Assembly (NCBI GenBank): GCA_977030845.1
Contig: OZ365112.1
Coordinates: 21,266,001-21,330,000 of the forward strand
Source of the DNA: Fimbriosthenelais zetlandica
Taxonomy: Eukaryota
Length of the DNA stretch: 64,000 bases
Reading direction: 5' to 3'
Numbering within the stretch: the first letter of the stretch is position 1; the number at the start of each line of letters is the position of its first letter. A program made the translations under genes and the position numbers. The notes below the pieces were generated by a model, which was not told the DNA's origin, did not search any database, and was given only the letters and a program-made list of their open reading frames with translations. Of the stretch, positions 1 to 64,000 are shown piece after piece.

Positions 1-287
1 TGCGGGTCCTGCTTCACCACGTTCTCCAGGTTCACCACGTGTTCCTGGTGTGCCAGATTCTCCACGTGGTCCCTGTCCTCCTCTTGGTCCGGCTTCACCT
101 CTTTGTCCTGCTGGTCCTGCAGGCCCGGCTTGTCCTGCTGGTCCAGAAGGACCTGGTTCTCCTCTTGCACCTGGTGAACCTGGAGTGCCTCCTTCTCCCC
201 TTGGTCCAACTTCACCTCTTTGTCCTGCAGGTCCCTGTGGTCCAGATGGACCAGATGGTCCTGGCTGTCCAGCCGGGCCAGGAGAAC
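1..287 (-). CDS. Collagen exon 25 (partial, 32 triplets to window edge)
   Basis: gaattAG acceptor at 288-289; GSPGPAGQP...GERGEAGPA runs off position 1. Confidence 0.93.
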
Positions 288-3200
288 CTAATTCAGATAA
301 GATTTAAAATGGTTCATAAAAAGCTTTATAAGAGCTTTATAAACACTAGTAAACATCATTCAGGAAAAAAGGTTCAGAAAAAGTTCATTGAGAATGGAAT
401 GAAATACAAATTAATCATGGCTATTAACAATCCTTTCTTCATTAAGACGAGACTAAATATTGTGAATAAAGTAAGCGCAGTTTTTTCATAAATCATACCA
501 TCACTTCCTGGGGTTCCAGCCTCTCCTCTAGGACCTCGTTCTCCACGGCCACCTCGTGGTCCAGCTCCGCCTGCAGGTCCTGCAGGTCCAGATGGACCAG
601 GTTGACCACGTTCTCCTGCCCGTCCTGCTGGTCCACTTGGACCGGCTGGTCCAGATTCGCCAGGCTGACCAGATTCCCCACGTGGTCCTGCCGGTCCTGC
701 CGGTCCGGCTGGGCCAGGCTCTCCTCGACCTCCATCAGTTCCTGGCTCTCCTCTTGGTCCCGCAGGTCCAGATGGTCCAGATGATCCTACGAACGAAAAA
801 ATAATAAATTGCGATATATGTAAGCTGGAAAATCTTATATCAGTACTACTGAAAGTTAGTTTGCATAAAATTTACATTGTACTTGAATGTGTTCTGTACA
901 TGTTAGATTTATATGAATTACCTGGAGATCCCGGACTTCCAGGTTCACCCCTTTCTCCGGGTTGACCCCTTTCTCCACCTGGACCTCTTTCTCCCCTACT
1001 TCCAGGTGTTCCAGCTGGTCCAGATGGGCCAGGTGACCCTGCTGGGCCAGCTTCTCCCCTTTCTCCAGGTGTGCCAGGTGTTCCTCCTTCTCCTCTTGGT
1101 CCACGTTCACCTCTGGATCCTGCTGGACCTGATGGTCCAGATTCGCCAGCAGGTCCACTTGGTCCAGGTTGTCCACTTGGACCTTTAAACAACAATACTT
1201 TTATTAACCTATGTCCTATTAAAAATTGTGCAACACTTTCTCTACCAAATCTGACTGATTTCAACTGAAAAGGGTTTAAAATCGATTTCAACTGAAAAGG
1301 GTTTAAAATCAATTTCAACTGAAAAGCGTTTAATTACATTTGGATATGGCTAATCATCTGAGAAAGAAGAAAAACCTACCACTTGGTCCAGCTGGTCCTG
1401 GTTCACCTCTGTTTCCTGCTGGTCCTGCTTCACCTCTTGGACCACCTGGTCCTGCTGGGCCACTTGGCCCTGCCTCACCACGTTCACCTCTTGGCCCTTG
1501 CTCGCCTCGAGGTCCACCTGGTCCTGCTGGACCAGCCGGTCCAGATGGTCCAGCTTCTCCTGCTGGTCCTGCTGAACCAGCTTCACCTCTAGGTCCAGGG
1601 CCACCAGGTCTTCCATCAGATCCTGAAATAGATGTCAATTTGGTAAACATCTCATTAGGATCAGGAAAAATCAGGATCTAAACCATTTTGAAAGGATCTT
1701 AGTTTCATCTATGTTATATACTTAAACTGCTTGATATTATTTGTTATATATTAGGCAATTTATTTCTTTGCATAGTTGCTATCGGAATATCCATCACAGA
1801 ATGGATATGGCCTTGCTGGCTTCAATGTTGCTAATATAATCTGTACTATAAATTACCTGGTGATCCGGCTGTTCCAGATTCACCACGTGGTCCACGTTCT
1901 CCTGGTTCTCCTGGTTGGCCTCTTCCACCATCTGGGCCTCGAGGTCCAGCAGGACCACTTGGCCCAGAAGGACCTGATTCGCCTGGCCTCCCTGCCTCTC
2001 CAGCTGGGCCAGATTCACCACGTGGTCCTCTTTCACCTCGTGCTCCTGCAGGTCCTGCTGGGCCTGACTCTCCTCGTGTTCCTGCTGGGCCAGCTGGACC
2101 TGATGGACCAGCTGGGCCAGGTGATCCGGATGGCCCTTGTTCACCAGGCTCTCCTCTACCTCCTGCAGGGCCGGATGGGCCAGCAGGGCCACTTGGACCT
2201 GATGGACCAGCTGGTCCAGCTTCTCCTCGTGCTCCTCCAGGTCCAGATTCTCCACGTCCTCCGCGTGGACCAGCCTCTCCTCTTGGTCCGGGAGATCCTG
2301 CTGGCCCTGATGGGCCACTGGGACCCGATGGTCCAGCAGGGCCTGCCTCTCCTCTTTCACCACGTGGTGATGGGGGTCCTGCCTCTCCTCTGGGTCCAGC
2401 TGGTCCAGGAGATCCTGAAGGTCCAGCTTCTCCTCTAGGTCCAGGTAGACCGGCAGGACCGGCAGGTCCTGATTATTGAAAGTAGTATTTTTATAAACAA
2501 TGTGACACATTGATATATTCAAATGTTCAGATAAATTATGAAGGAAAAGGGAAAATAATGAAAACAGATTAATCATGAACACAGATTAATAATTGAAAAC
2601 AATAAAATCAATTATACCATACCTGGTGAGCCGTCAGCACCGGGCGATCCTCTTTGTCCTGATTCGCCTCTTGGTCCAGATCCACCAGCTGGACCTGAAG
2701 GTCCAGGGGGTCCTGATGGTCCTGCAGGTCCTCCTTCACCTCGTTCACCTCTAGGTCCTGCAGGTCCTCCTTCACCTCGAGGACCAGCAGGCCCACCAGG
2801 CCCTGACTCTCCTCTCTGTCCAGTAGGTCCTGGTGGCCCAGGTTGTCCTTAAAAGAAAAATAATAATTGTTTAATCCATTGCTAATAGCAGATTCAACGA
2901 AGGTCACATTTCTTACTTCACCTGGAATGCTCCACGTACTAAACAAACTATACATACCTACTCCTCCATCTGGACCTGATTCTCCCCGAGGACCTGATGG
3001 TCCTGGTCTTCCAGCTGGCCCTGCAGGGCCTGCAGGTCCACCTTCTCCTCTTTCACCTGCTTGTCCACGTGGACCTGCTGATCCAGGTTGGCCACGTGGT
3101 CCAGATTCACCAATTCCTCCTGCAGGTCCGGGACTGCCTGGCTGACCACTAGGGCCAGCAGGTCCAGCTGGACCAGCTTCTCCTCTTTCACCTTGGGTTC

Positions 3201-6200
3201 CAGGGGTTCCTGATTCACCGCGAGGTCCGGCTGGACCACTTGGACCAGCCGATCCAGCAGGTCCAGACTCACCTCGAGGTCCCGCGGGTCCTGCTGAACC
3301 TGAGGGTCCAGGTGAACCAGCGGTACCTGGTGTCCCTCTTGGACCTTGTTCACCACGTGGGCCAGCTGTACCGGCTGGTCCTGGAGACCCAGATGGTCCT
3401 GAGGGTCCGGGGGATCCCCTTTCTCCTGAAGGTCCAGCGGGACCAGCTGGGCCAGCCTCACCTCGAGAACCACCTGGTCCAGCAGGTCCAGATTCGCCTC
3501 TCTGTCCAGATGGTCCAGCAGGACCAGCTTCACCTGTTAAGTAAAACAAAATGATCCATTATTTCACTTAATGCACTAGATTGTATAATTAATATATTTT
3601 ATTCATGAAATATGTATAGAACATTAAAAGTAGAAGAGGATTGAACATTTCCTACCTGGGGTTCCTGGTTGACCACTTTCACCACGAGGACCTCTTGGTC
3701 CTGTAGGTCCAGCAGGCCCAGCCTCTCCAGCGGATCCTGGAGTACCTGATGGTCCAGCCTCACCACGTGGCCCAGGGGATCCAGATGGACCACTTGGTCC
3801 AGCTTCACCTCTCGAACCAGCTGGGCCAGATGGACCAGCAGGTCCACTTGGTCCGGATGGACCTGAAGGCCCAGCTTCTCCTCGTTCTCCTGGAGATCCA
3901 GGGGTGCCTCCTTCACCTCTGGGTCCTGGTGAACCTCTTTGTCCAGCAGGACCAGGGGGTCCTGACTCTCCTCTGGTACCAGGTGTGCCAGCAGGTCCAG
4001 ATGTCCCTATCATTCAAAATATAGAACTTTACTATGTCTGTGATAAATGCGTACGTTACCATCAAAGTTATATGATTTTCATAGAGAGTATGTTTAGAAC
4101 TCAATATTAAGGAAAGATGTCAAGAAGTTAAATTATTTTGTATTGTTCGGTAAAATGTTAATCACCTTGTGGACCAGGAGATCCTGGTTGTCCTCTTGGA
4201 CCTCCCTCGCCACGTGTTCCAGCGGGGCCAGCAGGACCAGCAGGTCCAGCGGGACCAGATGGCCCAGGTGACCCTCTTTCTCCTTGAGGTCCTGGTGAGC
4301 CTCCTGGACCAGCCTCACCTCTCGGTCCTGAAGGCCCGGCAGGCCCAGATTCTCCACGCTGACCTCCTGGGCCTGGTGGACCAGCTTCACCTGGAGAGAG
4401 AATAATTATGAAGTGGATTAATTTGAATACATTTTAAGTATTATTCAATTAAAATATCACTAGAGGAAAAATCATTATGACATACCTCTAGGACCTTGAC
4501 TACCAGGCTGTCCTCGTGAACCACCAGGTCCAGCTGGACCTGAGGGTCCACTTTCTCCAGCGGGTCCAGGGGAACCACTTTCTCCTCTACCCCCTCTTGG
4601 TCCAGATGGTCCAGATGGTCCTGCTGGTCCAGCTTCCCCTCGTGGGCCAGGTCTTCCTGCAGGTCCTAATGGACCAGAAGACCCAGCTGCACCAGTTGGT
4701 CCGGCTGGTCCAAGTGATCCTGGTGTTCCAGGTGATCCACCTTCTCCGCGTTCGCCACGTGGTCCACGTTGTCCAGCGGGTCCTGGTGGTCCAGCTTCAC
4801 CTCTAGCACCACCGGGGCCACTTGGTCCAGCAGGTCCTACAAGTGTACATAAAAAGGGGTATCAGTATACCTTGCAATTCTCAGTTCATTTTCATTTCAC
4901 TATGAGAATCACTATAGACATATAGTTGAATTTTCAGTATGAATATCAGGTACTTACCAGAAGGTCCAGGTGATCCAGATTCACCTCGAGGTCCACCTTC
5001 TCCGGCAGGTCCAGCCGGTCCTGATGGTCCAGGTTGTCCTCTAGATCCTGCAGGTCCAGGGGACCCTCCTTCTCCACGAGGCCCTGAAGGACCAGCTTCA
5101 CCTCGAGGTCCTCGTGATCCTGATGGTCCAGCAGGTCCTGATGGTCCAGCTTCACCTGGACCTCCACGTTCTCCAGCAGGCCCTGTTACAAAAATCATTT
5201 ATTTTAAGATTGACAGGAGTGCTTAGTTAAAATGTGAATCAGATTGAGGACGATAAATTTATGCCAATATAGGTTTACACACAAATATTAAACTTCAAAA
5301 TACCTGATGGGCCAGGAAGACCAGGCTGACCGCGAGGTCCACCTTCGCCGGCTGGTCCAGCAGGTCCAGCAGGTCCAGATGGGCCAGATGGACCAAGAGG
5401 TCCTGGCGGCCCAGCTTCTCCTCTTGATCCTGGAGATCCACCTTCTCCCCCTGGTCCTCTCTCGCCTCTTGGTCCCCTTGGTCCAGAAGGCCCAGATGGC
5501 CCAGCAGGCCCTGGAGAGCCAGGTTGCCCTCTTGATCCTGCAGGTCCAGGTGGTCCACTTTCTCCGAGTCCACCAGCAGGTCCTGCTTCACCTGGTTCAC
5601 CTCTTGGTCCCGCTGGTCCAGAAGGACCACTTGGGCCAGGTGAACCCGGTTGACCAATAGGTCCGCCAGGGCCTATATCAAAGAAGGTTACATTACAAAT
5701 AGATGCCAATGTTTGGGCCTAGTGTAGGTATAAATAATTGGTTATCATCGTCAATAGTCATTGAGAGAGAATGACCAACAAATGATCCATGTACTGTACA
5801 CTAAAGAAATATATTACAAACCACTCACCTGGAGCACCTTGGGGACCCGCTTCTCCTCTTTGCCCTCTCTCCCCACCTGGTCCTGGTGGTCCAGCAGGTC
5901 CTGACGGTCCTGATGGCCCAGATGGACCAGGTGGTCCTGCTTCTCCTCTTTCAGATCTAGGACCAGCCGGGCCAGGCGGACCTGCTGGGCCACCTGGGCC
6001 TCGTTCTCCTCTGTTTCCAGATGGTCCGGGTGGTCCTGCCTCGCCAGCAGGCCCTGAAGGTCCTGATGGTCCCGCAGGTCCAGATTCTCCACGTGGACCT
6101 GCACCTCCCGCTGGTCCAGCGGATCCTGGTTGACCTGACGGTCCAGGAGGTCCAGATTCTCCTCTATTACCTCTTGGTCCAGCAGGTCCAGGTGACCCTG

Positions 6201-9200
6201 TGTGAGAAAAAATATTAATATAATATAAAACTAATCATTTTAGAAGAATGTAATTTAGAATGATGTAAGGTTACATCTTTTTGATGTATGTGATTCACTG
6301 CAATAGTCCTTTGGACTTGTCTTTACCTGCAGGTCCTGATGTGCCTTGGGGTCCAGGGCCTCCTGATTCTCCCCTTTCTCCACGAGGTCCCGGTTGGCCT
6401 GAAGGTCCTGCAGGACCACTGGGTCCTGGTGATCCTGGTTGTCCTCTTGATCCGGCAGGGCCAGCTGATCCTGCAGCTCCTGTGGGACCAGAGGGTCCTG
6501 ATGGTCCTGCCGGTCCAGCAGGTCCTGCAGGTCCAGCAGATCCAGGTTCTCCTCGAGGTCCTCCTGGCCCTGAGGGGCCTGAAGGTCCAGAAGGTCCTGC
6601 CTCTCCTCGGGCTCCTCTTGGTCCAGCTGGTCCGGGTTGGCCTATAAATCAAATAATATCACCAATGATTTCCCAATCGGATTCCTAAATGGCTGATGAA
6701 TTACTAGAATTACTAGTAATTAATAGTAGTAGAATTACTAGAATTACTAATAGATAATACCAGAGGCGACACAAACAGACAAATAGACAAATCATGATTA
6801 CCAGTTTCTCCACCGGTGCCAGGCTCTCCTCGTTGACCCCTAGGTCCGCTCGGACCAGCTGGGCCACTCGGACCAGGTCTGCCATCACTGCCAGCAGGTC
6901 CTGGTCCACCAGCCTCCCCTCTTGGACCTGGTGAACCTGATTGACCCCGTTCTCCAGCTGGTCCAGGGGGTCCTGATTCCCCTGATGGTCCAGGTTGTCC
7001 TCGTGGTCCCGAAGGTCCAGAAGGTCCTGAAATATGAATAGTGAGTACCATGTTAATAATTATTATAAACAATAAACAGGCTACAAATCAGTTAATCCGC
7101 TGTATATTTGGAATTTTATAGACTTGAAGGTTACACACCAGCAGGGCCTGGAGAGCCACCAGGTCCAGCTTCTCCTCGTGGGCCACGAGGTCCACCGGGC
7201 CCAGAGGGTCCAGGTGGACCACTTTGTCCTACAGGACCTGCTGGGCCAGATTCTCCTCTTGGGCCGCCAGGGCCAGGTTGTCCTCTTTCTCCTGAAGATC
7301 CTGGCTGACCTCTTGTTCCAGGTTCTCCTCTAGGTCCCCCAGGACCAGCAGGACCAGAAGGTCCTCCTGGTCCACGTTCTCCTGATGGCCCAGCTGGCCC
7401 TGGTGGTCCTGATTGACCACGGGGTCCTGCACCTCCTCGAGGGCCAGCGGGTCCTGCTTCACCTGCAGGTCCTGCTGAACCGGGTGATCCTAGAAAGGAA
7501 AGCAAGTTTTAATTAGATGAATGTGTTAATCAGATAATTACAGTGAACTGCCTTTCATAGTGAACACATTTCTTCCACTCAAGTACCCACCCACCTGATG
7601 TGCCCTGGCCCAAGCCATTGAACACTTGCTCTAATTTATTTAAATTTATAATAAGGATTAGTATTCTAAAGTAAACAAATGGAGAGAAATTGGATAATAA
7701 TGGAATACCTTGAGGTCCAGGGGGTCCAGCCTGTCCACGTTCACCAGCCAGTCCGCCTGCTCCTGGAGATCCAGCAGGACCAGAGGGACCGGAAGGTCCA
7801 CTTGGTCCTGGCAGACCCGAAATACCTCGTTCTCCTTGAGGGCCACCTGGACCAGATGGCCCTGGTTGGCCTCTACTTCCAGGTGTACCACGTTGACCAG
7901 GTGGTCCACCTTCCCCTCGCTCTCCTTGAGGTCCAGCAGGACCTGAAGGTCCAGGCTGACCTCGTGGTCCTGAAGGTCCACCTGCTCCTGTTCGACCCGC
8001 AGGTCCTGGTGGTCCTGAAGGTCCAGAGGGACCTGCTCCACCTCGTTCACCTGCTGGGCCGGGTGGGCCGGATGAACCTAGAGAATGAAAATAATGAGCA
8101 TTTAAGAACTGACAAAAATGGCTTAGCTCCTGAGAACTGCTTATATGAGTTAATTACGATTAAATTTGAGACATTGTGATAAATATAATGAAAAATGCAC
8201 TATATGCAAGCACGCATTTTTAGTTCAAGAAAAGGTATACCTGCTGGTCCTGATGGGCCAGAAGGTCCTGCTGGGCCGGATTCACCACGTCCACCAGCTG
8301 GTCCTGAAGGTCCGGCAGGTCCTGGTTGTCCACGGGGTCCTCCAGGTCCGAGTGGACCTGATGGTCCAGGCGGACCAGCCTCTCCACTGGGTCCTGATGG
8401 TCCAGCTTCTCCTCTGGGCCCCCTGGGGCCTGATGGCCCTGAAGGTCCTGCTGGACCACCCTCTCCTCTTTCACCAGATGGTCCTGATGATCCAGGTGGT
8501 CCTGCAGATCCACGTTCTCCGCTAGGTCCAGCTGGCCCTGGTGGTCCAGATTGGCCTCTTGGCCCTGAAGGGCCAGATGGCCCACTTGGTCCTGGAGGCC
8601 CGCCTTCACCAGTTTCCCCTCTTGGTCCAGGAGACCCAGGTTGACCTCTGGATCCCGCTGGTCCAGCCTCTCCACGGGTTCCTGTTCAGAAAGTTATTTT
8701 TTTCATTAAATACATATATTATATGAAATATTGTCAGAATTTTTAAAATGCACTAGGGTTTACTAATGTTCAACAATTATGGTAAATCAATTTTCGTGTC
8801 ATTCAACTTTAGTGATAAAAATGTAAGAACGAACCTGCTGGTCCAGCCGGACCACTTGTTCCTGGTGTTCCCCTTTCTCCTGATGGTCCTCGAGGGCCAC
8901 CTGGTCCAGGTGGACCGGCTTCGCCGCTTTCCCCACGCTCTCCTGCAGGTCCTGCAGATCCTGGTGATCCTCTTTCACCAGAAGGTCCCCGGGGTCCTGG
9001 ACCACCAGATGGACCAGGTGATCCTGGTTCTCCTCTTCCACCTGCCGGTCCTCGGGGTCCAGAAGGTCCAGAGGGACCAGATTCGCCAGGTTGTCCACGT
9101 TCACCACTGGATCCACGTGGCCCTGCTGGGCCTGGAGGACCGCCTTCTCCGGTTTCTCCTCTTGGTCCAGAGGGACCTGCTCCCCCTCGGGGTCCACTGG

Positions 9201-12200
9201 GACCAGAGGGTCCACTGGGTCCTGGGGGTCCGGCCTCGCCTGTTTCTCCTCGTGGTCCACCTGGTCCAGAAGGTCCAGGTGAGCCTGATTCACCTCTTGG
9301 GCCTAATGATTATATATAGATAATTAGGAAAAACAAATTACTATACTGAGAAGTGAGACATACACAGAAACATATTTAACACTATTTACATCTGAAACCC
9401 CTAGGTATTTTTTTATTATGGGTAGTCGATACAAAAAATATATATAGATCTGTATGTACAGTATTTCAGTCAAAATTTGTGATTTTACCTCCAGGTCCTG
9501 AAGGTCCAGAGGGGCCCGAGGGTCCAGAGGGACCACGTTCACCACGAGAGCCTGGTGGACCGCCTGGTCCTAGGGGTCCTGATGGGCCTGGGGGTCCTGC
9601 TCCTCCACGGTTCCCTCCCGGGCCAGGTGGTCCTGCTGGGCCTGCAAAAGTGGTAATGTGATACTATTAATATTAACAAATATTTGGGTGAACCATGTTA
9701 TTTACACAAAATTATTACGAATAGCTTATAGCTCAGAGGAAATTCCTCGCAATATTTAAAAAAAATTAAAATTCGATTTCATGATTTTAGTATTTGAATC
9801 TTATGAAATATCTTTCTTACCTGGTCCTCCTCTGGGTCCTGATGGTCCTGGAAGACCTGATTCACCGCGTGGCCCAGATGGTCCTGATGGTCCCAATGGG
9901 CCAGAGGGTCCTGAGGGGCCAGCTGGCCCTCGAGATCCAGGCCCTCCTAGAGCTCCTGATGGTCCTGACTCTCCTCTAGGTCCTGATGGTCCAGGTGGTC
10001 CAGAAGGACCTGCTGGTCCTGCTGGTCCGAGTGTTCCTGTTGGACCTGAAGGTCCTGCCGGTCCTGGCTGTCCACGTGGGCCAGATGGACCAGATGGTCC
10101 AGAAGATCCTGGTAATCCTGATTCACCACGTGGACCAGATGGACCTGATGGGCCAGAAGGTCCTGGTCTCCCAGAGGGACCAGGAGATCCTGACTCTCCT
10201 CTTGGGCCTGATGGTCCAGCATCTCCACGAGGTCCTGATGGGCCACCAGCACCTGTTCTTCCTGGACCTCCTGATGGTCCTGCTGGTCCACGAGGTCCCG
10301 ATGGTCCTGATGGACCACTTGGTCCTGGTAATCCTGAAGGTCCGCGAGGTCCTGGTGCACCACTTGGGCCTGCACCTCCCCTTGGTCCAGATGGACCAGA
10401 TGGACCACTTGGTCCTAATGGTCCCGACGACCCACTTGGTCCTCTTGGTCCTGATGGTCCAGGTGGTCCCGACTCTCCAGTTTGGCCATCTGGTCCGGAT
10501 GGTCCGGCGGGTCCAGCAGGGCCTGATGGGCCTGGTCGACCTGGGAATCCAATGGTCCCTGTAGTACCCGGTCTACCAGGTTGGCCAGGGAGACCTGAAG
10601 GACCTCTCGGGCCTGATGGGCCCAGAGGTCCAGGGGGACCACTAGTGCCTGACTCTCCCCGTGGGCCTGGTGGGCCTCCAGGTCCCAGTGGACCTGCTGG
10701 ACCTGGTCCTCCGGATGGTCCCGCTGGTCCTGCACCTCCAGGCCGACCGCTTTGTCCCGGAAAGCCTGGCAATCCTCGTCCACCACTTGGTCCTGCGGGT
10801 CCAGGGCCTCCACGGACACCTGATGGTCCAGCTGGGCCAAGTGGTCCTAAACGTCGAAAGAAAAATAATAATTTATCATACAGTAATTCTCCAAGATAAA
10901 CACATATAATGTTCTACCATACATGTACTAAATATTAATAGCTGAATCAGAATTGCTAATGTATTGGGAAAATAACCAATAGTGAATAAGGATATAATAA
11001 AATACTACCTGAAGGTCCAGGTCTGCCGTCAGGCCCAGAAGGACCTGGTCGACCAGGTCGCCCAGCTACACCAGTTCCGCCTCGTCCACCTGGTGTTCCA
11101 TCACGTCCAGGTGGGCCTGGTGGCCCAGGTGAGCCGGGAACTCCAGCTAAATAAAGGAAAATAAAATGAGTAAATTTGCTGCTGTAGAAAGGTGTAATCG
11201 CTATTAATGAAATCTAGAGCTGGACAAATAATTTGCAAGATAAAGACACGTCCATTCTTTTTACATTTCAAAATTTACTTCCTTAAATACCACATACGAA
11301 ATGACTTATGAAAGAATTACTTTTATCCAAAATATAAAATAATGATGAGCGTAGTAAATAGATAATTTGATATAACATGACAAATATAGCACTTGAAATT
11401 AACCAATCTTGCACTACTAAAAGCTTAAAATTAGTTGGGCATGGATCCGTATTTCAGAACAGCATTTTGATATTTACGAATAGCTCTTGGGGTACAGGCT
11501 GTAGCAATGATATCATCCAACATTTCGGGCAGCTCCCAGTAGTTCCTTCGAATGATATAAAATCGCTCTGCTGGATTTCTAGTTGCGATTCTCTGAAGTA
11601 CAGGTATTGGCACTCTGCCTTCTAAATCCACTGCTATAATGTGGGTTGGTTTATCTACCAAAGAAGCCTGGTATCCTCGCAAAGTATTTATATCGGCTGA
11701 TGGGTTTCCAGACAAAAAGACAACGGCAATATTGGGAAATCGATCTTCATCGCGATTTCCACTCCTTGGAGGCGTTGCAAAAACTGTATCAGTCAGAATT
11801 TGCATTCCTGCATTGATGTTGTTTCCACCATTGTTCCGTTGCATCAAAGCTACAGTTTGAGAATTCTCCAGAGAAGTTTGATATCTGTTCAGGAGAAATT
11901 CTACTCGCCCACTGTCAGCATATCGTGACACAGATATACGATTGCGGTTGCTCCCGACATCCAGATTTTTGATGGTTTCAATGGTCAGATTCTTCATAAT
12001 AGAGAAATATTCAAGACGGGCACTCCCATGGAGCAGGAAAGCCCAGTCCAGGTAGCCACATGGAATATCTGAAAAACCATGCCTTTTGTTAGTGTCTTGC
12101 ACATTTTTTTTCGCGCACTGCATCGGCAAGACGCAGGAAATTTGCGCTCATTATTATTTATATCCGCGCGCTGCGCAACATTTAGTTTGATGGAGTTCAA

Positions 12201-14113
12201 GGATGACGGAAGTTGTTTTCTTTTTCTGCTGAAATAAAGATCAAGCATCGCAAAGCGCGGCACATGTAAAAGGGCAGCTGAACTAAAGTGTAAAAATCAT
12301 TATATTTATTAAGCCAATAAAAGCAGTACACAACGCAAAAAGAATCCTTCTTTTTATTTTTTATACTTTAGTTAAAGAAATTATATTCCTTTTTTCAGGA
12401 GACTTTGTTGTCTCATCCTTAAAGTAACTTGGGTTTTTCATATTTCAAGATAGAACATAATCTACATTGTATGTACGTATTGACTGTGAATAATGATATC
12501 TGCCAGAATTCTAATATAATAGAAGGATTTTTTGTGCAACATAATATTAGATGCATTTGGTGATTCAGAAAGACTAGTTTAGCGTGCTTGGCCTCTGCTG
12601 GGACTGAAAATCCTACAATAATCGATTATGTGTAATGGGATTGCTGCAAAAGCCACTGAAAAGAAAACACTTTCAATTTTAGTATCGCTGCTGTTGTAGT
12701 CTACAATGTATGTATTTCCAAATGCATGCTGATGATGATGTGGATGACATCTCCATTTCCTTAAAAGATATCGCCGCGCTGATACACGTATGACAATTGA
12801 TTTAAAAATTGATTCTGTTTTCCCCCATGATTCGGGAATCGTAGCATAATCACTTTAATAGGTTATAAATACATAGAGACCATTTAGATTTATCTGGAGG
12901 AATTTTCTCTACTTCTTGGTCTTAAATGAGTGCAACATCATCAGAAATATATATTTACTTCGTACTGCTGCTGGGCAGATCCTCCCAAGAATTTGCCTAA
13001 TGATGTCAGGCATTCGTTGATTGAAGTCCCCAGCGATGACAGCGTTAATTGGATTGCGGTCTTGGTCAATAATCCTCAAGTTTTCTGGATCGAGGTTCTG
13101 GTTGTTGGTCAGGTAAACTGCAATCAACTCAATACCTGCGTCCCTGGCTAGATCTACAGCAGTATCTAGTTGACTACGGGATAGGGAATTCTGCCCTGAT
13201 GTGAAGACAATGGCCACTTTCCGAGCATATGGCTTGACACCATTTACAAAGAACTGGTTCCTCAGTGCGTTAATGAGGGTCACCTGATTCGATGGGGCAG
13301 ACCCACCAGGACCAACATTTCTGTCTATGGCATCGATTATAGCCCGGTTTCCAGTTCCCTGAGCTTGACGGAATGTCAGTGATCGATCGAATACAACCTC
13401 GCTGTGGTACATGACCAAACCGATTTGTGTCCAGAAATCAGGCCGAACGGTAAAACGATCAACCAATTCCTTTAGCAGGCCCTTCACACCTCTGTTCCAA
13501 CTCTCGATCTGCATGGATTGATCCACAGCAAATACAACGTTGAGCAGCTCAGGACAGTACTCAGGCCTATCGCCTATAAGAGGTGTGGATGAACAAAGAG
13601 CAGTGAGAAAACACAGGCAACTTGGTGATTTACAGTAAAAATATATTTACTGTCAGGCAGCGTGACAATTAGATACAGGGATTTAGTAACAACATACATA
13701 TAACATAACATCCTGGCATCGGATTTCATTTTGACTTTCACACAGTCACGCACAATGACACTCTGCATTCAAATGCACTAGAATTCCTCACTTAAAGTAA
13801 GGATATAATCTATGACTGAAACAAGCACTTGTAAATACTGCATTATTTTGAAGCCTACTGCATTGCAACTGATGGTAAAAGCGCTGATTGTGGTTGGGAG
13901 AGCCCAATGCTTTAAAACTGAATACAAGTTTAGGTGGTGAGATAATGAAAAATCACGGTTCACGCATGATAGGTGTGGATGTGAGGACCTACCTTGTGCA
14001 TCTACAGTAGCAAAGATTCCTAAAAATACCACCAGACAAATTAAGAGCCGAGCCATGTGGCCTGGCAGTAGCCGTGGCCCAGGGGGCCGCGATGAGAAAG
14101 ATCCAGGTGGCAT
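1..14113 (-). CDS. Giant vWA-vWA-collagen (secreted; 25 coding exons in window, 3' end beyond position 1; >=3046 aa)
   Basis: Manual splicing, all GT-AG phase-1 introns, exons in transcription order: 14114-13993, 13573-12959, 12068-11478, 11146-11009, 10846-9821, 9641-9489, 9302-8835, 8681-8241, 8077-7709, 7489-7139, 7026-6802, 6641-6327, 6197-5829, 5672-5304, 5182-4958, 4836-4486, 4390-4166, 4006-3656, 3533-2958, 2847-2623, 2468-1857, 1622-1380, 1182-922, 786-499, 287-<1. Gives one open frame: signal peptide, 2 vWA, 874 Gly-X-Y triplets. Confidence 0.95.
499..786 (-). CDS. Collagen exon 24 (288 nt, 32 triplets)
   Basis: Gly-X-Y; ttcgtAG / GTATGA. Confidence 0.93.
922..1182 (-). CDS. Collagen exon 23 (261 nt, 29 triplets)
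   Basis: Gly-X-Y; tttaaAG / GTAATT. Confidence 0.93.
1258..1333. repeat. Intronic 27-bp minisatellite (ATTTCAACTGAAAAGGGTTTAAAATCR) x2.8
   Basis: Units start at 1258, 1285, 1312 inside collagen intron 1183-1379. Confidence 0.9.
1380..1622 (-). CDS. Collagen exon 22 (243 nt, 27 triplets)
   Basis: Gly-X-Y; atttcAG / GTAGGT. Confidence 0.93.
1857..2468 (-). CDS. Collagen exon 21 (612 nt, 68 triplets; one Gly->Ser)
   Basis: Gly-X-Y except GPP-SPR-GER (Ser codon 2368-2370); taatcAG / GTAATT. Confidence 0.93.
2623..2847 (-). CDS. Collagen exon 20 (225 nt, 25 triplets)
   Basis: Gly-X-Y; ttttaAG / GTATGG. Confidence 0.93.
2958..3533 (-). CDS. Collagen exon 19 (576 nt, 64 triplets)
   Basis: Gly-X-Y; ttaacAG / GTATGT. 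Confidence 0.93.
3656..4006 (-). CDS. Collagen exon 18 (351 nt, 39 triplets)
   Basis: Gly-X-Y; atgatAG / GTAGGA. Confidence 0.93.
4166..4390 (-). CDS. Collagen exon 17 (225 nt, 25 triplets)
   Basis: Gly-X-Y; tctccAG / GTGATT. Confidence 0.93.
4486..4836 (-). CDS. Collagen exon 16 (351 nt, 39 triplets)
   Basis: Gly-X-Y; cttgtAG / GTATGT. Confidence 0.93.
4958..5182 (-). CDS. Collagen exon 15 (225 nt, 25 triplets)
   Basis: Gly-X-Y; gtaacAG / GTAAGT. Confidence 0.93.
5304..5672 (-). CDS. Collagen exon 14 (369 nt, 41 triplets)
   Basis: Gly-X-Y; gatatAG / GTATTT. Confidence 0.93.
5829..6197 (-). CDS. Collagen exon 13 (369 nt, 41 triplets; one Gly->Ser)
   Basis: Gly-X-Y except GPR-SER-GEA (Ser codon 5953-5955); cacacAG / GTGAGT. 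Confidence 0.93.
6327..6641 (-). CDS. Collagen exon 12 (315 nt, 35 triplets)
   Basis: Gly-X-Y; tttatAG / GTAAAG boundaries. Confidence 0.93.
6698..6753. repeat. Intronic degenerate 9-bp repeat (GAATTACTA)
   Basis: gaattactagaattactag...gaattactagaattacta in intron 6642-6801. Confidence 0.65.
6802..7026 (-). CDS. Collagen exon 11 (225 nt, 25 triplets)
   Basis: Gly-X-Y; atttcAG / GTAATC boundaries. Confidence 0.93.
7139..7489 (-). CDS. Collagen exon 10 (351 nt, 39 triplets)
   Basis: Gly-X-Y; tttctAG / GTGTGT boundaries. Confidence 0.93.
7709..8077 (-). CDS. Collagen exon 9 (369 nt, 41 triplets)
   Basis: Gly-X-Y; tctctAG / GTATTC boundaries. Confidence 0.93.
8241..8681 (-). CDS. Collagen exon 8 (441 nt, 49 triplets)
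   Basis: Gly-X-Y; gaacAG / GTATAC boundaries. Confidence 0.93.
8835..9302 (-). CDS. Collagen exon 7 (468 nt, 52 triplets)
   Basis: Gly-X-Y; cattAG / GTTCGT boundaries. Confidence 0.92.
9489..9641 (-). CDS. Collagen exon 6 (153 nt, 17 triplets)
   Basis: Gly-X-Y; ttttgcAG / GTAAAA boundaries. Confidence 0.92.
9821..10846 (-). CDS. Collagen exon 5 (1026 nt, 114 triplets)
   Basis: Perfect Gly-X-Y; AG acceptor 10847-10848, GTAAGA donor 9820. Confidence 0.95.
11009..11146 (-). CDS. Collagen exon 4: start of triple helix (15 triplets)
   Basis: tttatttAG|CT GGA GTT CCC ... CCT TCA G|GTAGTA; [16 protein letters not shown]... Confidence 0.92.
11478..12068 (-). CDS. Collagen exon 3: von Willebrand factor A domain 2
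   Basis: 591 nt, phase 1-1; [17 protein letters not shown]...[11 protein letters not shown]...[12 protein letters not shown]...THIIAVDL...TACTP; flanking Cys pair. Confidence 0.9.
12959..13573 (-). CDS. Collagen exon 2: von Willebrand factor A domain 1
   Basis: 615 nt, phase 1-1; [17 protein letters not shown]...[10 protein letters not shown]...[10 protein letters not shown]...GIELIAVYL...GRICP follows the vWA strand/helix pattern with a flanking Cys pair. Confidence 0.9.
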
Positions 14114-14114
14114 T
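13993..14114 (-). CDS. Collagen coding exon 1: signal peptide ([20 protein letters not shown]|Q)
   Basis: Acceptor ttttgcAG at 14115-14116, donor G|GTAGGT at 13992; in-frame ATGs at 14113 and 14056; 15-residue hydrophobic core and VDA|Q cleavage-like site. Confidence 0.85.
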
Positions 14115-17100
14115 CTGCAAAATAAATTATACAACATAATCAAATTATGTTTTTATTTTTATTGGGTAAGATACTCTTATCAAGTTTAGAATTTTGCTTT
14201 TAGATAGACTTTTAGAGATTATGAGGAAATCTAGCTTTATGTAAAAAAAAAAAATGGAATGTAATCCATTATATAATCAATTAATTGTAATATAAAGCCC
14301 CAGGCAGGTATTCCTGCCGCTAGCCAATACACTATGACTTTTATACGCTAATTAATTCCTTCAAATTTTAGCCTCCGGGGGAATTTCTTTTGTATTTATT
14401 AGTGCAGAGATAATGTAGAGAAGGAGGCTACCTTCTAGCTCATTGGTGTATCACAGACTGCTTGTTCTCTCCGTTCTGAGGGGGGAGCCTTGCCTGGACA
14501 ACTGCCCCTTTCGCCCTCTGGCGTCAAGGACAGATAAACAGACAAGGACCAAAAAATAACACGTCACAAAGAGGCCTCGAAAAAGCCTGTCGCCTCTCAG
14601 TGAGCTGGAAAAGAAAAACAAATCATGCATAAGATTAAATTCAGTTAAAAGTAACTCTTGGGTTTTACATCGAACAAATCGTTTTTAGTCAGTATTTGAA
14701 TCGGTGCTTTAATGTGCATAGCCTTTTTTGGTAACTCTACATCGCTATTAACATTCTTGCTATCGCACGCACACTTAGATATAGTTGAGTTTGAAAGTAA
14801 CGGGAAGACAATGTCATCGGACCTGAATATATAATTATCCGTAAATTTATAGACTGACGATTCAACTGGATTCATGAATCCTAATAATTATTACATTCCT
14901 ATAATTTTACCAGTCACTTCCCGATAGGCCTAATATTATATCAGTGTCATCCACTTTTCACAATAACATAGAACTTTCTGGATCCTGCCTAATCTATCTT
15001 TACCTTACCTTGTCTCGTCATGCCTTACCGGTAATTAAAAGAATTATTTAATACTTTCGCCATGTCATATTTTATAAATCATTCCTGATAGTGTTCATTC
15101 GAACAGATTATGTACATGTAATTTATTACTTTCGACGGATGAAGTTCTTTAACATTTTATCTAAATTACACTATCAGGGTCTGACATTCCATTGGGTACA
15201 TTTGGCAGGTGTTGTTGAGGCCTATTTCTTTCTGTCCACGCTCTATGTACTTCGAAGCATGGGACGTCCTCTATGCTTCTATCACACTCATTCCCAAACG
15301 AAACTCACCCAACCGGTTTTCACCATTAAGCGCCATGTCCAGACGCTCTCGCACCCAGTCTATTACCTTTCGTAACACCTTCATTACACATACCTTTGCC
15401 TTTTTCTCCTGCATATAGACATGGCAGGGATACATCTAAACATTTTCAAGCCTCTTCTAAGGCGTCAATAGTATTGTTTCTTTGGTATTTTTCGTACGAG
15501 TTGCCGGTGTAGGACTATGGGAAATGAATGATGACCTGTCCTAAATTGTGTATACTACAGTATATATAATCCTGATTTTTCATTACTATAACAAAACCAC
15601 CAGACTTTATACTAATCCGGGCCACAATAATCGCGAATCCCAAACTTACAATTGTTTGTTGACAATACTTGTTGCCATGGGACAATAGTTGACATTTTCA
15701 TATTACATAAGGTTTGTAATGATCGGGTTAATGATGAACAGATTATGAGTATTGACTGGTAATGCGACCTCTTGACCTCATGCAGCACTGATACTCAAGT
15801 TGGGACCATTTTCCGAGCCTTTTAACTATTATAATTACATTATCCTACCAATTATATACTTATCGGGGGGAACGTGTATACTCTATGCCAGGCTCGCACA
15901 GGTCTGTGCCTTCTAATTAAGGCTGTTCTGAGAATTACATGAGGTACCCTGTAATAACCTCAAAACCCATGAACCCTTTCATCGCCTATATTTATTATGG
16001 ATGGTACATTGAGCTATATAGTGTGATGGGAAAGCGACAGGATTCACTATAGAAGATCTTATGAAAACTGTGAATGGTGAACTAATATTTCTAGTCCATT
16101 CCTCTAGAATTTTCCTGGGTATCTTAGACTTATTCCACATCATCTTTTCAACTGATTTAGCTTAAGATATTTGAAATAAGACAGTCAGAATATATCTAGT
16201 GGAACTATCAGGGTATACACGATTTCTCATGGTGCACGAATAATTAGAATATGATAAGGCAACTAGTAATTCATAATTTCTTAATGAGAATGTTCTAAAA
16301 TGTAATTGATGGGTTTGTAGTATATAAGACACAGTGAAGCAGAGTTCATATTCCCATTACACAAACTTAATTGCCTCACATGTATAGATCTTCGTCTTTA
16401 GATCCATGCAAACCTTACACATTATCTTTCCTTTATGGACCATAAATCTAATGACCTTATACTAACACACACGCACCCTTTGCGCACCAGCTACATGTAG
16501 ATAAATTTTCAGCTGATGCCCAGATCTCTTTGTTGAATTTTTTGTTGAATAAGCAGTAAATAAATTAAAACGTACAAATATATTACGAACAAGATTAAAC
16601 TTAGCTTGAGCAATGCAACAGCTAGCAAAACTAGCAAATTCATCGCGACATATACATAATTATTTTAATTTTGTACTGGTTAACTTTAATAAAGATATCA
16701 ACCCTGCTGATTTCGCATCGAATCAACTTTTACGGTTGAGGCTAATTTCTTATTACCTAACCTTTAAGGGAGCTAGGTCATCTATCTTGTAATATTTGGT
16801 ATAGGGTCCTGCCTCAGCTTTAGATGACAAGACTGCTAAACTTTATGGTTGTTGTCATGCCAACATGCTGTCATCTACAGATGAACGCCTCTCTAAACCA
16901 GAATGGCTACATGCTGGTAAGAATGGGATCTCCTCACCCCAGATGACCCCTCCTGACATCTGGCAGGATGATCCCTATACAGAAGTCAAATCCAGGACCA
17001 TTGAAAAGGTTTGATATGTTTGGTTAGCACTATGTCATAGTGGATATATCTTCTCAGTGGGGGAGACAGACAAGGCCCAATGCATTTTCACACATGCAGA

Positions 17101-20100
17101 CAGTTTATATATATATACACATGTATTTATATGATATAATGCATACAGAAATATGTGCACATTCATCCTCATATTATTCATATGCGTTACAGGTCTAACC
17201 GTAGTGCAAATCTTTGTTCACTGATGTGTCAGGGAATGCTTTTATATCCAACATAACTATAACTCTTTAAGAGTGATAGTATAATATGCTTCTTTTGGCG
17301 CATCAGTTCCAACGATCCCCATGAAGTGGGAGGCGGAATTGATACAGAGAGTAGCCTAACTGCTTGAGGAAATGTCTTGGTAGTGGAGTTCAGAAGATCC
17401 CCATGAAAATCAAAGGTTGCATGAGGGTTTTCCTCAATTTCAATCGTCATTTCAACCATAAACCTAAGCCAAATTCATATAGGTGAGCGACTAACACCTT
17501 TGGTTGATGATGTAATGGGTCATTGGTTCTAGGTTAATTCACTCTCATTTGCTTATATTCATGAAAACCTGTCCACTATCCTAGCACAGTCATCTGATGC
17601 TTAATGATAGCAAATTTATACCCGTGAATAATCATCACAGTTTCTGATCGCCACAAAGAAGAAACCTCATTTATAAGCATTCACATGGATGTGAAGTAAA
17701 CTAAATAGCGAAAACATTAGGTAAAAAGTCCTGAATGATATACAACCATCCAGAAAATAAGGTATGATTGCCAATTAATTGCCCGATTAGACTGAAAGGA
17801 CCTGCTGTTGTAGGTATCGAGTGGAAAAGGGGGTCACTTCATGAATGATGCCCTTACATTCCCATATCGGCATTGCCATGAGCTAGGTAAAATTTAGGCC
17901 GAAGGTTAAGCTAGAAATTAGGGGGAGGGGCGGGTTTTATGCTGGGATTCATGTTATGCACCAGCAATGTTTACAAGGGCCATGCAATCTCGCTTGACTA
18001 TGATAATGAAATGGAAAGATATTAGGATGGGTTTATGCTTAATTTTGGATTCGTTGACAAACACGCTATGTGTCGTGCTTTCTTGTGTTTTACCCCGATG
18101 TAGAGCCAACATTTTCTGCGCTGACACAAGTCGTCTGATGTGTATAATTTAACATAGTGAAACTTAGGCAAAGGAAGCTAATATATCCTGCCACTGGGGA
18201 TACTGCTTTTTTGTGAAATGAAGAAATAGATCACTCATGCATTTGAATCAAGTTTTTTCAGAGATTCTAATACAAAATGATATGATGATATGCCCATGTC
18301 CCTTTGGTGTCTCTCTATTCTAACTTCAATTTTCTTGACCTACTTCTAGTGAAATATATTTTTTAAGGTGAGACATAATACAGGTACTGTAAGTGAATAA
18401 AGAAGTGCGTAGCTGAATAAACTGCTTGTTGTGAACGACCAGGATTTCTTTAAAATGATGTTCTCTACTATATAAATGAGCATATTAGTTGCAAATATAC
18501 TGGGTAACATAAGTGTTGTAAGAATCATCGTTCTTACTACACTTATGTTCTCCTATAGAAGACCACACATCCATAGTTACATTGAAACCTCGGGGCCATC
18601 TTAGCATGAATGGCTTGAAATCAGGACTGTCAAAAATGAGAAAGGATTGCTCAAAGCGATGTGTAACGGTATTTACACTTTTGTTCCCACCTTTCTACTA
18701 TGTATATCAGTCACATTGTGTGCATCATACCCACTTTCTCCAAGTCTTTCCATGAAAATGAATTAAAACACTAAAGAAGCTATCAATCATGTACAGTGTA
18801 TAATATAATTATAATTGTAGAGGTCATTTGTGAATTCATATAGTTCTATACAAAAGACTTTCAAGGGCTATGTACCGCATGATGCACATTCTCATGACAA
18901 GAACTGAAAATGTATGCATGCAAAGTATGTTCTGTTTGTACATTGCAGAAAAAAGACTAATAATATGATAATGTTCCTTAAAAGCTTATTGGTACCTCAG
19001 GTTGATGCATGGGTCATGGTCGTATTATAGGTTATGGGGGGTTTTGTCTCAGATTTGGCAGACCCATTAATTATAGGAATCACTGAGAGGAGTTCTTGCA
19101 CAAAAGCCAATTGGGCACAAAGCCAATCAGGTAATTGGGTTCAACTCCAACCTCAGACAGACAACCCTTTAAACATTTCATTCAGTGTTCTATTGACTGT
19201 AACTGGTGTTTAAAGAAACATGAGCAATAATGTAATATGTTTTTCTTCCCACATAAGCATGTTGTGTGCGTGCGACTAAACCGTGTTTAATTCGGGTTAA
19301 GGTAAACCCTCAGATCTGCTATACCCCAACCTAGAAGAGAGATAGACTAGACAGAAGCCCGTAACCCTAAACCCAACACTTCAGACTAGTCAAACACTTG
19401 GTTAACAAGGGTGTAGTACTGTTCGCTAAGCACTGGGCCCCTTTAAGGGTTACCCTTGGCACATAAACCGTTAAATGGCACACGATGCAAGGGGATTTGC
19501 ATTGAAATGGCTCTTTATCTATGGAAATAGAGAGGTGGGAGACCCTATTAGCTCAGCACTGTTATTATAAGGTTCAAGCTGACGAGTGTAAATGCTAAAA
19601 TTATTCCAAGAACAAAATTCACGGGTAAACTAAAAGAAATCTGGTAAAGACATCATCCAAACAACCAAACCTTCATGGTCGTATGGCCATCCTGGGTAAA
19701 TCATCTTATTTGTATCAGATAAATTTTGTTCATCTAATACCCCCATATAATATGGGCCAGGCAGACGCTGCTGCCACTGATTACAGTATATTTTATAGAA
19801 TTGTGTACATCGTGGGGATTTTCCATTGCTTTTTTTCTATGTCAGAGACATGAGGAAAGTGGGTTGTCCTGGACTCGATCCTAAAATCTTTTACATTTAG
19901 GTCTGTCATCTGGTCAAGAAATTATCTCTTTACAAGTACTTTAGCAATTGTAAGATAAGCTATGCTGACATAAGACCTAGAACATTCCTGAACATGTCTT
20001 CAGATCTTCAGCTGTACTTCCCACATACTCAACCTGAAGTAATGGGTGTACACCGTTCCCATTGGTGGATAATATTCAGCTACCCTACCAGATTCCAAAG

Positions 20101-23100
20101 AGATTTCATGCTAACTTTACAGTAATGCTTGTGTATTTGACCAAAGTAGGTCATAAGAGGCCTCCAATACCTGGTACGGATGGATGAGATGATTTTCAAA
20201 GACAAAAAAGACAAATAGTTAAATATTGGGCAGACCAAAATGGGCACATGGGTGATGATCGCTGCGAGAAATTACTTCTACATTAAATAATGAAAAGTAC
20301 GCTTCTCTATTTTATAGATTCATTGACTGATTATATGATGAATTCCTTGATAGATTCATTGGTCGACGGATGACACAGCAGAATAATACAAAATTTATAC
20401 TTTCAGTACATATAATAGGGGGACTATATTGGAGGGAGAGCACCACAGGAAAGGTGTAGGCGTTTCTCTATGCTCCAATGACAAACAAGACAGACCCTTG
20501 ATATAGGATGCGTGGGTGCAGCCTCCACTAATATATTACATCTGATATGAAGGCAAAAGTTCACCTCTGCTTTGCCTTTCCTTGGACAAGGGCACATAAC
20601 ATAAGATGACATCGAATAAGTCAAACACAAGGTTCCAGAAGCTGACATTTACTTTTGGTATGTGTTTATGTACACAAGGAGACTGGTGCTTCCTGCCCTC
20701 CGAATCTTATCATTCCAGAGGCAACTGATGTCACAATCTCTGCCAATATAACACACATCTTACATTTCAGCCCATATACATAGACATCTCTCTATTTCTA
20801 TGTCTGGATTTTTTGTGTGACCTGACTTGAAGTGCTTTATTTATTTTATTTTATTTGGTTTCAGGACTGACAGAAATTGAGCCAGACATGATAAAAAGGG
20901 AAATAACCAGAGAGGCTCTTTGCTAGCAAGTAGTTGGGGATCAAGATTGTTGGCAATGTCTCCCTGGCTGGTCATGGTCTGTCGTCACCCATGCTAAGGT
21001 CTATGGTTTTAGAATTGGCACAATGGGATGCATATTATTGTAACTACCCCTGTACTTGGCTGGTTATCGTAAATTGGGGGCTTTGCTAATAAGGTCTATA
21101 TTGTTTCCGCCATATGCAGTGCTAGAAGTGAAAAGTTCATAATCAAAGGTCACCTTCATTTTTATATGAACTTGTAATTTTCAATTTGTTGCATGCAAAT
21201 CTGTAGTGTGAGTAGTTTTTAGTGTGTTCATAAGAAACATAAGACATTTAGATTCAGTTAAGTGGGGTAAGTTGTTTCAGGAATGTCAGCGGAAATACCG
21301 CAGATTATCCCCGAATGATAGGAGTGTATTCCTTGATGTCCCAGCATTACATGCCTGACTGACATAGTCTGTGCATGATTGTCCGTATCGTTGACTCATA
21401 AAACAGTATTCATGCCTTGTCTATTCATATTACAATGATGGAGAATACCTATCCCAATAGAAAGTCGAGCAAAACTAGTAACATATGTCAAAAAGCCTGT
21501 CCTAAGCACAAATGGCCCTCTTTATCTCTATTTGTGATGCGGCAACATGACAATATAGGACCCAGATCATGTGGATATCTCCCTTTCTTAGGAGTTTACT
21601 GAGCTTTGCAGGCAGACAAGGCTTTATAAATCTCTGTGTACTTGTCAGGCCTAGATTTCTACCACCATCTTTTACCAATCTGGGCAAACATCATGAGGGA
21701 AAGTTGAAGCAAGTTTACCCCAGTGTTAACATATCAAATGATGTCATCCTTTGTGCTGCATTGTGCAACTGAGGGGACCAATCATCGATCCAAAAAGAAA
21801 AGTGACCTGTAACAGCTGTTTAATGATCCAACTTGTAATCCCTCAGCAAGAAACTGTCTAGAAATGGACCATCAATATTTACCAAGTTTAAATACGGGCC
21901 TGAAAAGGGGCCTCTTATAAAGGGTGACAGTGTATTGATATGAATGTATGTTTGGTTGAGGAAGAGGTGGGATGAGGGAATGGCAAGGGACATTCCAGTA
22001 TGGGGTGTCTTGCCTATTTTCTGTTTGATCGACTGGATACCTAGTTTGCACAACGGCATATGGTTTGCTTCTGGAGTTTGCCCCATTCTTGGGTCGGAGG
22101 TCATGGTTTGGAAGCTTTGGACTGGCATAATAGACAAACTGCTGAACGCATGCACAGTATGTTTATTGATGTAATCATGGCCTAAAATGGGATCTATATG
22201 ACCTCAATACGGTGTATAAAGTATGCCTATGTGTCACTGATAGACCACGTTATAAGACGTGATGACTTGCCCTACAGCATGACATTTTATCCGTATCGTG
22301 TGCCTCATTATTATAAAGAATATGCATAATACAAACACTTTTGTTATTTTGTTATTTCTTATTGGTTTCTCTCACCAAATAATTGTCGAAAGATATGTGA
22401 GGAAGTTCATCCTTATATAAGTAGATAGGATCTGTCCCTTTAAAAGACAATCTATTACGACTATCGATACCCCACGTTAAAATGCTAAACGTTTTACTGC
22501 ATTCTTTTGTTATTGGCAGGTACTTGTACAAATGTGTGGAAGCGAAATATTACATTTTCTTTGCTTGGCAAATTAGTCAGAGTGGGCAAAGCCTCTGAGA
22601 TGGTCCGATCCATTCATAATGGTACACCTTTAAGGCAAGTTGTAAAAACTCTGATTTACAGTTTCGACTCTTTGGCTCACAATGTCATGATTTAAAGTAA
22701 TGGCCCTCCTTCCAATAAAACCTGTCTCTCTTTATAAAATGGGGTGTAAATCCTTTAAAGCATAACATATTCTTCCTATGACAACTAATATATCATTTGT
22801 GCTTGATGTTTCTAGTCTAGTGGGACGATCATTTCTTTTCGGAACTTGGATTTGTTCTACTTTGACAAACAATGTTCTTATTGGTTGCTTCTCACATGAG
22901 ATGAAGTGTTTTAGAAATTTGTTGTCTACACAATGTGGAGGAAGATAATCCTTTAACAAACATCTTTAAAAGACATTTCCCGTGAAACCGAATGCCACCA
23001 ATTGCGGTCTCGTCTCGACCCAAGAATTAGCTTTAAAGGATGTTAGAAAGGGTTAATTTGCCTGCGTTGATAACTGATATAACAGATAATGTGGGTAGTA

Positions 23101-26100
23101 ATTATACAGCTATTCACGCTTGTCAAATGCAAATATATATTTTTTAATAGACAGCCCGATATAAAGAGATTACTAATGGACAAGACGTTTCTCCTTATTT
23201 CTGAGGGCCCTGGGAATATCTGAATCCTCCAGACAGTTCTCTCATTCACCGCCTTCAAAAGCCACAAAAACCAAGTGGAAACTGAGAGCAAGCTGTTAAA
23301 GTTTTTCTTCTCCAGCACTACTGGATTATCAAACATTGGACACAGAGGCATGAATAGTCTGCAGGCATCAGAATGGAACTGTCATTGGTGCGAAGGGCCT
23401 AGATTTGCGCTCCTTCACTGCCGAGGCTTTTCAATATATTCCTCTGTATGTAGGCTAATTTTTTTGCATCTAGTTGACGTAAGGATATGAATGCAAACAT
23501 CTTTCTGAGTACAGGTTTGGCAAGTCTGGTTGAGACGGAGCATTAGGTTGCCTTCGTCTGCGGTTTTGGTCGCCCTCCCACTACTATTGGCCCCATCTTC
23601 ACCATACCATGATCTAGTAAAGCCTTGGTCCGTGAAACCACATGGTAAGATATTGCTGCCAAACTATCGAAATAGATCCTTAGAGGGGTTAATGAATCTT
23701 TAAGATTTGAAAATAATAACCCAAATGACCATAAGACTCGAGTTCCCCAAGAACGGCAGTATAACCATAGTAATCACCTATAATGTTTGATGAGGGAGAC
23801 ATCAGATTTAACCTATTCTTATTTATCGCATGTCAACCAATTATTACTACCAGCCAACTCGTGAGACCTGTCGTAAAGAAGGGCTTTACTTCCTTCGGTG
23901 GGGCCTCCCTCTAAATCCACTCACTGCACCTATAATACAACGCTGCCCCCGTGTGGAGCTTGCTTGAACTAAAGATGCCTTGAATGACATTCCAAAGCTC
24001 AATTATATCCCTGTCCTAAGGCCCTAAAAAGGTGCAAAAAGAAGTCAGACTATTGTAGATTACCGCCATGTTAAATACCACCTTAAAACCGGATCTTTTT
24101 CTTAGTTTTCATTTATAACCATTTTACTGGTAATTCATATCCAGGCAAGACAGTGCCACGTCCACTTGACATACTGAAACGACTGAGGTGACAAAGGGCT
24201 TCATAATGAGAACAAGTTAATTAAGAATATACAGGGAATAAAAAAATGACTGTCACATTCGTGCCAATAATGGTAGCAGTCAATGTAAATGAAGGTATGA
24301 AGGGGGGTGAATGCCTGGTCCATATTGTGTTCTACTTCGCACGTTCGTCTGCGGTGAACCACAGGAGAAATGCTTGGCATCAGAACTGTATCGTCTGTAC
24401 ATTCAATATCGGCATTCAACATCTAATACACACATTAACTATTATTCAGCAGGCAATTTTTTTGCGAAAAATCTGGCTCTCCTCAAGAATCAAGGTAAAA
24501 CGTATCATGGATACATATTGATCTCGTTTAAAAACGCCATGATATTCCTATCATGTAATAATCAAATTGACGAAGCGAACAAACACCATATGAAAATCAG
24601 ATGGCAAAAAGCTAAATCATAACACTGGGCTATTTTTTTCTCTTTTTGGCAAAGAAGACTCATAATTTAGATTCATGCGCTTCTGTCCGCCCACATCCTT
24701 TCCATCCCCCAAAACGGATAGCGATATGTCAAAAAATCTTCCTTCAGCATTTCCAATTACTAAAACTATGTTATGTAGGGCTACTTTTCTTTTCCACCTT
24801 TATAAAAGAACAGTCCTATTCTCTACAAGAAATTGCAGGAGTTGTGCCTGATACAATTCAAAACCATTGACAGCAATGAATAATAGGCGTCCTACCTTTC
24901 AATGTGAGAAAAGGCAAATCTTTGCCTTAAGTGGCAAGACTCATTGCAATTATTGCAATTAAGCATCCATAAATTAATCATTACATTACATTAATCATCC
25001 AACAATTAAACATTACAGCTTCATAATTATTGATGAGGTACATACCTCACACTTTCCTTTAGCCTTATCTATAATATTGACTGAGGAATGGAAACCAAGA
25101 GAAAGTCAAAGCGGCGATATGAAGTCCACAGTAGCTACTTTCAAATTCCTGTAGTGTTCCCCTATACATCCTTGCAAGTTCTTCAATGAAAGGTGGTAGT
25201 ACTAATATCCCACGAAGACTTGCGAAAATCTCCTCTGAAGGGGTAGTGGGGGATGGTGGTTATGGGATGTTAATTTTCTTTTATTGCATTGTAAATGTAC
25301 TCCAGTGCGAGATGGTTTACACCTGTAGTGGTTTTCTACCGGTTGTTCTCCCACTCACCTCAGCAGTTCACCCCAGGGTTACACTCACCACCCCCCCCCC
25401 CCCCCGCCTCCACTACCTTTAATCGCGCTACTCGCTATTTTTTTTGTTTTCTTTTCACAACCATGATATTCTTCCTAACACTTTTCAAAAGCGATCAAAT
25501 TTTCCAAAATTTTCCAACGTAAGCTATCGTATCAACCAACCACATCCCCATGCTTCCTCATCCACTACTTCTACCTTCTTACCAACCCACCTCCCTCATT
25601 TACTCCCACCCACCACCCTCCCTCCTTGCCACCCTCCCACAGACAACTCCTCCAAACTTGTTTTGCCTGACACTCGGTCCGTTTCGCTAACAGCTAACTA
25701 TTTCCTTTCAATAGTCGAGACATGGGATGAGACATGGAGTGCTTACTCGAGTGTAACGTTAAAGATGCTATAGAATAGCTAACTCTAATGATATAACATT
25801 GCAGCTTTTTCTAACAAAATAATATTAAATTAGTTACATGAACAAAATATATGAAAACCTACCAATTTAGCTATGACAATCATAAAAAAAACATATGTTA
25901 TACTCCAAAACATTCTTGGCCCACAATGCATGCTCACAGTATTTCTCATGGCAATAAACCTGATATAATAATGATTCTAAATTATTGCCAATATGTTATA
26001 GAATAGGAGAAAATCTTTGCAATGGTTTTGTCCTGATTCTTTGCCAGGGTTATGTCTAAGATGTTCCCTAGTCTACATGTAAGGTACAGAGGTCTGCTAA

Positions 26101-26368
26101 GGCCTTACAACACAGGAGATCAAAGATTCCCCGCATCTGTGTCCACAATACCATAGCTTACAACATCTCACCTAATACATGATGTGGTGTTAATAACCAA
26201 ACTAGTATCTATAGAAATATCCCCAGTTTTCTTGCACTGATGAAACACTTAAATGGTCACCTATGTGGTGACCAAATGAGATGATAATTTGAAGAAAAGT
26301 GTCCTTCCTTTTGCTGCAGCATCCACCATTTCAGCAGCGTTTCAGCGAGTAAAATGAAATTGACTTAC

Positions 26369-26830
26369 CTGGGCTTAAGCTTGAGGAGAAATGTTCAAGA
26401 TCAGAGGAACCCTTGCCATGACTTTCTAACAACTTTAAGTTGTAAGTAAAATCCTATTGCTTGTAAAAGTTTGGAAGAAATTGCCTACATACCCTCGGAA
26501 AACACCCCGAGACACACGCGAGTCTGCGAACAGCGAGCCTCTACCGAATCATTCGGAAACCTTAGGTCTCCCCGCTCACTGTCACACTTCAGTGCCCGTC
26601 AACTTATTTTATTCGTGATAAGAGACAGAGGGTGAGAGGTATAGAGAGAGGGGGTCGGATCTACCAGCTACCTGCCTGTCTGCTCGAACTGAAGGCTCGT
26701 CAAGTTCCATTCCGCCACGCGGTTTTCGCTAAATCCTACTAGCCATACATGTTGGGTCTCTCCCTCCTTCCCCCTACCAGTCCCGCTTTTCCCTCCCACC
26801 CAACCCCCACGTTTTCCTACTCTTCCTCTC
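26369..26830 (-). promoter_or_regulatory. Candidate promoter and non-coding first exon (possibly of the collagen gene)
   Basis: Perfect minus-strand donor CAG|GTAAGT at 26368 next to a locally CpG-rich stretch (about 26500-26730) in an otherwise CpG-poor region; collagen exon 1 begins with an acceptor so an upstream exon must exist. Confidence 0.3.
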
Positions 26831-29800
26831 TCACCCGTTGCGGTTCAGAGACCATGTGGAGGGCTCAAAGACTCACCTAACCACTCTCACAGGTGTATAG
26901 GAGATTCATAGAGTAAAAACCAAGCTTGTTCAGACCCAGTATACTGTCATATAGATCTACGGAGTATTCATGATGTTGCTTCTTCTCACACATACACTTA
27001 TGATCCAATTTGCTATATTTAATTGGGTTGTTTCTTCATTTTCAACATTTCAATATCATTCTGTCAATCTCTCTTTCTCCCACTTAGCAATTTTGATAGA
27101 TGGGATGGATTTTCCAAGAATTCTCGAGAAAGAATCCCTCAAGAAGGTTCGCTCATCAACATAGTCTAATGAAAGCTAATTATAAGATATGTGACGACAA
27201 GGATTTTATGTCAGTTACAAGCAAAACATACAGTTCATATATTCATGCAATTTAAGAATGTTTTTTATATCATCAATCACTTTCCTGGTTAACCAGTTTA
27301 ACTGAATTAAGTCTATACCAAAAAGTACTGATCAGTGGCGGACGTCCTTTCCAGCAGTCTGGAACAGTTTGTTTAAATCAACATTAATGTCCCCTCATAG
27401 TACATTCCCCCAAAACCATATAAATACTCCCCTCTACTACTACAACAGCACACATATAGTGCAATATAACCCCCCAAAATGCTTTGACTCACTGACCAAC
27501 TGCAGTAGTTCCTAAAAAAATGTATGTCCTTCGACTGACACCACAAAAAAATAGTGCTTTAGACGAACATGCAGGAACCACAAATTTTTCAATAATCAAT
27601 ACTTTTATGAACAATCATGCCAGTTTGGGCTATGTTAATGTAGCATTCTTAATTTCCTCTTTTTCTATACTACTGACTTTCCAGGCTGTCCAAGGAGCAT
27701 CCAGCATCCAGTTGTCCCAGATGAACTCCCCCATTTCTACATACTGCATCCCACAGCGCCGTGCCGCATCATTGGTGGCTATAAATGTGTATACATGGCG
27801 TAATTCTACTTCTTCCTCACCGTTGGACGAGGACATAATAATGCAAATTAATCATTTGAGTGTATATTTCCTTTGGTCAAATACCTCTTCATTTGTTAGT
27901 TTCTTTGCTGAGTTTCAGGCCTGATGTTGATAGGTATGGCTTTTAAAAAGGAGGAGGTATCGATAAGCAAGGTCTATTCCTTTAGAATATTTAGATTTCA
28001 TCTAATGTCTTTTATCTTATAGTAGATTATAGCAACCATTCTTCAATTTTTTTCCATAATGAACTCGAGTTCTGAAAGATCTTTTGCATTAACAACATTG
28101 CAATTGTAGCATAATTATAACGTATTAAATTCGACATCCTTTATTTCATAGTACACTCTGGCATAGGGGAAAAGCTGTGTATTTAGTTTCATGATTTCGA
28201 ATTTAATGCAATATAAAGCACTTCAAATGTCCCAAGAGTCCTTGATATACAGGTTACACAGAACTTAAGAGAAGAACATTTGTGGTACAAGAGAAGCACA
28301 GTATTGCCCTCTAGGAGACGGCGTTTGTAACTAAAGCACCAAGTCCACCGCGCTGTGCTCTTGATGTGCATCAGCCTGTCAATTGCAGTATTTTTTTCTT
28401 ATGTATATAATATACATGGTTCGATGCAGGTTCCTAACGAGATTGCAGGAACAAAATTAAAAGTAACTATTGATTATCCTAACAGAATATAGTATTCAAA
28501 GAAAGTTTTCATATACAGGAACTAGTGTTTAGCTTATATATATATTAGGTTTCCATGACAGAGATTCGCAATTTTGAAATACTATGTATATGTGACACGT
28601 GTATTATATGCATACAAGAAGACGTTTCTATGGGTGAATGGCATGGTAACCTGGTGATTTGGTAGTTGAACTATAAGGGAACCCAATAGAGTGATTGATA
28701 TCTTGACCATTCTACTTGAAGAATGCGCAACATGGATGAATGGAAATGACCCTAATATATTCGTTTACATGTATACATAGCCTATATGTAGACGATTTAT
28801 GCAGATATTTACAATGAGACATTATATGCAGGCTAAAATGTAGCAAAAAAACAGCACCAGTTACTTAAACATGTGCTTAATTATCAAACTGTGGCAGAGT
28901 AAAAAAAAACAATTTTTCAGTTTCACACTCGGTTGATGCATGGCATCACACAAGGTTACAGAGCGGGCTTAGTGAAATAAATCCTTCAAGTCAGTAGCCC
29001 TGAATAACTGGTCTGTAATTCAACATCATAAAAGTTAAAGGCCTTCCATGCATGCACAATAACTAGAAAGGGTCATTCAGCGTAAACAGCTATATGACAT
29101 TAGTCTTGCTTTACTTGTAAGTAGGCATAGATCACAAATGTGTATTTTCTAAGTTGGATCAGCTGCATGTGATTAGCTCACTTTCTAAACCTTGGATCAT
29201 TCATAAAGGACGATAACCTCTCATCAAATTGAAATAATTAAGTCAGGATGCCTCTCAATGATTGGCCCCGACACAACCAGATGTATCGTTTGCTCGGGTC
29301 TATCTTGAGAAACCAGTTCCTAAGCATGCAACTTGAGTAAACAAGTTGTGATTATTATGATTATTTAATTTACATAGGAACGTGTACGCAGTTCTTTTTC
29401 CTTCAATTCTTCTTTTTGTCAGAGTGTGTTTGAGTTGGAGTATGCGTACCTCGGTTTATAGTGAGGATATCTCGGGAGGAAATATTTTGGTCAACCTATA
29501 CAGCCAGCTCTATAGAAACGTGGGGGAGTTTGCCAGGGGAAGATTATGGTCAAAGTTGTATGTTTATTGCCCATGCATTTCCACAGGTATATTCATGAGT
29601 TAATACCACGAAAACGCAAGCGCCTTCACTATTTCTTCCCACCTGATCCACCACTATGAGGAAATGTATCATAGAGTTGAATATCAGCTTATACAAAGAT
29701 ATACAATCTTATAGTTAGCATATTAAAAATAACTTTATCTATACCTTGCAATGTAACTGTTTATTTTCTTTATTTGTCCAGGGTCTTTTAAATATTTAAA

Positions 29801-31798
29801 ATATATTATTTTCATTTATTGTGAATAGAATGTTTAGCCATTAGCCACGCTTGCCTCACTTATGATATGGTCCCCAAATATCATTTCTTTCGGGCCATAA
29901 AAAGGACGACACACTGTTCCGAAACCTACTCGAGCAAGTGGTAGGATACATAACTCACTGTCTAGTGATTGCGTAACCAATACTTCTTCTGCATCCCCTC
30001 CAGTTGTCTTTTTTCACCTTTATTTATAACATTCATGTTTAACTTGCCAGGTTACGGGATATGATTGAATGTCACTACAATCTTAGTTAGTTATATCTTG
30101 ACACATACTAGACAAATTTAATCAGAACATAATTTGTTAGTTTTGAGTAACCTCCCTTTACAATTATCTCAATCAGTTTAATCTTTGTGGATAGTTAGCA
30201 GTAATTTACATGGATACATACAGTTATCATAATTATATAATTATCTGTATCGTGCCAATGTCATTGAGACGGTTTTCGTCACAATGACCTTATTTGTTGT
30301 CAGTAAACGAAAAGATCATTAATATTTCTTGAAAACATACGTGCAACATCTTGCAGGATGAATCTCTGATGTGATGCAACTAGTGTACATATGTAGTTCC
30401 CTTTGGGTCTTAATGATGCTGGGCCCAATGGGCCACGCCCATTAGACATGGATCCTATTCAGGGATTTGAAAAATCACAATGGTAGCTGACTTGTAATGT
30501 ACAGATATACTGTACAGCAGAATTCATGATATAATACTGTAGAATATTCTGTAGAATAATATAATTTGATATAATCCCCATATTATATATGTAGACACTT
30601 TTATTCTGTAGGCCTACAGGGGCTTAGAGGTATATGCAACAGTTGGGTTATGTGTCACATACCAATAGAATCTGGCATTTACACTCGTTGCTTGCATGCC
30701 ACTAGCAGACGAACAAGCAATATTAGGCTAGTTGGCACTTATCCTTTTTGCTCTTTTGTGTGTTTATCTGAATATTGTCTAGTTTATATTTGGCACCCGA
30801 ACAATATCCTGTAAAATAATCTTGTTAGCTTCCCAGACTTGGAATGACAGACCTTCTACTCAAGAATTTAATGGGAAGAAAGGAAGCATGTCTGACCCCT
30901 TATTGAGACTTGAACATTTTATTTTTCTCTAGTGCAAGTTTTCAATAAGTGCCATACATCATGTGCCCAGAATCCACTTGCAAGCCCTTCAAGAATATTC
31001 TCTTGGCTAACTATGTGTGAGAGTAAGCATTCACCCTCTCATCACACTTGTGAAGGCAGCGGTTGTTGTCCCATTTCTCGAGGGTCAACATGATACAAGG
31101 TTGTTTGCAGAAGCAACTTCCCCCTCTCCACCAGGAAAAAACTTGCATTTGCTTTTCGAGGGTGGGTGCTGGGTAGCTTCCTTAGAGACACGACATGAAA
31201 GTTGACCTCTTTCTCTCTGCAAACCACACATGTATGCTCTTTTTAAAAATTGTCCCAGATGTAGGAAGTCTACTATAGGATATGATGGAATTGATGCTCA
31301 GATATCCTCTGATTACGCAACCGTTTCTGATAGATACAGTATTGTTAAACTCTGAAAGGGTGTTATTCGGTCTCAGGTATATAAACTATAATGGTTTGAA
31401 CGGACCAGAGCGTTTTTTTCTCATGGCACAGACAATTTTTTGTAGATGCACCTCCTTGGACTGTCAGCGCATCTACCTCAATTAACCGTCTCTGTGACTC
31501 GATTAGAAAAATGTTCAGAGTATGTCCCAATATTCCAGGTGGTCACTGAAATACTGTCTACCCACAGTAAGGCAAGCCTTCATCGCAATGACGAGTGTTG
31601 TATGCAGTACTGTGATCTCACCATACCATATTCCCATTATCCCCATGCGCTGATTGTAACATCTACTGATTCAGGACCATTCTATGATCTATCTGTCAGA
31701 ATTGTGTTGAGCAATTATTGAGCATTTATATTGAGCATATACAATGCTCCCTCCCCAGCATCACCATAATATGTAAACACGAACTGCTCCCTCATAGC

Positions 31799-31843
31799 AC
31801 TTCCGTTTCCGCTGACGTCACTCCAGCTACAGCCACCATCTTG
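31799..31843. promoter_or_regulatory. Cluster of ETS-like, CRE and YY1-like motifs
   Basis: ACTTCCG (31799-31805), TTTCCG, palindromic TGACGTCA (31813-31820), GCCACCATCTTG (minus strand CAAGATGGTGGC) within 45 bp. Confidence 0.25.
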
Positions 31844-34800
31844 TTATACTATAGACAGGCATACTGAGGTTTCGTGCTCGCATGTCTTACTTCTCTTATC
31901 AATATGCTACATCATATCTGGTGCCGTAGCTATGATAGCATGATATAACACCTCGGATGTGTTCACATTATGAAGTTGCCAGATATCTATGCTTCATCAT
32001 TCTGTCATCATTCATCATAAAAATATTACTATGACAAGAAAATGGATCATCGTATGCACATGAAATAATTATGAAAGTTCATATTTTTACTTTTGTATGA
32101 GTCTGGTTACATATTTTCCTGCTTGGACAGGTGGACTGTATACCACACATACAAACTAACTAGTGTGAATATTATATAATATATTATATCTATAGATACA
32201 AGAGTTTCTAAAAGGGAAATTAATTATAGAATTAGCATTGCTAATATTCCTTTTGAAACATGCCCCAGATGAGCTTTCACTCTAACTTACTGATCCATCA
32301 TCCCATCCTAATTATTGTATAGTGGCGAACTGCTCATATTACCCCTGTCATGGTCTGAAAAATATTGGATATAGCAGAAGTATAATACCTAAGCCCCATC
32401 TTCTTTAAGGCCTTTGTTTTTTCACTTATAAATCAGTTAACTTATAACAGGTGTAGACCTATTACATTGATGGGCCATCAGAATATAATGGTAAATAACA
32501 CACGGACTTAATGATTTACCACACTCTTCAGCTACTAGTTTTTTCTGTAAGTATACTCCAAATACATCAGCACCATATAATAAAACTGCCTACTTTTTAC
32601 GGGGAGTTGAACATAAATTTGGCGTAAACTAACACAACCGTCAAGTATTATCAAATGAGAAAAAAAATCTTCTAAAGTGGTTCGTGGATTATGCTGAGAA
32701 CCCTTGGACTTGTAAGAAACCTGGAAATATATTTTGAGTTCCGATGAAACAAAGCACTGATTAATAGAACTTCAGAAAAAGTGGACTCAGCTGCGTGTAT
32801 ATGCAGGGTGTAATACATCAATGCTTAGGCCTATGTTTGTGTAACACACTGATATTAACGTTATGCACTTTAAATGTTCGACTTTTGATAGATCCCATGT
32901 GTAGGAACGGCCTGGCAGTATTGCCTTTTGTTGCAGAATTTGTTGACCCCATTTTGAGGTCAGGGAAGGGCGATAAATTGTGGAATGTACCCTTCTGAAA
33001 CAGAAAGTAAACTTCATTATAAACTCAAATAATATCATATTTTCCATCAAGCTTTTTTCAATTTCTTTTCTGAATTATTGACTTCCATTACTAAGTTTTA
33101 ATCACCCTGCCTTTTTGAGGACCATGCTTTTGACCTTTCACACTGTGGGATTAGATATTTATAGTTGTTTCAATGGAGGGCATAGATCAGAAACTGGTGT
33201 TTATCCATTGTACAGAATTGACTGGGATCACAATGAGAAGTAGGGGAAGGGGGTGTTTGGTGAAGTGTGTCATTCATTTGAGGGTGGTCCCAACGGCAGA
33301 CGAGACGCACGTATGTATAGAGATTCTAAATGTCATATATAGGTGAGACGCTTTTCTGAGATACGAAAGGCAATCAATCTGATTCAGTGGATTGTCTAGG
33401 AAGTTAGAAATCAGATGCTACCTCAAATATTTTTTATTCATTATGTTCATTTCATTATTAAGACATGTCCTCTTGGTCCTCAAAGGACCTCTTGGTGGTT
33501 TCCAATTTAAATAGGATTAATACGCTAATCATAATTATACTATACTGGTAGTGGGTCGTGGTCATTATTAAGTACCTAAAAGGAAGTGTCACTGGGGTGG
33601 AATGTTTATACGTTTGCACTGACTGGTGTCATGGCTCTCTGGTTGGGTCCTTTCAGTGGTTAGTGACCTCCAGGAAATGCATGCTGCTGGTCCGTTCGGG
33701 AAAACATATCTATTCTGCTCTATTTACCTGATAGACCTCAGGCTATGTCCTGGAAATTGTCCCACTCCACCCACTCCATCCCTCCACCATCTGATAAAGT
33801 ATGATAAGTGCTTGAAGAAGGTATTGTTACAAAAAGATTGAGATACCATAAATACGGTTCCAGCTCGTTTTGATGTTGGCATTCATATTGAAGATGGAGA
33901 AATTAATAGTTTATGGGCATGGCGGTTTTCTATACATTTCCTATGTATACATCTCATGTGACTAATCTTTATGTCAATAGAGATATTTAAAAGAACATCC
34001 AAAGTAAATGCCAATATCCATACACCTTTGACTGGGATATATCAAAAGTTGGAAGCTAATAGCTTAACTCAATGTAGAGAGAACATTCCTACGTGACATT
34101 TTATAAAAGCATAAAAGGTAATTGAGGGTTTATGTACTCCTACATGTCTTCATGTTTGTGTCGCCATTGAAAGGACAATAACAGAGGTAATATTGTGCAT
34201 TATTGGTATATTTCTTGAAGCCTGTGAAGAAACACTAGATTGTACCGCAGTGTTTGGGAAGGTAAACAACAGCATCAAATCATGAATATAACGTTAGATG
34301 GCTTTATGTGGCTTTATGTGGCAAGATGTGGTCTGAAAAACTTCGAATTTCAGTGGCCTGCAAAAACAACGTTATTTTAAACTTAAATCATAGAACATGC
34401 CTCAATTAAAAGACATTTTGAGATTCATGTCTCAGCTAGAATTTCATATTGGATGTGTTATTGGCGTGGCAGCCAACAAGTGTAAGTCTTGAACATTGGG
34501 AAAAGGCCATGCAGCACTTAAGGTTGCTGCTTGCTCCCTGAATGACCACGCAATTTAAACATACCATAAGCGTAATCATAAACCAGGTATGGGAGGAACC
34601 AGCTGCTGGGGCACTCTATACAAATATTGAACTCATGGGGGTGAGATGTGCTCCACCGTAACGCCGAAAACCCTTGAGAAAGCACGTGGAATCCGGGGTT
34701 GGCTGCAAACAGAACCACTTCTCTCTCAGCCTCTCAAATATTTGCCTTCCTCCATTGAACGTTCAGCAAGAAGTTTGTGTCACTGGAGTGCTAGCTGGCC

Positions 34801-37800
34801 TCATCAGACCAAATACTTTAAACTTGTCGGGTATTATAGGGAGGGGTGTCAGATATTATGGGCCTTGGTGTGAGTTTCAACACAGATATATATGTTCATC
34901 TTATACCGACTCTGCAGCGTGCCCTGAGAATGGTTTTTGCTCTTTAGTGCAGACGCTTTAACAGAGATCTGAGCATTGACCAACAGTTTTACAAAATGAC
35001 TTCCAATATAGAGATATCTCCCTTTATCAATAAGTAGCGGGTACCAATTGGATATTATGATCTTTTTATGTTCGTTTCTTTTTTTCTTACTGAATGAAAT
35101 CAATAAAAGAATAGATTAACAGAGATAACTGTAGCTCATTTTGTGCCTTTTGTTCAATGTTTCAAAAAAGGCAGGCGGCAGAGGATCTTGGATCCAGTAT
35201 ATGTGCAGCTTTGGTCTTTAACCACTCAAGTATGATTTGGACACAGGGATGGATGTCTGAATGGCTGAGGACAGATTCATGACAAGACAGAGGAAAGATT
35301 TTGACTTGAATAGGCTCTCTGCCTCCCCTGGGAAGAGACACTTGTCACTTAGCCAACTGGAGGTCTAAAATGTATGTAGAGCTGTGTAAGTGTATGTATA
35401 ACTTAGAGGTGTTCAGAGAATAGAATCCGCTCCCGTGAATGATCTGTTTGCGGGGGGATGAACTGGAGGAAGAATGAACGAGCAGAACCTTTACATGCAG
35501 ATATTTTGACAATACATAACTTTTGCTGCTGCAATCGATTGAGCCAAATCTTTCCCAGAGTATCATATTAAAAATGTAATGCATTCACATACAATGTACT
35601 GGTAAATCTAGCTCTAAACCGGTTCTTCGTCACCTGGATAGATGGGATGAACAATCAATGGTTTTCCGACACGCTTACACGGAAATATATATACACAAGA
35701 ATGTGAGTTGGGGACAGAATCGTTTAGAGAGAAACTTATTTGAGGGAAGAAATGAACTGAACGCTGGCGAGAAGGAAGATGTCCTTTGGGTTAAGGCCAG
35801 CCATACAGTTATAGCAGAACACTTCTGAAAATATTCCCTATACAGTTGACTGCCTCCTCGACAATCTTTAACTTAATTGTAGTAGATGTGTACCCTATGA
35901 CTTTGACAAAGATATTCGAGGGAAATTTTAACTAATTGCCATTTGTAATGAAGATCCTGAAATTACTTAATAATTATCGTTATTATATATATTCTAAACT
36001 ATTATATATATGTACATGTATTATCATCTGCGATATGGTAATTATTAGATTTAATCAGTAGAATCAATGTACAAGACCCACTTTGTAACTACATGTACAG
36101 TAGAGTAACAAAAATTAGGCCAAATTTTAAATCCTATAAATCCATTTTCCCAATAATTATTAATGACTCCAGGTTCTTGCCTTGGGGAGGTTGTGAAAAT
36201 AGTTGATAAAGTTCTTAGACGTCTTGTTTTAACCACTTTTCCATAAACACCTTTGAATATCAAACAAAGTGTTCCCAACTTGCCAAAAGCGTATTGTGGC
36301 TTTAACAGAGGTGCATTGAGTAAAAGCATTCAGGACAGGAACTCTTGACTGCATACTTCTCCCACAGGACATAGAGGAGAAGGTTGAGGAGGCAAAGACC
36401 GAGGGGATGAGAAAAAAAAACTGTATTGGGGCCTGAAGTGTCAACTCTTCCGGATATGATCGATGTGATAGTCACTAAGATAGAGGCGAAGTAAAATGCA
36501 AGAAAGTGTGGTGAATAGAAGGATACAAACACTTGCATGGTTGCAGATAACTGCTCAAAATCTCCCTAAAATGTACAAATGTAAGTTACTTTGGGAGGAT
36601 AATGGCAGTTTGAGAGAGCAGCCTTCCAGTATTTTATCACTGGATGAGCACACCACTAAATACTCCGAAATACAACTGTAATGTAATCGCCTAAAATTTC
36701 CATTATGATATCGTTCAGAAACATCCAAACAAAATTACCGCACAAAGTTCTCAATAGCACATTCACATTCAAATATTTTGATTGTATTTTAAATTGTATT
36801 TTGATTGTAATGCGGCTGTAGGGTAGATAATTTATTACTATATTCCATTTCAATGGTATACCCAACAGCTATGATCTTCAATAATATATCTTTTCATTCG
36901 GTGGTGACCCAGAGTCTTTCTTATAAATGCAAAATATCACTGAATTAAAGAATACATGTACAGATTTTTAAAAAGCTGTAGTCAGGAAATAGATTTCCTT
37001 TACGGTTAAGAGTGTAGGTGTTGGGGAGTTAGGAGATATAAAACAGTTGTCAAATATCACGAGAAACACCCACTGATGTGCTGCTGCTATTTCCTATTGA
37101 TGTTCCTCTATATGTGATGAACACTTTTTGCAAATGGATATTTTAGGTGCTTGTTATGCATGGTGCAATAACAAAGGGGCTTGGTAACAGCTTAGAGAGG
37201 AAAATGTGTCAAATTTCATTTCCAAGATGCATACATATACATAGGCCTTACATGTATGGATCGTTTTGCCCTTGGCCAGACTTAATTAGGTTATACCATC
37301 ATTGTTTATATTCAATTTGAAACAGTAAAAGCCATATAATAATGAAAATGTAAGGAAAGACAGAATAACGATTTATTATATAATCCCGGTTCCGATCCAG
37401 ATACACCTTTAATCAATGGACACAACATCATAATAACTGATATGAAGAAGATATCGAGGAGGATGCAAAATAATTATACATTATGCCTAGCGTTTGACGT
37501 AAGAAATCTTGAGCTTCAGATAATTCGGGCGATTTATATTATGATTCAAATAAATGCGTATATCGCATAATCTATAGATACTTATTAATAATGTATATAT
37601 GTCGAATATAATTATAATACATTATGTATAAATTCATGGGTACCGAAGGACTGGGCAATGGGAACTAATATAGCAAAGTATTTATCCACAATTGTTTGAG
37701 ATTATGACTATTTTTGTTGTCCAGGTCAAGTAGAAGCTTGGGCTCTTCCACACACCGTTGTTCCATTGTTTATCTTTCCCCTGGGCTGTCTTCCCCTGTC

Positions 37801-38033
37801 ACAAAGTCAATATAGTTCCTCCCACATAACAAAATGCTAGGTTAACTCCCCATGTATGGCTCTCCGTGGGAGAGCTTGTGATCAGCGTCAACTGCTTGAT
37901 AAAATCCGAAATTCACTGATTGTAATTCTTTGAACTCCCTCGCAGACCTCAATATGCAAATTTCAAAGCCAACTGAACAAAATTAAATGCAGTTGCTTCT
38001 GCTGGAAGAAGACTATAATGCGAACATTCTGAA

Positions 38034-38284
38034 ATTAACATTCATATAGCTGTTTCATATTGTCAGTTAATTCCGACTGGAACTAGAATTCTACTCAAAG
38101 AGATAGATATAATACTGACAGATGATAACAGGGTCTGAGCCTATCAAGGAATTCATGGTGAAAAGGTCTACAACTTGGCCAGAATACCTTTTGATCCAAA
38201 TCAGGCATTTTCTCTGGGTTGAAGTAGTTGTATGACGGATCAGATTCATTACAGGCTTTATTTATGTTCAAGAGATAAAAAAAA
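38034..38284. repeat. 251-bp segment, copy 1 (source of local duplication)
   Basis: Matches 38866-39117 with 3 substitutions seen by eye. Confidence 0.92.
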
Positions 38285-38865
38285 TAACGTACATACATGG
38301 GCTGGCATCAAAGGGTTGACATCACAAAAAAAACAATTTGCCATAGATGTCAATCCCTATCAGAAAACCCATAAATCAAGAGAGCTAAGCTTGTAGAAAG
38401 TTTAGAAAGCAAAGATTAAAGGAAATTGAATCAGAAATGCCTTCATTCACGCAGATAAGTGTTATTAAATGTGAAGGTCCAGTGCCGAGGCATTTTAGGC
38501 GAAGTATGCATAGAAGGCATTGAATGTTGTCTGAGGAAACATTACTGGGTTTTTTTTTACAACTCCTACATTTTCCTTTTTTTTTCTATACATATCGGAC
38601 AGTTGACAGGCGACTCAAATAAAGGTTTCCTTTAAGGTACTCGACAGCTCTAAAAAGTGACTGATGGGTGAAATGTTAACAAATGGGATGTCAAAAAAGT
38701 TAGATGAGGGGCATGTATTTACAAGGATTCAAGTGATAGGCAAGTCAAATTTGATTTCTCTATTTCAATTCACGGCATAGTCACGTTTGCTCTCATAGGT
38801 CAGCAAAAACAAAAGGAACAGAAATAGTACTCTACATCGTCATTTTTCTGTTGTGGACCGATAAT

Positions 38866-39117
38866 ATTAACATTCATATAGCTGTTTCATATTGTCAGTT
38901 AATTCCGACTGGAACTAGAATTCTACTCAAAGAGATAGATATAATACTGACAGATGATAACTGGGACTGAGCCTATCAAGGAATTCATGGTGAAAAGGTC
39001 TACAACTTGGCCAGAATACCTTTTGATCCAAATCAGGCATTTTCTCTGGGTTGAATTAGTTGTATGACGGATCAGATTCATTACAGGCTTTATTTATGTT
39101 CAAGAGATAAAAAAAAA
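38866..39117. repeat. 252-bp segment, copy 2, A-run ended, flanked by direct repeats
   Basis: Flanked by identical 34-mer GGTCAGC...GTACT at 38798-38831 and 39118-39151, and ACCGATAATAT at 38857-38867 and 39154-39164. Confidence 0.9.
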
Positions 39118-42100
39118 GGTCAGCAAAAACAAAAGGAACAGAAATAGTACTTTACCGATAATATAGCCTGTAATGAATCTACAATGACTGCGATGGCGAC
39201 GAAATATATGAGTACTCCATATGATTTTACTATAGCTAATAGGGTCAAAACGAAAATTCCTTTTTTTAGTTTTTGTTAGTGATAATTAGTTACTTATTTT
39301 ATCTGTATAGAATCATTTGAGACTGCCATGGCAACAGTTAGATTTATAAAGCAACCACTTAGCAGCTAGTCTATTGAATATCATGGAAAATAGTTAAATA
39401 CAGTACTAGGGTCATGCTCATAGCTTGTATGCTTACAGAGTTCGAACTTACTGAAGCATGAAAGTTTAAAAGATCATGATACTGTTGGGGATAATATATG
39501 AAATCCTGATTATGTAGACGACCATCCTTCAGGCGTATCACAGGTATTAGAGTTCAAATAGTGTCAGTAGCGTTGACCTTTAACCCCATGGAATTTGCCC
39601 GGTGGACTTTCTTCCATCAAAGTTCCACTATCTTTGCTTCCATTATGACCCTTAAAATTATAAATGTGAGCACCTTCACACCTTACCATATGCTCAATAC
39701 ATCGAGGCAGGCGAAGGTCCACAGAGACACACTTATACACAATTCATAACGTTATACTCCGTGAACGTAATTTGACACTTTAACTACTATTGTATTGGTT
39801 TAAAAAATATAGGCCTGGCCCTGGTTCCTCAAATAGTTTCTACCCCTGAACTCTGACTACATTCTCTAGCTCTATTTATTTCTCTGGTATGGTGAAGAGA
39901 CAGTGCTCCCCCCTACTGAGGTTTCTGTGAAACAAGACTTAAGCCCACTACAGTAAGTTGAAGTGTGTTCATGTCTAACAGTTCCCAACATAGATATACC
40001 ATAAGGCTTTTTAAACGCTCACTTTTCTATATATTTCCACGATTTTTGTAAGAAAGTAACTGGAGCTGCTCTTTTTCATATTTCTAATTGCATCTGAATG
40101 GTTGTATACATCGGAGATGTTGAGTTTTAGCTATTTAATATACCAATGTGAATACACATTATTACTTCAATAGAAGATATGACACTGCAAGCTTAAAATT
40201 GAATTAAATTGTCTAATTTGTGATAATTATTTCATTATCTCTGAAGGTCACATATCATAAATTTCAGGTTCAAGGGCCTATCACTTTCCTCCCCAGCACA
40301 ATTGTCAATACTTCACCAAAACTCTCTGGAACTTATCCAATTATGTACATTGTAACTTTCCGTGTCATTCTTTCCTAACAAGGGTCATTACCCTCGACAA
40401 ATTACCAGTTATGTGTAGAGTACCGTACATGTACCAGGGTTCTACATTAATTTATTAAGTTATGAAACTTACACGCGAGGCAGTTCTACAATATGATATG
40501 TAGGATTCACAGGCAGTAATCCGTGGCTATAAGTGTAAGAGAGGGAATAAATTCCATGCAGAACTATTATAAGTAGTATGACCTTTTTCACATGCATGTA
40601 TTCATCAAAACATAATTGTAATCCATTATATGGCCCAGCATCTGGCATCAGAATGACAGGTGAGGTAGGCCCCTACGTTTTATGACAGGAAACTTATGAC
40701 AGGAGATTTACTGGATTTCTTTGGTTCATAATTATATCAGTATTTTAATCTTGTATCATTGTATTCATGAAATTCAATTATCAATTTTAAGATACGGTCG
40801 GAAGAATTAGAAAAGGAGCAAAGCCCATCGTAAAGTGAAACGTCGAAAGACAATATTGACCCCCTCCCATGTTTTGCGCAGAATTGTGACAGTGACATTT
40901 TTTGTGGGAGAGGGATACATCATGTGAAAGAGATTGTACTCCCTGCCTTTATATGTGCATTATGTAAGCGAATATGAGAAAAAATATTCGTGGTAGCTGG
41001 GTTGTGTACATAGATATGTTTGAATTGGAGACACTGGGGCTTCAGTCTCCAATGCCTAGGTCTAGCCTTCCTATACTCACTCCACCCCATTCCATTACTC
41101 TTCGTGGCCCATATGCTATATTATGTCTGCCTCACACCATTCACCATCTACGGGCACCTATAGCATCAAATTATGGCATGGTTTCTATTGGAATCTGACC
41201 ATCTGGTCATTAATCTGAAATTTGTTTCTCATCAAATTGCTTCAAATATATGCGACTTGCTGGCGCACCATAATGCATCTCCCAATGGGTATAAATAGCC
41301 TAGGTCACCAGACGTTGGAAATTGACATATGTTTGATGTCCTTGAACTCTTTATTTTTTCTTAATTTTTATCTTCGAATAAAACTGTCACATACACACTG
41401 AAGGCTGAGGTGGGAAAGCCTTTTGGGGATCAAATAAGATGCTCCCCAGGCCTTCTAACTCCCAGTTATTTAGGACATTTACTGAGAAAAAAAAGAAACA
41501 AAGAAATTCAATTCCTCCAATTTGACAACGCTATCCTACTCGAAGCTTGAGCAGCGGTGAAGAAAACATGTGCACTGCACTCATCCTTAGCTAAATATTC
41601 CCCTCTGACGTGTAATGTTTCGACAGGAATTCGAAAACGAGACGTGTCAAAAAGACACTGTCTGGTTCTGCAGCAACAGAACTGGGGAACGGGGTTGGGA
41701 GGGTGTCGGATTGGTGAAGGTGTTCCCAAAGTGTATAGTATACCTGCAAATGTGGGCCAGGAATTCCTTTTACAATTGAAATTTGATGAATAATTGAGCA
41801 CCAACATTGAGAAACAAGTGAGAAATTTAAAATGAAAGTATGAATAACTGTTGGCATAATAGGGTTAATAAATGATTTTACATTTTTACAAGAAATTGAT
41901 AATTATTTTAAAATCTATTTATATCAGATATATTCCTCATACATGCAGATTATACTGCAGTAAAATATCCCTTTATATCATTAGATTTTAATGGTTTCCA
42001 AATTTTGTCTCCATATGTTAAATATTTCAATATTCAATTGTATAGATATGATCTAAGTGTCTGCTGAAGATTAATCACTTGAAAGAAACGGAGCATGTGT

Positions 42101-45100
42101 GCATACGTCAAAGTAAAATGTATAAAAAGAGTTTCAAAGGAGACATATGATCATGAAGCATCAGAAGTTGTATTTTTTTCCTTTTCTCCCTGCTCTAAGG
42201 TAGCCCATCTTGAATCCCTTGAGAGCTGGAGATTTGACAACAGGTGATTGCAATTATGCCTGCTGTTTTGAATTGTTACTGTTAGTTCTCCGGTTATGGT
42301 AATGTAACTTCTGATTTGAAGACGTAAGCCCTTAATTGTGAGACTGCAGCCTAGATGGTCCCTTATTGTGGTCACATTGGGAATTCAATGGGGTTTCCAG
42401 GTTCAAATATTGCTATTTCCACTTTAATTCTTCACCTATTGTATGGACCAATAAAAGCAAATTTATAGCAATAATTTCATCAACCGCATTTAATTTCAAA
42501 ACTACGTTTGAATGAGGGTTTAAAACTTAAATTTTCATTACATGTATAGTTTTTACTCCTTTTTGGACACCATGACATGGTTGATTGACCTTTGGGGAAG
42601 TATTTCACTTCTCAACTGACGGGTGAGAGGAAAGGTATTTCTGGCTTTATAGAAAGGAACAGCCGCGAGTGTACCGTACACTATACGTACACTAGTTATA
42701 TGCCAGCTATTTTGCATTGCTCTAACTTGATGGTCATTAACCCCCGATCTTCTAAACTGGAAAATCTGAGGTTTGGATGCTTAAGGTTCACCACAGCGTC
42801 TACAGAATGTCTACAGGAGTATGGTTTGACCCAATAATGTTAAGGGATATATGTCCTGCTTTTATATTCATTTGCAGGTGAATCAAACCGGTTGGATACA
42901 TTCTCATTGCTCTGTCGGTCTTTTTTGCACCTACTGAACTTGTTTCGGATTTGTGTAAAGAAAGCATTTGCCTCCGATTCCATTGGATTCTTGGAATGGA
43001 TGATTGAGAAAGCAGAAAAGACACGAAGCGAATAACTCAACCAATAACTGACCGTCCTTTACACGCACCCACCATAAAGTACAGGTTTTTACAGATTCAA
43101 TCACACCTAATACCATAGACAGGGTCCTCACTATTCGAGTATTGCAAGAACCTTTTAAATTTGAGCATGTATAAGAATCATGCCATTTCCAAGGCTAATT
43201 AGGGCAAGGATTTTTGTGACAAGAAATAAAGTCCATCTTGATTCAATTTAAGTCGGTCCACAAGAGAACTCTGTGGCCATGATGCTATAATAATGCGCAA
43301 ATGTATAAAAAGAATAACTGGGATGAGCAAATTAATAGTTACAAAACTATTGCCAACCGTGTAGTTTAGAAATTGCATCCCAAGGGCAATACAATACTGG
43401 GCCCTATTGATGATTGATTTATGGAAGGTGAGTGAATACTTGTTTTGATGTTACCCCGGCAATAGATAACTATCTGGGTCGGTCATAAATACCTCATACA
43501 TTTCATGACTAGATTATTAGTATTCATCAGGAATGCATGAAAGAATCAAAGGAGCTAGGGTAACTTAAGACAGTCAATGCATGGTTCTTTGGCCAAAATT
43601 TCTGATGATCGGTGGGTAGATTTTACAAACCGGTTGGGTGGTGGGAGATGGCCGTTTAAATGGAATATTTAAGAACTGATTTGAGGGTTAATTTCACTGA
43701 TCCATGACTGTCTGTTGACCTATTGAACTCCACGTGAGGATAGCTGCTATGTATCCTGCATCAGTGCGCGGCTGACCTCCCCGAGGTGAATGGAGAATGT
43801 TCATGTATAGATAAGGGACAGTTTTCACCATCAGCTGATACCGTGGTTATCAAGAAAAACACAATCTTTTTCTGAAGTAGTCGTATACCTTTCTTCCTGC
43901 AGAAACAAAATCCAGATTCATTGCAATAGTATCATTATATAATGTTGGAACCTGAATACCTGGCGGTATAATATCCAGGGAGCCCTTGCACCATATGACT
44001 GATTAGTTGACAGTTTGTAAGTTTTTACTGAGGTTACTTGTTTCGTAACTGGGCAAATGTGTTAATGTGGCTCTAGGATATGGTTGAATATGTTTCCTTA
44101 AAATTAGTTATATACATGCCCTATATCATACCCTGGGAAATGTGGGGTGATCGACCAGGGCAGAGGTCTGCATTGTAAGTGGGATGGGGGCAGGGGGCAG
44201 GGGGCAGGTGTTAAATTTCAGGTGTTAAAGACCACCAGCAGTAGCTGTAAATATAAAGGTCTACACCACGGGAACCTAAACTTTTAATTTCTATCTGGAT
44301 GATTTTCTACATGCATAATACTAGAACAAATTACCTTCTTTCTACTATTTGGGCTCACTTTTGAATTCCATTACTTTTCTAATTTTCAGATAACTTATTA
44401 TGTATACAAGAATGGGGTTTGGGTTTCTAGAGCACCTGAAAAGGATCAGATTTCACTAGATTCTACTTTAATAACCTGTTATTCAGTATATCGTCCTAAC
44501 AAGTGCATAGTATACATGAGTGGAAGATCAATGCCCACGAATACGTGGGTGCAATTTGCGAACAGACTGCTTTGAAAACGCGCATTGTGAATCACAGTGC
44601 ATTATGTTTTACCATGTGTGAAAAAGGTTATAATCATAAAACATTATACAGGTGCGAATAAGAAAAACGGTCGATATGGTCCCATAGGCAAATCATCCAC
44701 TTTCTGTACTAACCCACGCATGTAGATAGATACGATTTTTGAAGCAAAATTTGGACTATCGCAAGCTTGCATTTCCGCCTGGACCAACTAGCACTGGATC
44801 CGACCGTTAATTAATGCCCATCTAACTCTGACAATGCGGAAATGTGTATTAAAAAATTAATATATAAGAATAGGACAGGGATCATGCAGTTCTATTGGCA
44901 GGAACTACATACACGGATATTGCGGACAGTTGTAGGCCAACATTTCCTTCCTTATAAAGACGGTACACCTTAGAAACTTTGGATGATATAGGTATCCTTC
45001 TACCTTGAATAAATTTGGATGGCCTTAACATAATTATCTGATACCACTAAGGTCACGATTACTTAATTTGTAACAATCAAATACCGTTGAATCTCTGTAA

Positions 45101-47499
45101 GGGAAGAGAGTGTCATAAATTTAGCCTTGGAAACGTTCAACAACATCTATAGCCGCAGTCGCTCAGGGATTCAATGTATAATGTATGGTAATGCTGTTTT
45201 GTCCTATTCATTAGACAAGCTTTAGCACCTTTATGGTTCGTCTCAGGAGAAAAATATCACTTTCACGGTGAAGGATCAAGTTGAAACCCGGCCAGACCTG
45301 ACTTCTGGACCACAACAGGTCCTTACAGACAGCCCTGATGGGATGACTGTGAGGGAAGGATATCCATTAGCTGGATACACCTCGATTCATAGGGTTACAC
45401 AAGTCAGGGATAAATATAACCGTATTCCTCTGAGATTTGCATCTATATTTCAGTGACCGCACCAAACAAACACAATAATTTGACGAGTGCAGTGCCAGGC
45501 ATGCATGTAATATATAGTAGTTAACCCACATTTCTCTCCCAAAAAGTGTTGGTGCTTAATCATGATATGCAGCAGTATTTTGACAGCATGTCAAAACATG
45601 GGAATTACTTTATAATAACATAAGGAGATATTTGGGAAAGTGTCTACATGGTATTAAGGTATACCTGCATACTTCTACAAACCTATGAGCAATATCTGCA
45701 ATTTAATTATACCTTTCTCACTACCCTGAATTTCATCTGGGCTCACGCTACATTAAGTATAGATCTAAATCATTCCAACAAAAGAACCACCTGCTAACTG
45801 GAGTAATCCATCTTAGACAAGTCTGCACGATATCCAAATATCTTCAGGGCGAGTTCATTTTAGTAACAAGAAAATGAAGGATGTTATGTTCATTAATATG
45901 ATCTTCACGAAAGGCAAATGTGAATTTTCCTTCATTATATATATAGGCTTAGATAGAATCAGTATTTGGCCCTTTAAAGGAGTACCAATTTTCATTTGTT
46001 TTAAAGAAATGTCGAGGAGACCAAGCCACTCGAGACAATTACAAGTCCATTAAAATTCGTTTCTGGGTAGATGCTAAGTTAGATCTTTCCTGATTAGTAA
46101 CTGAATCACCCTAAATCAAATGTATTAGGGTGGTTTTAAAGGGTGATTTAATTGTTGGCATTGACATTCATGAAGAGCGTGAAAAATGGGTTCGCCGGTT
46201 ACTTGCTATAGATATTTCTTGATTGCCATCTATCCCTCTAGAAACATTTCTGTCAAGGATGAGCTATCTAATTTTTCTTCTTCTGTGATGGGGTAGGGTC
46301 AAAGAAATGGAGTGAAGAATGGGGTGTCATGGATATGCCTACATGAGGGGTGCATACACAGGTATATATACACTAGCATATACATGGATGCTTCCGAAAG
46401 GCATCTATATATAATTATGTAGTTGTATTTATATAGAAATACTTATATTTATGTATCATAATATCCAATTCTAAGATTTAGAGAAGTCAGTCAGGGTCGT
46501 AAAATCGCAACAGATTGTATATGGGCATGAAAGAGCAGGGTATGAACATGACGTTGTCAAGGCTGAGGCTTTCCTCTATTGATCTCTGTGTAAGCACGGT
46601 TGGTTTATACGAATGACATTGACATGAAATAATGCACTGTCTGGCGCCTTACGTCACTGGTATCAGGCTCCAGCATCACCAAAACCACTGACTTCTTCTA
46701 TGGCTGAAATGGCTTTAGAAAAGTTCGTCTTTTTATGGATGAAAGGCCCTAGTAGGCAGACAGAAACTTTTTAAAAATCTCATGTACTTCCGGAGAATAT
46801 TTCCTGGTATTCACGAATGCTGAGCTATCAGAATGGTATTGATAAATGAGAACACCATAATATATATTTTTTTAATTTTAAATGTGATAAGCCATAAGAG
46901 CCTAAAATGCATACATGTGAACAAATTATATGTCATCCCTGGCCTGCAGGACATAGCATGGGTGGAGAAATAAAGACATTCCTGTTAAATCACAGTTTGT
47001 GCATCTGCACTACTTATTTTCCCTTTAGGAAGAATGGTGTTCATTGTCCACGGTCAGTTAGATCTCAACACTGTGCATTTTAATCCACCTTAGGGTTTGT
47101 TTATGCATTCTTCAGTAGAGGAGGCGCGAAGCTTCAATATTTGCACCTATCATCAAATAGGTCTCGTCCTTACCGGTAATTATGCACTACACATGAGCAG
47201 AATATCTGGCGGCCGATTATCACCTCTTGCCGTGGCCGGTTATTGTTTTTCCATGCCCCATTTTTTTCAGATTTTAGAATAAGAATAAATTATCATAGGA
47301 TATGCTACCTAATAAGGGCATAGATAGTTCTCAAATATTCTGATATGGGAAAAATCCATTAGCAATTCAAAAAGTCAGCAGTGGACTCAAGGCAGAGCGA
47401 AGTAGATATATCTTGAAATGGGAGAATTTGAAAGAGTAGTGTGGGACTGAGGAAGAGAAAGAAGGAGATAGTTGTCGATTACAGAGGCGGATTATAGAA

Positions 47500-47947
47500 G
47501 AAGAGAGGGAAGAGATAGCTGTAGAAAGGGGCGAATTAGCATGGATGACGAGGGAGAGAGACACCATAGAAATGTGCGAATTTTGAGGGTAGAAAAGGGC
47601 GAATTAGCATGGAGCGTGAGGGAAAGGTGCGAATTAGCATAGAGGGTAGAAAGAGGCTGAGGAAGGGAGATAGCTGTAGAGCTGGTCGAAATAGCGAGGA
47701 GGGGAGGTAGAGAGATAACTGTAGAAAGGTGCGAATAACCATGGAGGTTAGAAAGCGAAGTAGCATGGGGGTTGAGGAAGGGAGATAGCTGTAGAAGGGC
47801 CGAATTCACATGGGGGATTAGGAAGGGAGATGTAGAAAGGGGCGAATTAGCATGGGGGTGAGGAGGGGATATCGCTGTAGAAAGGGGCAAATTAGCATGG
47901 GGTTGAGGAAGGGAGATAGCCGTTAAAAAGGGCGAATTAGCATGGAT
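47500..47947. repeat. Degenerate purine-rich minisatellite (about 45-bp unit, core GTAGAAAGGGGCGAATTAGCATGG)
   Basis: About 9-10 diverged copies of GAGATAGCTGTAGAAAGGGGCGAATTAGCATGGGGTTGAGGAAGG or parts of it. Confidence 0.85.
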
Positions 47948-50900
47948 TGTGAGGGATGGAGATTCAATTTTGTGGCTTGGGCTATAAGGGGTGCTTTTTC
48001 AGTAGCAGAACTGTCTATAGAGACATGACGGCATTTTGTACATATAGGGGTCCGCTTGTATATTTCCTTTTTGAGACGGAATGGCCTTAAGTAATGTGTC
48101 TGACAGGTCATCGAAAAGGGACAAAATGAGTGACACACAACTTATTCTCAACTGACACATCTATGTGCCTCCTTCGAATGAATTGGGTCAGTACTGTATC
48201 CAGAGAAAACCCATTCTTGGTGAATATCAACCCTCAAACCCTGAACCACCCTCCCAACTAACCCCGTTGTAAACTGAGTCACCCAGGTAATAGTCCATCA
48301 ACAACCAAAGGTGATAAATATAATAAATCTCGGGAACTATGTCTAGATTTTGACAGAATTCATTCATCAGGGGAAAAGTAAATAATTATTGTTTAAACCA
48401 TTCACTTTTGATTGAGATTTTGATGATATTCTATTACCGTTGTGGGTCCATTTTGTCATTTGTAGATACTTTTATTTGAAGAGCTCTGAGGGAGAGGTTA
48501 TTACCACATTCCATGTACCTATTGCTGAACATCATGTTACTTTTTAAAGCTACGACAAAATCAAAATCAAAACTGGAAAGTTTCCAACCAGGGTTATAAT
48601 TTCCGTATAAATTATTTCTACATAAAAATTATGTGTACTACACTTTCATTTCAAAATATATAATGTTCATGAATGTATAACAGTATGTAACAAAACATAA
48701 TATATACCAGCAATACACCATTCAGCCAGTGAATGCTTGGCAAATACTCTCTTTATAATCCCTTTTCACACCAATCTTCATATTGTACATAGTCATGGCT
48801 GCTGCACCCAGTGGTGAACATCATGTTCAAGTCATTATATAATTTCATCCTTCCATGATTCCCTATATTCCATAGCCTTCTTCTGGTTCCCCAAGCTTAA
48901 ACTTATACATAATACTGCATAGGACATTTGGGAGCACACTGTTTTTGCCAAGGATTGGCAGTCAAACTCTCTTCATTATTTGTTCTTTATGAATGTTTTG
49001 AAAAAAAACTTGTCTGCAAAGAGTGTCCCAGGCGTAAAATTCCACCACAGACCAGACAGTGTTTATAATTCCATGCAGCTCATGATCGGCAAATTCAAGT
49101 AGATGCGAAATAGAAAAATCATACTGCAAGGATCTATATGGCTGCAGCTGATCCGAGGGTTGTCATTCTGTGTACTTGCTTTTTATTCCAGATGATTTTC
49201 ACTCTACTTGTATCTTATACTTGTATAATAGATTATAGAAGGAGTTCATACCTCATCTCTCGGGAATTAATCCACTAACATTGAGGAAAGAGGTGGAGTA
49301 GCTTCAACTACGAAAAAAATTTACTGAAGCAATCATGATATTATAGTGATTTAATATCTAAAACCGCATGATGTCGAGAACGTTGTTTACCACCCTATGG
49401 CTTATCCCACTAACATACTTTCTTCTTTCATATAAAGGAAAAAAGTGTCTTTGCTTACACACATGGATTAGAGAGGTAATATTTGAGGAGAACCCTTTCT
49501 GACATACATCATGGTATGCTCTAAGCTCGGTTGCTGCAAATAACACTGCTTACTCTTCATACCTTGGGTGTTTTTGCATTCAAAGGAAAACACTTTGGGA
49601 CTCTTTAATGTTGATGTCCAGCCCACCCTACCACATACAACCCGCAAACCGCCCTTCAGCTCAAATCCTTCCCATCAACGCACGGCCAAATTTAACATGA
49701 AGTACAATAAGTTCATCATGTAGGTTAATCCTATATATGATAACCCCATCTGCCATCCTCTCTTCATCCCTGCCCAATACCTATTCGAGCCACCGTTCCT
49801 CCTACTCAGCCATCATGCATACCATGGCTACATTATATAATAGTGAGATTTCTGTCCAAATTTCAGACATATTTCATGACGTACGTTAAATATATGGGCA
49901 AATCCTATCCTATCAAAATAGAACTGAGGTAAAGGTAAATGTGGAAATTGGAAAAGACAAAAAACGAGAATGTGTCAGAAAGACAAACCCTGACTGTATG
50001 GTTAACATGTTATACATATGTATTCACTCAGTGTTGCACAATGTTGACAAGGGTTTTAAATGTGAGACATTCTGTTTGATCCCCTCTTCTACTATTTAGA
50101 CAACCTCTTCACCTCTAGGTATGATACACTCACTCTTTCTCTCACTGGATGCTGGAAGGGCCTATCAGTCCCAAAGCAACATACTCAAGGTGTTAAAACG
50201 AGTAGCTTTTCTCACCTCTGCCCGAGACCTAAATGTTTCGTGTCTAAAAGTGGGTATAAACCCCAAATGTTAGGGAAACATTGTGTTGTTCATCGTTACA
50301 TTTTATAAACCTCTTTTAGATGACATATATCTGAATATAATGAATAATTTAACTAACTCTTTGGATATTTTTTAATGGAGACATGTATCTTCGTTTATAT
50401 ATAGATTCAAAGTTCGTGACAGGCGGAAACGAGTGATATTTTGAGATGGAGAGATTCTTTGAAACCTGTTTTCTACTCATGATTGGCATGATTCGTGATC
50501 CAAGTTCTTAAAACTCTGCATTGCCCTCTCTATTCTTTCTTTATTCTTCTATGTAGCCTATAGCCCCCCTCTCACTCTCTTCTATCTCCTTCCTTTCTGC
50601 CTTTCTTGTTTGCTATCTTCTATTCCTCGTCCAATTTCCTGTTTCCATGTATGAAACATGTATTAATATTGATGTTTATGGACTATACATCATAGTTTTA
50701 TAAAGGCAACGTGTAACAAAGCGTATACACGAGATTTACAAGAATTACCGCAACAAATATTTGTGTTTAATGATTTGGTGGATAGCCCTCATAGATAAAT
50801 CTGAAGTTAAACGAATCCCACTATCATATAATAATTATGCATATTTTCTCGGTCCTAACCACCCACCCACCTGCCCACCAGTCGTAAAATCCACCCCCTA

Positions 50901-52530
50901 ATGGTAGCACCTCATTCCATGCATAACAATTATAAATGAAACCATGCAAGTAATGAGATTGAAGCCACTTTTTATAATAAGAGATTGAAAAAGCAGAGGG
51001 AAACCTGTTTAGGGGAGTGATTCGTCCGTTAATCATACCTAGCCTGCCAAGTATATTTCAGGAGCGAGGTTACCTCCCATGGAAGTGACATTTTATGTAG
51101 GCCTATAGGGTAGAATTTCCAGCCCTGGGAGCAGTCTTCACATGTCAACCATATTCATCACGTGACACTGGGGAGGACTTAGAATAACTTCCTTAAAAGA
51201 ATCAAGTCGGATATTTTTATTGTGATTTATAACCTCACTTTTTTCCTTTTTTTCACATAATATTATAGTAGATCTGTGCATGCCTTGATAAGAATATGAA
51301 TGTTATAATTAAGCTTCTGGAATATATGCAGCCGTGCACTGTGGTGGGAGACTATATGACAAAGAGATCAGGTATTTCAAGTGAAATTAATACAGGAAAA
51401 ACTCAGCATCGATGTTAGAAGGTAAAAACGATACTCCAATCATGTTTATGATTTGCAAGTGATATCCTATACCTCCCTTTTTATGACTCAGGCCCCAAAA
51501 AAGGATTGAATGTTTAAAAACTATTTTTTCTGTCACCTTTGCGGTATAAATCTAACTAATATATGGTTCCAAAGACACCACCATATGCCTAAGGCGAGCT
51601 CGATTCGTTTTTCCTCAGAGATCAATGACGTAGACCACTTAAACAAACACCATCTGCGTATGGCTATGTGAACATAACATCCAATTGCCTGAACCAAGGA
51701 AAGAAACCCATTATATGATTCCATGCCTTTTTAAGGTTAATGCTAAACATAAAAGGCAATTAGTAGTGCAATACACGCATTGTTGAACATCTTTTATATT
51801 ACGGAATGTTCAACAGTATAGCCCTATGGCATCTATAGACATGTGTAAGAAGATGCAGCTTGGTTTCTTTATAGTGGGTGTAGAGGTAAAGATGGGTGAG
51901 CAAATTTTATGGTTTGCCTTACAAATATGTACAGGACTAGTGTTGCACCAGGAATCAGTGTAGATCAACTTGGCTTTTCAGTCTCCAATTCTATGGGGGT
52001 GGCGTCTGGGAGTGTTCCTGGCGATCAGAGAACATTTTGATAGAGAAAGGTATGTAAGAAGCAGTGGAATACGTGGGGGATCCAACAGCTGGAGGGACAG
52101 ACAAGGAAAAATAAATTCCACTATAATCCACTCGAGAAAGTTGGGGACGTGCTTAGAATAAATGGGATTAATGTCTCGGCCAGATATTTCCCAGAATAAA
52201 CAAGCATGATTATATAAGTGTGAGGCTGAGATGCAGAAGGACATGTAGGCAAGGAGGGTCGAAGAAGTGGATATTCCAAGCATCAGCTATAGGAGGAAGT
52301 TAAAAATGCAACACATATATCTGCAGAACCTGTGAATTATTTCTTATGAAGGACATGTAATTCAAAGATTCACAGGTCCTGGAATCCATTAAAATACATG
52401 TGCATAATTATAGTCTACATTATTTAAAAATAGAACATCATGTTCAGGAGTGGTAAACCACAGACCACAACCATGATGCCAAGAACCATAAAAACGTCTT
52501 TGCTGCCACTAGCTGGCGAAAATGTAATAA

Positions 52531-52704
52531 TGCATCCCCTCGCAAACCACAGAGTGAAGAAACATATCAATTAAAAAAAGACCTTTACATTTCCCATTCT
52601 CCCATACCACAGAGTGAAGAAATAGATCAGAAACTTCTACATTTCCCATTCTCCCAAACCGCAGCGTTATGAAACATATCTTAAAAACAGACTTCTACAT
52701 TTCC
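52531..52704. repeat. Tandem repeat, about 55-60-bp unit x3
   Basis: Recurrent ACCACAGAGTGAAGAAA...CTTCTACATTTCCCATTCTCCC. Confidence 0.8.
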
Positions 52705-55700
52705 TGATAAATCGGAAGACGAAATAACACTTAAGAGACATACTGAAAATTGTCTATGACCAAAACCCACTGACGGATGGTCCTACCTTTCATCAAGCCT
52801 ATACTGTTAAAAATTCTTCAATTCATTGGCCCCTGGATCCCTAAATCTGAATTAAATTTAATCAAACGTGTTGCCTTTCTGTTCAAACCTGTCCCAAAAT
52901 GAGAATCAAGGATGCATGGAAAAGTATTTTCTAGGTAAGAATGGGAACAAGTGTTTATAGCAAAGACTGCCGTCAAAACCTGAAACTGACACTTCAGGAT
53001 CCATGGGAACCAGTCTAAAATCTAAAAGAAGTAATAAAATTTAATTTTATCATCTTCCTGTAGCCTACTAGCTAATGAATCTATGCATGAAATGCGTGGC
53101 TGACAATGAGAACTATGACAAAAAGTGATTAATGATATTAACCGGTTTCTACAACAAAATACATGGCTGAAATTAATGCACCTTCCTCTAATAAATACAT
53201 AAATAATGGGTGGATGCCAGCATTAAAATGTCAATCCAAATAAGGTTTTTATCACTAAGCTCTATAGATCATTTTGACCCTTTCTAGTTCCCTTTTATCG
53301 CTTTATCTGGGAGACGACTAATTTTTAATTAGTTATTGACTTATTAAAAGTACTCAAATCTCATTTATTTTGTAGATTTATAACATTTGAAAGGCAGGAA
53401 GAGAATGGGGAGGTAGTGGGGAGCAGCTGTGAAGGGGAACTACGAGCAGTGCTAACCTTTTCAAAGAATAAACTCTAAAATAAAGAGAAAATGGTATAAT
53501 TATGTTCCACATATTTCTCCGTAATTTTGATCTTCGTAAATTCAGCCTAATTATAGAAGCAATTATTCAATTATATATAGTTACGCTGTATGGAGGATAA
53601 ATTGATTCTACGTCATTGATTAATATCTCACAACAAATATTTTTTATCCACTTAGTAATAATATCAGAGGATAATTTGTCCATGTCTACGGAATCTGGGT
53701 CTGGGCAATAATAATTGTGGTCTAACGTGTGACAGTTGGCGATGGCCTCATATCATCGTATTTAGGCCCACGTGAAAGGACAAGGTGAATGAAGCGATCC
53801 GTGGATGCGCTTTAAGAAGCACTGAAGTAACACGCGTCATATGAGGGGATGCAATGGAAAAACAAGTCAGGCGACTTAGGACTAGCATTCAATAAATTGC
53901 TGGTTATACAAGGTAACCTGGCTAAAGCATGATACATGCCTTGAATGTAGTACTTTATTTATGTATAGATGTATATGTCTTTGTAATTCTAGCACAGTGT
54001 CAATGGACGATGTTGAAGGTCTCATTATTATTGTGAATTTAAGCTTCTAATCAACCCCAATTTCGAAAGTCCTTGAACTATATCAACCAGACACTTTGAG
54101 ATTATGAACCTATTAGGTCACATCATATATCATTCAACAAATTAACTGATTACTATGCCTGATCCATTAATCAATGGAGTGAACTACAATTAGATTTAAT
54201 TATTTCCCCCCGAAAAGGACGGAAGGCAAATTGCAATAATTGTGAAAATTGGGTATTTCAAAAATACCTTGGATATTTAGGCATTTTGGAATTTTTATCT
54301 TGTTAATCAACAAGCACAAAATTAGGATCATATATCATATTGAACCAATCTGCTTCAATTTATTAGTACAGTGTTTTAGTGCCTGCAAAAAATCCTTTCT
54401 ATAGTCTCTCTGCATGTGGCCTTATCGGCAATGCAAAACAGAAGTCTTTGCAGGTATAGACTTTTTCTTCTTTATTTCTCATAACCCCACTGACATACTT
54501 TAAAGGCGATACACATTCTGCCTTGTTTTATTTATGAGCCTTACAGAATAAAATACCACCTTTGGAAGAGAACAGTCTCGTCTCCCCCCGTTTGGTTGGT
54601 TCTCGTAAGGGACTTTTTGCTTGCTCTGAAAGCTTTATATTTGTCCTTGTCCATATTCTCTGATAGAATTTCATTCTTCCTTTGATAAGGAAAGCTGTTT
54701 CTCTCTCACACAATTATACCAATTGGAGACAAGGTCACGTGTCTGGCACAACAGTAACCTGCGTGGACACAGTGATCAGATTTGGAAAATGTTTGATAGC
54801 CCTTACCTGACCAGTTGAAAGTCTAAATTAATTACCGTACGTATTTTCTTTCTGAACAAATGTCATGCAGGCGAGCAAAAACGTTAACATTATAAGGAAA
54901 CTTGTTCTACAGCAGCGATATTTGCTGTTCCGTGTGTCAAGTTAAAAATAATTTCAGCCTGCAGCTTCTTGACAGACATTATACATCAGGGACATAAACC
55001 AGTTCTGATAATTATACATATAGGGCATCGCGAGTATTTATGCTTCACTTGTGAATCCAGTTACAATTTAAGAGCCAATTTTACATCAGGCTACATTTCC
55101 ATACTTTTCTCATCTTTGCGCCATATATACCCTTTACTAGTGTGTACCCAGCAGTTCCAAAGTGTTAATATCATTAATGTTATGGCCCTAATTATGTAGC
55201 TTCAAGGTCACGTAGAACTATGGCATCATATGGTAATTATAATGAATTGTGTTAGTCATTAAGGGACTACCCCATTCGAAACAAACCAATTGCCTGGCCC
55301 AAACGGGTAGATAGCATTTGTTGATCTCCCACTCTTTGCCTAAACTACCAAAACGTCATATCATTGATTTAAAGCCACATTTTGAAAGACAATGACAACA
55401 TACGTACTAATGGCCTCACAAGTGACAAGAATATATAATGTCTACAATAAAGGCGTGCCCCATTACCGCTGTAAGAGACCATTGCATCAAACAAACCAAA
55501 AAAAAATGTTTTGTCAAATACTGTAACAACAATGGAATCATTACCTCTATTATCTGGAGGTCTTTTGGATTTCGCCATGGTTCAGGTGAAAACGCAGGAC
55601 GAGAAGACAATGGAAATAGATAACCCATCCTCTCTTTCTCCAAATCTAAAGACGAAGTCATTCCTCAATAGATCCTCAATGAAGCAGTATTTGAACAAAT

Positions 55701-58700
55701 AGATCCAAAATGAGGTAAGATTGTTTAAAGGTGTACGGTGCAAGGAAATCCAATAAAGGTATGTGTGCACAACCCATATGCTAATACACTGTTGAGCAAT
55801 GTCCCCAATTTGGAACAACAGAGCATTTGCGGAACTGGCAGGCTTGACCAAATTACCACTGGTCATTTTATTTATTTTTAGGACTGATACATTCACCCTT
55901 GTACTATTTATTACACCACTTTATACTGGCTTCGATATGCATGAGTACTAGGACCGAGCATAACAAATCTTGTTACTAAAATTGGCGTTTTTGAGAGGAA
56001 CCCGATGAACCTGGGATGTGTTTTCGAATTATAGGCACTTGGCACATGAATCATCGTATTCTTCCATATAGGCCTATATATCTTGAGGAGTTATAAAAGG
56101 CTCTATATTTACTGACATCCCTATCTCATTGGGAATCGGTACTTCTGTACCTTGTCTACAGACAAAAAATACCTCCTTGTTTTTTCAACTGTCTCGAGAC
56201 GGGAAAAAATGACGGAAATATTTTGGTTGTCTCAAGAACAGATGCACCCTGTTTGTGTCCAACCAGATTGGGATAATATCAAGTTAAAACTACTATTATT
56301 CTTTTGTTGCAAATCCGCAAATATTTTTTGTATCTTTGCAAAAACATCAATCTTTTATACATGAGTGCTCAAGTTAAAATACATTGTCACTAGCACTGGT
56401 ATGATGTGTAGCAATGCCTTTCCGCTCTCCTAAATTCTAAGTAAAGCAATAATTGAACGGTTTCTCTTATTAATGAGGATTGACAGAAAAGATCTGCATG
56501 TTCGAGGTTAAAATGAGGATAAATTGCTGAATTGTAAAAATGAAGGGGCCCTATAGTGAAATTTATACATTTTACTTCTTAGTTATAACGTGTGTCAGAG
56601 GGATATCCCCGTTATAGTCACTGCAATAAAACCTAGGGTTCTATTGTTCAAACTAACTCCCTATGGCCACATAGATGGCCTGCAATCTTTGGAGCTGATT
56701 GCTCAAAGTCTTATCACTTAGTGTGAACATTAATTTATTCAAGGTAGAAATAGTTCTGTCTGATCGTTCATCATCAATCTTTCTCGTGTTCAACACTAAT
56801 TTGTTCCATATGAAGGATGGTCTTTAATAATGCCTCGAGCATGTCTTGTGATGCTCTATTGAGTTTTCTCCGTGTGCATTAGAAATATATTCTGGATATT
56901 CTGCACTTTTAATGAGGTTTCGACTAATCTTATCAAAAGATGTCTATTAGAAATAGATATATTTAATTTTGAAATAGATTATACGTGTTTTCTTATGCAT
57001 TAAAGCTATATGTGCACACTGGTAACAGGGGAAAATCAAACACTGACACCTTTGTCACCCAAAGACATGGAAATACAAGGGTTGGGTGGAGTACAAGGGT
57101 TGGGTGGCGATTCTATACAGATAGGTAAATAGAGATTTGGTGTGTTGTTGAGGATGTTTTTATGTGGTGTCCTTTTGTGTCTTCACTGTTTGGTCATGTC
57201 ATTTTGATACCTGTATATTTCCTCTCTTTCCTGACACCCATTTTCAAGATCATTCTTGACACCCAGTAGGTCTACACTATAAATGACCGACTGGGGTGAT
57301 TACGACCCTGCCAATGATAAGGCTGCCAACATTAAACAAGACAATATCGAGGAAGCTATTCATCAATTATGTCGGTATTGTGACCTTTATTAACTAGTGA
57401 TCAGTTAATGTGAAAATTGTATTATAGATTAAAACATTTTCCATTGATAATCCAAGAAAAGGACCCAGATATTATAGAAGTTTCAAAAATAGGAATTAAT
57501 ATTAGTTATAACAATGACATAAGGCTCTAGCAACATCAGGGTGGTATCTAGCCCTGGTCTTCATGTTGTTTCCTGACCAAATTATATACACTTATATACA
57601 AACTAAAGTGTTCCAATAAGTGTTGATGCCTATCTTGGAAATGTTGGAATGTTGGTTGACTCAAAGATTCCCCAATTTACTCTCTTAGTGCTGATTTTAA
57701 GTGAGTTACCGGTATCTTAAACTTGGCGTCTTAATTGGCGCGATCCCCTTGAAGATAGTAATGTGCTTCAGGTTCGTAACACTAGGTAGTGTTAGGTCCT
57801 CGTAGGACACGCTTGAATCGGGATTTTTCAAATCATTTTAATGCTACTCCCGAGAAGGCAGCACATGCTGGCAAGGTGAAGAGAGATATTCATCCTTTGA
57901 GGATCGAGGTTTTGGAAATTATTGGCCAGTCTTAGTTATTAGTCTTTTCCTCCTTAAAGGGTATTGTAATTGTCGATGGTCGGCTACACTATTCTTATTA
58001 TTACCGTAGGACTTTTCTCTGCAACTAGTTTCTTTCTTTTCTGCTTCATATAGCTTTTCCGATAGGAATTTTCGCATGGTTTTCAATATGAATTGTATTT
58101 CGTTTTTGACGTGAGGTATGGTAATATTAAATTGCAGATTACTGGTGGAAGGATTGAACGGTGAATATATTATTGAATGAAAAACAATAAATTTATTAAA
58201 ATTACAAAGATACAACTATATAAAAATATAGTCGTCTATTTCTACCATTTATAAATACGGAATATTTCCTAAAATATAGCATCAAAATAATAAAATCGGA
58301 AGACCATAAAAGAATGTAGACCTACATACCAAAATAAAATATAACACTCTAAGTTTGCATGTATGAACTCTACACTATCCATAATGTGTCTACCCTTTAA
58401 ATCATGATAGATCTTTTAAAAATACAGGCAATTGAGGAGGTAATAGTGAGGTTGTTTAGAATATAGCCAAATTTATAGCCAAACATTATAGCAGACATGT
58501 CTAAACTATATCCAAATATTGTAAATATAGCCAAACATACACACGATATATATAGCATTTCCTTACCTACATTGAATAATTAAAATAATTTGTCATATGA
58601 CTGCTAAAAATTAACAAGTATAATCCATAAAATTATATAGAAAGATTATGGTAACATTCACAATAGAAACCAATGTAGCAATAGCTCTAAGTGGCACCTA

Positions 58701-59157
58701 AAGGATTATTTACACCATCAAAAGATCGCTGTGAAATTTGACAATAGAGAGAATCTGTCACTGACTTCCTGCAGCATCAGGTTGTCTGGACTGCGAAGAC
58801 ACTCGTGCACCCGACCGAGGGCACTCGCGTGTTGGCAATCAGTTTCCCCTCATGCAGCCTTCACTTAGTCTTAATGTTATGACATAAATATCGAGTTTAG
58901 TGTTACATTTAGTACTCGGATGTGTAACACCATATTACTTGGCCAGATTGGCACAGATGTTATAAATACAAGAGCTTTTGATGGTATAATTAAACCTACA
59001 ATAACCTACAACAACTTGGCACACAAATCACTCGACTAAGCTTTAAATCTCAAAAGTGGTTTACCCGCACCGATCTCGGTATACCTCTTAGAATTTGCAT
59101 TATAGCAATGTCATAACAACAGGCCATATAGACAGTTCATTTTAAAATCGAGTAGAA

Positions 59158-59331
59158 CTACAAATCTTTGCCTAGTCGCTCAATTTCTTTTATAACAAAG
59201 TCCATATCCTGACTAGTAGCCTGTAGGTTGGACACAACCATTCTGAAGAAGTTCACCTTCTCTCTCTGAGGCTGGTAGCCAATAAGCATAGTGCCTTCCA
59301 GCATCATCCTCTCCTTGATTTTAGGGGCCAC
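59158..59331 (-). CDS. Decarboxylase last coding exon
   Basis: [21 protein letters not shown]...[10 protein letters not shown]...[16 protein letters not shown] then TAG. Confidence 0.93.
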
Positions 59332-62300
59332 CTTTAATCAGACAGATATTTCAGTTAGTTCATTAATTACTGCACTTAAAAAAATCTTTGGGAGTGTACG
59401 AAACCTCGTAAAATACGAATTTCAGTTAAACATAAAAAGCCTACCTGCGCCATCTTCTCCCACCACTCTGGCGTCTCTGGCTGACCTCTCATGCTTGGTG
59501 GTATGAACCAGAAGCAGACATTTGTACACTCGGGCTAGAAATATAAAGATTCCAACGTACATTGTACTTCTCATAAAAACGTAAATGAAAGACGTATTTG
59601 AAAATATCAAAGAGAAAGACACAAAATATGTTTTGCGTTAAACTCACCTCTTCAAAAACAATGCGGAATCCCTCTGTCTTCATAATCCCCTTGGCTAAGT
59701 ACCTGAAGATAAGTATCCTTTGTTTCAGTCCAGTATATTATCATAGAACTATATCTATAGATATAGTTCTATGATATTATAATAAGGACTTAAAGTAGTA
59801 ATTGTCTCAAAGGACTCATAAAACTATACTAGGGGTGTACATGGGTCCCCTTTTTTATGCCCGTGTGTGTCAGAATGTCGCAAAATGTCGCTTGTCAGTT
59901 TTCGGTAGGCTTGTGTGTCGCACCCATTATACTAGTTAATTTAACAGCAATGTACCATCAAAGTCAACTTACTTTGCCTGATCGAAGACATTGTTAATCT
60001 CCTCCTCAAATCCAAGATTACCCTTTGCCTTCCACATGAGCCACAGTTTGAAGACATCCACTTTGCGACCACACTGGATGGACTTGTCCCCAGTATCATA
60101 CGAAACATCATAGCTCTTGTCCTGTTGAAATAGGTAGGAGGCGTTGGCACTGTGACATTCTTTGAGGAGGTTCTCATGCTTGGTGAGGAAAGCACAGCAC
60201 TGAAGAGGAGTACCCATCATCTTGTGAGGGTTCCAGGCAATGGAATCAGACCTGAGAGAAATAAAATTATAGTAGCCCTATGATATAATATTATATAATT
60301 ATATAAATAGAACCTTCTCGAAGGGCCCCAAATCTATAGACAATAGTGTTTCAATTGAGTATTCAAATTGTTTCAACTTACAATTTGCACTGAACACTTA
60401 ATGAGGATTGTAGTTGGGATTACCTTTCAATGCCTTTGAGGAGGTGTCTGTATTTTCCAGAGAGGAGAGCACCACCTCCCCAGCAGCAGTCAACATGGAG
60501 CCAAAGACCGTATTTCTCACAGACATCAGCAATAGGATGGAGTGGGTCATAGGCACCTACTACTGTGGTCCCACTAGTAGCATCCACAAAGAAAGGTTCA
60601 TATCCCTGAACAAAATAAAAGTCATCCAAGCTGTTCAACATTATCTCTACACTATGTGATCATCTCAAGCTGCTCTAAAATTTTCAACATCAAGAGCTCG
60701 TTATTTTTCGTTTTTCATTTATCTTATTATAGATTAACACAAACAATTTACATCTACCTCTTCTTTTGACTCGATTATCATCCTCTCGAGTTCTTCAGGG
60801 ATCATTCTGCCATATTTGTCAACTGGCACTGTACGAACATTGTTGATGCCAATTCCAAGGAACGCGGCACCCTTATTGAGAGAATAATGTGCCTGGAATA
60901 ACAGTAGATAAGCAAGATAATGCAAATGATCTAACAAAATTAGTAAAAACGTCACAAATTTCAATCATCAAACGATGGAAATACTTATAAGTGAGCTTAC
61001 ATCCTGAGAGATGAAGAGACAGAGTTTCTTGCCATGCATTCCCTCAGTTTTAACTTCAGGGAACCTCTTGTAACGAGCAAGACTCAAGCCATACATGTTG
61101 GAAATACTCCCACCTAACAGAAATAGGAACGACAATCCCTTTATAAAAACTTACATATATGATATAGAATATCCAACAATAGATCATATATACTGGGTGC
61201 ATGACGATCTACTTAACACATAAGTATGAATGTGATTGAGTATCTCGACAAGTAAATAACGAATAAGTACACAATACTGAATTATCAAATTTGAAGTTAA
61301 AACAGAGGTCTCTGATGACATATATGGGACTGAGTCATAATCTGCAGTCATTATTTCCTTATTATCTAAAAATTAGTATTGGGAAAACTGTAAGCATAAA
61401 AACTGTAAGCAATATTAGAATTTTTATCACTCCAAAATAAATGATAGGGTTATATAGATTTCCCGTTCCCCACAGTGATATCAGGTGATATTATACCGAT
61501 ATTATTGCCGAATATATGGCAAGTATTCCTGGGACAAACCATGTCGCATCAGAAAGTGATATTTCTTATTCATACATGTTTTCCACATAGTTATCGACGA
61601 CGCAGAACTTGTAATAGAAGTGTTAACTACATATCTGCCTTTAATTAGATACTGCAGCATTTCGAATTTTAGAAAATTGGGTAGAATAATTCGAAACATG
61701 TCTATAGTTAAATAAAAGAGTAGCACGATGGTAAAGTATTATATCGATCACAAACTACATGTATTAATTTGTTACAAGTCAGAGTAGAATTTTGGCACTT
61801 CAGGACCACATCTTTGGTCTACCATTTTCGGAATATTGAATACCTGGGCAGAAAATGCCATCTCCCGCCACATAGCCGATGATGTCTCGCATTTTCTTCA
61901 ATACAACCTGTTCCATTAGTGTGAAGACAGGAGCAACTTCAAAAGTATACCTGAAATTTTTATTTTAACCTAAGTATTGCATAATTGCATTGTCAAGATG
62001 AGGTGCATACCTGTAGAACATAGAAGGTCTTGATAATTATTCGAACACGGTTTGAAAGGTTTAATAAGATTTTGGTTTATAGCATCATATGACACAATGT
62101 CATGTGTCCAGCTTCAATTTGGCTCCAGCTTACTCAAGATTTCACAAAGTAGTATTAAGAATGTGTAAATGACGCTAATAGATAGCAGGAATATGACCTT
62201 CCTATCGTCATCAACAGGTATACACCAGGAGACCGTGCCCATGACATCTTGCTATACAATGTCCGACATCTGAGTCCGGTTGTCAGTGACAGTGAGAAAG

Positions 62301-63663
62301 TACAACTTTATTATTCATTTCTTTTCAGAACATCAAGTAACTTAGTCATATATTGTATATAACTGAATAAAAATATGTGAATTAATGTTTCTTAAAATAG
62401 CACTGGACTTCAGATGGTGATGGATGGGGGTGGGTGGACTGTGGTAGGAGGGAATATTGCGTTTGTTGCAGAATGTGTGCAGCTGCAGGATGGCGGGTGC
62501 ATAGGTCTTACGACAGTATAATGTATCATCCTGAGTGAAGGGGTAAAGTGAAGACATTACAAGGGACACTTACTGGCTTGTATTCACTGTATCGGAGAGC
62601 CAGGCACCTGCAAGGCCGACCTTGTCAAACCCGGAGAACAGTTGGTTGAAGAAATATGGATGACCTACAAAAAGAAAGATTTGTTGAACAATATGCTGCA
62701 GGGGATCATCCATTGCAAAAGGGAGGGGGCATTCAAATTGATAATAATATCCTTAGCTTAAAAGTAGCATTGTTTTATGACTATGAGTTGTATCGAGGAG
62801 TAGGCCTACTCACCTGTCTTGACACTGTACTTGATGGTGTCGCGACAGGCCTGTAATAACTCTTCATCTGATACCCCTTTATCACTAAGTTCCAGATCAA
62901 GTTTCTTCATCAGCTCCTTAGGGTGCTTGAAATCCACCACTTTGCTGATAGAAAAAAAGCATAATTTAGAAACATTGTCAGAATTACTAGTATCGTTTAC
63001 CAGGTTCTGGATTCTTTGTTTTGCGAATAGTAGGCCTATAATTATTATATACCAGAGATCTTTCTTTATTTTCATTCGTTATCAATTTTACTAAATATCC
63101 GCACCCTGTAAATCTTTTATTTTTTATCCGTAGGTGTATAATGTTAACTGTAGGCTAATTGTCAGAGTTGTACTCATTATGCGATATCTAGAGTAATCTT
63201 GATTACACACTATGATTACGCTTTCAAACCCTATATAATGTGCCTTCTGGCACTGAGAGAATTAAGGTTAATGCAAGGATTATGCATACATAAAAGTGGA
63301 TAGAAAACCTTAGCTGTTTGGTTCTCATCAAAACATATATAGAAAGACCATTTGAATAATTACTTATTAATATCAAACGACTCCTCGACTCCTTCTCTGA
63401 CAAGAATGTCAAAGACTTGTTGCAAAAAAATGTTGCTCTCTTCAGAGAGACAGCTGGAATGATTGCCATTCGCATGGCCGTTGGCTTTTCCTGGAGAAAA
63501 ATAGATAATTGATACGTGTTATTTAACCATTATTTTGATTTACTCTTCTTTTATAGATGCAATTATCCATAAATTGTAATTTTTATGTAATATTGTGGGT
63601 ATCTAGACGTATAAGATATAAGTAACATTCATTACCATCCATGGTATATCCGTTGGCAGCCAT
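59158..63663 (-). CDS. GADL1/CSAD: PLP-dependent acidic amino acid decarboxylase (cysteine sulfinic acid decarboxylase / GADL1-like, group II), 12 exons, about 503 aa
   Basis: Exons 63663-63636 (tentative), 63490-63364, 62944-62814, 62664-62574, 61950-61844, 61113-61001, 60892-60758, 60605-60424, 60251-59973, 59702-59648, 59534-59445, 59331-59158 splice GT-AG into 1512 nt incl. TAG. Motifs [74 protein letters not shown]. Confidence 0.93.
59445..59534 (-). CDS. Decarboxylase exon 11
   Basis: [30 protein letters not shown]. Confidence 0.92.
59648..59702 (-). CDS. Decarboxylase exon 10
   Basis: [18 protein letters not shown]; GTGAGT donor. Confidence 0.9.
59973..60251 (-). CDS. Decarboxylase exon 9 (PLP-binding Lys)
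   Basis: [19 protein letters not shown] (Lys codon 60221-60223)...[39 protein letters not shown]. Confidence 0.95.
60424..60605 (-). CDS. Decarboxylase exon 8
   Basis: [22 protein letters not shown]...[15 protein letters not shown]...LKGIER. Confidence 0.94.
60758..60892 (-). CDS. Decarboxylase exon 7
   Basis: [19 protein letters not shown]...[18 protein letters not shown]. Confidence 0.93.
61001..61113 (-). CDS. Decarboxylase exon 6
   Basis: [37 protein letters not shown]. Confidence 0.93.
61844..61950 (-). CDS. Decarboxylase exon 5
   Basis: [36 protein letters not shown]. Confidence 0.93.
62574..62664 (-). CDS. Decarboxylase exon 4
   Basis: [31 protein letters not shown]; GTAAGT donor. 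Confidence 0.93.
62814..62944 (-). CDS. Decarboxylase exon 3
   Basis: [21 protein letters not shown]...[11 protein letters not shown]; GTGAGT donor. Confidence 0.92.
63364..63490 (-). CDS. Decarboxylase exon 2
   Basis: tttctccAG|...[10 protein letters not shown]...[21 protein letters not shown]|GTAATT; joins in frame to KVVDF. Confidence 0.8.
63636..63663 (-). CDS. Decarboxylase putative first coding exon ([10 protein letters not shown])
   Basis: ATG at 63663 with an upstream in-frame stop, second ATG in ACCATGG context, phase-1 donor G|GTAATG matching the next exon; no homology support. Confidence 0.5.
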
Positions 63664-64000
63664 TTGGAACCCGCAAAATATTGAAGACTAGAATAGATAT
63701 CGGAAAAGAAAATTGATAACATTGCAGTGAATGTACAGACAGTCTCTTTAAATATTCCATTTCCAGGATGAAGCCATGTATAGTACTTCAATTCATAAAT
63801 AATTGACTCGATGAGGCAGATGAAAAAGCAGGGTTTACCTGCCCGATTGAAAACATGCATAATGCAACATCAATTCGTGTGTAGGCCTAATTACTGCTTT
63901 CATTTACCCAGAACAGGGTATGGAATTTTAGTTTCCCAATTCGTCATTTAATGCACAATGACAATGATAAAGTTTGGTCAAGAATAGGTCAGCTTAACCC

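Follow-up and report, generated by a model that had tools for sequence, protein, structure and literature searches.

The collagens of the annelid cuticle form, to our knowledge, the longest triple helix known. They were reportedly characterized by protein chemistry and electron microscopy, in work said to be that of Goldstein and Adams (1970), Kimura and Tanzer (1977) and Gaill et al. (1991, 1995). A passage of PMC2443231, citing Gaill et al. 1991, gives the cuticle molecules a length of up to 2.4 µm, and PMC11766948, at the point where it cites Gaill et al., describes the class as combining globular domains with a very long helix. The 2025 Alvinella genome paper (PMC12403961) lists, in its Table 1, alvinellid collagens of 7,719-8,859 aa, with 8,859 aa for A. 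pompejana; the same paper reports a giant collagen of comparable length from Eisenia andrei (GWHPACBE014886) and high proline at the X position in the earthworm, and gives lengths without domain structure. In earthworm cuticle collagen, a chemical outlier, 4-Hyp is plentiful at Xaa, as are Gly-4Hyp-Yaa tripeptides (PMC8233474), and the title of Goldstein & Adams 1970, as given in the reference list of PMC2111847, names Gly-Hyp-Ser. What is already known, then, is the class at the protein level and the lengths of giant annelid collagen genes (PMC12403961).

We analysed a window of 64,000 nucleotides, containing zero N, and found on its minus strand, between positions 1 and 14113, a spliced reading of 25 exons that encodes 3,065 aa from its ATG with 0 stops and is still open at base 1 (Table 1). 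The encoded protein starts with a hydrophobic N-terminal signal, continues through two vWA domains and then enters a helix of 874 Gly-X-Y triplets (2,622 aa, or ~0.75 µm for this portion alone), interrupted solely by two Gly-to-Ser substitutions; Pfam recognized VWA twice, and Collagen, in this protein. In the signal peptide, the two vWA domains, the 874 triplets with their two substitutions and the open edge, the spliced model agrees exactly with the original prediction; the start codon is the one refinement.

A scan of the window placed 24 Gly-X-Y blocks on the minus strand, within bases 1-11144. All 24 introns, which range from 95 to 890 nt, are bounded by GT..AG and lie in phase 1, and at the collagen introns the Gly codon is split after its first base (G/GN); the AG acceptor shares its G with the start of a Gly codon and the donor reads G/GT, which puts every intron of the collagen part in phase 1. 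From position 9821 leftwards, each complete collagen exon has a length that is a multiple of 9 nt. We took the upstream ATG as the start because the conserved 13-residue stretch that it heads is in frame in two other species, one of which has no inner Met. A relative described below carries both Gly-to-Ser substitutions at identical positions of its helix (offsets 1242 and 2091), and they are therefore not sequencing errors. Rfam and tandem-repeat scans of the window returned no relevant match.

Table 1. Exons of the giant collagen gene in the window, numbered from the 5' end of the gene.
Feature	Position	Strand	Remarks
Exon 1	13993..14113	-	ATG 14113-14111; Pro/Arg-rich N-region [13 protein letters not shown]; hydrophobic signal; phase-1 donor
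Exon 1 (continued)	13993..14113	-	likely cleavage after V-D-A
Exon 2, vWA domain 1	12959..13573	-	PF00092 E 1.9e-17; Cys-bracketed; imperfect MIDAS (DQSMQ)
Exon 3, vWA domain 2	11478..12068	-	PF00092 E 4.4e-16; without MIDAS Asp (LLHGSAR)
Exon 4, onset of the triple helix, abutting vWA2 (..[15 protein letters not shown])	11009..11146	-	
Exon 5, 114 triplets, 1,026 nt	9821..10846	-	PF01391 E 5.9e-45
Exon 6, collagen, 153 nt	9489..9641	-	
Exon 7, collagen, 468 nt	8835..9302	-	
Exon 8, collagen, 441 nt	8241..8681	-	
Exon 9, collagen, 369 nt	7709..8077	-	
Exon 10, collagen, 351 nt	7139..7489	-	
Exon 11, collagen, 225 nt	6802..7026	-	
Exon 12, collagen, 315 nt	6327..6641	-	
Exon 13, 369 nt	5829..6197	-	first Gly-to-Ser, codon 5955-5953, GPR-SER-GEA; offset shared with relative
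Exon 14, collagen, 369 nt	5304..5672	-	
Exon 15, 225 nt	4958..5182	-	64-triplet unit A, start
Exon 16, 351 nt	4486..4836	-	64-triplet unit A, end
Exon 17, 225 nt	4166..4390	-	unit B
Exon 18, 351 nt	3656..4006	-	unit B
Exon 19, 576 nt (= 225+351)	2958..3533	-	unit C, internal intron missing
Exon 20, collagen, 225 nt	2623..2847	-	
Exon 21, 612 nt	1857..2468	-	second Gly-to-Ser, codon 2370-2368, GPP-SPR-GER
Exon 22, collagen, 243 nt	1380..1622	-	
Exon 23, collagen, 261 nt	922..1182	-	
Exon 24, collagen, 288 nt	499..786	-	
Exon 25, cut by window edge	1..287	-	counterpart in relative 441 nt

In an exhaustive HMMER search with vWA1 as the query, the close matches were two fragments of ORFs, 54% and 48% identical to it; the remainder of its output consisted of generic multi-vWA proteins, with zero annotated full-length relatives, and a word-indexed protein search with the same domain gave a single match, the 53% relative. 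The two relatives lie on contigs from two other species, one from Logan (L001) and the other a 1.43-Mb contig from an ENA assembly; over exon 2, vWA1 identity is 53% to L001 and 43% to the gene on the 1.43-Mb contig, which we refer to as the relative. Both contigs have the vWA-vWA-collagen layout, with first collagen exons equal in size to those of the window gene.

By walking the 1.43-Mb contig in 10-kb steps we built a full model of the relative, which extends over 54,078 nt in 62 exons and specifies a protein of 9,275 aa, with no internal stop and with GT-AG at all splice sites. The lengths of its first 21 collagen exons equal those of the window gene exactly (the counterpart of exon 19 is likewise 576 nt), and an ungapped comparison across the 874 triplets gave 58% identity at X and Y in register, against 23-27% when shifted. 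The equal exon lengths, the in-register identity and the shared Gly-to-Ser offsets together identify the window gene as the co-linear counterpart of the relative. It is a real, conserved gene, and the gene model and the co-linear relatives with their matching exon sizes bear out its description as a genuine giant vWA-vWA-collagen. It most likely continues for ~40 kb past base 1; what had been put forward as a candidate full gene is only about the N-terminal third of one.

The helix of the relative spans 8,650 aa and holds 2,877 perfect triplets with seven micro-breaks, five of them Gly-to-Ser or Gly-to-Ala changes in a shared context, (S/A)-x-R-G-E-(A/Q)-G-E, and two of them partial triplets of two residues. 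At 0.286 nm per residue the rod would be ~2.47 µm long, and the chain has a mass of ~837 kDa. A second transmembrane collagen gene of the relative's genome lies ~11.5 kb away, in convergent orientation.

The final collagen exon of the relative ends in ..GFAGLGAV with a phase-1 donor, and 1.2 kb further on a long pyrimidine tract precedes the phase-1 acceptor of an anchor exon. This exon reads, in order, ALAQ.., a charged stretch of ~30 residues, a hydrophobic helix of 22 residues, RKLRSK, an acidic tail of ~150 residues and SFL-stop. A COLFI or NC1 terminus had been foreseen as an end that would speak against the original prediction; the relative has neither, and closes with the transmembrane helix and tail. 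Six proteins from other assemblies share the tail at 43-98% identity, 51 alignment columns being invariant, and its motifs include SDAESGS.., FDYD, LDSELNE, HLTT.RH.FRHA and the C-terminal S-F-L. Pfam gave nothing above threshold on the tail, nor did a database search with a 1,183-aa transcript ORF, scored on the tail region, give anything.

Intron-free contigs from two further species, found in one Logan run for the first and in three runs for the second, carry, within a single ORF that reaches 1,183 aa, collagen, GLGAVALAQ, the transmembrane helix, the tail and SFL-stop. Since introns interrupt the genomic copies at intervals of a few hundred bases, the simplest explanation of these contigs is that they are transcripts, which they probably are; as transcripts, they make the anchor part of the collagen mRNA. 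An N-terminal signal peptide combined with a C-terminal transmembrane helix would give the protein a type I membrane topology. For the window gene itself we infer such an anchor from its co-linearity with the relative. The original prediction had not anticipated a C-terminal membrane anchor.

In the window helix, 54% of the triplets have Pro at X; at Y, Ser accounts for 24%, Ala for 24%, Arg for 20% and Pro for 19%; the leading triplets among the 874 are GPS (154), GPA (137) and GPR (88), and Lys, Cys, Met, Trp, Tyr and His are absent altogether. The Pro-at-X excess and the abundance of Gly-Pro-Ser and Gly-Pro-Ala fit the chemistry of earthworm cuticle, with hydroxylation of these prolines as a prediction. 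One point against a cuticle identity is that, compared with the composition reported for Lumbricus cuticle collagen, the predicted content of Arg is higher and those of Thr and Asx are lower. Very long collagen rods without cross-links would naturally be built from such a helix, devoid of Lys and with Pro predominating at X.

The two vWA domains adjoin the helix directly at one end of the rod; a globular domain at one end is a feature of the class of giant annelid cuticle collagens, and the terminal globule seen by electron microscopy could be this vWA pair. Judged by their residues, neither domain has a complete MIDAS and the metal site is degenerate. Their nearest solved relatives are the N-domains of collagen VI alpha-3, the A domains of vWF and the I domain of integrin alpha-2, likenesses that are only generic, with single-domain E values of 1e-5 to 1e-7; an ESM Atlas search likewise returned generic vWA clusters only.

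We compared this architecture with those of the established collagen classes. Fibrillar collagens have ~338 triplets, a COLFI C-propeptide and phase-0 exons of 54 or 108 nt. The present family resembles those of clades A-C in its long unbroken helix and presumed structural role, but the relative has no COLFI, the exons are in phase 1 with split Gly codons, and there are ~2,880 triplets against ~338; the fibrillar class was rejected on the transmembrane helix and tail at the end of the relative and on the 874 triplets already present in the window. As in the vertebrate vWA collagens (VI, VII, XII, XIV, XX, XXI, XXII and XXVIII), an N-terminal vWA is joined to the helix; unlike them, the family has no FN3, TSPN, Kunitz or C-terminal vWA, its helix is ~6 to 25 times longer and near-unbroken, and its MIDAS is degenerate. 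With just two vWA domains ahead of the helix, and seven micro-breaks in the 8,650 aa of the relative, the FACIT and collagen VI class, whose vWA domains come with FN3/TSPN modules or C-terminal vWA domains and whose helices are short or interrupted, was likewise rejected, as was, on architecture, that of the nematode-cuticle collagens.

The MACITs are defined as type II membrane collagens (PMC4678570). Like them (XIII, XXIII and XXV) and collagen XVII, the relatives are predicted to be single-pass proteins with a largely collagenous ectodomain; as in MACITs, the helix probably nucleates beside the membrane, with possible shedding of the ectodomain. However, MACITs have an N-terminal cytosolic domain with a signal anchor and several interrupted helices within fewer than 1,500 aa, whereas the relatives are type I and combine a helix of ~8,650 aa, with 7 tiny breaks, with a distal vWA head. 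We excluded the MACIT, or type II, class on the N-terminal signal-like segment with its V-x-A/T cleavage motif and on the C-terminal position of the transmembrane helix, which is followed by basic residues.

The annelid cuticle collagens are matched in several respects: a near-unbroken helix on the micrometre scale, which at ~2.47 µm in the relative falls within the ~1.5-2.5 µm of the giant cuticle class; a length class of ~9,000 aa; a globular head at one end, here the vWA pair; and a helix with Pro mainly at X, abundant Gly-Pro-Ser and Gly-Pro-Ala and no cross-link lysine. We regard the window gene as a probable chain of an annelid-type giant cuticle collagen and, with a probability of roughly 0.62, take its 14 kb in the window as the 5' portion, about a third, of a ~55-kb gene that encodes a giant structural collagen like those of annelid cuticle. 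The original assignment to that type gains from the length of the relative, from Pro at X and from Gly-Pro-Ser as the top triplet; it loses the notions of a full gene and of an unsequenced class, since PMC12403961 (2025) lists giant collagens of alvinellids and Eisenia andrei and the class is less poorly sequenced than had been assumed.

The same membrane-anchored giant family might instead act outside the cuticle, as a cell-tethered adhesion molecule or spacer at, for example, muscle/epidermis attachments, around chaetal sacs or in tube-secreting glands, with the true cuticle chains being other paralogues. The strong conservation of the tail, with its PDZ-like S-F-L, would suit a protein that stays attached to the cell better than it would a discarded propeptide, and the presence of a second transmembrane collagen gene ~11.5 kb from that of the relative, in convergent orientation, would also suit such a role. 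We nevertheless consider this reading unlikely: a rod of 2.47 µm and ~837 kDa per chain (~2.5 MDa per trimer) agrees with the cuticle molecule and with none of the other annelid collagens described (PMC2443231), the Gly-Pro-Ser/Ala chemistry is as in earthworm cuticle (PMC8233474), and the assembly of transcript-like contigs of ~4 kb in four runs from two species suggests that the mRNA is abundant.

It is improbable, too, that the host is a non-annelid and the gene a member of some broader family of giant vWA-collagens in spiralians, its likeness to annelid cuticle collagen being coincidental, as collagens of this length are reported from annelids only in the literature searched (PMC12403961, PMC2443231) and surplus Pro at X is the signature of the earthworm (PMC8233474). 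A point in favour of that reading is that no taxonomic marker turned up in the window. Although collagen repeats misassemble readily, a caveat of the authors of PMC12403961, we rejected on cross-species conservation the highly improbable reading of an assembly artefact, or of a decaying repeat array read by chance as Gly-X-Y: ~9.2 kb is spliced over 25 exons with neither stop nor frameshift, three species share the same exon sizes, conservation is 58% in register against ~25% shifted, and the window is without N.

Under the preferred reading of a giant cuticle collagen, the protein would be made as a type I membrane protein, as suggested by the chain end seen in the co-linear relatives. Three chains would be brought into register at the membrane, where the helix would nucleate at its membrane-proximal, Gly-X-Thr-rich C-terminal end and zip towards the N-terminus. 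The rod, with a distal knob of six vWA domains, would probably be cut close to the membrane and then deposited in the cuticle overlying the epidermal cell, where the knobs and the helix, Lys-free and rich in Hyp, may assemble without lysine-derived cross-links. Published extracts of cuticle collagen have one terminal globule and are soluble without detergent, so that an anchor, if present, must be removed or lost.

A more specific proposal, which we advance tentatively and regard as rather doubtful, is that the giant cuticle collagen, instead of being simply secreted, is assembled and placed in the membrane as a type I protein whose tail docks on a PDZ or cytoskeletal scaffold in epidermal microvilli, the cell thereby setting register, C-to-N folding and rod orientation before release. 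If so, docking would let the cell itself direct how the orthogonal 'plywood' of annelid cuticle is laid out, and this would be the first collagen anchored in such an orientation.

In the literature searched we did not find a description of this architecture, in which a double vWA head is followed by ~2,880 triplets, a type I anchor and a cytoplasmic tail that is conserved. Neither the paired vWA head nor the anchor and tail at the C-terminus, which set the family apart from the published giant annelid collagens, are mentioned there, and we found no description in it of a transmembrane collagen in annelids. A C-terminal (type I) anchor would be a new way to make a collagen. The full architecture makes testable the identity of the terminal globule, the register and folding of a helix of ~8,650 residues, and the orientation of fibres above the epidermis.

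Along the helix of the relative, Thr at Y is concentrated towards the membrane, with 16 of the last 45 triplets carrying it, compared with 20 of the other 2,832. According to its title, ref. 58 of PMC11766948 concerns stabilization of Riftia cuticle collagen by glycosylated Thr at Y; taken with the Thr-rich Y positions at the membrane end, this makes the membrane-proximal end of the helix a plausible nucleation site. The proportion of triplets with Pro at X also varies along the relative's helix, from 62% at the N-terminus down to 12% and back up to 43% at the C-terminal end.

The exon structure of the window's giant vWA-vWA-collagen gene marks an old duplication of 64 triplets: across 2623-5182, successive exons measure 225+351, 225+351 and 576 nt, and 576 is the sum of 225 and 351, so that one intron is missing from the last unit. 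When the 64-triplet units were compared pairwise, identity at non-Gly positions was 0.36-0.53, against about 0.25-0.30 in unrelated stretches. The co-linear giant collagen gene of another species (the relative) also has a 576-nt exon, indicating that the intron was lost before the two species diverged.

In the composite model of the relative's gene (L004-L009), Gly is replaced by Ser or Ala at five helix residues (1671, 2520, 3629, 5620 and 6964), all within the shared context (S/A)-x-R-G-E-(A/Q)-G-E; two of them match the window gene's sites at 5955-5953 and 2370-2368. Rather than being tolerated as defects, these sites of shared context may be deliberate, acting as hinges or in recognition.

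Composition shifts steadily along the 2.5-µm helix of the same composite. Pro in the X position falls from 62% to 12% and then recovers to 43%, while Ser and Gln become commoner at X and Ser becomes rarer at Y; Gly-X-Thr triplets are concentrated in the final 45 triplets, adjoining the membrane.

The relative has a second collagen gene, convergent to its giant gene and about 11.5 kb away from the latter's 3' end. This second gene ends in its own transmembrane helix followed by a tail that is shorter than, but related to, that of the giant gene and includes ..NDTESAF..SSIVDFDG...

Immediately before the start codon of the window gene, bases 14114-14120 read ttgcag/a, resembling a splice acceptor. 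Farther upstream there may be a 5'-UTR exon.

Otherwise, no long coding-like open stretch was seen between 14.2 and 58 kb of the window. Beyond this, two open stretches resemble, in their motifs (27 protein letters, not shown), exons of a GAD/CSAD-type pyridoxal-dependent decarboxylase. The GC-skew peak at 46-48 kb coincides with a tandem repeat that is short and G-rich.

Features in the window and on the relative's contig
Feature	Location	Strand	Remarks
Second collagen gene, relative's contig	L014 (near the giant gene's 3' end):554-3474	+	convergent to giant gene
Open stretch, candidate decarboxylase exon	window 59972-60277	-	resembles family motifs
Open stretch, candidate decarboxylase exon	window 62809-63078	-	resembles family motifs
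Short G-rich tandem repeat	window 47755-47945		period 45/86, ~4 copies

What the first reader, a model, noticed from the sequence alone, without database searches (positions are those of the whole stretch)
1..11146. Helix chemistry: Pro mostly at X, Ser/Ala/Arg at Y, and no Lys, Cys, Met, Trp, Tyr or His in 2,622 residues
Seen: GPS, GPA, GPR and GE(S/A/R/G) dominate; in exon 5, 71 of 114 triplets have X-Pro and 24 have Y-Pro; I found no K, C, M, W, Y or H in any helix exon, and Glu only at X, mostly as R-G-E. Established: vertebrate collagens rely on Y-position 4-Hyp and on Lys/Hyl for lysyl-oxidase crosslinks and glycosylation; earthworm cuticle collagen was reported to contain Gly-Hyp-Ser and Gly-Hyp-Ala (X-position Hyp) and O-glycans on Ser/Thr; Y-position Arg is helix-stabilising. 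Inference: this chain would be stabilised by X-position hydroxylation, Ser O-glycosylation and Arg/Glu pairing, and cannot be LOX-crosslinked along this part, which implies a partner prolyl hydroxylase of unusual specificity.
Basis: partly seen in the sequence, partly recalled or inferred. Interest (0 to 1): 0.75.

Follow-up and report, generated by a model that had tools for sequence, protein, structure and literature searches.

The report
Lysine-free giant worm cuticle collagen helix
The window holds the first third of a gene for a collagen about 2.5 micrometres long, of the type known from annelid worm cuticles. Selection has kept its helix free of lysine and of every other cross-linkable or easily oxidised residue, and arginine-glutamate pairs hold it together instead.

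Summary
There are 2,622 helix residues on the minus strand. Exon 5 has 71 X-Pro and 24 Y-Pro in 114 triplets. There is no K, C, M, W, Y or H, and all 155 Glu are at X, 100 of them as R-G-E.

The gene runs about 26 kb beyond the window:
- It encodes a signal peptide, two VWA domains, a helix of about 8,640 residues (about 2.5 µm), a transmembrane segment and a tail.
- The 8,531 helix residues I modelled have no K, C, W, Y or H.
- The convergent neighbour gene and a full-length orthologue show the same lack.
- The orthologue's helix aligns without a single gap. It differs at 2,536 residues, and none of those changes gives a forbidden residue.
- Two fibrillar collagens of the same genome carry 4-5% Lys.

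"Pro mostly at X" holds only for the N-terminal 30%. X-Pro falls from 60% to 14% along the helix, while Y-Pro and R-G-E pairs rise.

The best-conserved sites are Y-Arg (about 90%), X-Glu (about 88%) and N-zone X-Pro (79%). Y-Ser sites are barely conserved (16-34%).

Arg/Glu pairing and the lack of lysyl-oxidase substrates are therefore supported. X-hydroxylation, Ser glycans and a special hydroxylase remain untested.

Giant annelid collagens with X/Y-Pro tables were published in 2025, so this is a new member of a known kind. Earlier notes of this scan flagged sibling giant collagens elsewhere in this genome.

The parts
13990..14056 (-). Exon 1 (approximate): start codon and signal peptide [21 protein letters not shown]; donor not fixed
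   Evidence: ORF 13778-14143 read. The hydrophobic leader was judged by eye. There is no RNA support.
12909..13526 (-). Exon 2 region: first VWA domain (ORF limits, splice sites not fixed)
   Evidence: Pfam VWA, E 1.4e-14
11431..12129 (-). Exon 3 region: second VWA domain (ORF limits, splice sites not fixed)
   Evidence: Pfam VWA, E 7.4e-16
11009..11146 (-). Exon 4: first helix exon, 45 helix residues, includes GPPGPP
9821..10846 (-). Exon 5: 1026 nt, 114 triplets, 71 X-Pro and 24 Y-Pro
9489..9641 (-). Helix exon 6, 153 nt
8835..9302 (-). Helix exon 7, 468 nt
8241..8681 (-). Helix exon 8, 441 nt
7709..8077 (-). Helix exon 9, 369 nt
7139..7489 (-). Helix exon 10, 351 nt
6802..7026 (-). Helix exon 11, 225 nt
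6327..6641 (-). Helix exon 12, 315 nt
5829..6197 (-). Helix exon 13, 369 nt; holds the Gly-to-Ser imperfection GPR-SER-GEA, conserved in the orthologue
5304..5672 (-). Helix exon 14, 369 nt
4958..5182 (-). Helix exon 15, 225 nt
4486..4836 (-). Helix exon 16, 351 nt
4166..4390 (-). Helix exon 17, 225 nt
3656..4006 (-). Helix exon 18, 351 nt
2958..3533 (-). Helix exon 19, 576 nt
2623..2847 (-). Helix exon 20, 225 nt
1857..2468 (-). Helix exon 21, 612 nt; holds the Gly-to-Ser imperfection GPP-SPR-GER, conserved in the orthologue
1380..1622 (-). Helix exon 22, 243 nt
922..1182 (-). Helix exon 23, 261 nt
499..786 (-). Helix exon 24, 288 nt
1..287 (-). Helix exon 25, cut by the window edge (441 nt in full). 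The gene continues for 35 more exons: 34 helix exons, then the exon for the membrane segment and tail, which ends near G000 C13:21239396.

Best explanation
**What it is.** Positions 1-14056 (minus strand) are the 5' third of a gene for one chain of an annelid-type giant cuticle collagen.

**Architecture.** Signal peptide, two VWA domains, a triple-helix region of about 8,640 residues with only five small imperfections (about 2.5 µm when folded), a 28-residue linker, one transmembrane segment and a tail of about 150 residues.

**Shown: the helix chemistry is a selected design.**
1. It excludes every residue that can be cross-linked, oxidised or bind metal (Lys, Cys, Tyr, Trp, His, almost all Met). 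The helix therefore cannot be a lysyl-oxidase, dityrosine or disulphide substrate.
2. Its positive charge is all Arg, nearly all at Y. Its negative charge is mainly Glu, nearly all at X. They are balanced (763 R against 745 E+D) and mostly arranged as R-G-E.
3. It has three chemical zones.
   - The N-terminal 30% (the part in the window) is imino-rich Gly-Pro-(Ser/Ala/Arg).
   - The middle 60% is Gly-(Ser/Gln/Thr/Glu)-Pro interleaved with R-G-E.
   - The last 40 triplets, next to the membrane, are Gly-X-Thr.

**Inferred.**
- R-G-E gives interchain Arg-Glu salt bridges. These play the clamp role that K-G-E and K-G-D play in other collagens, keeping a 2.5-µm helix from unzipping locally while it folds from the membrane-proximal C-terminus.
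- The lack of covalent cross-link sites keeps the cuticle fibres extractable and able to slide and be renewed.
- By analogy with earthworm cuticle collagen, many X-Pro of the N-terminal zone are probably 4-hydroxylated, and some Ser and Thr are probably glycosylated.
For: **Gene model.** Consistent AG|G...G|GT junctions, exon lengths in multiples of 9 nt, and no stop in 25.6 kb of spliced coding sequence. Two VWA domains. The donor GTAAGT and a phase-matched acceptor join the last helix exon to the transmembrane and tail exon. In a relative's intronless 27.5-kb contig, helix, membrane segment and tail are one reading frame.

**Composition.** No K, C, W, Y or H in 8,531 residues. The same holds in the convergent paralogue: 8,601 residues with 0 real K, 0 C, 0 W, 1 H and 3 Y. 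It also holds in partial relatives.

**Selection.**
- The rebuilt orthologue helix is exactly 8,531 residues and aligns gaplessly.
- It has 2,536 substitutions, 2 at Gly positions and none to K, C, W, Y or H. dN/dS is 0.17 with dS about 1.5.
- The mutational null gives 15% forbidden targets.
- Control fibrillar collagens of the same genome have 4-5% Lys and 9-11% GPP triplets.

**Charge pairs.**
- R-G-E: 514 observed against 158 expected, z = 36, 18% of all Y-G-X steps, 459 of 518 conserved.
- Y-Arg is 0.90-0.92 conserved and X-Glu 0.87-0.89.
- The four Gly substitutions and the one-residue deletion all sit at identical positions in both species. Each is followed by (R/Q)-G-E clusters. This matches the 'salt-bridge knots' around interruptions in PMC11923368.

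**Zones.**
- X-Pro falls from 60% to 14%, Y-Pro rises from 19% to about 30%, and R-G-E rises from 6 to 25 per 100 triplets.
- The trend is the same in gene A, gene B and the orthologue.
- Y-Thr is 30-38% in the last 40 triplets of A and B.

**Literature.**
- Giant collagens of 7,700-8,900 aa occur in alvinellids and an earthworm (PMC12403961).
- Annelid cuticle collagens have very long helices and globular domains (PMC11766948).
- X-4Hyp is especially high in earthworm cuticle collagen (PMC8233474).
Against: - No RNA or protein evidence from this animal. No sequencing run was listed, so expression in the epidermis and location in the cuticle are inferred.
- The organism is not identified. 'Annelid' rests on the match to published giant collagens and on earlier scan notes.
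- Hydroxylation and glycosylation cannot be read from DNA.
- The paralogue (gene B) shares the Lys-free chemistry and the gradient but not the R-G-E excess (1.18x). R-G-E clamping is therefore not a universal requirement of these helices.
- In host-guest peptides Arg-Gly-Glu is, from my memory of Persikov 2005 (not checked here), a weaker stabiliser than Lys-Gly-Glu.
- A C-terminal membrane anchor is not part of the classical description of a secreted cuticle collagen.
Confidence: 0.78

Rival explanations
1. The helix is held mainly by 4-hydroxyproline at X and by O-glycans on Ser. It therefore needs a dedicated prolyl 4-hydroxylase that acts on Gly-Pro-Ser/Ala/Arg.
For: - X-Pro of the N-terminal zone is 79% conserved, more than Y-Pro at 44%.
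- GPP is strongly avoided, at 0.26x expected. X-Pro therefore rarely sits in the canonical Pro-Hyp context.
- Earthworm cuticle collagen has Gly-Hyp-Ser (Goldstein and Adams 1970, title seen) and unusually high X-4Hyp.
- The genome has several P4H alpha-type genes, including a close pair on C25 and C10.
Against: - X-Pro dominates only 30% of the helix.
- Y-Ser sites are 16-34% conserved and exchange with Ala.
- X-4Hyp showed no positive correlation with melting temperature.
- The P4H count (at least 3 to 5) is ordinary for an animal.
- Nothing in the sequence shows the specificity of any hydroxylase.
Confidence: 0.35
2. It is a giant membrane-anchored collagen with another role, not the bulk fibre collagen of the cuticle. 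Examples would be anchoring microvilli, muscle or chaetae to matrix.
For: - It has a C-terminal transmembrane segment and a conserved cytoplasmic tail.
- Earlier scan notes report several other giant collagens in this genome, so another one could be the bulk fibre.
Against: - The predicted length (2.5 µm), the terminal globular domain and the Lys-poor, Hyp-rich, Ser/Ala-rich composition fit the purified cuticle collagens.
- Two similar chains lie side by side, as expected for a two-subunit collagen. That Nereis cuticle collagen has two subunits is my recollection and was not checked here.
- The anchor could be cleaved after assembly.
Confidence: 0.12
3. The missing residues are a by-product of recent amplification of a Lys-free repeat unit or of mutation bias, not of selection.
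For: The helix is low in complexity.
Against: - Orthologues differ at about 45% of non-Gly sites with saturated synonymous change, yet show none of the forbidden residues in 2,536 substitutions. The expected share is 15%, which gives P far below 1e-100.
- The paralogue cannot be aligned with gene A at all, yet it has the same exclusions.
- Lys is one G-to-A transition from the 671 Glu codons.
Confidence: 0.02

Closest known systems
Annelid giant cuticle collagens (Alvinella, Paralvinella, Riftia, Nereis, Arenicola, earthworm). Biochemistry by Gaill, Mann, Timpl and colleagues, 1991-1996. Gene predictions of 7,700-8,900 aa in PMC12403961 (2025).
   Same: - Very long, nearly uninterrupted helix. 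About 8,640 residues are predicted, which is about 2.5 µm.
- A globular end.
- X-Pro 32% and Y-Pro 26%, inside the range of the published table (0.33-0.40 and 0.22-0.33).
- Composition rich in Ser, Ala, Glu and Arg and poor in Lys.
   Different: In the papers I could search, I found none of these described:
- the complete absence of K, C, W, Y and H, shown to be under selection;
- the three-zone gradient;
- the R-G-E system;
- length conservation to the residue;
- the C-terminal membrane anchor.
Earthworm cuticle collagen (Gly-Hyp-Ser / Gly-Hyp-Ala, X-position 4Hyp)
   Same: The N-terminal 30% is dominated by GPS, GPA and GPR, the sequence context in which X-4Hyp was found in earthworm.
   Different: The remaining 70% of this chain uses Y-Pro at least as much as X-Pro. 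Hydroxylation here is untested.
K-G-E / K-G-D interchain salt-bridge 'clamps' of collagens (Malcor et al. 2025, PMC11923368)
   Same: - A Y-basic, Gly, X-acidic motif far above expectation.
- It is highly conserved.
- It clusters next to helix imperfections.
   Different: - Arg fully replaces Lys, and Asp is almost unused.
- The motif makes up 18% of all Y-G-X steps, against 3-6% reported for KGE and KGD.
Riftia cuticle collagen with glycosylated Thr at Y (Mann et al. 1996)
   Same: The last 40 triplets before the membrane have 30-38% Thr at Y.
   Different: Thr at Y is only 1.4% over the whole chain. Glycosylation is untested.
Vertebrate fibrillar collagens and their homologues in this genome
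   Same: - Gly-X-Y helix.
- Exon lengths in multiples of 9 nt.
- Glu preferred at X and Arg at Y.
   Different: - No COLFI domain.
- Introns split the Gly codon (phase 1).
- GPP is 2% of triplets instead of 9-11%.
- Lys is 0% instead of 4-5%.
- The helix is eight times longer.
Membrane-associated collagens XIII, XVII, XXIII and XXV
   Same: A collagen helix tethered to the cell by one transmembrane segment.
   Different: Those are type II proteins with an N-terminal anchor and interrupted short helices. This one has an N-terminal signal peptide and a C-terminal anchor.

Membership tests
Annelid giant cuticle collagen | Triple helix of 1.5-2.5 µm, several times longer than a fibrillar collagen | tested here: met
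   45 + 8,531 + about 62 helix residues with five small imperfections. At 0.286 nm per residue this is about 2.5 µm.
Annelid giant cuticle collagen | Globular domain at one end of the thread | tested here: met
   Two Pfam VWA domains upstream of the helix.
Annelid giant cuticle collagen | Composition: about one third Gly, high imino acid, Ser, Ala and Glx, very low Lys, Tyr, His and Met, no hydroxylysine | tested here: met
   The published amino-acid tables themselves could not be read here; the comparison rests on PMC11766948, PMC12403961 and my memory.
Annelid giant cuticle collagen | Made by the epidermis and located in cuticle fibres | not testable with these tools
   No RNA or DNA run was listed for this sequence.
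Annelid giant cuticle collagen | 4-hydroxyproline at X (earthworm type) and/or O-glycosylated Ser or Thr | not testable with these tools
   Only the sequence context (GPS, GPA, GPR, GxT) can be shown.
Fibrillar collagen (COLFI clade) | C-terminal COLFI propeptide | tested here: not met
   The COLFI search of the genome hits only C13:0.21 Mb and C1:26.13 Mb. The C-terminus here is a membrane segment plus a tail with no Pfam match.
Membrane-associated collagens (XIII/XVII/XXIII/XXV type) | Type II orientation with the anchor near the N-terminus | tested here: not met
   N-terminal signal-like leader and a hydrophobic segment after the helix, followed by RKLRY.
Nematode cuticle collagen | Short interrupted Gly-X-Y blocks flanked by conserved Cys, with Tyr cross-links | tested here: not met
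   No Cys or Tyr in the helix, which runs for 8,531 residues with five small imperfections.
Lysyl-oxidase-cross-linked collagen | Lys or Hyl in the helix as acceptor sites | tested here: not met
   Zero Lys in the modelled helix of A, in B and in the orthologue. A LOX gene is present in the genome.

The most novel reading that the evidence does not exclude
The giant cuticle collagen is built as a chemically inert, non-covalent cable with three zones, each stabilised in its own way.
- A membrane-proximal Gly-X-Thr nucleus.
- A long R-G-E-clamped body, in which Arg has taken over the role that Lys plays in other described collagens.
- An N-terminal third of Gly-Pro-Ser/Ala/Arg. Its conserved X-prolines would be hydroxylated by a dedicated enzyme. 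It may correspond to the large collagenase-resistant fragment isolated from Nereis cuticle collagen in 1977.

The exclusion of Lys, Cys, His, Tyr, Trp and Met would then be an adaptation. It would let an exposed, never-moulted cuticle stay un-cross-linked, unreactive to oxidants and quinones, and continuously renewable.
Probability: 0.3. Interest if true: 0.65.

Novelty: new member of a known kind. Interest (0 to 1): 0.45.

Why it matters
Annelid cuticle collagens are the longest collagen molecules known, and nearly all knowledge of them comes from protein chemistry of the 1960s to 1990s.

A complete gene, a paralogue and a gapless orthologue turn that chemistry into sites that can be tested:
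- which prolines (X or Y, and in which zone) are hydroxylated;
- whether Arg-Gly-Glu can replace Lys-Gly-Glu as the clamp that lets a 2.5-µm helix fold;
- how a collagen works with no covalent cross-link sites at all.

A Lys-, Cys-, Tyr- and His-free helix stabilised by ion pairs is also a natural template for designed collagen materials that must not react or cross-link.

The earthworm-like X-Pro chemistry is one zone of the molecule, not its overall character.

Tried and rejected
- **RNA evidence.** Two run searches (the N-terminal region and exon 5) listed no run of any kind.
- **Word-index protein search** with the second VWA exon: no hit at E <= 1e-5 in the allowed length range.
- **Exhaustive representative search** with the membrane and tail exon: 31 hits. 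Nearly all are last-exon fragments of 130-250 aa, and none is a full-length giant protein. The orthologue had to be rebuilt by walking along an ENA contig in about 9-kb steps. One relative (P0002) had no DNA available.
- **Pfam on the tail and on exon 1:** no family.
- **Pfam 2OG-FeII_Oxy_3 against the genome:** only weak exon-sized hits. A catalytic exon from this genome worked better.
- **Gapless alignment of gene A with gene B** at offsets of -90 to +90: no block above 30% non-Gly identity. A shared register or heterotrimer could not be tested.
- **Periodicity of Glu:** only the long-range gradient and weak 2- and 4-triplet signals.
- **Classical papers** (Goldstein and Adams 1970; Kimura and Tanzer 1977; Gaill 1991 and 1995; Mann 1996; Adams and Lamon 1977; Muir and Lee 1970) are not held. 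Only titles in reference lists were seen. The supplements of Taga 2021 are not held.
- **Identity with Alvinella pompejana** rejected. Its assembly is 367 Mb with N50 21 Mb, against 447 Mb here.
- **Integrin-type motifs:** no GFPGER, one RGD.

Full report
**1. The observation**

A six-frame scan for Gly-X-Y runs finds them only on the minus strand, from 11146 down to position 1.
- Apart from the acceptor of the first helix exon, each run is bounded by ...AG|G at its start and G|GT... at its end. The introns are phase 1 and split a Gly codon.
- Every complete exon is a multiple of 9 nt.

Splicing the 21 exons from 10846 to 1 gives 2,577 residues without a stop.
- The composition contains no K, C, M, W, Y or H.
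- Pro fills 54% of X and 19% of Y. Ser, Ala and Arg fill 24%, 24% and 21% of Y.
- GPS, GPA and GPR are the top triplets.
- All 155 Glu are at X, and 100 of them follow Arg-Gly.
- Exon 5 has exactly 71 X-Pro and 24 Y-Pro in 114 triplets.

**2. The gene**

Upstream on the same strand lie two ORFs with Pfam VWA domains (E 7e-16 and 1e-14) and an exon with a signal-like leader.

The window is G000 C13:21266001-21330000. I fetched the DNA below position 1.
- The helix goes on for another 26 kb.
- The 55 helix exons I modelled give 8,531 residues with no stop. Exon 4 and a last helix exon add about 107 more.
- Only three junctions depart from phase 1.
- The last helix exon ends at a GTAAGT donor. 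A phase-matched acceptor opens the final exon.
- That exon encodes a 28-residue linker, a 24-residue hydrophobic segment followed by RKLRY, and a tail of about 150 residues.

The protein is thus signal peptide, VWA, VWA, a helix of about 8,640 residues, a membrane segment and a tail. At 0.286 nm per residue the helix is about 2.5 µm long.

**3. The whole helix, and a correction to 'Pro mostly at X'**

The 8,531 residues hold no K, C, W, Y or H, and only 4 Met and 4 Phe.

The position table, however, changes along the chain. The values below are the first tenth against tenths 8-9.

| Measure | First tenth | Tenths 8-9 |
|---|---|---|
| X-Pro | 60% | 14-17% |
| Y-Pro | 19% | about 30% |
| Y-Ser | 33% | 4% |
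| X-Ser | 7% | 29% |
| Pro per triplet | 0.79 | 0.43 |
| Charged residues per triplet | 0.33 | about 0.60 |
| R-G-E per 100 triplets | 6 | 25 |

- X-Pro rises again to 33% in the last tenth.
- Over the whole helix X-Pro is 32% and Y-Pro 26%.
- The last 40 triplets before the membrane are different again, with 30-38% Thr at Y.

The window happens to hold the X-Pro zone.

**4. Is it selection?**

Four lines of evidence say yes.
- **Controls in the same genome.** The two COLFI fibrillar collagens have 4.0% and 4.9% Lys, plus Met, His, Tyr and Trp. GPP makes up 9-11% of their triplets, against 2% here. A lysyl oxidase gene is also present.
- **The paralogue.** A second giant collagen gene lies tail-to-tail with this one (G000 C13:21188617-21231102, plus strand). 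It has one VWA domain and a similar membrane tail at 30% identity. Its 8,601 helix residues have no real Lys, Cys or Trp, 1 His and 3 Tyr. It shows the same N-to-C gradient, although it can no longer be aligned with gene A.
- **The orthologue.** I rebuilt the orthologue from an ENA contig and its 99.3%-identical haplotig by walking upstream from the tail.
  - Its helix is exactly 8,531 residues, with the same exon lengths apart from one extra intron.
  - It aligns without a gap and differs at 2,536 residues, only 2 of them at Gly positions.
  - It contains no K, C, W, Y or H.
  - dS is about 1.5 and dN/dS is 0.17.
- **The mutational null.** From this gene's own codons, 15% of single-step missense changes would produce K, C, W, Y or H, and 5-8% Lys alone. 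The absence of any among 2,536 changes cannot be chance or recent repeat ancestry.

A relative's intronless 27.5-kb contig, read as a transcript, has 3,333 helix residues with the same exclusions. There the helix, membrane segment and tail are one frame.

**5. What is conserved**

Site by site against the orthologue:

| Site | Conserved |
|---|---|
| Y-Arg | 90-92% |
| X-Glu | 87-89% |
| X-Pro, N-terminal zone | 79% |
| Y-Ala | about 50% |
| Y-Pro | 44-47% |
| Y-Ser | 16-34% |

- R-G-E occurs 514 times against 158 expected (z = 36). It makes up 18% of all Y-G-X steps, and 459 of 518 sites are conserved.
- Arg (763) balances Glu plus Asp (745).
- The four Gly substitutions and the one-residue deletion sit at identical positions in both species. 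Each is followed by (R/Q)-G-E clusters.
- Malcor et al. 2025 (PMC11923368) show that K-G-E and K-G-D are over-represented in collagens, flank interruptions and raise kinetic stability. Here Arg has completely replaced Lys in that motif, at three to six times the usual abundance.
- Gene B lacks the R-G-E excess (1.18x) and favours G-E-R, G-R-D and D-G-R instead. This is unexplained.

**6.

- **'Cannot be LOX-cross-linked': supported**, and true of the whole helix.
- **'Arg/Glu pairing': supported** by enrichment and conservation. The salt bridge itself is inferred.
- **'X-position hydroxylation': plausible for the N-terminal zone.**
  - For: X-Pro is conserved, GPP is avoided (0.26x), and there is an earthworm precedent.
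  - Against a stabilising role: it is untestable here, and the papers I could read do not support it.
- **'Ser O-glycosylation': cannot be tested.** The low site conservation argues against site-specific roles.
- **'A partner hydroxylase of unusual specificity': open.**
  - Three loci carry the P4Ha_N domain (C13:4.42 Mb, C25:16.87 Mb, C10:5.04 Mb).
  - A P4H catalytic exon hits at least five loci.
  - This is an ordinary number, and these counts are lower bounds.
  - From memory, not checked here: Adams and Lamon (1977) described an earthworm epidermal prolyl hydroxylase with unusual substrate preference. If so, the idea itself is old.

**7. Comparison with what is known**

Reviews describe annelid cuticle collagens as having very long helices, globular domains and unusual compositions (PMC11766948).

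The Alvinella genome paper (PMC12403961, 2025) reports collagen predictions of 8,859 aa in Alvinella, of 7,719-8,689 aa in Paralvinella transcriptomes, and one in Eisenia.
- Its table gives G-P-Y at 0.33-0.40 and G-X-P at 0.22-0.33. This gene (0.32 and 0.26) falls within or at the edge of that range.
- It also notes the higher X-Pro of earthworms.

So the kind, and even the X/Y-Pro statistic, are published. In the papers I could search I did not find any of the following described:
- the proven exclusion of six residue types;
- the three-zone gradient shared by paralogue and orthologue;
- the Arg-only clamp system;
- the length conserved to the residue;
- the C-terminal anchor.

Earlier notes of this scan had already flagged sibling giant collagens and the anchor in this genome. 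I re-derived the neighbour gene and the anchor independently.

**8. Verdict**

- This is a new member of a known kind, with several new sequence-level features.
- It is moderately interesting to collagen specialists, mainly because it makes old biochemical puzzles addressable site by site.

Noticed in passing
G000 C13:21188617-21231102 (+), i.e. 35-77 kb below window position 1; loci L005-L010: A second giant collagen gene lies tail-to-tail with this one. It has one VWA domain, a helix of about 8,600 residues and a similar membrane segment and tail (30% identity). It has the same Lys-free chemistry and N-to-C Pro gradient, but no R-G-E excess.
   Followed up: partly
L004:3396-3965 (-), G000 C13:21239396-21239965: The last exon encodes a linker, a transmembrane segment and a tail of about 150 residues ending ...GSSFL. 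The tail has 31 relatives in the representative library, almost all of them called as isolated small proteins. No Pfam family matches it.
   Followed up: partly
Orthologue rebuilt from L017 and L026-L030 (ENA ERZ25767047, ctg38949 and ctg38632): Helix length is conserved to the residue (8,531) between the two species, and no indels are needed. Gene A's 765-nt exon (window -8744 to -7981) is split in the orthologue into 432 + 333 nt by one extra intron.
   Followed up: yes
L018 (JGI 3300036281, contig Ga0373523_00001, 27,526 nt): This intronless contig carries at least 3,333 helix residues, the membrane segment and the tail in one frame. It looks like an assembled mRNA of about 27 kb for a giant collagen in a sample labelled as a metagenome.
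   Followed up: partly
Last 40 triplets of gene A (window about -25811 to -25330) and of gene B: Thr fills 30-38% of Y positions next to the membrane, and Y-Pro almost disappears in A. This is a Riftia-like Gly-X-Thr patch at the end where folding should start.
   Followed up: partly
G000 C25:16867852-16871790 and C10:5040648-5044940 (L013-L016): Two closely related P4H alpha-type genes, 77-82% identical in a catalytic exon, lie on different chromosomes, beside a more distant one at C13:4.42 Mb. The pair looks like a duplication, possibly lineage-specific.
   Followed up: partly
window 14200-64000: The rest of the window is almost empty of long open frames: only two ORFs of 130 aa or more, neither of them convincing. 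The collagen gene therefore borders a gene-poor stretch of about 50 kb.
   Followed up: no
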